Shown in pieces: positions 1 to 46,005 of a DNA stretch of 46,005 bases. This DNA comes from Gemmatimonadales bacterium (GTDB lineage: Bacteria > Gemmatimonadota > Gemmatimonadetes > Gemmatimonadales > GWC2-71-9): positions 1-46,005 of the forward strand of contig JBFJCP010000033.1 of the NCBI GenBank assembly GCA_041615815.1. Direction: 5' to 3'. The number at the start of each line of letters is the position of its first letter. Position 1 is the stretch's first letter. The notes under the pieces are model-generated. The model was not told the origin of the DNA and searched no databases. It saw only the letters and a list, made by a program, of their open reading frames with translations. A program made the translations under genes and the position numbers.

Positions 1-306
1 CGCGCGAACGTCTGCATCGAGCCGATCAAAGTGCTCCTGGCTCATGGGCTGATTCACGGCTCCCCACCAGATATCGTCGGAGGCGGTGTCCTGTACTACG
101 AACTTGTCCTTGGGCGATCGCCCCGTATGCGGCGTTGTGATTGCCACGAAGGGACCGGTCGCGAGCGCCACGCCCTCTTGACGTTTGATCGCCGCGTCGT
201 AGAGGGCTTCGGGATCCAGATTCCAATGGACGGTGCCCGAAGCCTCCAGCCCGGGGACCACGATCTGGTGCCGCGACATTCCTGCAGAGGATGATGATGA
301 AGCCAT
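1..306 (-). CDS. pckA: Phosphoenolpyruvate carboxykinase (ATP), 5' part; runs off the window edge
   Basis: Not in the ORF track; translated by hand from ATG at 306 (alternative ATG at 279): MASSSSSAGMSRHQIVVPGLEASGTVHWNLDPEALYDAAIKRQEGVALATGPFVAITTPHTGRSPKDKFVVQD...IWWGAVNQPM. HTGRSPKDKF is the PckA signature. Lies directly downstream of maeB. Confidence 0.92.
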   Translation of the reverse strand, partial: MASSSSSAGMSRHQIVVPGLEASGTVHWNLDPEALYDAAIKRQEGVALATGPFVAITTPHTGRSPKDKFVVQDTASDDIWWGAVNQPMSQEHFDRLDADVRA

Positions 307-354
307 GTCGGTCTTCTCTGAAAATGAAGATTGTGAAGAAGAGCGTCGGCCGGG

Positions 355-2616
355 CTATTCTCGGCTGTGGCGCGCCCGCTCCTGGGCGTCCACGGTGGCG
401 ATCACCGCCATATTCACGATGTCGCTCACGTCTGATCCGCGCTGAAGCACGTGCACCGGCCGTGCCATCCCGACCAAGATGGGTCCGATCGCCTGCGCTC
501 CACCCAGCCGCATCAGGAGCTTGTAGGTGATGTTCGCGGCGTTCAAGTCGGGGAAAACTAACACATTAGCCGCGGTGCGAAGCCGAGCGAAGGAATACCG
601 GGTCGAGAGGATCGAACTCGTGACCGCCGTATCCGCCTGCATCTCTCCATCCACCATCAATTGGGGATCGGTTTCGTGGAGTATCCGCACAGCCTCCGCC
701 ACCCGCTCGGAATGGGGGTGTCGCGCCGAGCCGAAGTTCGAGAACGAGAGCATCGCCACTCGGGGCTCGATGCCGAAATGCCAGACGAAATGGGCCGTGG
801 CGGCGGCGATCTCGGCCAGCCGCTGCGCATCAGGCTCGATGTTGACGGTGCAGTCGGCAAAAAAATAGGTCTCGTTCGGTAGGATCATCATGTAGATCCC
901 ACACAACGCGCTCCGGTCCGGCGCCATCCCGATCGTCTCGAGCGCCGGTCGAATGGTCTCGGGATAGTAGTGCTCCTCGCCACCCACGAGGGCGTCCACA
1001 TCTCCCTGCGCCAGCATGGCGCATCCGTAGTACATGGGCTCTCGCATGCGTTCACGTGCATCGGGAAGGGTTACGCCCTTGCGCCGCCGCCGCTCCCAAA
1101 ACCGGTGAGCGTACACCTCCACCTTTGGAGAGCGATGGGGATCCAATAGCTCTATTCCGTCGAGCTCCACACCAACTTCGTTTGCTTGTTGCTCGATGGC
1201 CTCACGCGCCCCTAACAAGATCGGGCGCGCGGTCGAGTCGTCCGCGAGCACCCGCGCAGCGCGAATGATCTTGGGCTCTTCCCCTTCGGGAAACACGATG
1301 CGTTTCGGATCGGCCTCGGCCCGCACAGAGAGCCCCCGCATGATGGCCCGCGCCCGACTCAAGCGACCCTCCAGCGTCGTCCGATACGTCTCGAGATCGA
1401 GGGTCAGCCCTGCCACGCCGGACTCCATGGCCGCCTCCGCAACCGCCGAGGCCACGACGATGAAGGCTCTAGGGTCGAACGGCTTCGGAATGATGTAATC
1501 CGGACCGAACCGGATGCGGTCGAGCCCGTAGGCCCGCATGACCGCGTCGGGCACGTCTTCTTTGGCGAGAGCCGCCAGGGCCCGCGTGGCCGCCATTTTC
1601 ATTTCCTCGTTGATCCCTCGGGCCCGAACGTCCAGCGCGCCGCGAAAGATGAACGGAAAGCCCAGCACGTTGTTGACCTGATTGGGAAAGTCCGAGCGCC
1701 CGGTAGCCACGATGGCATCGTCCCGCACCGCGGCGACCTCCGAGGGGAGGATCTCCGGTTCTGGATTGGCCAACGCAAAGATGATCGGCTTGGGTCCCAT
1801 CGCCTGGACCATCTCTCGAGTCACCAAACCACCCACCGACAGTCCAACGAACACGTCAGCGCCGTCGAGCAGCGCATCCAACGTGCGCGCCTTGGTGTCC
1901 CGCGCAAATTGCCGACGCCACTCGTCCAGGTCGGAGCGGCCGCTGTGAAGGACGCCGTCTTTGTCGAACATGGAGATATGCTCGTTGCGCACCCCGAGCC
2001 GCACGTAATGCCCGGCACTCGCTACCGCTGCGGCACCGGCTCCGGCAAACACGATGCGCACATCGTGAATGGGCTTCTCCACCAACTCGAGGGCGTTCAG
2101 CAGGGCGGCACCGGTGATGATCGCCGTCCCATGCTGGTCATCGTGGAAGACCGGGATCGAGAGCGTCTCCCGCAGTTCCTTCTCCACGCGAAAGCAGTCC
2201 GGTGCGCGGATGTCCTCGAGGTTGATACCGCCCACGGTAGGTTCGAGCAGCTGACAAAAACGCACCACGTCGGCGGGATCCTCCGATCCCACCTCGAGGT
2301 CGAAGACGTCGATATCGGCAAAGTGCTTGAAGAGAATGCCTTTCCCCTCCATCACCGGCTTGCCGGCCATGGCGCCAATATTCCCGAGTCCCAAAACAGC
2401 GGTCCCGTTCGAAACGACAGCCACGAGGTTCCCTCTGGCCGTGTAGCGGAACACGTCCTCGGGCCGGGCAGCGATCGCCTTGCAGGGCTCCGCCACCCCG
2501 GGCGTGTAGGCGAGGGAGAGATCCCGCTGGTCCTTGAACGGCTTGGAGGGGGTGACCTGGATCTTTCCCGGCCGGCCCTCCTCGTGATAATCGAGGGCAT
2601 CTTGGGGACGGATCAT
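355..2616 (-). CDS. maeB: NADP-dependent malic enzyme with C-terminal phosphotransacetylase-like domain
   Basis: Motifs [66 protein letters not shown]-terminal PTA domain ([16 protein letters not shown]); 753 aa. Confidence 0.97.
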
Positions 2617-2645
2617 GAATCTAAGTCCAGATTTAGCAAGGAGTT

Positions 2646-2674
2646 ATGGTAGCTGCCGGGAGGGGTGCTGTCAA
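2646..2674 (-). promoter_or_regulatory. Sigma70-type promoter for maeB-pckA
   Basis: Minus strand TTGACA (2674-2669), 17-bp spacer, TACCAT (2651-2646), about 30 nt upstream of the maeB ATG. Confidence 0.7.
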
Positions 2675-2743
2675 GAAAGGTGGTGGGGGGCCGGGTGACC
2701 GGTGGGCGACGCGGTCGACCGCCAAGACCCGAATCCCAGAGCG

Positions 2744-3418
2744 TCACCCAGTCCGCTCCCGGCCCCCGGTTCTCCGCTCCCCGTCGAGCGCGTCGATCAT
2801 GGCAACCCTCCGCTGGTGACGTCCCCCGGCAAACTGGGTTGTGAGGAACGTCCGCACGATCTCCCCGCCGAGACGCTCGCCAATGAGAGTCCCACCCAGG
2901 GTGAGTACGTTGGCATTGTTGTGCTCGCGGGCATTCCGCGCCGTGGTGAGGTCGTAGCACAGCGCCGCGCGTACTCCGGAGATCTTGTTCGCGACCATGG
3001 CACTGCCGATCCCCGCACCGTCCACCACGATCCCGAACCGGGTTTCTCCGCTCGACACCCGCTCTGCGACGCGCGCCGCGAACACGGGGTAGTCGACGGA
3101 ATCGGCGTTCTCACACCCTACGTCGAGGACCTCGAAACCCAGCTCGGCGATCACGGGCTTGAGGGCACTCTTGAGAGCGAACCCCCCGTGGTCCGATCCG
3201 ATTGTGACGGTTCGACGGGGAGCAGGGAGCGGGGAGCGGAAAGCGGGCCTGCCCACCTGCTCCCCGCCCTCTGCTCCCTGCTCCCCTTTTTCCAGCACCA
3301 CGCCCAGCCGTCGCGCCAGGTCGTGGGCTGCGGGGGTCACGATGGCTCGTTCCGGCAAACGGAGGCACCCTTGGGCGGCCGCCGCCCGCACGTCTCGCTC
3401 GGTAATGACTCGCGCCAT
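2744..3418 (-). CDS. rpiB: Ribose-5-phosphate isomerase B with extra N-terminal domain
   Basis: IGSDHGGFALK, SVDYP, DGAGIGSAMVANKISGVRAALC, AREHNNANVLTLG, FAGGRHQRRV; about 70 extra N-terminal residues. Confidence 0.93.
   Translation of the reverse strand: MARVITERDVRAAAAQGCLRLPERAIVTPAAHDLARRLGVVLEKGEQGAEGGEQVGRPAFRSPLPAPRRTVTIGSDHGGFALKSALKPVIAELGFEVLDVGCENADSVDYPVFAARVAERVSSGETRFGIVVDGAGIGSAMVANKISGVRAALCYDLTTARNAREHNNANVLTLGGTLIGERLGGEIVRTFLTTQFAGGRHQRRVAMIDALDGERRTGGRERTG
3217..3286. repeat. Imperfect inverted repeat made of 7-bp units, inside rpiB
   Basis: GGGAGCA GGGAGCG GGGAGCG GAAAGCG ... TGCTCCC CGCCCTC TGCTCCC TGCTCCC. Confidence 0.85.
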
Positions 3419-3466
3419 GGTGGAGAGAATGTAGCATCCCGCCCCGCACGGATCACGCCGACGCGG

Positions 3467-4363
3467 TCACTCGTCCGTTCCTCTGATCGCGGCGGTATGG
3501 AGGGACGCTGAGCCGGCATCCTCTGGGAAAGGCCGACGGAGAATGGCACGAATCGCAAATGCCAAGAGGAGTGCCACCGCGAAGGACACCACGACCACCG
3601 GACCCGTGGGCAGGTCCGTCACGTAGGAAGCGAAGAGGCCGGCGACGCTTGCGGCGGTTCCGGTGGTCAAGGCAATCGCCAAGAGCGGGCCCGGCTTCGT
3701 CGTGAACAGAAAGGCGATCACGGCGGGGATCACGAGAAAGCTGAATACGAGGAGGACACCGGCGATGGCCACCGAGGAAGTCACCACCACACCAAACAAT
3801 CCGTAGAACAGGAAATCCCACCAGCCAATGCGCCATGCTCGCTGCTTGGCGTTGCCAGGGTCCAGCGAAATCGTGAGAAATCGATCTCGGAGGAACCAGT
3901 GCACGGCGCCGATGACCGCGTAGATGCCAGCGGTCTTCCAAATCTGCGGCCACGTGACCCATAGGAGACTGCCGGTGAGTAGTTGCTCGACGTGCTCGGA
4001 TCCACGGGGGGCCTGCGCGGCCAGAAGGATCGTGGCGGCAGAAGCCACGACGTACACGATGCCGATGATCGCCTCTTGGGGAACGAACCGGTGTTCCATC
4101 CGGCTGACACTGAGGAGTGCAGCGGCGACCAACGTGGCCCCCAGTCCGATTCCGTATCCGGCGGCATCGGCCGAAATTCCCAACATCGCCTCCAGCCGGT
4201 GCGAGAGCCCGAGATTCGCGGCGGCCCAGCCCATCGCGGCCACCTGGGCGAGCGCGAGGTCCACGAAGATCACACCTCGTGCGATGATGTGAATGCCCAG
4301 ATAGCCGTGGAGTGCCACCAGAACGAGCGACGCCACGAGCGCCGGGAGCATCAGGTCGAACAC
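3467..4363 (-). CDS. Metal (Zn/Mn) ABC transporter permease, ZnuB/ABC-3 family
   Basis: Highly hydrophobic; YLGIHIIARGVIFVDLALAQVAA, EAIIGIVY, LLTGSLLWV, GVLLVFSFLVIPA, DLPTGPVVV. Confidence 0.9.
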   Translation of the reverse strand: MFDLMLPALVASLVLVALHGYLGIHIIARGVIFVDLALAQVAAMGWAAANLGLSHRLEAMLGISADAAGYGIGLGATLVAAALLSVSRMEHRFVPQEAIIGIVYVVASAATILLAAQAPRGSEHVEQLLTGSLLWVTWPQIWKTAGIYAVIGAVHWFLRDRFLTISLDPGNAKQRAWRIGWWDFLFYGLFGVVVTSSVAIAGVLLVFSFLVIPAVIAFLFTTKPGPLLAIALTTGTAASVAGLFASYVTDLPTGPVVVVSFAVALLLAFAIRAILRRPFPEDAGSASLHTAAIRGTDE

Positions 4364-4406
4364 GGGACCCCCAAAGAAGTCACAAGATCAGGAATGCCGT
4401 CTGTCC

Positions 4407-5480
4407 TCAATCCGGGTGCCGCGCCTCAGCTGCCGTGGCCGCGAAGGCGGCGGACAGTCGCTGGATCCAAATGTCGATCAAGGCAAAGTAATCCTCGACC
4501 CCGTCCTCGCCTGCCACGTGTTCGGGGACGATAACGGCACGGACACCGGCGCGATTCGCGACGCGCTCCACCTGTCCGCGGCTGTAATAATTCGCGGCGA
4601 GCAACGTGGCAATGCGTTCCCGCTTGATGAAGTCGATCACGTCACGAACATGCCCGGGCGAAGGGGGAATGCCCGGCTTCGGCTCCACGAACATGGCGCA
4701 GTCGATTCGGAAACGTGCGCTGAAGTACGCCCAATTCTTGTGATAGCACACAATCCTTGTGTCTCGGAACGTTTCGGCCTCGGCCAGCCACCCGCCCACA
4801 TACGAAGTCAGGGGCTGGCCCTCGAACGTTTGTTTCCGTGCGAACTCCCAGAATCCGTACCCCCGTGCCAAGTCGAACACGGTGGCTCCGCCGAGGAGGT
4901 CGATCAGACGATCGCCGAAGGTTCTGCGCAAGATCCGATCCTCAAATGCCTTCAGATTGGCATCGTAGGTAGCACCGTTTGCAGGATCGACCCGCTTGAG
5001 GCCGTTCACGATGTTGCGGGCAATGATGATGGCGTTCACTGGGTCGGCGTGTATGTGGGGATTGCCGAACACGTGGACGTCACCGCCGGTTCTCGAGACG
5101 ACTTCCGGGATCTCCAGCAGCTTGACACCGGAATAGGCCACCACGTGACCAGGAGCCCCTTCGATCACCTTGGGATTGCTGGCCCGATCGAGCAGCGCCG
5201 GGACCCAGAGCTCGAGGTCGAGTCCCGTCGTCACGAACAGGTCTGCCCGCTGGATCATCGCCGCGTAACTCGGGCGGGGATTCACGAAATGGGGATCTTC
5301 GTCACCGCGCGCAATGGCGCTCACCTCACCCAGATCTCCCATGACCTCTCGCGTAATGGCGGCGTAGGTTGGAAGGGTCGTGACGACGCGAACCTTGTTT
5401 TGGGCGAGCGCGATCGTCGGGAGGGCGCCGAGGACCCCGAGGACCGCCAGGGCGATCGATCTCATGCGTGGGTAGATCAT
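4407..5480 (-). CDS. Metal ABC transporter substrate-binding protein, ZnuA/TroA family
   Basis: Signal peptide; VVTT, EDPHF, ADLFVTTGLDLE, GNPHIH, YHKNWAYF, EPKPGIPPSPGH. Start chosen at ATG 5480 (GAGG upstream); 5465 is an alternative. Confidence 0.9.
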   Translation of the reverse strand: MIYPRMRSIALAVLGVLGALPTIALAQNKVRVVTTLPTYAAITREVMGDLGEVSAIARGDEDPHFVNPRPSYAAMIQRADLFVTTGLDLELWVPALLDRASNPKVIEGAPGHVVAYSGVKLLEIPEVVSRTGGDVHVFGNPHIHADPVNAIIIARNIVNGLKRVDPANGATYDANLKAFEDRILRRTFGDRLIDLLGGATVFDLARGYGFWEFARKQTFEGQPLTSYVGGWLAEAETFRDTRIVCYHKNWAYFSARFRIDCAMFVEPKPGIPPSPGHVRDVIDFIKRERIATLLAANYYSRGQVERVANRAGVRAVIVPEHVAGEDGVEDYFALIDIWIQRLSAAFAATAAEARHPD

Positions 5481-5487
5481 CACAGCC

Positions 5488-6789
5488 TCAATACGTCTCA
5501 TGTTTGTGTGGGCCGAACGCCCAGACGGTCTGGAAAAGCACCGTGTGATTGCCCCCCAGCCCGTCGGGTTTCAGGTAGTTGTACTGCAGCCGTAGGCGTA
5601 CCCATTCGCTCTGCCACCATGTGATGCTAGGTGCGATCTGCACGATGTCTGGTTGCGTGCCAAAGGGATCGAGCACGTCCACCCGGGTTCCGAGTATCCA
5701 GCGCCGGCCCGCACGGAGATTGGCCTGGGCGTATCCACCGGATCCCACCAGCTCACCGCCGGCCACCCCAAAGTCCTTCTCGACGAAGTACCACTCGCCC
5801 TTGAGCTGGAAATCACGGTAGAGCGCCTTTCCGGTGGGGGTGTATCGATAGAATACGTCGATGCCGAGGAGCCGACTGTCGAGGCTCGCGTCGGTGTTCT
5901 GCCCGTATACTCCCGTGGCGCCGAGTTGCAGGGTGCTCGGCCCGAAGTCCCAGAAACTCTGGAAGCGGCCCAAGTAACTGATCTCGCTGCCGCCGTCGAA
6001 CAGTGCCTCGTTGTTTCCGAGCGTGACCTGAAACAACGCGGTTTGGGTGGACGGTCCCAGAGGGAACGAGGGGAGCGTCACACCTCCACCGGTTTGAATC
6101 AGACCATCTTCCCCGAGGAACGTCATGGCCGCGAGGGGGCGCTCGACCTCCAACAACGCGTGGGTGTGCCAGCGATTATAGAGCCCGATGTCCTGACGGA
6201 ATTTTCCGATCTTGAGGCCGAGGCCACCCGGCAAGCCCACCCAGTACATGTAGCCTTCTTCGATCTCGAACCGGCCGCCCTCCTCCTCGCCCTCTGCTTC
6301 GGGGAAGCCTGCGATCTCGAAATCCTCTTCGCGAGCGATGAAGATTTTGGCATGCGTGTATGGATCGAGCGCCGCTTGAAAGGAGAACTCGAACTCCCGC
6401 GGGGTACTCGCGAACCGGTGGCCTTCGCCATCAGGCTTCGTGAAGTTTCCGACTATATCTCCGGTCGCACTGATCTCTGGATTGAGAATCGAGAGATTGC
6501 GGGTTCGACTCTCCTGTTGAGCCGATGTATCGGGTGCCGCCTGTGCGGCGGCCTCGGCGGCCTGCGCCGCCGCCGCCCGCAACTGGGCGAGTTCGTCTAT
6601 CGCCGCCGTGGTATCCCGGCCCTGTTGGATGAGCTGCCGGAGTAGCCGTTCCAGCGAATCCAAACGCGCTTTGAGCTGGCGAATTTCTTGTTCCAAGGAG
6701 TCGGCTCGTTGCCGGTCCACCTGCGCTTCGAGTGGGTTCCCGATGAGGGTGACGGCGACGAGCGCGCTCAACACTAGCGTGCCTTGCAT
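5488..6789 (-). CDS. Outer-membrane beta-barrel protein with N-terminal coiled coil, probable metal uptake porin
   Basis: SD AGGGAG before ATG 6789; signal peptide MQGTLVLSALVAVTLIGNPLEAQ; coiled coil; LNPEISATGD, IEEGY, GKFRQDIGLYNRWHTH; amphipathic beta strands; His-containing C-terminus FGPHKHETY. The longer 7137 start in the track is unlikely. Confidence 0.8.
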   Translation of the reverse strand: MQGTLVLSALVAVTLIGNPLEAQVDRQRADSLEQEIRQLKARLDSLERLLRQLIQQGRDTTAAIDELAQLRAAAAQAAEAAAQAAPDTSAQQESRTRNLSILNPEISATGDIVGNFTKPDGEGHRFASTPREFEFSFQAALDPYTHAKIFIAREEDFEIAGFPEAEGEEEGGRFEIEEGYMYWVGLPGGLGLKIGKFRQDIGLYNRWHTHALLEVERPLAAMTFLGEDGLIQTGGGVTLPSFPLGPSTQTALFQVTLGNNEALFDGGSEISYLGRFQSFWDFGPSTLQLGATGVYGQNTDASLDSRLLGIDVFYRYTPTGKALYRDFQLKGEWYFVEKDFGVAGGELVGSGGYAQANLRAGRRWILGTRVDVLDPFGTQPDIVQIAPSITWWQSEWVRLRLQYNYLKPDGLGGNHTVLFQTVWAFGPHKHETY

Positions 6790-6875
6790 GCGCTCCCTTG
6801 CTCCTATTCCGTCGATGGATTCGGCCGGCGCGAATATTGGCGCCGGCATCGCGGTTACCGCGTGGGAGGAGCGCG
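6790..6875 (-). promoter_or_regulatory. Putative translational attenuator: RAPP codons pair with the downstream SD; two internal hairpins
   Basis: mRNA GCGCUCCU (6874-6867, in the R-A-P codons) is complementary to GGGAGCGC (6797-6790, SD immediately before the porin ATG). Hairpins CGCGG-UAA-CCGCG (6862-6850) and GCCGGCGC-N8-GCGCCGGC (6847-6824). Confidence 0.6.
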
Positions 6876-7196
6876 GGCGCTGAGGGCGCCGAGGGGGTCC
6901 GGTCGAACGTAGGGGGCACGATCTGGGGTGATCGGGGTCATCCAGTTGGTGGCTTGCTCGGTGGTCCGGTGTACGACCGCAGCCGCGGCGAAATGGTACG
7001 CGCCGCCCGGGACACACAACGCGTCGGAGTGCAGGCGCGCGCAATCGTCGGTGTGCCCGGCCTCCACCGCCGATTGGGCGGCGATGACCTCGAACTGGGC
7101 GTGGATCGATGGCAGGAGCGCCCAGCTCAAGAGACACAGCATGATGAGCGGCGAGCCCGGCGTACCGGGCTGCGCTCTCCAGTCTCGGGGCCTCAT
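6855..7196 (-). CDS. Small leader protein with hydrophobic segment, His/Cys cluster and C-terminal RAPP motif (DUF2946/CruR-like arrest peptide)
   Basis: ...LIMLCLLSWALLPSIHA...GHTDDCARLHSDALC...PDPLGALSARAPPTR*. Start uncertain (7208, 7196 or a later Met). Confidence 0.7.
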   Translation of the reverse strand: MRPRDWRAQPGTPGSPLIMLCLLSWALLPSIHAQFEVIAAQSAVEAGHTDDCARLHSDALCVPGGAYHFAAAAVVHRTTEQATNWMTPITPDRAPYVRPDPLGALSARAPPTR

Positions 7197-7249
7197 CGTA
7201 GCATTCATTATAACGGTTCGGTGGCCACGGGGATCCGGGAGCTTCTCGG

Positions 7250-8440
7250 TCAGCGGGCCGAGCGCATACTGCTTCCCGAGATTCTCTCCATCAACAGCTC
7301 GCCCACACGCGTATTCCGAATGAGTCCCCCAAAATGCTCGGCGCCCGGGCCAATGGCAAAAAGTGGGATCATCTCTGCGGTATGGGCGATCGTTGTGTAT
7401 GCCTCCCGGAAGGTGCCGGTGCTGTCGAACTGGAGTGCGAGACCTCCGGTCTCATGATCGGCAACCACGACGACCAGGGTCTCGGGGTGTCGGGCTTGGT
7501 AATCCAGTGCCACGCCCACGGCACGATCCAGATCCAGCATCTCGGCCTCGACGGTCGCCAGCGGCTGGTTGCCATGGCCGCGCCAGTCCGGTTGCGATCC
7601 CTCCACCATGAGGAAGAATCCCTCCGGGTCCTTGTCCAGCACCCGAAGCGCCGCCTCCGTCATCTCTGGCAGGGTAGGGGACCGGTCCGGGACCCATGCG
7701 GTGTCGGCCACGGTGAACGAGGAGTCGAGCATACCGCTTTCGCCATCGGGAATCGGGATCACCTCTTGGCGCGTCGTCACCTCAGGCCGCACGGCCCCGG
7801 GCATGTGACTCACCGCAAACATGCCGAACAACGCGCGGACGGTATCGAGTTCGAGAGACCGGAGCTCCAGTGGTGTCTCGATGTAGGTGTAACGTTCGAG
7901 GATCTGTGAGCGGAGATCCAACGAATCCGGCCGCTGCGCGGCATCGTAAATGGCTGCACCACCGCCCATCACGACGGTCACGTCGTGCTCCAGGATTTGC
8001 TTTCCGATCTCCCACTCCAATAACCGGCTGGATACGTGTGCGGCGAATGACGCCGGCGTCGCGTGGGTGATGCGGGAGGTGGCGATGAGACCGGTCGACA
8101 TGCCGCGCTTCTGCGCGACTTCGAGGACCGTCTCGAGCGCCGTGGTATCCGGTCCCACCCCGATGGCCCCATTATAGGTCCGCACCCCCGTCGCGTAGGT
8201 TGTCGCGCTCGAGGCGCTATCGGTCACTTTGCTATCGGAGGATTGCGTATCCACCAATCCCACAACCGGAAAGGCCTGCGCCGCAAGAGAATCTGCAGCC
8301 ATCCAGGCCGCGGTCCAATACGCGATGCCGGCCCCGTCCCCGATGAAGAGGATCACCCGCGTGGGCGCGTCCTGGGCACCGAGCGGTATGGCGGCACCCA
8401 TCCATCCCAACACGGTCCCGGCCAATAGCAATCGTCTCAT
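7250..8440 (-). CDS. phoA: Alkaline phosphatase (PhoA family), secreted
   Basis: Signal peptide; VILFIGDG, VTDSASSAT (catalytic Ser), THATPASF, GFFLMVEGSQPDWRGH, VVADHETGG, HTAE. Confidence 0.92.
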   Translation of the reverse strand: MRRLLLAGTVLGWMGAAIPLGAQDAPTRVILFIGDGAGIAYWTAAWMAADSLAAQAFPVVGLVDTQSSDSKVTDSASSATTYATGVRTYNGAIGVGPDTTALETVLEVAQKRGMSTGLIATSRITHATPASFAAHVSSRLLEWEIGKQILEHDVTVVMGGGAAIYDAAQRPDSLDLRSQILERYTYIETPLELRSLELDTVRALFGMFAVSHMPGAVRPEVTTRQEVIPIPDGESGMLDSSFTVADTAWVPDRSPTLPEMTEAALRVLDKDPEGFFLMVEGSQPDWRGHGNQPLATVEAEMLDLDRAVGVALDYQARHPETLVVVVADHETGGLALQFDSTGTFREAYTTIAHTAEMIPLFAIGPGAEHFGGLIRNTRVGELLMERISGSSMRSAR

Positions 8441-8574
8441 CGTTCAGATGCCCTCATCTCGGTTCGTCAGTGCGGCAAGTGCTACCGTTCGGTTGTACCC
8501 ACCTGTGACCAAATCGCTCCACCTTCTGCCCCGGCTATGGCACGCTGCGTGGTCGGCTTGCTGCCTTCCGCCCT

Positions 8575-9456
8575 CTACCCTCTGCGATACCTCCGTAACC
8601 TTCTCAACATCTTCCGGTCCATCTGGACCGGGTCTTCGCCCTTTGGTGTCTCGAGGACTTTGATGATATCCCGGAAGCGGGGATCGCGCATGAGTCGGCG
8701 AAATGGCTCGGGTCCTAGTGTTCCCTCGCCGATCAACTCGTGGCGGTCGCGCCGCGAGCCTAGCGGTGTCTTGGAGTCGTGGAGGTGCATGCACCGAAGC
8801 GACCGCAGACCTATCGTGCGGTCCCAGGCGCGCCAGACGCCGGACCAGTCTCCCACAAGGTCGTATCCCGCCGCGTACAGGTGGCACGTGTCCGCGCAGA
8901 AGCCGATGCGGCGGCGGAAACGTGCCGGCACCAGCTGTCGGAGCCGGGCGAGCTCCTCGAAGGACGACCCCAACGCTGTGCCGGTTCCGGCTGTTGTCTC
9001 GATCAGGATCATCGGGCCGCGCACGGCGGCGAGACACTCGGCGTAGGCCTCGGCATTGCGGGCCAGACCCCTCGCACGATCATCCATGTAGTTGCCCGGA
9101 TGTGTGACGACGTACCGAACGCCGAGGGCCCGACAGCGTTCCAGCTCACCCCGAAAGGCTTCGATGGATCGGCGCCGCAACTGGGTGTTCGGTGACGCGA
9201 GGTTGATGAGGTAGCTGTCGTGGGAGACGATGGTGCGGATCCCCGTGCGGCGACACTCTCGGCGGAAGCACCGGACCTCGTCTGGCGGCAAGTTGGGCTC
9301 TTTCCATTGACTCGGTGTCTTGGTGAAGATCTGGATGGCCGTGGCACCGATAGCGGCACCACGCGCCGGCGCACGGGAAACACCACCCGCCGTCGACACG
9401 TGCGCACCAAGTAGGATTTCGTCTCCTGCCCCGCGCTGTCCGCGCCTTGTGATCAC
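8575..9456 (-). CDS. nfo: Endonuclease IV (AP endonuclease)
   Basis: LGAHVSTAGG, QIFTK, HDSYLINLAS, HPG, ETTAGTGT, DTCHLYAAGYD, HLHDSK, DRHELIGEG, LETPK. GTG start at 9456 overlaps the pcm stop (GTGA). Confidence 0.95.
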   Translation of the reverse strand: MITRRGQRGAGDEILLGAHVSTAGGVSRAPARGAAIGATAIQIFTKTPSQWKEPNLPPDEVRCFRRECRRTGIRTIVSHDSYLINLASPNTQLRRRSIEAFRGELERCRALGVRYVVTHPGNYMDDRARGLARNAEAYAECLAAVRGPMILIETTAGTGTALGSSFEELARLRQLVPARFRRRIGFCADTCHLYAAGYDLVGDWSGVWRAWDRTIGLRSLRCMHLHDSKTPLGSRRDRHELIGEGTLGPEPFRRLMRDPRFRDIIKVLETPKGEDPVQMDRKMLRRLRRYRRG

Positions 9457-10067
9457 TCCGTGAATGCGTCCCGTGAGATGAGCGGCACGAATCGGCACGG
9501 GGCAACGCTGCGTTCTTCGAGTCCCGTGGCCGTCCGGCGAATGACGAGCAGGTTCTGCATGGCTTGATCGCCCACCGGGATCACCATCTGTCCGCCAACG
9601 GCCAACTGGCTCAGCAACGCGGGCGGTGGGGTTGGCGCCGCGGCCGTGACGATGATGGCGTCATACGGCGCGCCCTCGGGATAACCTTGCGCTCCATCTC
9701 CCGTGATCAACGTAACGTTGTCCAGTCCGAGACCTGCGAGACAGCGTGCCGCCCTCTTAGACAGCGCCTCGAGCCGCTCGATGCTCCAGACATGGTGGGC
9801 GATCTTCGCGAGCACGGCGGTCTGGTAGCCGGTCCCGGTGCCGATCTCGAGCACGCGAGATCTTCTGGTCAATCCCGCCTCCGCCGTCATGAGTGCGACA
9901 ATGTACGGCTGAGAGATGGTCTGGTCGTAGCCGATAGGAAGGGGCATATCGGCGTAGGCCTGATCGCGAAGATAGGGGGGAAGGAAGTGCTCCCGGGGAA
10001 CGGCAGCCATCACGGCAAGAACGCGTCGATCCGTGATGCCGCGAGATCTGAGGTGACGCCGCACCAT
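9453..10067 (-). CDS. pcm: Protein-L-isoaspartate O-methyltransferase
   Basis: VPREHF, AYADMPLPIGYDQTISQPYIVALM, VLEIGTGTGYQTAVL, GDGAQGYPEGAPYDAIIVTAA, RFVPLI. Start approximate. Confidence 0.95.
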   Translation of the reverse strand: MVRRHLRSRGITDRRVLAVMAAVPREHFLPPYLRDQAYADMPLPIGYDQTISQPYIVALMTAEAGLTRRSRVLEIGTGTGYQTAVLAKIAHHVWSIERLEALSKRAARCLAGLGLDNVTLITGDGAQGYPEGAPYDAIIVTAAAPTPPPALLSQLAVGGQMVIPVGDQAMQNLLVIRRTATGLEERSVAPCRFVPLISRDAFTE

Positions 10068-10095
10068 GCGACGGCGGCGTGGATCCGCGATGCGG

Positions 10096-10794
10096 CTACC
10101 CTCCCTCGTCGCGCGAACGGGCCCGCAAGCGAGCCAGGAAGGAAGCTCCCGGTGGGCCCCGTTCGCGGTCTTCCAACCGCGTCTCGGCCTCTGCCGCGCG
10201 GCGCTCCAGCTCGAGTTTCGAGCGTCGCAGACGTTCCACGAGCTCCCGTTCCTGCACGAGCGCTTCACGCAGCGCGTCCAACTCTTCGGTCAGCTCCACC
10301 GCCTTGGGATCCCGGTTCGCCGCAGGCACGTCCTCGGACGCGGTCGCCGGGAGGGCCTGTCGGGACTCACGGGTCAGACGGTCGACGATGCCATCGAGGA
10401 TCACATGCTGTCGTTCCACCGCCTCACCCAACCGCACGATCTCTCGCACCATCTGCCACATCACTTCCTGTCGTTCGATCTCCCGGTTCAGACGCGTGGC
10501 GAGGACGGGGTCATGCGGCTGCGTGGCAGGGAGGGGCGCCTGAGCCTCCGGCACCGTCTCGACGGACACCGCCGCACCCAACGCCGCCTCGATGTCCTCG
10601 CGAGTCCGCCCTGCGGCATAGAGATTGGCAATTTCCCCCAGCACCTCGGCGGCTTCGGTCGGGTAGCGACGGCGGCGTCCCCTCCCCACCGTGGGGACAT
10701 ACGCCGCAAATGCGTCCCGGTAGTAGCGCACCGTCGATTCGGGGAGCTGCAATTGCTGGGCGATGTCGCGCAGGGTGCGAAGGGGCTCACCCAT
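10096..10794 (-). CDS. MerR-type HTH protein with C-terminal coiled coil (RacA-like architecture)
   Basis: TLRDIAQQLQLPESTVRYYRDAF...GRRRRY (MerR HTH); heptad-rich C-half; ends in an amphipathic SFLARLR segment. Confidence 0.75.
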   Translation of the reverse strand: MGEPLRTLRDIAQQLQLPESTVRYYRDAFAAYVPTVGRGRRRRYPTEAAEVLGEIANLYAAGRTREDIEAALGAAVSVETVPEAQAPLPATQPHDPVLATRLNREIERQEVMWQMVREIVRLGEAVERQHVILDGIVDRLTRESRQALPATASEDVPAANRDPKAVELTEELDALREALVQERELVERLRRSKLELERRAAEAETRLEDRERGPPGASFLARLRARSRDEGG

Positions 10795-10801
10795 GGGGAT
10801 C

Positions 10802-11992
10802 TCAGCGCCTGCGGGGCCGCAACCAGTTTTCGGGATCCAGGGCAATGGGGTTGCCACCGTCTTGCCCCTGTCGGATCTGAAACTCCAGATGCGGTCCCAC
10901 GTCCGAGTTGGCGCCCCCGGTCAGTCCAATCACTTGTCCTCGGGTCACGCGTTGGCCACGGGCGACGTCGAAACGGGATAGATAGAGGTAGAGTGTGTAG
11001 AAGCCCCCGCCATGGTTCACGATGATGGTGGGACCCCACGTACCCAGGGGACGAGCCATATCCACGGTGCCGTCCGCCACCGCCCGCACGGGTGTTCCCG
11101 CCGGGGCTCTGATCCCGAGCCCTCGGTGCGAGATCGTGGTGTTATCGGGTCCCGGCGCCGGGCCGAAGCGATACGCCACCGAGCCCTCCACGGGCCAGTC
11201 GAGCCCGCCGATGTCCGCCATCGTGATCGCGCCGGTGCCGGCGCCGCCGCCGCCCGCGCGGCGCCGGTCACGCTCGAGCGTAGCGAGAATGCTGGCCAAC
11301 CGTTCTTCGTCGCGGGTCAGGGCGTCGAGACGAGACGATGTTGCTTCCTCCGACGCCCTTGTTTGCTGTAAGCTGCGCTGCCGGCGCACCTCGAGGCGCA
11401 CGTAGCGGTCGAGTTCCTGTCCCCGCTCGTCCCGCCGGCGCTCCAGCTCGCGTTGTACGCTCACGTGCTGGCCCCGTCGCTGTGCAATGCGATCCCGTAA
11501 CTCCTCTACCTCACCTACCAGCGCGCGATCTTGCCGGCTGATCAAGAACAGGTACTTGTACCGACTCAAGAGCTGTCCAAAGCTCTCCGCCGCGAGCAAG
11601 ACCTGCACCGCCCACAAAGATCCGCGCTTGTAGATATCGACGAGGCGTTTCTCCAGCACCGCACGCTTCTCCGCCAACGCATCCTGAGCGAGGATCAAGT
11701 CCATGGTGAGTGAGTCGAGCTCGCTTCCCATGGTGCCGATCTGTCGGTCGAGCTCGTTGACCATACGGGTCGTCACGGCCTTCTGCCGCTCGATGTTGCG
11801 AAGCTCGCTGGTTATGGAGTGCGCTCGTCCTCGCAACCGGTCGAGCTCGTCTTCCAGCTCGGCCCTTTCCCGTCGAATCGCCTCCAATCGGTCCCGATTG
11901 TCTCGGATGCGCCGGCCGATGTCGTCCTGCGCCCCCGCCGGCGAGGCCATGACAGCGACCACGAGCACCGTCAGGAGCCGGTGCCTCATCAT
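10802..11992 (-). CDS. envC: Murein hydrolase activator EnvC (coiled coil plus degenerate M23/LytM)
   Basis: Signal peptide, long coiled coil, LDWPVEG; LytM metal motifs degenerate (HRGLGI, PHLEFQIR); directly after ftsX with ATGA overlap. Confidence 0.85.
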   Translation of the reverse strand: MMRHRLLTVLVVAVMASPAGAQDDIGRRIRDNRDRLEAIRRERAELEDELDRLRGRAHSITSELRNIERQKAVTTRMVNELDRQIGTMGSELDSLTMDLILAQDALAEKRAVLEKRLVDIYKRGSLWAVQVLLAAESFGQLLSRYKYLFLISRQDRALVGEVEELRDRIAQRRGQHVSVQRELERRRDERGQELDRYVRLEVRRQRSLQQTRASEEATSSRLDALTRDEERLASILATLERDRRRAGGGGAGTGAITMADIGGLDWPVEGSVAYRFGPAPGPDNTTISHRGLGIRAPAGTPVRAVADGTVDMARPLGTWGPTIIVNHGGGFYTLYLYLSRFDVARGQRVTRGQVIGLTGGANSDVGPHLEFQIRQGQDGGNPIALDPENWLRPRRR

Positions 11993-12846
11993 ACCTTCCG
12001 TAGATGGCGCCCGACGCTCATCGAGCTGGCTGCCAATCCCAAAGCCGTTCCGGCCATGACGAGGAGAATCGATTGTTGGGTGGTGAAGAACGTCCCTTGT
12101 AGAATGTTCCGGGTGAGGGCGGCGTAGGCGGCGAAGCAGAGTACGATGGCCGCCAGTCCTCCAAACGCTCCCTTGATCGCGCCGTCGAGCAGGAAGGGAC
12201 GCCGGATGAAGCCGTCGGTGGCGCCGACGAGTCGCATGATCTCGATCTCTCGTGCGCGGTGCAGCACCGACATGCGGATCGTCGTGCCAATGATGATCAC
12301 GGCCGCCATCGCGAACGCCCCGCCGATCACCAGCCCCACGGCACCGGCCAGGTTGCGCAACCGATCGAGCTTGCTCACCCAATCGCCGCCATACCGGATG
12401 TCCTCGGCAAAACGAAACCCTTCCAGGCGTTGCGCCACGGCCCGGACATGCTCCACGTCGCGGTATCCGGGCTTGAGGCGAACCTCCAGCGAGGCCGGCA
12501 GCGGGTTGACCGAGAGATCCTCGAACACCCCCTGCAGCTCGACGAGTTCGTCCCGCGCCCGTTCGAGCGCTTGATCCTCAGTGACGTACGCGACCTCCGC
12601 CACCTCCGGGAAGGTCTCGATGTCACCGATGGCCATCGTCGCCACCTCCACGGGCGTTCCCCGCATGAGGTACATCACGATCTCCACCCGCTCCTCCACT
12701 TGCTGCAGGGCCGCGCGGAGATTGAGCGCGGTCAGCGCAAAGAGGCCGAAGACGAAAAGGGCAAAGGCAATGGTCGTGACCGATAAGACGGACAGCGCCG
12801 GAGCGCGGCGGAATGACAACAACGCCTCCCGAATCACGAGCCTCAT
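11989..12846 (-). CDS. ftsX: Cell division permease FtsX
   Basis: NPLPASLEV, REIEIMRLVGATDGFIRRPFLLDG; four TM segments; follows ftsE. Confidence 0.95.
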   Translation of the reverse strand: MRLVIREALLSFRRAPALSVLSVTTIAFALFVFGLFALTALNLRAALQQVEERVEIVMYLMRGTPVEVATMAIGDIETFPEVAEVAYVTEDQALERARDELVELQGVFEDLSVNPLPASLEVRLKPGYRDVEHVRAVAQRLEGFRFAEDIRYGGDWVSKLDRLRNLAGAVGLVIGGAFAMAAVIIIGTTIRMSVLHRAREIEIMRLVGATDGFIRRPFLLDGAIKGAFGGLAAIVLCFAAYAALTRNILQGTFFTTQQSILLVMAGTALGLAASSMSVGRHLRKV

Positions 12847-13538
12847 CGCACCGCCCTCCCGCTCTCCGATTCATCGACGGCGGAATCGAATACCACAGCT
12901 CCATCCTGTAACTCGATGGTCCGGTAGGTGGTTTGGCGTACCAGATCCAGATCGTGCGTCGCCATGGCCACCGCGGTGCCGTTCGCGTTGATGTCCCGAA
13001 GGAGTTGGAATACGCCTCGGGTGGCGCGTTCGTCCAGGTTGCCGGTGGGCTCGTCCGCCAGAAGCACCGGTGGATCGTTCACCAGTGCCCGGGCGATGGC
13101 CACGCGCTGCTGCTCGCCACCGGATAGCTCGCGCGGATAGGCTTGTGCCTTGGCTGCCAACCCCACTTGAGCGAGCACCCGCATCGCCTTGGGTGCAATG
13201 ACGCTGCGCCGCGTGCCGGTCACCTCCAAGGCGAAGGCCACATTCTCTTCCGCGGTGCGGTCCTCGAGAAGTCGAAAGTCCTGAAAGACGATCCCGATGC
13301 GGCGTCGGAGCTTGGGGATATCGCGGCCCTTGAGGCGGCTCGTCGCAAAACCGGACACCCGAACTTCACCTGACGTGGGCAGGTCCTCGGCGTAGATCAG
13401 GCGAAGCACGGTCGACTTCCCCGCACCCGAATGGCCGGTGAGAAACACAAACTCGCCTTTCGCCACGTGAAACGACACGTCTTTCAGGGCAAGAGCCCCT
13501 TTGGGGTAGGCCATGAAGACCCGATCGAAGCGGATCAC
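12843..13538 (-). CDS. ftsE: Cell division ATP-binding protein FtsE
   Basis: GHSGAGKST, LRRRIGIVFQDFRLL, LSGGEQQRVAIARA, LLADEPTGNLD. Confidence 0.96.
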   Translation of the reverse strand: MIRFDRVFMAYPKGALALKDVSFHVAKGEFVFLTGHSGAGKSTVLRLIYAEDLPTSGEVRVSGFATSRLKGRDIPKLRRRIGIVFQDFRLLEDRTAEENVAFALEVTGTRRSVIAPKAMRVLAQVGLAAKAQAYPRELSGGEQQRVAIARALVNDPPVLLADEPTGNLDERATRGVFQLLRDINANGTAVAMATHDLDLVRQTTYRTIELQDGAVVFDSAVDESESGRAVR

Positions 13539-14698
13539 TGCTCCAACGCACTCAGTGCTGTATCGAAATCGGCGATGATGTCGTCCACGTCCTCGATGCC
13601 GAGGCTCACGCGAATGAACCCGTCGGGAATTCCCTGTGCAGCTCGCGCGGCCGGGCTCATCTCGGCGTGCGAGGTGAACCGGGGCTCCGACACCAGCGTT
13701 TCGACTCCCCCGAGGCTCGGGGCGTGGGTGCAGAGCTTGAGCTTGCGAAGCACGGTCTCGGCTGCCCGAGGCCCCTCCGCCAGGGTGAGTCCTACCATCC
13801 CGCCGTATCCCTTGAGTGTGAGTTTTGCGACCTCATGATCGGGATGCGTGGGAAGACCGGGGTAGTGGACCGATGCGATGGCGGAGTGCCGTGAGGCCCA
13901 GGTGGCAAAGGCGAGTCCGTTGGCGTTGTGCCGCTCCATGCGCAGCGCGAGCGTCTTCAAACCGCGCTCCACCAGCCACGCGGCGTGTGGATCGATGGCC
14001 GGTCCCCACATCGTGAGCAGCCGGCGCACCTCCTCGACGACCCCCTCACTGCCGGCAATGCCGCCGGCGATCACGTCGGAATGCCCGTTCAGGTACTTGG
14101 TGGCACTGTGGACGACGACATCGGCTCCATGATCCAGCGGGCGAAAATTGATGGGCGACGCAAACGTCGAGTCCACGACGAGCGCCATCCCCTCGTTGCG
14201 GCAAAACGTCGCGACCGGTTCGAGGTCGATCACACGCATCAACGGGTTGGTGGGGGTCTCGAGGAAGATCGCTCGTGTGGTCCGCTTGGCGCAGCGCCGC
14301 CAGTTGCGCGCCTCCGATGGATCCACGAACGTGACCTCGATCCCGAGCTTGCCGAACTCTTGCTCGAAGAGCCGCCGAGTGCCTCCGTAGATCCACTCGC
14401 TGGAGAGGAGGTGATCTCCCGGCCTCAGGATAGCCAGGTGGGCGAGCGCCGTCGCCCCCATGCCGCTCGCCAAGAAAATCGCCATCTCGGCCCCTTCGAG
14501 GGCCGCCAACCGCTCCGCGAGCACCTTTTGATTGGGGTTGTTGCCGTATCGGGTATAGAGCAGGTCTTCGCTCGATCCCACCGGGTTGACGAAGGTCGTG
14601 CTCTGGTACAGCGGTGTGGCCACGGGGGCTCGCTCCGGCCGCACGTGGGGGACCCCGTGGACGGAGGTGGTCGAGGAGCCGGCGTGGGGACGCTTCAT
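13535..14698 (-). CDS. PLP-dependent trans-sulfuration enzyme (cystathionine gamma-synthase/lyase, methionine gamma-lyase family)
   Basis: PLYQSTTF, YTRYGNNP, ASGMGA, ETPTNPLM, VDSTFASP, HSATKYLNGHSD (PLP Lys), SLGGVETL, IRVSLGIED. Confidence 0.92.
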   Translation of the reverse strand: MKRPHAGSSTTSVHGVPHVRPERAPVATPLYQSTTFVNPVGSSEDLLYTRYGNNPNQKVLAERLAALEGAEMAIFLASGMGATALAHLAILRPGDHLLSSEWIYGGTRRLFEQEFGKLGIEVTFVDPSEARNWRRCAKRTTRAIFLETPTNPLMRVIDLEPVATFCRNEGMALVVDSTFASPINFRPLDHGADVVVHSATKYLNGHSDVIAGGIAGSEGVVEEVRRLLTMWGPAIDPHAAWLVERGLKTLALRMERHNANGLAFATWASRHSAIASVHYPGLPTHPDHEVAKLTLKGYGGMVGLTLAEGPRAAETVLRKLKLCTHAPSLGGVETLVSEPRFTSHAEMSPAARAAQGIPDGFIRVSLGIEDVDDIIADFDTALSALEQ

Positions 14699-15228
14699 GA
14701 AACGCTCAGAAGGGCGTAGCGATCTGCGGACAGGTGCACGAGACGTCGAGCGTGGAGGTCCTCAAGCGCCTCCCGCGCATCATCCGGCTCCACGCGGAGA
14801 CGCGTCGCGATCTCGGTGGCGTTCGCCGCGCCGTGCTCAGAGAGCACGGTGAATGCCCGACGCACGAGCTCCCCCATCGGTCCCAATAGCTGCAGCCGCC
14901 CGTCGCGATCTCGGGCCACCGCGGCGAGCCGATGTCGCTCCAACACTTGCTCGATGGCCTCACGATGGGCCTCCGAGACACCATGCAACACGAGCACGCG
15001 GACGCGCCCGTGCGCGAGGAGGAGCTTGCCCACGATCTCATCGGCGCACGAAATGTCCAGACAACGGACCTGACTGAAATCGATGACCGCGACCTGCTCG
15101 TCGTCGATCTCCGCCAACAGCTCTTCGACCCCGTTACGCACCTTCTTCCCCGTGGGGCGGGTCACGAGATCGCCGTACATCCCGGACACGGTGCGCTGCA
15201 ACACGAGCTTCAAGTCAATGAGATGCAT
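14695..15228 (-). CDS. STAS-like domain plus C-terminal winged-helix protein
   Basis: VIDFSQVRCLDISCADEIV resembles the STAS/SpoIIAA phosphoacceptor loop; C-terminal ANATEIATRLRVEPDDAREALEDLHARRLV is HTH-like. Confidence 0.65.
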   Translation of the reverse strand: MHLIDLKLVLQRTVSGMYGDLVTRPTGKKVRNGVEELLAEIDDEQVAVIDFSQVRCLDISCADEIVGKLLLAHGRVRVLVLHGVSEAHREAIEQVLERHRLAAVARDRDGRLQLLGPMGELVRRAFTVLSEHGAANATEIATRLRVEPDDAREALEDLHARRLVHLSADRYALLSVS

Positions 15229-15232
15229 CCGA

Positions 15233-16123
15233 TTACTCGGGCTGGTGTTCTGGAATGATCATGAGTATCTGGCTGCCGGGAAACGCCGGGAGACCGTCCG
15301 CCAGCGGCACGTCGTCGTCCCACCCGGGCACGATGGCAATCCGCGCCGTCCCGCTGCGGAGACTGAGCTTTCCCGACCAGCGGTTCAGGTACCGCGTGAT
15401 GCCCGCCAGCCCCTGGCCACGGCCCGGATCGGGGAACCGGCTGGCATTGTGAAAGAGGGCGGCCTCCAGAGCGGTTGCATCCCCCCAGCGATCACCAAAA
15501 CGGCTTGCCTGGGTCGTGTCCAACGACCGACGAAAGCCAATGCCGGCGTCCGCGACGGCGATCACCAGGACGCGCCGCCCGAGGCGCCGGCGCCACGTGT
15601 AGACCTGGACGGACACCCAGCCAGAGGTGCCGGCGTGCTCTACAATATTTTGACACGCTTCCGAAAGCGCCATAGCGAATCCCATGGTCGCCGAACTCTC
15701 CAGGCCGAGCGCCGTGAGCATGGCCGCCGAGCGATCCTGGATGGCCTCGACCACGGCGTGGACGTCTTCGCTGCCCCGAATCGGGGTGATCTCGAGCAAG
15801 ACCGCCGAGGAGTGGGACGATGCCACCCGGGGCACCTTGCCGTGGATCTCGAAGAGGTCTGTGGCGTGCTCGAAGAACCCGGCGCGAGCCCAATAATGAA
15901 CGGTTTCCCGGTCCTTCGGTACGGTGAGAAGCGGGAGTTCTCCCTCGTCCGTGGCGGCTGCCTGTCCCGCCACCAACAAACCGACGAGCCCGTAGGGAGA
16001 GGCCCACTGGACCGCGTGCGCGTCGAAGAGGAGCCGCTCGCCCCCCAACTCGCCGGTTGCCTTGGCGAACTGGTCGAACGAACGATCATCGAAGCCGGCT
16101 GGGACCTCGACCACCCGCGTCAT
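15233..16123 (-). CDS. STAS-like domain plus GHKL/HATPase_c protein (anti-sigma-factor kinase-like)
   Basis: N box ALSEACQNIVEHA, G1 VADAGIG, G2 GRGQGLA; no HisKA phosphoacceptor domain; N-terminal LLFDAHAVQWASPYGLVGLL is STAS-like. Confidence 0.75.
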   Translation of the reverse strand: MTRVVEVPAGFDDRSFDQFAKATGELGGERLLFDAHAVQWASPYGLVGLLVAGQAAATDEGELPLLTVPKDRETVHYWARAGFFEHATDLFEIHGKVPRVASSHSSAVLLEITPIRGSEDVHAVVEAIQDRSAAMLTALGLESSATMGFAMALSEACQNIVEHAGTSGWVSVQVYTWRRRLGRRVLVIAVADAGIGFRRSLDTTQASRFGDRWGDATALEAALFHNASRFPDPGRGQGLAGITRYLNRWSGKLSLRSGTARIAIVPGWDDDVPLADGLPAFPGSQILMIIPEHQPE

Positions 16124-17073
16124 TGAGGCACGATCTCGCCGCGGAGGTGATACTGCAGGTTCGTGGCCCCGCGGTAGCCGGCATTCCGACCGGCGTACTC
16201 GTTGGCGTTGCGCAGCGCCGTCGCAAGATCGACTCCGGCGATGAGCTGGGCGAACAGCGTGGCGCCAAAGACATCACCGCAGCCCGTGGGATCCAAGACA
16301 TCTCCGGTTGCCGGGACCGAGACGCGCGCGGTGCGAATGGGATCCAGCGCGAGCGGTTTCGAGCTCGCTCGAAAGAGGCTGAACGGTGGTTGCGTGAAGT
16401 ACACGGCTCCCTGCGCACCCAGCGTCACCACTAGGAGGCGCACCCCTCGCGCGAGCGCCTCGGCGGTGACGGTCATGGGGTCATCCCCGATGAGGCTCAG
16501 CTCGTCTTCGTTGAGCTGCACGACGTCAAAGCAGGCGAACCACTCGGCCACGCGCGGTAGACGGCGAGGAATGCGAGTTCCGTCCGCGCTGATTCCAAGG
16601 AGCAGACTGTGTAGATCGGCGTAGATCGGCCCACGAAACCCCTGCCGTAGGTGATGTGCCGATGCTAGATCGAACTCGAATCCGGAGATGAAATTCACGT
16701 AGATGGCTTCAAGGTCCTGCACCAGGGGGCCGAGCTCGTTCCAGGTCCAGGGGGGAACTCCACCCGTCATCTGCTCGCTTCGGCGCGCGGACGAAATGTA
16801 CCGTAGGGTGACCCGGTTGTTGGGTTCGGGAACTTCGACGAACCGATGCGCGCCTCGGCAACGAGTCAGTGATCGGAGAAACTCGTTCGCACGCGGGGCC
16901 AAATCGCGACCCACTTTGATGAGCGGAACGATCCGCCACTCTGGCGGCAGGCTCGCTTCGAGAGCTGCCAACGCGTACGCGATCCCGCCCCATTCCTCCA
17001 CCGGCTCCGTCTCTCCATCCCGCCCATAGATGGTGTCCCACACCATCGTCCCAATGACACCCACGCGTCTCAC
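16120..17073 (-). CDS. PfkB-family carbohydrate kinase
   Basis: WGGIAY, QLNEDE, VVTLGAQGA, DPTGCGDVFGA. Confidence 0.85.
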   Translation of the reverse strand: MRRVGVIGTMVWDTIYGRDGETEPVEEWGGIAYALAALEASLPPEWRIVPLIKVGRDLAPRANEFLRSLTRCRGAHRFVEVPEPNNRVTLRYISSARRSEQMTGGVPPWTWNELGPLVQDLEAIYVNFISGFEFDLASAHHLRQGFRGPIYADLHSLLLGISADGTRIPRRLPRVAEWFACFDVVQLNEDELSLIGDDPMTVTAEALARGVRLLVVTLGAQGAVYFTQPPFSLFRASSKPLALDPIRTARVSVPATGDVLDPTGCGDVFGATLFAQLIAGVDLATALRNANEYAGRNAGYRGATNLQYHLRGEIVPQ

Positions 17074-18062
17074 ACACTCCCTCGAGTCTGGACCGCAAAC
17101 GAGGCGATGGCACCATACACCCCGGCCGTACCGGGCAGCGCCCCTGGAACGATCCGGCAGACGTCCACTGCGTGCCGAAAGGCGCGCCGTTTTACCTCTT
17201 TCTCGAGAGGAGTGAAGAGGCGCTCGCCGGCCAGCGTGACTCCCCCGCAGATTACCACGACCTCCGGGTTGAAGATGTTGATGAGGCTCGCGATCCCCGC
17301 GCCAAGCACCCGCGCGGTCTCGGTGACCACCTCGAGCGCGTATTCGTCTCCAGCGTGCGCGGCCTCATAAACCACCTGAGCGGTAATGGCTTGGAGATTG
17401 CCATCGACATAGGTGGGGAGTTGTGACGTTTCGCCGGCCTCGATCCCTTCGACAGCCCGCTTGGCGATGGCGGGACCCGAGGCGTACGCCTCGAGACAGC
17501 CGTAATTGCCGCAGCCGCATCGACGACCGGACGGATCGATCGTCATGTGACCGAATTCACCGGCAATGTCGCTGGTGCCATGGTAGATGTGGCCATCGAT
17601 CACGATGCCGCCGCCAATGCCCGTCCCGATCGTGAGGCCGATGACGTGCTGCGCTCCTCTGGCGGCGCCCTGCCACCATTCGCCGAAGATGGCGCAGTTG
17701 GCGTCGTTGTCGAGCGTGGCCGTCACGCCCAGGGCCTCGCTCACCCGATCGCGGAGCGGGAAGTCCCGCCACCCCAGGTTCGGTGTCGTGAGCACGACCC
17801 CGCTCTTGGTGTCCAACGGTCCTGGCGAGCCGATTCCCGCACCCACGACGCTCAGGTTAGCCGAGAACGAGACGCGGCTGTCGTCGATGGAGGCTTTGAC
17901 CATCCGGACGATCTGCGCCACGACGCCGTCCGGTCCCTCGGGCACCGCTGTAGGCTCCTTGCGCAGACCGTACAGCGGTCCGCCTCCATCGGGTACGGTG
18001 CCGACGACGACGTTGGTTCCACCCACGTCCACACCAACGATCATCCTCTTGTCGGGTGCCAT
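17070..18062 (-). CDS. ROK-family sugar kinase (glucokinase-like)
   Basis: GVDVGGT, GIGSPGP, DNDANCA, TIGTGIGGG, GEFGH, CGCGNYGCLEAYASG. ATG at 18062 overlaps the lepA TAA. Confidence 0.92.
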   Translation of the reverse strand: MAPDKRMIVGVDVGGTNVVVGTVPDGGGPLYGLRKEPTAVPEGPDGVVAQIVRMVKASIDDSRVSFSANLSVVGAGIGSPGPLDTKSGVVLTTPNLGWRDFPLRDRVSEALGVTATLDNDANCAIFGEWWQGAARGAQHVIGLTIGTGIGGGIVIDGHIYHGTSDIAGEFGHMTIDPSGRRCGCGNYGCLEAYASGPAIAKRAVEGIEAGETSQLPTYVDGNLQAITAQVVYEAAHAGDEYALEVVTETARVLGAGIASLINIFNPEVVVICGGVTLAGERLFTPLEKEVKRRAFRHAVDVCRIVPGALPGTAGVYGAIASFAVQTRGSV

Positions 18063-19861
18063 TAGTCGACCTGTAGCACGGCGAGAAATGCCTCCTGCGG
18101 GATCTCCACGACACCGACCTGCTTCATGCGACGCTTTCCTTCTTTCTGCTTCTCCAACAGCTTCCGTTTCCGGGTCACGTCTCCGCCATAGCACTTCGCT
18201 GTGACGTTCTTGCGCAATGGACGCACGGTCTCGCGGGCAATCACCCTCGAGCCAATGGCTGCTTGGATGACGACTTCGAAGAGCTGGCGCGGAATGAGCT
18301 CCTTGAGCTTCTCGGCGAGCTTGCGACCCCATTCATAGGCCTTGGTCCGATGGATGACGACGCTGAACGCGTCCACGGCATCTCCATTGATCAACATGTC
18401 GAGCTTGACCAAGTCGTTGGCCCGATAGGCCGCCAGTTCGTAGTCCATGGCCGCGTACCCACGTGTCACCGTTTTCAACCGATCGAAGAAATCGAGAATG
18501 ATCTCGGCGAGTGGAAACTCCCACTCGAATTGCACCCGCGTCGGGTTGAGGTAGTGCATGCCCAAGTACTCCCCGCGACGCTCCTGACCAAGCTTCATGA
18601 TGGCGCCGATGTAGTCAGCGGGCGCCGTGATTCGAGCCTTCACATAGGGTTCTTCGATGCGCTCGAGTTCCCCGACACTCGGCATCTTGGTCGGGTTCTC
18701 GATCAATGTCATCACGCCGTCTCCATGGTACACGTGATACTCGACGTTCGGGACCGTGGTGATCAGATCGACGTTGAATTCCCGCGAGAGCCGCTCCCGC
18801 ACGATATCCAAGTGGAGGAGACCGAGGAAGCCGCAGCGGAACCCAAAGCCCAAGGCCGCCGATGTCTCGGGCTCGTAGCGCAGGGAGGCGTCGTTGAGTT
18901 GGAGCTTCTCGAGCGCGTCGCGTAACTCCTCGTACTGATTGGCGTCGGTGGGATAGAGTCCCGCGAACACCATGGGATGCACTTCCCGGTATCCCGGGAG
19001 CATGGTGGGCGCGAGATCGTTGGCATCCAACACCGTATCGCCGACCCGGGTCTCCGTGACTCCCCGCACGTTCGCCACGACATACCCCACCTCCCCCGCC
19101 TCAAGCGCGTCGGTGGGTCGTTGACCGAGCTGAAGATACCCCACCTCCGCCACCTCGTAGCGATCCTCCGGATGGGCGCCGAAACAAATCTCCATGCCGC
19201 GGCCCAAGCGTCCATCGACCACGCGGATGCTGGGGATGGCGCCGCGATAGCGGTCGTAATAGGAGTCGAAGATCAGCGCGCGCAGTGGCGCGTCGGGAGA
19301 GCCATTGGGCGGCGGCACCCGGTGAACGATGGCCTCCAGCAGCGGGCCGATGCCCGTCCCTTCCTTCGCGGACACCCGGAGGAACTCGTCCGCCGACACG
19401 CCAATGAGCTCCTCGAGCTCGGCCGCATGCCGGTCCGGTTCGGCCGCGGGAAGGTCGATCTTGTTCAGGACCGGGATGATCTCGAGCCCGGCGTCCAGCG
19501 CCAAGAACAGATTGCTGATCGTCTGCGCCTCGATCCCCTGACTGGCATCCACCACCAGAATGGCACCTTCGCACGCGTTGAGCGAGCGTGACACCTCATA
19601 CGTGAAATCGACGTGCCCTGGGGTATCGATCAGGTTCAACTCGTATCGCTCGCCGTTCGGGGCCGTGAATTGCATACGAACGGCATTGAGCTTGATGGTG
19701 ATACCGCGCTCGCGCTCGAGGTCCATCGTGTCGAGCACCTGTTCCCGCATCCGCCGCTTTTCCAGGGTTGCCGTCGCTTCGATCAGACGGTCCGCGAGAG
19801 TGGACTTGCCATGATCGATGTGGGCAACGATGCAGAAGTTACGGATGTGGTCTTGATGCAT
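18062..19861 (-). CDS. lepA: Elongation factor 4
   Basis: [74 protein letters not shown]. Start ATG 19861. Confidence 0.98.
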
Positions 19862-19968
19862 GGGGGAGAATATAACGGAGGGCCGAGAGGAGGTTGGAAG
19901 ATCAGGAAGACGGAAAGTTCCAGGGTGACAAGTCACCGGTCGCCGGACGTGGATCCCGGCACATGAGC

Positions 19969-19999
19969 AAAAGGACGGAGAGGCGTAGCCCCTCCGTCC
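19969..19999 (-). terminator. Intrinsic terminator after the M28 peptidase gene
   Basis: GGACGGAG...CTCCGTCC stem (19973-19999) followed by TTTT on the minus strand. Confidence 0.6.
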
Positions 20000-20029
20000 G
20001 ACGCTCTGCGATGACCTCCACCCTCGCCC

Positions 20030-21562
20030 CTAGCGCGGTTCGACTATTTCCTCATAGCTCTCTGGATTCCACGCCGGGCGTTCGGGCGCATTGGCCACCT
20101 CTAGCCCCAAATAGAAGAGGAGTTTGACGATGCGCGATTCCTTCTCGGCGTCGATCTTGCCCACCTCATCGCTCGGCCGATGGTAGTCTTCATGGGTCCC
20201 ATTGAAGAAGAATAGAATCGGCACGCCCTTGCGCGCGAAGTTGAAGTGGTCGGAGCGCCGGTAGAAATTCTCGTTGGGCCAAAGGTCGTCGATGGCCGTC
20301 ATATCCAGTTCGGGATGATTGGCGGTGACCCGCTCCAGCGTCGCGCCGAGATCGGAATGTTGTTTTCCGATGACCACGATCGTGTCCCGCCAATTGCGGC
20401 CGATCATATCGGCGTTGAGGTTGGCCACCACGCGTTCGATGGGGACCGGCGGCCGCTCCGCAAAATACTCGCTTCCCCACAAACCCTTTTCTTCGCCGCT
20501 CACCGTAAGAAAGATGACCGAGCGCTTGGGCTGCACCTCGAGCTTGGAAAAGGCCTCCGCCAGCTCGATCACCCCCGCGGTGCCGGAGGCGTCGTCGTCG
20601 GCGCCGTTGTAGATGCTGTCGCCGCCAGCGGCGCGCCCCACCCCTACGTGGTCCATGTGCGCGCTGTACACGAGATACTCGTCTTTGAGAGCGGCATCGC
20701 TGCCCTCGAGAATTCCCACGACGTTCGGTGCGGTGAACTCGTTCACGACCTCGTTTGTGAGCACGAGGGTCATCCGGAGGTCGGGGAGTGCAGTCACGGT
20801 GACCGATTCGGCGCTCCGGCGCATCGCCGCAGCGAGCTCGTAGCCGTGCGCTCGCAGCACCCCCGCGACGGTGGAATCCCGCGTTTCCACCACCCGAGAG
20901 GTCTCGTCGCGGCGGCTCCATCCCGTGACGACGCGCTCACGATCCTGGGAACCCAGGAGCTGTTGCCAACGTGCCTGAGGGCGCGGAGTGACCAGGACGA
21001 CGGCCAAGGGATCATGACGAAGGGCAGCCACCGCCATGCGGTTCGTCGTTTGGTCGAGCGGTGTGACGATGAGGACTATCCGGCCTGCGAGGGACTCGCG
21101 GGAGAGCGCTTCGGTCGCATCCGCACTTCCAGAAACCACGGCAACCGCTCCCGAGACACCCTCTGGTGGCGTCGTGCCGAAATGACGGATCGCGTCCGTT
21201 CCCACACGCCAGGTCGGTCCACCGTCGACGGCCAGCCGCGCTGCTGCCAAATCTAGCCGGACCCGTTGAATGGGATACCGCTGGACGAACGTGCCGCCGT
21301 CCCCACCAGGGGCGAGCCCGAACGTCCGGAACTGATCCGCCACATACCGCGCCGTTGCCTCCAAGCCGGGGCTCGGCGTGTCCCGTCCGCGCATAGAGTC
21401 GTGCGCGATGATCCCGATGCGCCGCTCGATGTCAGAACTCGTGATCGAGTTTACCGCATTCGACACCGACGTCGGCAACACCATCTCGGGTTGCGGTTGC
21501 TGGGCCTGCGCCAACCCCGAGACGAGAAACGATAGTGCGGCACACAAGGGGATTGGGTTCAC
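20030..21562 (-). CDS. Secreted M28-family metallopeptidase
   Basis: Signal peptide; MRGRDTPSPG, NVVGILEG, SAHMDHVG, NGADDDASG, SGEEKGLWGS, NADMIGR, RSDHFNF, DYHRPSD. Confidence 0.92.
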   Translation of the reverse strand: MNPIPLCAALSFLVSGLAQAQQPQPEMVLPTSVSNAVNSITSSDIERRIGIIAHDSMRGRDTPSPGLEATARYVADQFRTFGLAPGGDGGTFVQRYPIQRVRLDLAAARLAVDGGPTWRVGTDAIRHFGTTPPEGVSGAVAVVSGSADATEALSRESLAGRIVLIVTPLDQTTNRMAVAALRHDPLAVVLVTPRPQARWQQLLGSQDRERVVTGWSRRDETSRVVETRDSTVAGVLRAHGYELAAAMRRSAESVTVTALPDLRMTLVLTNEVVNEFTAPNVVGILEGSDAALKDEYLVYSAHMDHVGVGRAAGGDSIYNGADDDASGTAGVIELAEAFSKLEVQPKRSVIFLTVSGEEKGLWGSEYFAERPPVPIERVVANLNADMIGRNWRDTIVVIGKQHSDLGATLERVTANHPELDMTAIDDLWPNENFYRRSDHFNFARKGVPILFFFNGTHEDYHRPSDEVGKIDAEKESRIVKLLFYLGLEVANAPERPAWNPESYEEIVEPR

Positions 21563-21739
21563 TAAGTTGCTCCTTGAATCGGGGGCCGAGGGTCAGCTCA
21601 CGCCCGGTCGCCTGTAGCCTGTCACGTTCTTCCACACCTACTGCCTAGCACTTAACACCCGACCTAAACTTACCCCGCCCGCCCGCGAAGTGCCGCGGAC
21701 GAGCGGGGGTCGAGCGGCCTGCCTCCCGGCCACCGCTGG

Positions 21740-23104
21740 CTATCCCTGCGGATCTTTCTTCTTTGGCTTCCGCTTCGGCGCAGGCCTCGCCGGCTTCTTG
21801 GCCGGTGTTGCCCGGGCCGGTCGCTTGGGCGCTGGACGCGCCTGTCGCTCGGAGGCAGGCCGCCGCGCAGGACTCCGCTGCGCGGACGGTGGCTCCTTGG
21901 ACCGACGCTTGGGCACCTCACGAACCCGTGGTTGCTCCGACCGCTGTGGCGTGGGCCGGGCTTCCGGGCGCCGGGTGCGTTCCTGGATCTTCCGGACTGG
22001 TTCCCCCGCCTCGCGCGTTGCTGGCTCGCGACGCTCGAGCTTGGGTCGGTCCACTGTCGCTTTCGGCGCCCGATTCCGGTCCTGTTCGATGTACCGCCTG
22101 AGGTCGCCCGGTACCGCCGGCCGGTCCCGCGCGTCGCCAGATCTGGTTCGCGACGGGGTCTCGTCGACCCGACGGCGCGAGTCGCGCTGGTCGTCCGACG
22201 CCCGCGGGCTGGTGGCCGGGGCAGGGATTCGTCCCATCCCGTTCACGTCCCGCCTCGTGGCACCCCGGTCAGGGCTGCGCCGATCGACGTCGTGGTCCGT
22301 GGGACGCCGGCGTTCGCGCGTCACGTAGGGCTTGGCGCCCGCGCGGTCCTTGAAGACATACCGCGGGGCATATCGGCCCGGCCGCTTGTACACCACCCGC
22401 GTGCCCGCATAGGCTCGAGCGGGATAGTAGTAGGGGTCGTCGTAGATCACGATGCGGAACCGGACACAGGAGTGCCGGTACGGATTCCACGACCGGTACG
22501 GCACATACGCGTGACAGTCGTAGCAGAGGAACCGCGGGTAGCTGTACCGCTGCTCGACGGAGTACGGGTACACATCTGTCGTATACCCCGCGTAGTCGCC
22601 CACCACGATGTGATCCACCAGTTCGTCGAACGCCACGTACGGATCCCCGGTGACGCGGCCGTGATACGCGATCGCCTCGTAATCCCAGTGGTCGCGACGA
22701 GTGAATGCGCGGTAGTCGAACGGCTCGTAACTCGCGACAGCGAAGACATACCCCTGCCCGGGGTATTCGTCCACGCGGAACGCATAGTCGGCATGGGTGC
22801 CATACGGCTCCACGACCTCGTACCGGCGGCCACCGTACACCAGGTTCTCGTGCCACGGGTATTGCGGGTAGAGCACGCGCACCCGGCCGTCGGTATCGAT
22901 GCGGAAGACCGTGACATACGCGTCACTGTCCGTTTCGAAGTACACCCGTGCACGATCTCCCCGGCGGTAGTACCCGTCGCCGTTCAGCCAGACGTGGACC
23001 GCGGGAGCGAATCCGCGGCGCTCGAGCCGCGATCGCTCGGGGCTCGCAGAAACGGGTGCTGCGGTGCCCGCGATGAGTGCTGCCACGACAAAGGTCTTGA
23101 TCAC
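21740..23104 (-). CDS. Secreted DUF4384-like domain protein, Tyr-rich, with CxxCH motif and Arg/Pro-rich tail
   Basis: GTG start with GAGG SD; signal peptide; YRRGDRARVYFETDSDAYVTVFRIDTDGRVRVLYP; CYDCH; low-complexity basic C-terminus. Confidence 0.75.
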   Translation of the reverse strand: MIKTFVVAALIAGTAAPVSASPERSRLERRGFAPAVHVWLNGDGYYRRGDRARVYFETDSDAYVTVFRIDTDGRVRVLYPQYPWHENLVYGGRRYEVVEPYGTHADYAFRVDEYPGQGYVFAVASYEPFDYRAFTRRDHWDYEAIAYHGRVTGDPYVAFDELVDHIVVGDYAGYTTDVYPYSVEQRYSYPRFLCYDCHAYVPYRSWNPYRHSCVRFRIVIYDDPYYYPARAYAGTRVVYKRPGRYAPRYVFKDRAGAKPYVTRERRRPTDHDVDRRSPDRGATRRDVNGMGRIPAPATSPRASDDQRDSRRRVDETPSRTRSGDARDRPAVPGDLRRYIEQDRNRAPKATVDRPKLERREPATREAGEPVRKIQERTRRPEARPTPQRSEQPRVREVPKRRSKEPPSAQRSPARRPASERQARPAPKRPARATPAKKPARPAPKRKPKKKDPQG

Positions 23105-23154
23105 GAACCTCACCCCCTCAGGGCAAAGGAAACAACGTCCACACCCTTCTGAAG

Positions 23155-23170
23155 TGCAGACCCCATGCCA
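23155..23170 (-). promoter_or_regulatory. Candidate sigma54 (-24/-12) promoter for the DUF4384-like gene
   Basis: Minus strand TGGCATGGGGTCTGCA = GG-N10-GC, about 50 nt upstream of the start. Confidence 0.5.
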
Positions 23171-23254
23171 GGATCTAATCCATTGTTTGGCAACAACTTG
23201 GCCGATCATACGGGGATCCAGGCCGTCCTCTAGCGAGGACACATCGGGCTGTGT

Positions 23255-23284
23255 TTGACGCGGGAGGAAGGAGGTGGGTAGCAT
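23255..23284 (+). promoter_or_regulatory. Candidate sigma70 promoter for the DUF58-BatA-mfd operon
   Basis: TTGACG-18 bp-TAGCAT. Confidence 0.45.
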
Positions 23285-23328
23285 ACGCGTATGCCAACGA
23301 GACGAAGCCCTGAGTTCCGAGAGGCGCC

Positions 23329-24228
23329 GTGAGTCCACGGACCGATCTGCTCGATCCGTACGAGGTGGCCCAGCTCGGCGGAATCGAGCTGGTGGCGCGC
23401 GGAGTCGTGGAGGGGTTTCTGGCCGGACAGCACCGATCGCCATTCCGGGGGTTTTCGGTCGAGTTCGCCGAGCACCGCCCATACCAGCCAGGAGACGAGC
23501 TGCGATACCTGGATTGGCGGATGCTGGCACGATCCGACCGGCTATTCGTGAAACAGTACGAGGAGGAGACGAACCTCCGCTCGATGATTGTCCTGGATGT
23601 CAGTCGCTCCATGGACTGGTCCGGCGCAGAGCGTCGGCTCACCAAGCTCGAATACGCGAAGCGTCTGGTGGCCGCGATCAGTCTCGTCTTGCTGCGTCAA
23701 CGTGACGCAACCGGTCTCATCGCGTTCGATGACGAGGTTCGGACCGTAGTTCGGGCTCGGGCTCGATCGCGGCATTGGTGGACATTGCTCCACGCCATTG
23801 TGCGTCTCGAGACCGGACACGGCACGGCTGCCGAGCCGGCTTTGCGGCGCGTCACGGATCTGCTGCGTCGTCGCGGTTTGGTGATCTTTGTCTCGGACCT
23901 GCTCTTGGAGCGGGATCTGGCCTTGTTGACGTTGCAGTATCTCCGACATCGTGGACATCAGGTGGTGGTCTTCCACGTGATGGACCCTGGCGAGCTCCGC
24001 CTCGAGGGACCGCCGGAAGCTCGATTCGAAGATCCGGAAACGGGAAGCAGTCTCGTCGCCCGCCCCCGGGAGCTCCGGGCCGTCTACGAGGAGACCGTCC
24101 GTGGGCAGATTGCGGCCTGGCGCGCCGCCTGCCGGGGCGGTGGGATCGAATACCACCACGTGCTCACCGACACGCCGTTCGGCTTCATTCTCCGCCGGGC
24201 TACTGCCCGGCGACCACAGCTCGGGTGA
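23329..24228 (+). CDS. DUF58 domain (vWA-like) protein
   Basis: GQHRSPFRGFSVEFAEHRPYQPGDELRYLDW, VKQYEEETN, LDVSRSM, FVSDLL. Confidence 0.92.
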   Translation: MSPRTDLLDPYEVAQLGGIELVARGVVEGFLAGQHRSPFRGFSVEFAEHRPYQPGDELRYLDWRMLARSDRLFVKQYEEETNLRSMIVLDVSRSMDWSGAERRLTKLEYAKRLVAAISLVLLRQRDATGLIAFDDEVRTVVRARARSRHWWTLLHAIVRLETGHGTAAEPALRRVTDLLRRRGLVIFVSDLLLERDLALLTLQYLRHRGHQVVVFHVMDPGELRLEGPPEARFEDPETGSSLVARPRELRAVYEETVRGQIAAWRAACRGGGIEYHHVLTDTPFGFILRRATARRPQLG

Positions 24229-26042
24229 TTGCCTTTCTTCAGCCGCTCGTGCTGCTCGGCCTCGCGGCGGCCTCCATACCCACACTGCTGCACCTCCTGG
24301 GCCGACGCCAACCACCCACGGTGACGTTTCCGGCTGTGCGGTACTTGACGGTAACCGAACGCGAGCACAGCAAGCGCCTCAAGCTCCGGAACCTCCTGCT
24401 GCTCATCCTTCGCACGGCCGTAATCGTGTTTGTCGTGTTGGGAGCGGCGCGGCCGGTCGCGCGTGTGGCGGGAGGTTCGTCGCACCCACCTACCGCCATC
24501 GCCATTGTCCTCGATAACTCGCTTTCGTCCGGGGCCGTGGTGGACGGTCGGCGCATCTTGGATCTCCTGATCCAGCGGGCGCACCTAGCCCTGAGTCGGA
24601 CAACTTCTCAGGACCGTTTGTGGCTGGTGGTGGCCGATGGTATTCCCCGACGTCTGGGACGGGCGGAGCTGACCGCGGCGTTGGACAGTCTTCGCGTGTG
24701 GCCCGTCCGTCTCGACGTCGGCGCAGCGGTGCGGGCGGCCGCAGCCGCGGTCGAGGACGATCCGCTCCCGGGCAGCGAGATCCTCGTCTTCAGTGACTTA
24801 CAGGAAACGGCCCTCTCCCAGGCAGCCGATCCCGGCGTGCGGGTCTTGGTCTGGGACCCACCGCCGCCTCCGCCGAACCGCGGCGTCGACTCGGTCTCGG
24901 CCGAGCCGCCCCGATGGTCCCCGTCGGGCACCGTCGTCGCCAGCATCGGCGGCGCGGCTCCCGAACCGGCGGCGGTCCTGCTGACGGTCGCGGGTCGTGA
25001 GTTGACGCGAGCGGTGGCGGCGCCCGGCGATCGCGTGGTCTTACCGGGGACCGCCTCCCGTCAGGGCTGGTTGCGAGCCGCCGTGGAGTTGGATCCGGAC
25101 GAGCTACGGGCCGACGATCGCCGCTGGCTCGCCGTGCACGTCGCGCCTCCTTCGGCCGCAACCAGCGGCCCGGGCGCCGGACCGTTTGTCCTGGAAGCGC
25201 TGAGCGTGCTGCAACAGGGCGGGCGTGTCACGGCGGGCCGAGAGGTATCGCTCGACGATCAGCTTGCGCCGGGGACCACGGTGCTGGTGCCGCCGTCGGA
25301 TCCTTCGCTGGTCGGCGCCGTCAATCGGGCGCTGGCCGCTCGGGGAGTGAGCTGGCAGTTCGGCGAACTGTTGGCAGGTGAATGGACCGTGAGCGGAGCG
25401 GTGGGTCTCGCGGCCGGGGCACCGGTATTCCGCCGATATCGGCTCGAGGGACAGGGCATCGTCGTTGCCCGGGTCGCGGGCGATCCCTGGCTCGTACGCG
25501 CACCGGGCGTCGTCCTGCTAGGCAGTCGGCTCGAAGAGGAATGGACCGGATTGCCGGTGGGTGCCGCTTTCGTTCCCTTCGTGGATTTTCTCGTGAATCG
25601 ATTGGCGGCGCGCGAGAGCTGGATCGTGCGTGGGACGCCCGGGGCGCCCGTCGAGCTTCCGCCCACGGCGGCTGCATTGCTCACCCCCACGGGTGCGGTT
25701 CCGTTGCCGAGCAGTCGGCGGCTCACGGCGCCTCTCGAGACGGGAGTGTTTTTCTTGGAGGGTGCTGCGGGCGATACGGTCGGAGCGCTCGAGGTGAACT
25801 TCGATCCTCGCGAGACGCAACTGGTTCGGGCCAACCCGGGCTCGGTGCGTGCGGCGCTGGGCCAGAGCACCGAAGTGTTGGGTGACGCGGCTTTCGAACG
25901 CGCATTGTTTCGCGGGACCCGACGCGCGGATCTCACTGGGATCATGATTGCCGCCGCCGTGCTCGCGGCCCTCGTTGAGATGGCCGTGGCCTCCACGGGC
26001 TCCGGGCGGCGCGAGGGACAGGATGCTCCCCCGGCTGGTTGA
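24225..26042 (+). CDS. BatA-domain/vWA membrane protein
   Basis: N-terminal FLQPLVLLGLAAASIPTLLHLL...FPAVRYL...LLLLILR; VLDNSLS; FSDLQ; C-terminal TM helix. GTG start overlaps the DUF58 stop. Confidence 0.85.
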   Translation: MIAFLQPLVLLGLAAASIPTLLHLLGRRQPPTVTFPAVRYLTVTEREHSKRLKLRNLLLLILRTAVIVFVVLGAARPVARVAGGSSHPPTAIAIVLDNSLSSGAVVDGRRILDLLIQRAHLALSRTTSQDRLWLVVADGIPRRLGRAELTAALDSLRVWPVRLDVGAAVRAAAAAVEDDPLPGSEILVFSDLQETALSQAADPGVRVLVWDPPPPPPNRGVDSVSAEPPRWSPSGTVVASIGGAAPEPAAVLLTVAGRELTRAVAAPGDRVVLPGTASRQGWLRAAVELDPDELRADDRRWLAVHVAPPSAATSGPGAGPFVLEALSVLQQGGRVTAGREVSLDDQLAPGTTVLVPPSDPSLVGAVNRALAARGVSWQFGELLAGEWTVSGAVGLAAGAPVFRRYRLEGQGIVVARVAGDPWLVRAPGVVLLGSRLEEEWTGLPVGAAFVPFVDFLVNRLAARESWIVRGTPGAPVELPPTAAALLTPTGAVPLPSSRRLTAPLETGVFFLEGAAGDTVGALEVNFDPRETQLVRANPGSVRAALGQSTEVLGDAAFERALFRGTRRADLTGIMIAAAVLAALVEMAVASTGSGRREGQDAPPAG

Positions 26043-29000
26043 AGCGCTCCGGGCGCTGCCCGCCTATCGCGGTCTTCTCGAGGATCTTCCGCAGCAAGGC
26101 AACACCATGGACGTGGCGCCGCTGCCGGGCTCGGGCGCATCCGTGTTACTGGCTGCCCTCATGCAGGATCTGCCTCAACGGTTGTTCGCCGTCGTCGCAG
26201 CCACTCCGGCAGATGCGGAGCGTTGGCTGGCGGACCTGGACGTGCTCATCGCATCTGGCGCCCGCCACTATCCGCAGCGCGAAGCGCTGGGTGAAGAGGA
26301 GCCGCATCTCGAGATCGCGGGCGAACGTGTCGAGACGATCGCCGCCACGCTGGCCGGGGATGTGCGGGTGCTCATCACGACCGTGCGGGCAACGGCGGAG
26401 CTCACCCCCATGCCCACCGCCGTCGCCGAGAGACGCCTCGAGCTCGCCGTAGGCGAACCCGCGGACCTCGAAACGGTGGTCGGTCGGCTCGAGCAGATGG
26501 GATACGAGCGTCGCCCCACCGTGCTGGACGTGGGTCTGTTCGCGGTACGTGGCGGCATCGTGGACGTATACGGTTTCGGGATGGCGGCACCGACCAGAAT
26601 CGAGTGGTGGGGAGACGAGCCGCATTCGATCCGAGCCTTCGATCTCGAGACGCAACGGTCGGAGCGGGAGGTGCATCGGGTGGCGGTGCTCCCCATCCGC
26701 CCTCAGAAGGCTGGAAGGCCCGAAAGTCGGAAGGACGGCACGGATAGCCACCCTCAGTCCTACCACCATGTGGATGCTCCCTCGTACCGCCAGTCCATCC
26801 TCGACCTCCTTCCACCGGACACGCTCGTCTTCGTCGACGCGGACGTGGAGTCGGCCGAGGTCCATCGGATGTGGTCTGAGGCACCGCATCATATCGAGGT
26901 GGCCCGCCGGCGCGGTGAGGACGTGCCAGATCCGGCGACCATCTTCTTGCCGCCCGACGCCTGGGCGGCGCGCTGGCACCGATTCGGGCGCGTGGCGCTG
27001 GGATCGGATACCGCGCCCCACGATCTCAAGCTGCTCCCACCGCCACGTGTCGAGCGGGACATCAGGCGCTTGCTCAAGGTCATACGCGAGAGCCCAACCC
27101 TGATCCTGTGCGATAACCAAGGCCAGCTGGAGCGACTCGATGAGCTATTGACCGAAGGTGGGGCATCGTGGGCCCCCGCCGCACCGAACGCCACGTTGGC
27201 CCTGGGCTCATTGGGCGGTGGTTTCTCGATGCGGGGCATCACGGTGCTGACCGATCACGAAATCTTTCGCCGCGCACGTCGGATTCGACGGCCCCGGCGC
27301 TATCGACAGGCACTGACGCCGGCGGGGTCGCTCGCCCCCGGGGATTTTCTCGTCCATCTCGAGCATGGGATCGGCATCTATCGCGGGATCCAGACCATCA
27401 CGGTGGGCGAGCCGGGGGGGGGCACCATGGAGGTGGCGGTGCTCGAGTACGAAGGTGGCGACCGACTCAACGTGCCGTTGTACCGCTTGGATCAAGTGGA
27501 GCCGTACCGAGCGGTCTCAGACGGTGAGGAAGCATCGGCACCGCGGCTCGATCGGTTGGGCAGCACCCGGTGGCGGCGCCGCCGCGAGAAGACCGAATCG
27601 GCCATCCGCAAGATGGCGGCCGAGCTGTTGGAACTGTACGCGCGCCGCGCCCTCGTACCCGGCTTTGCGTTTCCTCCCGACACGCGATGGCAACGCGAGC
27701 TCGAATCCTCGTTTTTGTACGAGGACACGCCCGATCAGCGCACCGCCGCCGAGGAGACCAAGCGGGATATGGAGCGTCCGCATCCAATGGATCGCCTGAT
27801 CGTGGGTGATGTGGGCTACGGCAAGACCGAGGTTGCGGTCCGCGCGGCGTTCAAGGCGGCTCAAGCCGGTAAGCAAGTGGTCATGCTGGTCCCCACCACG
27901 ATTCTCGCCGAGCAGCACGGGCGCACGTTTCGGGAGCGACTGGCGGATTACCCGGTCATGGTGGATGTGCTCTCTCGATTCCGCACGCCGACAGAGCAGA
28001 AAGAGGTCCTGCGCCGGCTCACGGGAGGAGGGGTCGATATCGTCGTCGGCACCCATCGGTTGCTGTCGCGCGACGTCACGTTTCGCGATCTGGGGCTCAT
28101 GATCGTCGATGAAGAGCATCGCTTCGGCGTCCGACACAAGGAACGCCTGAAGGCACTGAAGTTGGAAGTGGATGTGCTCACGCTCACGGCGACGCCCATT
28201 CCTCGGACCCTCCACCTCGCACTCTCGGGCCTGCGCGACCTCACGCTCATCCAGACACCGCCGCGGGATCGGTCGCCGGTCGTGACGTTCGTCGAGCCCT
28301 GGGACGACGAGCTGTTGGAGGAGGTGATGGCCCGGGAGCTGGACCGCGCCGGTCAGGTCTTTTTCGTACACAATCGCATCGAGACCATCGACACGATTGC
28401 GGAACGCGTGGTCAAGTTAGCGCCGCGGGCGCGCGTGGCGGTGGCGCACGGCAAGATGCGCGAGCGCGAGCTGGACGATGTCATGCGGCGCTTCGTGGCC
28501 GGGGAGGTCGACGTCCTCGTGTCCACCATGATCGTGGAATCGGGCCTCGACGTTCCCAACGCCAACACCATGATCGTGCACCAGGCGCACCACCTGGGTC
28601 TGGCGCAGCTGTATCAGCTCCGTGGACGCGTGGGTCGGGGGCACCGCCGAGCGTACTGCTATCTCCTCGTGCCCGACGCCGTGGATCCAGACGCCGAGCA
28701 ACGGCTCAAAGTCTTGGAGCATCACACCGAGCTGGGTTCGGGCTACCGTATCGCGCTCCGCGATCTCGAGCTTCGGGGAGCCGGCAACATCTTGGGAGGT
28801 GAGCAATCCGGTCACGCGCACGCCGTCGGGTTCGATTTGTACATGCGGTGGCTCGACGAAACGGTCCGGGCGCTCAAAGGCGACGCGCACGAGGAACATC
28901 CACCCCCCGACGTGTTGTTCGAGGGATCCGCGCACCTGCCGGATGGGTACATCTCTGATGAGGACGCCAAGATCGACATCTATCGTCGGCTGGCGCGGGC

Positions 29001-29391
29001 GGGGGAGCCTGGCGAGATTGCGGCGTTACGTGAGGAGCTGAGAGATCGCTTTGGTCCGCTGCCCGATCCGGCCGATCGGCTGCTGGTGGTCTCGGAGCTC
29101 CGAGTTCTGGGTGGACGAGTGGGTCTGGAGACCGTCGTCGTGCGGGGTGACGACGCCCGGCTCAAGTTTCGCACGGGGGCGCGGCCCAAGTTGATGCGTC
29201 TGTCGGCGGCCCTCGAAGAGGTGCAGTTCTCCGCCGACGTGCGCAACGCCGTTCCGCTTTCGATGCGACTTCGACGTTTGGGTGGGGTGGGGATCGGGTC
29301 GGGGCTGGTCCGTGCGTTGACGGCGGTCGTGGAGGAGGAGGGCGGGAGTGGGAAGCAAGGAGCCGAACTGCGAGCGCAGAACGCAGAATGA
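26023..29391 (+). CDS. mfd: Transcription-repair coupling factor
   Basis: FAVRGGIVD, VHLEHGIGIY, MDRLIVGDVGYGKTEVA, VDEEHRFGV, TATPIPRTL, GLAQLYQLRGRVGR, RDLELRGAGNILG. Confidence 0.97.
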   Translation: MLPRLVEALRALPAYRGLLEDLPQQGNTMDVAPLPGSGASVLLAALMQDLPQRLFAVVAATPADAERWLADLDVLIASGARHYPQREALGEEEPHLEIAGERVETIAATLAGDVRVLITTVRATAELTPMPTAVAERRLELAVGEPADLETVVGRLEQMGYERRPTVLDVGLFAVRGGIVDVYGFGMAAPTRIEWWGDEPHSIRAFDLETQRSEREVHRVAVLPIRPQKAGRPESRKDGTDSHPQSYHHVDAPSYRQSILDLLPPDTLVFVDADVESAEVHRMWSEAPHHIEVARRRGEDVPDPATIFLPPDAWAARWHRFGRVALGSDTAPHDLKLLPPPRVERDIRRLLKVIRESPTLILCDNQGQLERLDELLTEGGASWAPAAPNATLALGSLGGGFSMRGITVLTDHEIFRRARRIRRPRRYRQALTPAGSLAPGDFLVHLEHGIGIYRGIQTITVGEPGGGTMEVAVLEYEGGDRLNVPLYRLDQVEPYRAVSDGEEASAPRLDRLGSTRWRRRREKTESAIRKMAAELLELYARRALVPGFAFPPDTRWQRELESSFLYEDTPDQRTAAEETKRDMERPHPMDRLIVGDVGYGKTEVAVRAAFKAAQAGKQVVMLVPTTILAEQHGRTFRERLADYPVMVDVLSRFRTPTEQKEVLRRLTGGGVDIVVGTHRLLSRDVTFRDLGLMIVDEEHRFGVRHKERLKALKLEVDVLTLTATPIPRTLHLALSGLRDLTLIQTPPRDRSPVVTFVEPWDDELLEEVMARELDRAGQVFFVHNRIETIDTIAERVVKLAPRARVAVAHGKMRERELDDVMRRFVAGEVDVLVSTMIVESGLDVPNANTMIVHQAHHLGLAQLYQLRGRVGRGHRRAYCYLLVPDAVDPDAEQRLKVLEHHTELGSGYRIALRDLELRGAGNILGGEQSGHAHAVGFDLYMRWLDETVRALKGDAHEEHPPPDVLFEGSAHLPDGYISDEDAKIDIYRRLARAGEPGEIAALREELRDRFGPLPDPADRLLVVSELRVLGGRVGLETVVVRGDDARLKFRTGARPKLMRLSAALEEVQFSADVRNAVPLSMRLRRLGGVGIGSGLVRALTAVVEEEGGSGKQGAELRAQNAE
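26704..26738. repeat. 8-bp-period degenerate tandem repeat inside mfd
   Basis: CAGAAGGC TGGAAGGC CCGAAAGT CGGAAGGA CGG. Confidence 0.6.
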
Positions 29392-29413
29392 AGAGCGCAG
29401 AATGCCGCATGCG
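29344..29413. repeat. 7-bp-period tandem repeats at the mfd/PPIase junction
   Basis: GGGAGTG GGAAGCA AGGAGCC then GAGCGCA GAACGCA GAATGAA GAGCGCA GAATGCC. Confidence 0.75.
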
Positions 29414-30890
29414 TAGTCACCGAGATTCGACACTGGGAACCCGGCGCAGGTGCGTGGGTCGTCGACCGTCGGTCGCCTACGCGCTGTTGACTCTCATCAC
29501 GACCCTTGCGCTCCCCGCATGCAATGTGCGCGACGCCATGACTACCGACGTCGAAATCGTGGCGCGGGCGGGTGACCACCTCCTCACGGTTGACGAGTTG
29601 GCGGATCTGGTGGCCCGGAGCCCGGCTATCCTCCTCAGTCGGGGCGGCATGTCACGCTGGGCACAGGCGTGGATCGATTACTCGCTGTTCGCCCAGCGCC
29701 TCGCCGCGGGCGATTCGTTGCTCGACACCTTGTCGGTGACGGCGGCGATGTGGTATGACATCGACTCGATGACGGTGAATCGCTACAGCGAGCGGTTGGC
29801 AGACAGTTTGGTACGATTGGGCGACACCACGGTCGACAGTGCATTCGGCGCCGGCACCCATCGCCTCATCGATCTCGTCTTGGTCCAGACCACCAGCGAC
29901 ATGCCTACGGACGAGCTCGAAGCCCGACTCCGTGCCGTGAACGGTCTGCAGGCACGACTGGCGGCTGGCGTGCCCTGGAACCAGGTGATGCGGGGCATTG
30001 GCAATCCGGAGGCGGGGGTGATCACGGGGCGGATGCTCACGGTTCGAGCGGCGCTGCCGCCGGAGTTGGGTGCCGCCGTGTACGCGTTGGAGCCGGGTGC
30101 GGCGACCCGCGTTGTGGAGGCGTCGAACGGATTCTATATCGCCCGACGCCCAACGCTCGCCGAAAGCCGGGCGGATTTTACCTCGTCGCTGCGCGACACC
30201 CTGATGCAGCGCATGCAACGCGACTATGTGGAAGCGCTTCCCGACCGATGGAACGTGAGCATTCGGCGCCGAGCGCCGGCCCTGATGCGCGAAGCCGCGC
30301 GCTATCCGTATGAAACCAGCACTTCTCGGAAGGTGCTTGGCACCTTTAACGGCGGAGTGTTCACCGTCGCCGACTTCGTTCGCTGGCTCCCGGTCACCGG
30401 GGTGCAGAGCCAGATCCCCACGGTGGGCGATGAGCAACTTCGCGAGGTCGCCTCGTCCCTCATCGAGGCCGAGCTCCTATACCTAGAAGCTCAGCGAGCC
30501 GGGGTAACCCCTGACCTCGATGGGTTGGCCCAGTTGAAGCAGCGGCTCGCTGAGCGGATCAGTGAAATAAAGGAGGCCCTGAATCTGGACGTCCTTCTCT
30601 CATCCGGTGCCAATCCCGACGTCCAGCGGCGCATGATCCAACTGGGGCTCGCCGAGCACTTTCGGCAGGTCGTTGCGGGAGAACAGTCCCTCGCACTCGT
30701 CCCACCATTCCTGGCGCACAAGCTGCGTGACGAGGCGGGATGGGGAGTCTCGTTCGCCGCCGTGGATCGCGCCGTCGAACGCGCCCGCATTGGTCGGGCG
30801 CAGCTCGCGCGGTCCGGGCAGCTACCGGGTGCCGCCATTCGCCCACCGCTCCCGGCTGCACGTCGTGGAGGAGGTGGCGGTGATCGGTAG
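29388..30890 (+). CDS. PpiC-type peptidyl-prolyl isomerase/chaperone-like putative lipoprotein
   Basis: Lipobox-like LALPAC; LPPELGAAVYALEPG...VVEASNGFYI is a degenerate parvulin motif; start uncertain. Confidence 0.65.
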   Translation: MKSAECRMRSHRDSTLGTRRRCVGRRPSVAYALLTLITTLALPACNVRDAMTTDVEIVARAGDHLLTVDELADLVARSPAILLSRGGMSRWAQAWIDYSLFAQRLAAGDSLLDTLSVTAAMWYDIDSMTVNRYSERLADSLVRLGDTTVDSAFGAGTHRLIDLVLVQTTSDMPTDELEARLRAVNGLQARLAAGVPWNQVMRGIGNPEAGVITGRMLTVRAALPPELGAAVYALEPGAATRVVEASNGFYIARRPTLAESRADFTSSLRDTLMQRMQRDYVEALPDRWNVSIRRRAPALMREAARYPYETSTSRKVLGTFNGGVFTVADFVRWLPVTGVQSQIPTVGDEQLREVASSLIEAELLYLEAQRAGVTPDLDGLAQLKQRLAERISEIKEALNLDVLLSSGANPDVQRRMIQLGLAEHFRQVVAGEQSLALVPPFLAHKLRDEAGWGVSFAAVDRAVERARIGRAQLARSGQLPGAAIRPPLPAARRGGGGGDR

Positions 30891-32202
30891 TCGCGTTGCC
30901 CTCATGGGTTTCGCCGCGTGTTGCGCTACGATGTCACCCGCCTTGGCGCAGGATGACGACTTGATGCTCGTCGATCGGATCATCGCCGTCGTTGGATCAT
31001 CACCCATCACGGCCTCGCGCATCGACGAAGAGGTGAACGTCATTCGGCAACAGGGCGGGGAGGTGCCCACGGACTCCGCGGAACTCGCGGCCTTCAGGCT
31101 GGAAGTCCTGGATCGCATCATCGAGCAGGAGCTGCTGGTCCAGGCGGCGCTGCGGGACACGATGGTGGCGGTGAGCGAGCAAGAACTCCAGGGCGCGGTC
31201 GAGTCAGGACTCCAAGAGATCCGTAACCAATTCCCGTCGCAACTGGACTACGCGCGGGAATTGCGACGGGCGGGATTCGACTCGCCAGAGGACTATCGGT
31301 TGTGGTACACGGAACAGAAACGTCGGGAACTGCTGCAGCAGGCGCTGTTCCGATCGCTGCAGGATCGTGGGCAGCTCCGTCCCGTCACCCCGACGGAAGC
31401 GGAGCTACGTGCGTACTATGACCGACTACCCCAAAAGCCCAAACGGCAACCGTCGGTTTCGTTTCGCCAGATTGTGGTCCCCACCGAGGCGGACAGCGCG
31501 GCGTGGATGGCGGCCGGCCTCAAAGCCGATTCACTGTGGCAGCGACTTCGGGCCAACAAAGATCTGTTCCCGGAGCTCGCCAGGCAGTACTCCGATGACC
31601 CCGGCTCAGCCCAACGCGGCGGGGACCTGGGCTTCTTCCGTCGCGGCCAGATGGTTCGAGAGTTCGAGATCGTCGCGTTCCGGATGCGACCCGGTCAGAT
31701 CTCACCGCCCGTCCGCTCCCCGTTCGGCTATCACATCATTCAGGTCCAGCGGGTAGAGCCGGCAGAAGTGCAAGCCCGGCACATTCTCATTTCGCCCAAG
31801 ATCGCCGACGAGGATCGTGCGCGCGCGCGCCGAATCGCCGCTCGGGTCGTCGGGGAGCTGCGGGAGGGTAAGCCGTTCGACTCCCTCCAGCGCGTATTCC
31901 ACGATCCCCAGGAGCAGACGGTCATCGAGAACTTCCCGATCCAGCAACTTCCGGAGACCTACAAACCAGTGTTCGAAGAAGCCTCGCCCGGTCAGGTCAT
32001 CGGTCCGGTCGAGTTGGATCAGGGTCCCCCCCGGCCGCCCAAATACGCTGCGATCGTGTTCGAGGCGGAGCGTCCGGAGGGTGAGCTGACGTTTGCGGAC
32101 CTGCGCGATCAGATCCGGGACCGCCTCTCACGGGAAGGAGCGTTCGAACGGTTCATTGAGGAACTGAAGAAGAAGACGTATATCGATATTAGGATGGAAT
32201 AG
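30880..32202 (+). CDS. surA: SurA-like periplasmic chaperone/PPIase
   Basis: GTG start with GGAGGAGG SD; VDRIIAVVG; FPELARQYSDDPGSAQRGGDLGFFRRGQMVREFE, SPFGYHII, ARHILI; precedes pdxA. Confidence 0.85.
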   Translation: MIGSRVALMGFAACCATMSPALAQDDDLMLVDRIIAVVGSSPITASRIDEEVNVIRQQGGEVPTDSAELAAFRLEVLDRIIEQELLVQAALRDTMVAVSEQELQGAVESGLQEIRNQFPSQLDYARELRRAGFDSPEDYRLWYTEQKRRELLQQALFRSLQDRGQLRPVTPTEAELRAYYDRLPQKPKRQPSVSFRQIVVPTEADSAAWMAAGLKADSLWQRLRANKDLFPELARQYSDDPGSAQRGGDLGFFRRGQMVREFEIVAFRMRPGQISPPVRSPFGYHIIQVQRVEPAEVQARHILISPKIADEDRARARRIAARVVGELREGKPFDSLQRVFHDPQEQTVIENFPIQQLPETYKPVFEEASPGQVIGPVELDQGPPRPPKYAAIVFEAERPEGELTFADLRDQIRDRLSREGAFERFIEELKKKTYIDIRME

Positions 32203-32207
32203 GCGGA

Positions 32208-33263
32208 ATGGGCGATAGCCCAAACTCCGGCCGCTGGTCCCTAACCCCTGAAACCCAACACATTCTGACTTCCCGACGTCCCTTTCGCTCGGCCACGCGC
32301 ATCGCCATCACCCTCGGCGACCCTCGTGGCATCGGTCCCGAGGTGGTTTCCAAGGTGCTGGCCGAGGGTGTGGGGGACGTCGAAGTCGTCGTCATCGGGC
32401 CTTCCGCGCTGCTTCGTGACCTGCCGGGTGAGCACGTCATTGTCGGCGATGACCTCGATCTCGAGCCTCCATTCCAACAGCGCCGTGGGCGGATCGGCGG
32501 AGCGGCAGATCGGGCCACCCCCTCGCCCCCCGCTCCCTGCTCCTCGCTCTCCCCCGAAGCAGCGGGCCGCATCGTCGGCGTCTCGGTGGAACGTGCCGTC
32601 GCGCTGGCACGGTCCGGTGAGGTCCACGCCATCGTGACCGGACCTGCCGAAAAGCGGGCGTTACATCTGGCGGGGTACCGCTATCCCGGGCACACCGAGT
32701 GGCTGGCGGATCTCGCCGGCGGTGTGGACGTGGCCATGATGCTGTGCGCCGTGGGTCTGCGTGTGGTGTTGATCACTACCCACATCCCGCTGAGGGACGT
32801 GTCGACGGCGCTGACGATGGATCGGGTCCTTCGGGTGGGTCGAATCACTCGCAACGCGCTGGACCAATGGTGGGGCATCGAGGATCCGCGGCTTGCGGTC
32901 TGCGCGCTCAATCCTCACGCCGGCGAGGCGGGGCTCTTCGGGGACGAAGACGATCGTATTCTCGAACCCGCGGCGCAGGAGCTCCACGCTGCCGGCCCCT
33001 TGCCTGCGGACACGGTGTTCGTGCGCGCGCTCAAGGGCGAGTTCGACGCGGTCCTCGCGCCGTATCACGATGTGGGGATGACCGCGGTCAAAGTGGCGGG
33101 GTTCGGGCGTGGGGCCAACGTGACCCTGGGACTGCCGTTCATCAGGACCGCTCCAGATCACGGCACCGCGTTCGACATTGCCGGAAAGGGCATCGCTGAT
33201 GCTGGATCGATGAAGGAAGCCGTAAAGCTGGCAGTGCAGCTAGCGAGGATGAGACGGCGGTGA
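32208..33263 (+). CDS. pdxA: 4-hydroxythreonine-4-phosphate dehydrogenase
   Basis: ITLGDPRGIGPEV, YPGHTEWLA, TTHIPL, LNPHAGE, GPLPADT, YHDVG, NVTLGLPFIRTAPDHGTAFDIAGKG. Start uncertain. Confidence 0.95.
   Translation: MGDSPNSGRWSLTPETQHILTSRRPFRSATRIAITLGDPRGIGPEVVSKVLAEGVGDVEVVVIGPSALLRDLPGEHVIVGDDLDLEPPFQQRRGRIGGAADRATPSPPAPCSSLSPEAAGRIVGVSVERAVALARSGEVHAIVTGPAEKRALHLAGYRYPGHTEWLADLAGGVDVAMMLCAVGLRVVLITTHIPLRDVSTALTMDRVLRVGRITRNALDQWWGIEDPRLAVCALNPHAGEAGLFGDEDDRILEPAAQELHAAGPLPADTVFVRALKGEFDAVLAPYHDVGMTAVKVAGFGRGANVTLGLPFIRTAPDHGTAFDIAGKGIADAGSMKEAVKLAVQLARMRRR
32488..32553. repeat. 8-bp then 7-bp tandem repeats inside pdxA
   Basis: GGCGGATC GGCGGAGC GGCAGATC, then TCGCCCC CCGCTCC CTGCTCC TCGCTCT. 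Confidence 0.75.
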
Positions 33264-33327
33264 GGACTGAGGTGTGGGGTGTGAGCGGCTAGATGGTATG
33301 CGGCTGCTGCCCTGACGCCCTGCTATT

Positions 33328-34674
33328 CTAGCCCGTCGGTTTCTTCGTCTCCCCGCTTCCCGGCTTCCGCGGCACGACGACCCTGATGGTCCCGACGCGC
33401 CGGCCGTCCATCTTCACCACCTCGAGGGTGGTGCCAGCCTCGCTGATGCGATCGCCAGGTTTCGGGAGCCTGCCCAACTGGCCAAAGATGTAGCCCCCCA
33501 CCGAACTATAGTGCTCGCTATCCAGCTTGAGTCCGTACCGGCGATTGAGATCGTCGATCTCCATATCCCCGCCCACGGTGACACCGTCAGCCGCGGTGAC
33601 AGGAACCAGACCTGCCACGTCGTACTCGTCGTAGATCTCGCCCACGATCTCTTCCAGCAGGTCCTCCATGGTGACGATGCCAGCCGTGCCACCGAATTCA
33701 TCGAGTACCACGGCCATTTGGGTCTTCAGCCGCTTCATGTCCGTGAGGACGTCCTCCACTTCGCGAGTTCCGGGAACATAAAGCGGATCGCGAATCAATT
33801 GGGTGATTGGCTGTGTTGGTTCTTCCCGCACGGCCCTGAGTACCTGTTTGGCGTGTACGATGCCCACGATGTTATCCACCGAACCGTCGTAGACCGGATA
33901 CCGCGAGCGGCCAGCCTCCGCGATCCGGTCCGCTGCCGCCTCCACATCGATGGTGTTGGGGAGAGCAACGACGTCGGTCCTCGGTGTCATGACGTCCCTG
34001 GCAGCTTTCTCGGTGAACTCGAACACGCCTTCGATCAACCGGACGTCATGCTGGGCCAGCCGTCCCGACTTGTGGCTTTGCTTCACCAGCATGAGGATCT
34101 CCTCAGGCGAGTGCAGCGTCTCACCGTGGCCCGAACCCTCGATGCCCAAGAGTTTGAGCAACCGGTTGGCGCTCCAGTTGAGAAAGTTCGTAGCTGGCAT
34201 CGTGATCCATGCGAAGAACATGAGGGGCCGCGCGAGCCAGCGGCTGGTGGTCTCGGGATGCGTAATGGCCCAGGCCTTGGGTGCTTGTTCCCCCACCACC
34301 ACGTGGAGGAAGGAGATCACCGCCACGGCGACGATCGCTGCCACCGTCGCCCGGCCCAGGAACTGCAACCACGTGGGCAAGACGGCTACCCATTGGTGGA
34401 AGAGCACTGCGACGGTGTCTTCGGCGACGTAGCCCAGGAGGATCGACGCGAGCGTGATGCCGAGTTGAGCGGCGGAGAGTTGTCGGTAGAGATCTTGCAG
34501 CGATGCTTGGACGGTCTTAGCCTTGCGATCTCCTTGACGCACCATAGCGTCGATACGGGTGCGACGGGCGGCCACCAGCGCGAATTCGGCGGCCACGAAA
34601 AACCCGTTGGCAGCGATCAAGAAGACCACAGCCGCGCTGCGAAACAGGAGAGAATTGAGTGTGATTTCTTCCAT
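33328..34674 (-). CDS. Hemolysin/CNNM family protein (DUF21 + CBS pair + CorC)
   Basis: NGFFVAAEFALV, QLGITLASILLG, VGEQAPK, VMTPR, SRYPVY, DEFGGTAGIVTMEDLLEEIVGEIYDEYD. Confidence 0.93.
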   Translation of the reverse strand: MEEITLNSLLFRSAAVVFLIAANGFFVAAEFALVAARRTRIDAMVRQGDRKAKTVQASLQDLYRQLSAAQLGITLASILLGYVAEDTVAVLFHQWVAVLPTWLQFLGRATVAAIVAVAVISFLHVVVGEQAPKAWAITHPETTSRWLARPLMFFAWITMPATNFLNWSANRLLKLLGIEGSGHGETLHSPEEILMLVKQSHKSGRLAQHDVRLIEGVFEFTEKAARDVMTPRTDVVALPNTIDVEAAADRIAEAGRSRYPVYDGSVDNIVGIVHAKQVLRAVREEPTQPITQLIRDPLYVPGTREVEDVLTDMKRLKTQMAVVLDEFGGTAGIVTMEDLLEEIVGEIYDEYDVAGLVPVTAADGVTVGGDMEIDDLNRRYGLKLDSEHYSSVGGYIFGQLGRLPKPGDRISEAGTTLEVVKMDGRRVGTIRVVVPRKPGSGETKKPTG

Positions 34675-34766
34675 GAGCGGACGTAGAGTCTCCGAAGTGG
34701 CGTGAAAAGTCTCCGAAAGCTACGCGTTGGGCGGTGCCCCGCCAGCGCGCGAACCACGAGCCACGT

Positions 34767-35708
34767 ATGACTGAGGACAGCAGGCAGACCGTGGAACCGT
34801 CGGACCGATCGCTCGAATGTGCGCACCGCATTCCAGCCTTGGGCCGTCACACCCGTGCGCTGAAGCTGGTCCTCGTGGTCACCGCTGTCTTCATGATCGT
34901 GGAGGCCGTTGGCGGGTGGCTCGCCAATTCGCTGGCGCTCATGGCGGATGCGGCCCATATGTTCACCGACGTTGGCGCCATTTCACTCGCGCTCTTCGCC
35001 TCGTGGATTGCACAGCGCCCGGCCACGGCGCAAAAGACATACGGGTACCTGCGGCTCGAGATTCTGGCTGCACTCGTGAACGGGACGGCGCTGTTCATCC
35101 TCACGGGATTCATCGTGTGGGATGCCGTCCGACGGCTGGCGGTGCCCCAGGAGGTCGAGCCCAGGATCCTGCTCGGAGTGGCCTCGGTCGGGCTCTTGGT
35201 GAACGTGTTTGCCGCGCGCCTCTTGCACGCCGGGCACCGTCATTCCCTGAATGTCCGCGGCGCGTATCTCCACGTCCTCGGCGACCTGTTGGGTTCGGTG
35301 GGGGCCATCGCCGCGGGCGTGATCGTCTGGACCACTGGCTGGATGCCCGCTGATCCGCTCATCTCGTTGGGCATCGCGCTGCTCATCCTCGTCGGCGCAT
35401 GGCGCCTGGTTCGGGAAAGCGTCGACGTGCTCCTCGAGGCCACGCCCAAGCACATCGAGCTGGGCCGAGTGCAAGAGCACCTCAGCACCATCCCCGGGGT
35501 CGCCGATGTTCACGACCTCCACGTGTGGACGCTCACGAGTGGCGTCGTGGCCATGAGCGGACATGCGGTGGTAGGGGATCCGCAGGTCTCTCAGCAGGTG
35601 CTGGACGCGGTGCAGAGCCGCATGGCAGATCTCGGTATCCACCACGTGACGATGCAAATCGAGCAGGAAGGAAGCGCCTGCTCGACCGCGCCGAGCGGAA
35701 TGCCTTAG
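34767..35708 (+). CDS. Cation diffusion facilitator (CzcD/ZitB-like Zn/Co/Cd exporter)
   Basis: SLALMADAAHMFTD, TYGYLRLEILAALVNG, SLNVRGAYLHVLGDLLGS, VHDLHVW, HVTMQIE. Confidence 0.93.
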   Translation: MTEDSRQTVEPSDRSLECAHRIPALGRHTRALKLVLVVTAVFMIVEAVGGWLANSLALMADAAHMFTDVGAISLALFASWIAQRPATAQKTYGYLRLEILAALVNGTALFILTGFIVWDAVRRLAVPQEVEPRILLGVASVGLLVNVFAARLLHAGHRHSLNVRGAYLHVLGDLLGSVGAIAAGVIVWTTGWMPADPLISLGIALLILVGAWRLVRESVDVLLEATPKHIELGRVQEHLSTIPGVADVHDLHVWTLTSGVVAMSGHAVVGDPQVSQQVLDAVQSRMADLGIHHVTMQIEQEGSACSTAPSGMP

Positions 35709-35713
35709 ACGGG

Positions 35714-35742
35714 TTGCGTTTGGACCCTGGCCCGTCTATACT
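35714..35742 (+). promoter_or_regulatory. Candidate sigma70 promoter for typA
   Basis: TTGCGT-17 bp-TATACT. Confidence 0.55.
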
Positions 35743-35912
35743 CGGCCACTTCGTGGAGAGGTGGGCGGGAGGAGTAGGACGGCAAGGGAGTACGATTCAT
35801 CAAGGAGAAAGCGAGCATCGGGTAGCGCGAAGCCAAGAGGCGGGTGTGCAGTGCAGCTGCGGGACCTTGTGTTCCCGCCCCCGCTCCCGGCTTCCCGCTC
35901 CCCGTTTTTTAT

Positions 35913-37829
35913 ATGTCGATACGCAACATTGCGATTATTGCGCATGTGGATCACGGGAAGACCACTCTGGTGGACAAGATGCTGCGTCAGGCCGGAATCT
36001 TTCGGTCGGATCAGCAGGTTGAGGAACGAGTGCTGGACTCGAACCCGCTGGAGCGGGAGCGTGGCATCACCATCCTCTCGAAGAACACGGCGGTCCGGTG
36101 GGGCGATGTGAAGATCAACATCGTGGACACACCTGGACACGCCGACTTCGGTGGCGAAGTGGAGCGCATCCTTCGCATGGTGGATGGGGTGCTCCTGCTC
36201 GTGGATGCAGCGGAGGGGCCCATGCCGCAGACGCGCTTCGTTACCCGAAAGGCCCTGGAGCTCGGGCTCGTTCCCGTGGTGGTCATCAACAAGGTGGATC
36301 GTGCAGATGCGCGACCAGCCGCGGTTCATGACGAAGTCTTGGAGCTGTTCCTGGATCTCGAAGCAGCCGACACGCAGCTCGACGCACCGTTTCTCTATGC
36401 GTCGGCGCGGGACGGCTATGCCATGCGCGCATGGGATGAATCGTCCGCCCGTCCGCCGGTCCGCCCGTCCGCCGATCAGGAGCGAGCGAGCCGCGGAACT
36501 GGCGAACCGCCAATGCCAGATCTCACCCCCCTGTTCGAGACCATCGTCCAGACCGTCCCGGCGCCGACAAGCGATTCCACCGGCCCGTTTCAAATGCTCG
36601 TTTCGACCCTGGACTACTCGCCGTACATGGGACGGGTGGCGATTGGGCGGATCGAACGAGGAACGGTGCGCGTGGGGCAGGAAGTCGTGCTCCTTCCGCT
36701 GGGCGCGCCGGGGCTCGTACCCGATGGGCAGTCGGAAAGTGCCCGCGTGGCCAAGCTCTTCGGGTTCGACGGCCTTCAGCGGGTCGAGGTAGAGCGAGCA
36801 AGTGCAGGAGACATTGTCGCGCTTGCCGGACTCGAAGGAGTCGAGATCGGGAAGACAATCGCTGATCCCGAGCGACCTGAGCGGCTTCGCGGAATCTCCG
36901 TCGAGGAGCCTACGATCTCGGTCGACTTCATGGTCAACAACTCGCCCTTTGCGGGCCGGGCGGGCAAATATGTCACCACGCGCCAGGTTCGGGACCGCCT
37001 GTATAAGGAATTAGAGCGAAACGTCGCGCTCCGTGTCGAAGACACCGAGTTGCCCGACGTACTCACGGTGTCCGGCCGAGGGGAGCTGCATCTGGCCATC
37101 CTGATGGAGACCATGCGGCGGGAAGGATTCGAGTTCCAGGTCAGCCGGCCACGGGTCATCACGCGGGTCGCCGAAGGTGGGGAGCGCCTCGAGCCCTACG
37201 AGGAGCTGGTGGTTGACGTGCCCGAGGACATTCTGGGCACCGTTATGGAAACGCTCGGTCCACGGAAGGCCAGTCTCATCGAGATGAAGCACCCGGGAAA
37301 GGGCCGGGTCCAAATGCGGTTCAAGATCCCCGCGCGTGGTCTCTTTGGCTATCGCTCGGAGTTCTTGACGGAGACCCGGGGCGAAGGAATCATGCACCAC
37401 CGGTTCATGGAGTACGGGCCCTGGGCCGGTCCCTTGGCGGGCCGACGACGCGGCGTCATGGTGGCTGACCGGGAGGGGGCGGCGGTAGCGTATGCCCTGG
37501 CCAACCTGCAAGAGCGCTCCACAATGTTCGTGAGTCCGGGAGCGCCGGTGTACGAGGGTATGGTGGTGGGCGAACACGTGCGGCCCGGCGACCTGGATGT
37601 CAACGTCACGCGAGAAAAAAAGCTCACGAACATGAGAACCACGGCATCGGATGGCGTGATCCAACTGGAGCCGCCGCGGGAGATTACCCTCGAGTTCGCC
37701 TTGGAGTATATCGAGGACGACGAGCTCATCGAGGTGACACCGCAGGCTATTCGGCTGCGGAAACGTGCTTTGGATCAGATCACTCGGCGTAAGGCGGCGC
37801 GCGCCGCCCGCGCAGTCAACGGAGAGTAA
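35913..37829 (+). CDS. typA: Translational GTPase TypA/BipA
   Basis: [73 protein letters not shown]. Confidence 0.98.
36443..36474. repeat. Four tandem octamers inside typA
   Basis: GTCCGCCC GTCCGCCG GTCCGCCC GTCCGCCG. Confidence 0.85.
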
Positions 37830-37937
37830 GGGAAGTCAGGGAGCTCGACTGCAGGGGCGGTCTTCCCAGGACCCGCTCCCCGCTTCTTGCTCTCCGCTTC
37901 CTTGTTGCGGTCCAACCCTGTCTCGTGGGAGGAGCAC

Positions 37938-38183
37938 ATGTTGTCCTGGGATACGTCGGGCGCGCCCTGGATCACGCTGTATAAAGAGGATGACGGCGAC
38001 GACAACGGCGGATACGACGACTTCGAGGAGGACGAGGAGTTCGAAGACGACGAAGACGACGACGACAACGAGGACGACGAGGATCTCGAGGACGACTACG
38101 ACGAGTACGACGATCTGGCGGACGAGTTCGAAGACGACGACGAGCCCAAGCACGGTCGCCGAGGTGGTGGGGACTGGGACTAG
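37938..38183 (+). CDS. Small extremely acidic protein (81 aa)
   Basis: Strong SD GGAGGAG before ATG; MLSWDTSGAPWITLYK then a long D/E tract with spaced Y/F/L; G/C-ending codons. Confidence 0.7.
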   Translation: MLSWDTSGAPWITLYKEDDGDDNGGYDDFEEDEEFEDDEDDDDNEDDEDLEDDYDEYDDLADEFEDDDEPKHGRRGGGDWD

Positions 38184-38278
38184 CGGCAGGGGCAGGATAG
38201 GCAGATGGGCTGAGGAGGGACGGACCGCCGCCTCTGCGTATGACGGCTCCCACCTCTTGGTCAGTGGCCGCCTCCGTC

Positions 38279-39646
38279 CTATCCCACCAGCAGCGGCAGC
38301 ACGGCTGACGCGAAGCTGAGGACGAGGAAGAAGCCGCACATATCGGTGACCGTCGTGAGGATTGGGCCCGATGCCAACGCGGGGTCGAGGTCGAGTCCTT
38401 TGAGCGCGAGGGGGACCAGTCCCCCAATCAGGACCGACAGGATCGTATTGAGCATGAGTGCAGTTGCCACAACCAGGCTCAGATAGATGTTTCCCTTCCA
38501 CAAGAACGCCACCGCGCCCAACAGGATGCCAAGCACGGCGCCGTTGATGATGCCCACTGCCCCTTCCTTAAAAGCCACTCGGAGTAGTTCATAGGGCTTG
38601 ACGAGGCCCAGTGCCAGTTCGCGTATGCTGACGGCGACCGCCTGATTGCCGGAGCATCCACTCATATCCGAAATGATGGGGAGAAACACAGCAAGCGCGA
38701 TAACCGCTGCGAGCGTGTCCTGATAGAGTGCGATGACGCTGGCCGCGATGACGTTGAGCCCGATGTTGATCGAAAGCCATGACAGCCGGCGGGTTGATCG
38801 CTTGACGACCGGCATCGTGCGGAGTTCGTCCTCGCCCACGAGACCGCTGATCTTGAGAAACGTGCGCGTGGCCCGCTCTCGCAGGGCACTCTCCACGGCA
38901 CCCCGTCGTACGATCCCCACCATGCGATCGTGTTCGTCCGTTACCGGCATGCCGAGGAATCCATACCGGTCGAACATGCGTTTGAGATCATCGAGGGGGG
39001 TATCCACCGGGGCACGGATGGGATCGCAAATCATGATGCTCCGCACGGGCGCGTCCCCTCGCGAGAGCAAGAGATCGCGCATCCGCAGGACGCCCACCAG
39101 GCGCCCGGACTCGTCGATCACATAGGTGTATTGGATCTCGTAGTCGGAGTAGTGTCCCCCGTACGTCCTCAGGTCCCGTACCACGTCCGCGATCGTGAGG
39201 CCCTCGATGAACGCCAGATATTCCGTGGTCATGATTCCGCCGGCGGTGTCCGGCGCATACCGGAGGAGGAGGCGGGTCTCGGCGGCGTCTTCTGGCGGCA
39301 ACTGCCGAAGAATGGCCTCGGCCTCATCGTCCGGCAGCTCGGCCAGGAGATCCGCACGCTCGGCGCTCGGCAGTTCGTCCACGATCGAGGCGGCTTGCTC
39401 GATGGGTAGGTCCTCGATGATCTCAATGACCTGGGCATCGGAAAGCACTTCGAGGATATCGGCGGAGCGCTCGGGACCCAGCACTGTGAGCATGCGCACT
39501 TGGTCGGCTTCACTCAGGCGAGAGATCGCTCGGGCGAGCTCGCCCGGTGGGAGCTCGTTGATCAAAGCGGTCAACGCCACCGGTTGTTCCGTTTCCAGGA
39601 GCTCGCGCAGCTGCTCCCAGGGTTCGCGCGGCACGAGGTCGGTCAT
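38279..39646 (-). CDS. mgtE: Magnesium transporter MgtE
   Basis: YAPDTAGGIMTTE, CBS pair, RLSWL, FLPIISDMSGCSGNQ, DPALASGPILTTVTDMCGF. Start chosen at ATG 39646. Confidence 0.95.
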   Translation of the reverse strand: MTDLVPREPWEQLRELLETEQPVALTALINELPPGELARAISRLSEADQVRMLTVLGPERSADILEVLSDAQVIEIIEDLPIEQAASIVDELPSAERADLLAELPDDEAEAILRQLPPEDAAETRLLLRYAPDTAGGIMTTEYLAFIEGLTIADVVRDLRTYGGHYSDYEIQYTYVIDESGRLVGVLRMRDLLLSRGDAPVRSIMICDPIRAPVDTPLDDLKRMFDRYGFLGMPVTDEHDRMVGIVRRGAVESALRERATRTFLKISGLVGEDELRTMPVVKRSTRRLSWLSINIGLNVIAASVIALYQDTLAAVIALAVFLPIISDMSGCSGNQAVAVSIRELALGLVKPYELLRVAFKEGAVGIINGAVLGILLGAVAFLWKGNIYLSLVVATALMLNTILSVLIGGLVPLALKGLDLDPALASGPILTTVTDMCGFFLVLSFASAVLPLLVG

Positions 39647-39788
39647 GTCGGCATCTCGGTGATGGACGGAATGGAGGGTACTGCGGCGGTTGCTAGACGC
39701 AAGATGGGGGAGGGACAAGGAGGCCGGAGCGGCAGCGGATGCGGAGTGATGTTTGCCACGCTGCGCCGCTTGCCTCCCTGGCTACCGG

Positions 39789-39817
39789 TTGGCGTGATCG
39801 GCGCTACTATCTAGATT
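39789..39817 (+). promoter_or_regulatory. Candidate promoter for tRNA-Ile
   Basis: TTGGCG-17 bp-TAGATT just upstream of the tRNA. Confidence 0.4.
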
Positions 39818-39829
39818 GGGAATCCCAGA

Positions 39830-39903
<74 letters not shown>

Positions 39904-39919
39904 TAGGACCAAATTGACC

Positions 39920-39958
39920 ATCCCGCTTGGTGTTACCGCATCAGGCGGGATTTGCTTT
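39920..39958 (+). terminator. Terminator-like hairpin after tRNA-Ile
   Basis: ATCCCGCTTGGTG-TTACCG-CATCAGGCGGGAT (13 bp including two G:U pairs) followed by TTGCTTT. Confidence 0.6.
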
Positions 39959-40009
39959 GCGGTCGGAAGACTCGGATGGTGTCGGTTCGTGGTGTCGATT
40001 GGGCACGAC

Positions 40010-40280
40010 GTCACCACTTGCTTGACGCGGCCACGGGTCGCGAGCGCGTCCCGCATCGTGGTCTCATCGGGGCGCTGGTAGCATTTCACGACCGTCTGCG
40101 GCTCCTTCCAGCCTCCCCGGTGGGACAGGTCTCTCAGCGGCCTGTGCTTCAGCTCAGTAGCGAATTTCCGCCGCAGGCTGTGCCAACCTCGCCCAGCAAC
40201 GTGTTTCAGCTTCGACGCCTCCTCGGCCCGCTGCCACCAGTCGGGCATGAGGTGGCGACGGCACGGTTCGCGATCGAACC
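40010..40280 (-). pseudogene. Tyrosine recombinase/phage integrase C-terminal remnant
   Basis: GWHSLRRKFATELK...GGWKEPQTVVKCYQ contains the HxxR, G-W and catalytic Tyr motifs; N-terminal domains absent; points toward the tRNA 3' end. Boundaries approximate. Confidence 0.8.
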
Positions 40281-40343
40281 GAACCCCAGCTTTAGGATAG
40301 TCGTGAGCGGGTGTCTTTGCGTCCCTTTCACACATCCAGCCGC

Positions 40344-40495
40344 TCAACTCGGCAGCTTCGGCCGTCGCAGGAGATCCTGGTAGCGCGGATCGTCGCGCAC
40401 GGTGTCGAAATGCGGCGTCACACCTCCAAAAGGCATGTTGGGATCCCTGGAACCCTTGTTCCAGCCAGTCGAGGGTTCGGTCGTGTTCGCCCGCG
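40344..40495 (-). pseudogene. Frameshifted C-terminal remnant of a TPR-containing kinase/adenylate cyclase-type protein
   Basis: One frame gives AGEHDRTLDWLEQGFQ; a shifted frame continues RDPNMPFGGVTPHFDTVRDDPRYQDLLRRPKLPS*, typical of the terminal helices of these TPR proteins. Confidence 0.65.
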
Positions 40496-40504
40496 GGAGC
40501 CGAC

Positions 40505-42826
40505 TCAACGACGTGGCGGGACCGCCCGCCGCGTGACAGGTGGAAAGTCGGCTTTCAGAATCGCATGCCCGCCGGAGGCATAGCAGGTCCCGTCGGCGCA
40601 CGTCACGTGCCGAAGCTGAGTGTCGCTCACCGCATCGAAGGTCCAGGACTCGCCGCCGTCGCGGGTATGGCCGATGATACCGTAATACGCTTCTGCGAAC
40701 GACCCGTCAGCCAACGGTCGTCGTTCCGTTCGATGACCGACGGCCACACATGTGTAGGTGTCTATGCACGCGAAGTCCCGGATGGGGACGTCCATGCCGG
40801 CGTCGAGGACCGTTGCCTCGAGCGTCTGACCTCCTGAAACCAGCGGCAGATACTGGATTCGTGTGACCTCGTCCCCAAGTCCGGTCGCGAAGCATCGCTC
40901 TTCGCTGGGACAACTCATCCTCGCCACCGAAATGGTCGTATCCTCGCTGAAGCGCATCGCGCTCCAACTCTCCCCGCCGTCGGTAGTTTTCCAAATGAAG
41001 CCGGACATTCCCAGCACGAAACACACATCGTCGCTGGCGCAGGAGATATCGCGGGGCTGGCTGTACGGCTCGGTGTCCGGAAGCTCCACGCGAGTGTGGT
41101 TCCAAGCGAGGAGGTCCCAGCCGGATACCCCCCATCCGGGTCCCCGGTGAAGTAGGTGCACCGCTCTTGCACGAGGTTCCAGGAGGAGGCAATGCGACGC
41201 GGTGGAACAGTTGATTCTTGTGATTTGGGATATCGAGGTCGGACTCTGCAAGTGAATCTGCTCTGAGCGCGACTCGCTGGCGTCGATAGCGAAGGAATAG
41301 ATCTCCGTGGTAATCGTGGTTTCCCCAAGCTGCATCGAACTGACAACGGCCACGCAATGGTTGGCATCGCCACAAGAAATGTGAGTGAGTTCTGGAAGAA
41401 AGTTCGTGTTGGGTATAATGGAGAATACTCGCCAGGTTTCGCCACCATTCTCAGTCTTGATGGTCCCATTCTCATGCAACGTGACGCAAGTCGTGGCTTC
41501 CGCACAGCTCATCCTCCCCGGCTTGATGATTCTGAGGTTGCCCAACAGCCTCAGGGACTCTGTCGTACGCCATGCCGTGCGGGACGTGTTGAATCCGATA
41601 ATGCCGTGCGAACCGACATAAACGCAGCTGAACGTTGGAGGCCGGCCAGCTTCGCGAGAAGCCTCAGCACAGCTCGCATCGTACCACGGCAAGGTGTTTG
41701 AAGCTACGCCATCCGCTGTGCCCTGTACCTCGAATGCCGCTGCTCGTCGAAGCACGGTCCAAAGCAGTCCATCATCGGAAACCGGCGGACCCGGTGTCGT
41801 CACCTCAATTTCGCCATGGTCGCCAGCGATCGCGCAGTACAAGTACTCCTTGTCAGCTTCAACCGCGGACCATTCGCTAGGTGACCTGGGTTCCGCCGTG
41901 CTATCGAGGCACGAGATGCCCGTGCCGTTTTGCGAGGAACCAACGAACTCGAATCTGTTGCCCACCAAGACGTTGCGCTCTATACTCCTAGTCATCCACT
42001 GGTTGGATTCGAGCGCCAGCGTATGACCGGAACTCAAGAAACAGAGGTCTTTTGACTTGCAATGAACCGCATTGATGGAGCCGTAACGCCCAGATCCCAT
42101 CGTCCACCGAGACTTCGCATGGGCAACCGCGCTCCAGGCAGCCGGTTGTCCGGGCCTCAGCGTCGGCTCGGAGTTGCGGATCAACACCGCCCCGTCGGTG
42201 CCCACGGCGAAGCAGGCCAGACTGCTGCAATCCACGTCACGGAGGTTCGGAACGGCGCGAGCTGGTTGTGCCCGGAGTTTCCCACTCGTGAGTGTAGGGG
42301 GACCGGATTCATGCCACCACTTTTCTCCGTTAGCGGTCGCGAGGATGGTCTGTTCATCTCCCACGGCATAACAGCCGTTGGAGCCCGCGAACTCGCGTCC
42401 GAGCTGCGGCATTGGCGGCTCGCAAGCCACTCCACGGAGTGCGAACGCGGTGCCGGACTCCAGGCGGATCCAAGACTCTCCCCCATCGCTTGTCCTCAAG
42501 ATCGTGCCACCGTCACCAACGACCAGACAGGCGTCAGACCGCAAGCACTCCACATCATGTAGGGTGACTCGTACGTTAGCCGGTCCCACATCCGTCCAGG
42601 TGAGACCGTAGTCGGCGCTCTTGTGAACCGTTCCCATACTGCCCACCGCATAGCAGGTTCCATCCTCGAGACAGTGCACACCGTAGAGACTGTTGCCGGT
42701 CCCGTAGGGGATCACAAACTTCCACTGGATGAGATCACTGGCCGCGCTTGGGACCTGCGCCGGTAGGGGCGGAGCTGTTGCGAGCAATAGCACAATCACT
42801 GCGGGTCCCGCTTTCACAAGGGACAT
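40505..42826 (-). CDS. Secreted Cys-rich BNR/YCF48-like beta-propeller repeat protein
   Basis: GGAGG SD, signal peptide; Asp-box motifs (SADYGLTW, TSDGGESW, TENGGETW, TTDGGESW, TRDGGESW); more than 10 paired-Cys blade motifs. Confidence 0.8.
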   Translation of the reverse strand: MSLVKAGPAVIVLLLATAPPLPAQVPSAASDLIQWKFVIPYGTGNSLYGVHCLEDGTCYAVGSMGTVHKSADYGLTWTDVGPANVRVTLHDVECLRSDACLVVGDGGTILRTSDGGESWIRLESGTAFALRGVACEPPMPQLGREFAGSNGCYAVGDEQTILATANGEKWWHESGPPTLTSGKLRAQPARAVPNLRDVDCSSLACFAVGTDGAVLIRNSEPTLRPGQPAAWSAVAHAKSRWTMGSGRYGSINAVHCKSKDLCFLSSGHTLALESNQWMTRSIERNVLVGNRFEFVGSSQNGTGISCLDSTAEPRSPSEWSAVEADKEYLYCAIAGDHGEIEVTTPGPPVSDDGLLWTVLRRAAAFEVQGTADGVASNTLPWYDASCAEASREAGRPPTFSCVYVGSHGIIGFNTSRTAWRTTESLRLLGNLRIIKPGRMSCAEATTCVTLHENGTIKTENGGETWRVFSIIPNTNFLPELTHISCGDANHCVAVVSSMQLGETTITTEIYSFAIDASESRSEQIHLQSPTSISQITRINCSTASHCLLLEPRARAVHLLHRGPGWGVSGWDLLAWNHTRVELPDTEPYSQPRDISCASDDVCFVLGMSGFIWKTTDGGESWSAMRFSEDTTISVARMSCPSEERCFATGLGDEVTRIQYLPLVSGGQTLEATVLDAGMDVPIRDFACIDTYTCVAVGHRTERRPLADGSFAEAYYGIIGHTRDGGESWTFDAVSDTQLRHVTCADGTCYASGGHAILKADFPPVTRRAVPPRR

Positions 42827-43207
42827 CGAGCCTCCATGTGGACACCAACGTGGATCGTGGACCTGTTCAACTCTGTCTGGAGCCAGGAGGACCATCGGCT
42901 CCTTCGGACCGGCTATGTGAGCGCCGCCAGATATACAGGGGCAACGAGTTCCACGCAAACCCTTCGGGGCCGGTTGATACTCATAGTCCTGTCAGCCCCC
43001 CCGTGAAACCTCCGAGCCCATTTGGGCGTACCTTAAGGAAACCCTGATCCAGAGGGAATCCAACATCCAGGTGACAGCGCGGGCCTGGCGTCGAGCCTCG
43101 GGGAGCTCACGATGGGGAAACCCGTTGCGAAACCGGCGTCTGGCGTGATTCGGTTCCGCCTTTGCCCCCGTGTGCCAAGCGCTTATCCGCAGCCGAGGAG
43201 AGTTCTC

Positions 43208-45946
43208 ATGCGACGTGTTCCATTGGTTTCGCTGCTGTGCGCGGTCCTGGTCTTCGTGACCGCGGCACCAGCCGTAGGACAAGACGTTCCGAACATCGAC
43301 TTCGAGCATTACGAGCTCGACAACGGTCTGGACGTCATCCTCTATCAGGACCACGCCAATCCCGTAGTCAGCGTGAACGTGTGGTACCACGTGGGATCTG
43401 GCAACGAAAAGCCGGGCCGCTCAGGATTCGCCCACCTGTTCGAGCACATGATGTTCCAGGGTTCGGAGCACCACCCCGGCGAGTACTTCGAGCCGCTCCA
43501 GAAGGTGGGTGGTTCCATCAACGGCTCCACCAACACCGACCGCACGAACTATGTGCAGGACGTGCCTTCCAACTACCTGGAGTTGGTGCTCTGGCTGGAG
43601 GCGGACCGCATGGGCTTTCTGTTGCCCGCCGTGGACGAGGCGAAGTTCGAGAACCAGCGCAGCGTGGTGAAGAACGAACGGCGCCAGAACTACGAGAACC
43701 AGCCGTACGGCGAATGGTATCCACTGCTGGCTGAGATGTTGTTCCCCGCGGACCACCCGTACAGCTGGCCCACCATCGGGTACATGCGTGATCTGGACGC
43801 CGCGACGCTGGAGGATGTGACCGAATTCTTCAAGATGTACTACACCCCGAACAATGCCAGCGTCGTCATCGCCGGCGATTTCGATCCTGCTGAGGCCAAG
43901 CGGCTGGTGGAGAAATACTTCGCCTCGATTCCACCGGGTCCGCCAGTGGAGCGGATCACGGACTGGAGCCCGACGCTCCGGGAACCGATCCAGCTCACCA
44001 CGCAGGACAACGTGGAGTTGCCCCGGGTCTACTACGCGTGGCTCACCCCCGGCTACTTCAAGCCCGGCGACGCCGAGTTCGATCTGCTGAGCAACACGTT
44101 GACCGATGGGAAGAGCTCCAGACTCTACCACTCGCTCGTCTACGATCAGGAGCTGGCGCAGGACGTCAGTTCGTTCCAGTGGTCGCGAGAGATGGGAAGC
44201 ATCTTCGTGGTATGGGCGACCGCGCGCCCCGGCGTGGAATTGGCGACGCTCGAAGCCGCGCTGGAAGCCGAGTTCGAGAGGCTGCTGGACACCGGGGTCA
44301 CCGCGCAGGAGCTGCAGAAGGCGCAGACCACGTGGCAGGCGTCGTTCCTCCGGCGCATCGAGCGGGTAGGCGGGTTCGGCGGCGTTGCCAATCAGCTGAA
44401 CAGCTACAACCGCTATCTCGGTGCCCCGGGTGGCTTCGCGTTCGATTTCAACCGCTACGGCAAGGCGACGCTGGACGAGATCCTGCGCTACGCGCGCACC
44501 CATCTCGATCCCGCGAAGCGCGCCACGCTGCGCATCGTGCCGCAGGGCCAGCTGCAGATGGTGGCCACCGACGTCGACCGCTCGACGATGCCCGCCGGCG
44601 GCCCCGAGCCCAGCTGGAGCCCGCCCACGATCCAGGAAGGCGAGCTCGCCAACGGTCTCAAGGTGCTGCTAGTGGAAGATCACAAGCTACCACTCGTGCA
44701 GGCGAACCTCGTGGTGCGAAGCGGATTCTCGGCCGATCCCCAGGGGCTGCCCGGTGTGGCCTCGTTGACGGCAGAGCTGCTGGATGAAGGCACGACCAGC
44801 CGGAACGCGCTGGAGCTGGAGGAGGAGGAGAAGCGACTCGGCGCCCAATTGGGCACGGGGAGCGGGTTCGACGGTAGCCAGGTGAACCTCAACGTGCTCA
44901 AGTCGAACCTCGAGGGCGGGCTGGCGCTGCTGGCCGACGTCGTGCTCAACCCGTCGTTCCCCGGGGAGGAGCTGGAGCGCCAGCGCAGGATCTACGTGGG
45001 GCGGATCGCCCAGGAAGCGAAGCAACCGCAGACGGCTGCCATCAAGATGTTCCAGCAAGTGCTCTATGGCGAGAACCACCCCTACGGGCAGCCCTTCACC
45101 GGCACGGGCACGCCGGAATCCATCGAGAGGGTCGCCCGCGGCGATCTGGTATCGTTCTACCGAGCCAACTACAAGCCGAACAACTCGGCGCTGATCTTCG
45201 CCGGCGACATCACGCTGGACGAGGCGATGCGGCAGGCCAGGAAGCACTTTGGCAATTGGCGGCGTGGCGAAGTGGCGATGGCCGAGGTGCCCGAGCCCCG
45301 GCCGATCACTCGCACCCAGGTGTACATCGTCGACAAGCCGGGTGCCGAGCAGAGCGTGATCATGGTCGGCAACCTCGGGCTCCGGCGAAGCGCTGCGGAC
45401 TACGATGCCTTCCAGATCATGAACAACGCGTTCGGGGGCAAGTTCTCCAGCCGCATCAACCTGAATTTGCGCGAGGACAAGGGCTACAGCTACGGCGCCC
45501 GCTCAATCTTCCTCGGCACCCGCGGCGTGGGACCGTTCCTCGTGCTGGCGCCGGTGCAAACGCAGAGCACCAAGGAATCGCTGGTCGAGATTCTGAACGA
45601 ATACCGTGGGGTGATCGGTGCTCGCCCCATCACCGAGCAAGAGGTGATGGAGGCGAAAGGGAATATGATCAAGGGTATGCCGCAGCAATTCCAGAGTGTG
45701 AGCGGCGTTGCGAGTCAGCTTGGCGAGATATTCGAGTACGAGCTGCCGCGCGATGAGTGGTCGGCATCGCTGGAGCGCCTTGCCGCCATCACACCCGAGC
45801 AGGCGACGAAAGCGGCTCAGGATCATCTGGACCCCGACGCCGTCGTGATCGTGATCGTCGGCGATAGGAAGATCATCGAGCCTGCGATCAAAGAGTTGAA
45901 TTTGGGCGAGGTACGTGACATGGCCGCCGGCCTCGAGAAGGAGTAG
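43208..45946 (+). CDS. Secreted M16 (pitrilysin/insulinase) zinc protease, fused two-half type
   Basis: GAGGAG SD, signal peptide; GFAHLFEHMMFQGS (HxxEH), NGSTNTDRTNY, VVKNERRQ; second half LREDKGYSYG. Confidence 0.95.
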   Translation: MRRVPLVSLLCAVLVFVTAAPAVGQDVPNIDFEHYELDNGLDVILYQDHANPVVSVNVWYHVGSGNEKPGRSGFAHLFEHMMFQGSEHHPGEYFEPLQKVGGSINGSTNTDRTNYVQDVPSNYLELVLWLEADRMGFLLPAVDEAKFENQRSVVKNERRQNYENQPYGEWYPLLAEMLFPADHPYSWPTIGYMRDLDAATLEDVTEFFKMYYTPNNASVVIAGDFDPAEAKRLVEKYFASIPPGPPVERITDWSPTLREPIQLTTQDNVELPRVYYAWLTPGYFKPGDAEFDLLSNTLTDGKSSRLYHSLVYDQELAQDVSSFQWSREMGSIFVVWATARPGVELATLEAALEAEFERLLDTGVTAQELQKAQTTWQASFLRRIERVGGFGGVANQLNSYNRYLGAPGGFAFDFNRYGKATLDEILRYARTHLDPAKRATLRIVPQGQLQMVATDVDRSTMPAGGPEPSWSPPTIQEGELANGLKVLLVEDHKLPLVQANLVVRSGFSADPQGLPGVASLTAELLDEGTTSRNALELEEEEKRLGAQLGTGSGFDGSQVNLNVLKSNLEGGLALLADVVLNPSFPGEELERQRRIYVGRIAQEAKQPQTAAIKMFQQVLYGENHPYGQPFTGTGTPESIERVARGDLVSFYRANYKPNNSALIFAGDITLDEAMRQARKHFGNWRRGEVAMAEVPEPRPITRTQVYIVDKPGAEQSVIMVGNLGLRRSAADYDAFQIMNNAFGGKFSSRINLNLREDKGYSYGARSIFLGTRGVGPFLVLAPVQTQSTKESLVEILNEYRGVIGARPITEQEVMEAKGNMIKGMPQQFQSVSGVASQLGEIFEYELPRDEWSASLERLAAITPEQATKAAQDHLDPDAVVIVIVGDRKIIEPAIKELNLGEVRDMAAGLEKE

Positions 45947-46005
45947 CGCAGCACTCAGGCGTGACTCCTGAGCGGCCTCAACGAGGGGCGGGCGCCATGG
46001 CGCCC

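Follow-up and report, generated by a model that had tools for sequence, protein, structure and literature searches.

The window, a 46,005-nt stretch of a Gemmatimonadales genome, carries on its minus strand a short upstream open reading frame (uORF) followed by genes for an outer-membrane porin, a ZnuA-family solute-binding protein (SBP), and an ABC-3 permease. On the basis of the sequence, an orthologue alignment, and profile searches, the uORF (positions 6855 to 7196, minus strand) is predicted to encode a DUF2946-like arrest peptide of 113 aa, hereafter the leader. As described in the first-pass annotation of this DNA, it ends in RAPPTR (stop codon at 6857-6855), and a gap of 65 nt separates the stop from the porin ATG at 6789. 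The ATG at 7196, which gives 113 aa and lies 10 nt after a TATAAT box, was taken as the leader start; an in-frame ATG further upstream, at 7208, was ruled out because it overlaps this −10 box (7212-7207).

A hydrophobic signal or anchor segment occupies approximately residues 15 to 33 of the leader (7098 to 7154, minus strand) and ends in a possible IHA site, at which cleavage is putative. This segment, noticed earlier as signal-like, is conserved in the alignment and falls within a helix at residues 15 to 39 of the AlphaFold model, which is otherwise unfolded (pTM 0.33) and contains no folded metal site. Alignment conservation points to H32, E45, H48, C52, H56, and C61 as putative metal ligands (7014 to 7103, minus strand), the last four of which form the cluster HTDDCARLHSDALC and reproduce the previously reported H-x3-C-x3-H-x4-C pattern. 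The spacer that follows had been called Pro-rich, which is accurate for its second half but not for its first. The RAPP arrest motif is encoded by CGC GCT CCT CCC (6864 to 6875, minus strand), with a predicted P-site codon at 6869-6867 if the stall register is taken from the available portions of PMC12992588 and PMC10987492.

The predicted leader promoter (7207 to 7236, minus strand) consists of GGATCC (7236-7231), an 18-nt spacer, and the TATAAT box, and its assignment is consistent with the enrichment of TAnnnT across leaders: among the 47 leaders with a single candidate ATG, the motif occurs at −18 to −4 in 32, compared with 5/154 internal ATGs, and a Shine-Dalgarno (SD) sequence is present in 9. 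We infer that the transcript starts at the leader's own promoter and is near-leaderless. A sigma-70 scan made no call at this promoter because its −35 element is not TTGACA. Two promoter types were observed among the orthologous loci (L001 to L080), with a TTGAC-like −35 element in 18/70 and GGAAC/GGATC in 18/70, both preceding a TAnnnT box; the latter element (window 7231-7236) could be a −35 element specific to Gemmatimonadota. An AT-rich stretch resembling a Fur/Zur box is absent near most leader promoters, by a crude test in which 4 loci scored.

The porin (433 aa; 5488 to 6789, minus strand) has N-terminal helices and a predicted 16-strand barrel without a plug, in a model that lacked the first 21 residues (pLDDT 88.7). 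Its top Foldseek matches are Omp32, MOMP, OmpT, and OprP, and porins only are present among the matches listed. A TonB-dependent receptor, comprising a 22-strand barrel and a plug, was rejected as an identity on the strength of the 16 long strands, the porin matches, and the lack of a Plug match in Pfam. The sequence gave no Pfam match over the cut-off, and sequence searches found no solved homologue; nearly all homologues returned are named "hypothetical protein," a plasmid search yielded one hypothetical match, and an Atlas lead gives Porin_O_P for 22% of one cluster. A conserved C-terminal GPH[KR]HExY at the porin tail (5488-5514) could serve as a metal site in the periplasm or as a motif for SBP docking.

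The SBP (4407 to 5501, minus strand; PF01297, E 1.2e-42) has three His motifs, and its PDB matches are YfeA, Lmb, and AdcA. The permease (3467 to 4363, minus strand; PF00950, E 3.7e-32) is ZnuB-like and has no ATPase gene after it. The locus thus contains the non-TonB barrel and ZnuA/ZnuB-like pair recognized at first pass, although as an ABC metal-uptake operon it is incomplete, since only the SBP and permease are encoded; a ZnuABC-type importer has the SBP, permease, and ATPase together. In the 80 loci bearing relatives of the porin, the SBP is found downstream in 75 and the permease in 74, the remainder ending at contig ends, and an ATPase gene is found downstream in none of the 80 by a query that recovers 38 ATPase stretches from the genome. 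Within this genome, the best metal-ATPase-like match belongs to a separate SBP-permease-ATPase operon that appears Btu/Fec-like by eye, and the SBP-permease pair may share the ATPase of another system or function with none. Planctomycetota loci possess two permease genes. One ZnuA and one ABC-3 gene were found in the genome (95.7% complete), along with two Fur-family genes whose best scores are as Fur and PerR, both below all cut-offs; no clear Zur and no MntR match was found there.

The 80 loci, mostly from Gemmatimonadota and Planctomycetota, were used to assess conservation of the leader, with 3 dropped for having less than 400 nt of upstream DNA by start call. A leader ending in R[AGS]PP precedes the porin orthologue in 71/77 assessable loci: 70 passed the leader rule, and L050 was added after a miscalled start. 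The resulting alignment contains 71 members (the window and 70 others). When all six frames of the 4.19-Mb genome were searched, an R[AG]PP ending followed by zero to eight residues and a stop was found on 41 ORFs of 90 codons or more, or approximately 0.0015 per 300 nt, so that the occurrence of this ending before the porin orthologues is not due to chance. The conservation upstream of orthologous barrel genes that the first-pass annotation had made a check of its proposal is therefore present for the RAPP ORF.

In six of the 77 loci (L010, L028, L035, L008, L007, and L029), no leader immediately precedes the porin. The L010 sequence contains an N gap, and L007 and L029 have no leader. In L028, the promoter is kept and an internal deletion leaves an APP remnant of the leader, while in L035 (upstream of 3929-4001) the porin sits directly at the leader's promoter. 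The leader of L008 lies ahead of a second porin copy, after the permease (L008:7322-8397). At a further locus, a leader-like ORF of 110 aa (L045:3230-3559) begins 38 nt past the permease, which suggests a second leader-gated unit.

Within the alignment, C61 and the R, P, and P of the terminal motif are invariant (71/71). The His/Cys residues are also conserved: in the 62 rows from outside the Planctomycetota, the six ligand positions hold H/D in 54, E in 56, H in 53, C in 57, H in 57, and C in 62. The nine Planctomycetota rows use H...CxxC. Overall, C-x2-3-H-x3-4-C is found in 52/71 members, CxxC ending at C61 in 14/71, and CxxC starting at C61 in 11/71; the earlier distinction of His/Cys from CxxC ligands holds for the window but defines a subtype, as CxxC members exist at the same loci. 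The distance from C61 to the Arg is 46 in the window, 43 to 48 in 71/71, and 45 to 47 in 67/71, and RAPP is followed by two residues in the window and by one to five in all 71. RAPP is kept while six different Arg codons occur, indicating selection as protein. The leader could in principle be an ordinary small exported metal-binding protein without cis regulation, as the six loci without it directly upstream of the porin, and the placement of the porin at the leader's promoter in L035, might suggest. The invariant C-terminal RxPP, the fixed spacing across a nonconserved spacer, the lack of a predicted fold, and the complementarity to the ribosome-binding site (RBS) of the next gene described below make this highly improbable.

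Assignment to a known family was less direct. The window leader has no match to PF11162 at an E value of ≤1, and its Pfam and NCBIfam scans were empty; 13/71 leaders match PF11162 at this threshold, weakly (best, 0.0018), so the suspected DUF2946 relationship is visible by HMM in some members but not in the window copy. As a lead, Atlas neighbours of the leader carry the name putative DUF2946 at 0.96. Compared with DUF2946/CruR, the leader has C-x3-H-x4-C in place of CxxC and shares both the C-terminal RAPP and the approximately 45-residue Cys-to-RAPP distance. Because it neither matches PF11162 nor contains CxxC, it is termed DUF2946-like rather than a DUF2946 member; judged by its sequence, it is a divergent uORF of the CruR/CutF type. 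The rule for CutF-like leaders, as stated in the available part of PMC9973294, specifies fewer than 150 aa, an N-terminal signal, PP within the last 15 residues, and a same-strand gene within 1000 nt. The leader has 113 aa, the hydrophobic helix, PP at −4/−3, and a same-strand gene 65 nt away, and its Cys/His site precedes metal-homeostasis genes, as in CutF-like leaders.

A profile of the leader retrieved 1532 cluster representatives at an E value of ≤0.001 and matches in 43/61 related genomes; no paralogous leader scored in the window's own genome. The related genomes returned 30 loci: 21 in which the leader precedes the porin (5 of them repeats of earlier loci or the window), 6 with a TonB-dependent receptor next, 2 with a TolC-type gene next, and 1 at a contig end. 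Since related leaders head both TonB-dependent receptors and TolC-type efflux genes (L092, L096, L102, and L106 to L110), the ligand set fixes neither the metal nor the sign of the response, and the leader family may act with both signs.

The R-A-P codons had been proposed to be complementary to the SD of the barrel gene. The ribosome-binding region of the porin (6790 to 6805, minus strand), identified from the sequence and the fold, contains two tracts, AGGAGC (6805-6800) and GGGAGCGC (6797-6790), and the leader's GCUCCU can pair with either. The complementarity thus exists, but the minimum free energy fold uses AGGAGC and not the GGGAGCGC tract originally named; moreover, the part that co-varies across the family is not R-A-P but Pro-Pro and the next four codons (+6 to +24 from the Arg codon). 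Predicted folds and complementarity place the anti-SD segment in the codons around RAPP to the stop (6852 to 6881, minus strand), where it would lie under the predicted stalled ribosome. The two hairpins expected between these elements are both recovered in the predicted fold, at 6862-6850, with the stop codon as its loop, and 6847-6824 (together 6824 to 6862, minus strand), and close a multiloop. In the window, pairing between the RAPP codons and the 10 nt immediately preceding the ATG has a probability of 0.00 to 0.78, depending on which of 21 folding windows is used. The cost of opening the RBS drops from 9.8 to 3.1 kcal/mol once the covered segment is removed, and with 60 nt of upstream context the gain from masking is just 1.5 kcal/mol. 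The window's cognate specificity ranks 41/70, with a synonymous-codon test p of 0.115.

Across the family, duplex energies of the leader RAPP segment with cognate and noncognate porin RBSs were compared, giving a z of −6.2 (n = 70; L005 was dropped for an uncertain start). In sliding windows, the signal peaks at +6 to +24 from the Arg codon on the leader side (z −7.1) and at −24 to −6 from the porin start (z −6.5), and upstream control windows on the leader side reach at most z −2.8. For the same 43 loci, the znuA RBS control gives z −1.8 versus −5.5 for the porin RBS. The GC-adjusted value is −6.7, and retaining one leader per cluster gives −5.8, −4.6, and −3.25 at 53, 37, and 19 clusters. 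In 13 new, out-of-sample loci, z is −1.8 versus −1.5 for the control, with CCT in 2/13; a result as weak is given by 14% of 13-locus subsets drawn at random from the discovery set. The Planctomycetota alone (n = 9) give z −0.8. The locus-specific complementarity of the leader 3′ end with the porin RBS therefore has statistical support at the sequence level, with weak replication.

Codon choice and folding were examined in the same set. The first Pro codon is CCT in 40/71 leaders, compared with 7.9 expected from porin codon usage and with 15.7% in genomic APP, and the CCT share among the leaders is 35 to 49% after clustering; CCU-CC is the anti-SD core. RBS opening was calculated for 65 loci, 6 having been dropped (5 with a weak SD, plus L005). 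Without the covered segment, opening is cheaper by 2 kcal/mol or more in 43/65; with 60 nt of upstream sequence, the gain is at least 2 kcal/mol in 28/65, and pairing of the SD with the RAPP region has a probability above 0.5 in 18/65. Foreign segments close the RBS nearly as well as a locus's own (median, 9.5 versus 10.4; own stronger in 38/65 and weaker in 27/65) because Pro-Pro codons are SD-complementary by nature. The cleanest leader-RBS helix was seen in the six-locus L013/L022 clade, where a 13-bp helix contains two compensated pairs; the helix was read off the same sequences, and 22/500 shuffles match it.

Since RAPP peptides arrest translation when their first Pro occupies the P site, the Pro-Pro-plus-tail segment would lie inside the ribosome. 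An SD-masking stem within reach of a stalled ribosome, as in the SecM/CutF mechanism, is predicted in silico, subject to the weak 13-locus replication. With somewhat better than even confidence, we favor a model in which scarcity of a metal, probably zinc, leaves the ribosome translating the leader stalled at RAPP, thereby unmasking the porin RBS, while bound metal releases the stall and closes the site. By default, the ribosome would stall at RAP-P, with the first Pro in the P site by analogy with CruR, CutF, and ApdA/ApdP, leaving the porin RBS free and the uptake genes translated. When metal is present, the His/Cys cluster would fold and pull the chain free, translation of the leader would end, and the multiloop would close over the porin RBS. 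As a second layer, Rho may then terminate the untranslated porin mRNA. The off-with-metal sign is expected because the targets are uptake genes.

The same arrest leader could instead have CruR-type Rho-dependent termination as its main output, with the stalled ribosome shielding a C-rich rut site and RBS pairing secondary. CruR works in this manner, rho is present in the genome, and C exceeds G by more than 0.1 in 68/71 leaders at −30 to +30 around the Arg codon; the window itself has 31 C versus 13 G at −60 to 0. Termination of the CruR type may therefore act instead of, or in addition to, RBS masking, with which it can coexist. In the last 20 leader codons, C/(C+G) at third positions is 0.616, compared with 0.533 in the porin, but the synonymous C bias over the whole spacer is not significant (39/71, p 0.22), and a rut site predicts no locus-specific complementarity to the porin RBS; Rho as the main output is considered unlikely. 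Neither of the two terminator-like sites in 3300-7400 falls in the leader-porin intergenic region, which has no intrinsic terminator; a T-rich run is found in 11/71 such regions. For a metal riboswitch or other RNA element, Rfam gave 0 matches at an E value of ≤1 in 6600-7400.

Zinc is the likeliest signal: the SBP has three His motifs (71/76 orthologues), a ZIP gene adjoins the permease in two loci (L039 and L047), and no clear Zur was found. The single ZnuA and ABC-3 genes found in the genome, the Fur and PerR scores of its two Fur-family proteins, and the absence of an MntR match also favor zinc. Upstream of the leader lie phoA and nfo, genes for zinc enzymes; neither is used as an argument for zinc, since the leader is served by a promoter of its own and these genes flank only part of the loci. 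The same switch might sense and import Cu, Co, Ni, or Mn, considering that both tested relatives (CruR and CutF) sense Cu, that His-only CutF-like clusters have been proposed as Ni/Co sensors, that 14/71 members have CxxC ending at C61, and that YfeA, which binds Fe/Mn, is the best PDB match of the SBP, with Lmb scoring almost as well. Manganese binders have Glu as the third ligand, whereas the SBP has His; the ZIP neighbours, the presence of Met in the ligand region in 11/71 members only, and the lack of copper genes seen by eye among the first ORFs past the permease also weigh against another metal, which is considered rather improbable. The fuller proposal is that a zinc-sensing arrest switch replaces Zur in Gemmatimonadota, with Pro-Pro codons serving as both arrest signal and anti-SD, a near-leaderless mRNA, a dedicated zinc porin, and an ATPase-less ZnuA/ZnuB pair; taken as a whole, it is possible but doubtful.

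The closest precedent is CruR (Bp2923) of Bordetella pertussis, a DUF2946/PF11162 peptide for which the available text of PMC9426467 reports a Cys 45 residues before RAPP and that of PMC12992588 reports arrest in vitro. The leader resembles CruR in being the first gene of an uptake operon and in its export signal, Cys-to-RAPP spacing, long intergenic region, C>G bubble, and expected off-with-metal response. It differs in its ligands (H/D-E-H-C-x3-H-x4-C versus CxxC), its target (a plug-less porin with ZnuA/ZnuB versus a TonB-dependent Cu receptor), the gap to that target (65 versus 162 nt), and its hosts (Gemmatimonadota and Planctomycetota); CruR is Rho dependent, whereas the evidence for the leader points to RBS masking rather than Rho alone. 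In the cutF-cutO system of Rhodobacter capsulatus, stalling on a DUF2946-like exported leader melts an SD-masking stem, according to the portions available of PMC9973294 and bioRxiv 10.1101/2025.02.05.636593. The leader shares this arrangement, its own stem being predicted, yet CutF has CxxxC and PPP, and its stall is induced by metal to turn on a detoxifying oxidase. The CutF stem is also intergenic, in contrast to the one predicted here, whose 5′ arm is formed by the arrest codons and tail. As far as these sources extend, sensing is cytoplasmic in CruR and periplasmic in CutF, and the leader may follow either.

SecM and the RAPP-type Sec monitors ApdA/ApdP and uDF_RQH sense export pulling and control secA/secDF, per the accessible sections of PMC10951233 and PMC10987492. 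The predicted behavior of the leader is like that of SecM/ApdA/ApdP in its RAPP-type arrest, in which the P site holds the third residue, and in the exposure of a downstream SD by the stalled ribosome; these monitors have no metal site, whereas the leader has a putative one. A leader that monitors Sec pulling or periplasmic disulfide status rather than metal would fit with the signal-like segment in all members and with two conserved Cys that might pair in a disulfide of the kind suggested for CutF without metal. The three conserved His and the Glu alongside the Cys, and targets that are metal transport genes and not sec genes, make such a monitor very unlikely.

The kind of system is already published (CruR, CutF, and RAPP uORFs). 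The suggestion that a His/Cys, non-copper variant might be undescribed needs adjusting: the available part of PMC9973294 reports CutF-like clusters whose sites are Cys, His, or mixed, and puts forward non-copper His-rich members. RAPP uORFs precede many gene classes, as reported in the available portion of PMC12992588, and its source data place them ahead of "zinc-regulated" receptors in at least 9 rows among 25 "zinc" places. Those leaders, set beside the present one by description, have 95 to 132 aa and His/Cys, end in RAPP, and precede genes of ∼1.2 to 1.5 kb; one is annotated DUF2946, most are CxxC-type, and "zinc" occurs 0 times in the main text as available. Neither a zinc-sensing RAPP leader nor RAPP codons as anti-SD appeared among the literature matches listed, and published supplements may list the leader family. 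The additions made here are a complementarity test resolved by position and accompanied by controls, together with the codon bias, the promoter architecture, the natural leader deletions, and the missing ATPase.

As a variant of the copper-sensing leader peptides, the leader likely switches uptake on in metal (probably zinc) scarcity. In the parts of the literature compared, metal sensing by nascent-peptide arrest has been shown for copper alone (CruR and CutF), and the CruR paper remarks that a Zn riboswitch had not been described (PMC9426467). If true, a zinc version would mean that zinc homeostasis in uncultured phyla has an additional, post-transcriptional route, here in a genome without a clear Zur. 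The compensating complementarity provides exact mutations that would separate RBS masking from Rho attenuation, and both the plug-less porin and the ZnuA/ZnuB pair lacking an ATPase may be new components of zinc transport.

A second CutF-like leader with His/Cys was observed at G000:C21, at approximately 10170-10500 (L113:1471-1800, minus strand). It ends in SPPPRA, has TATTAT just before its ATG, and heads apparent TolC/HlyD/CusA efflux genes, a known arrangement. Past its stop codon, CCTCTCC matches GGAGAG ahead of the next ATG.
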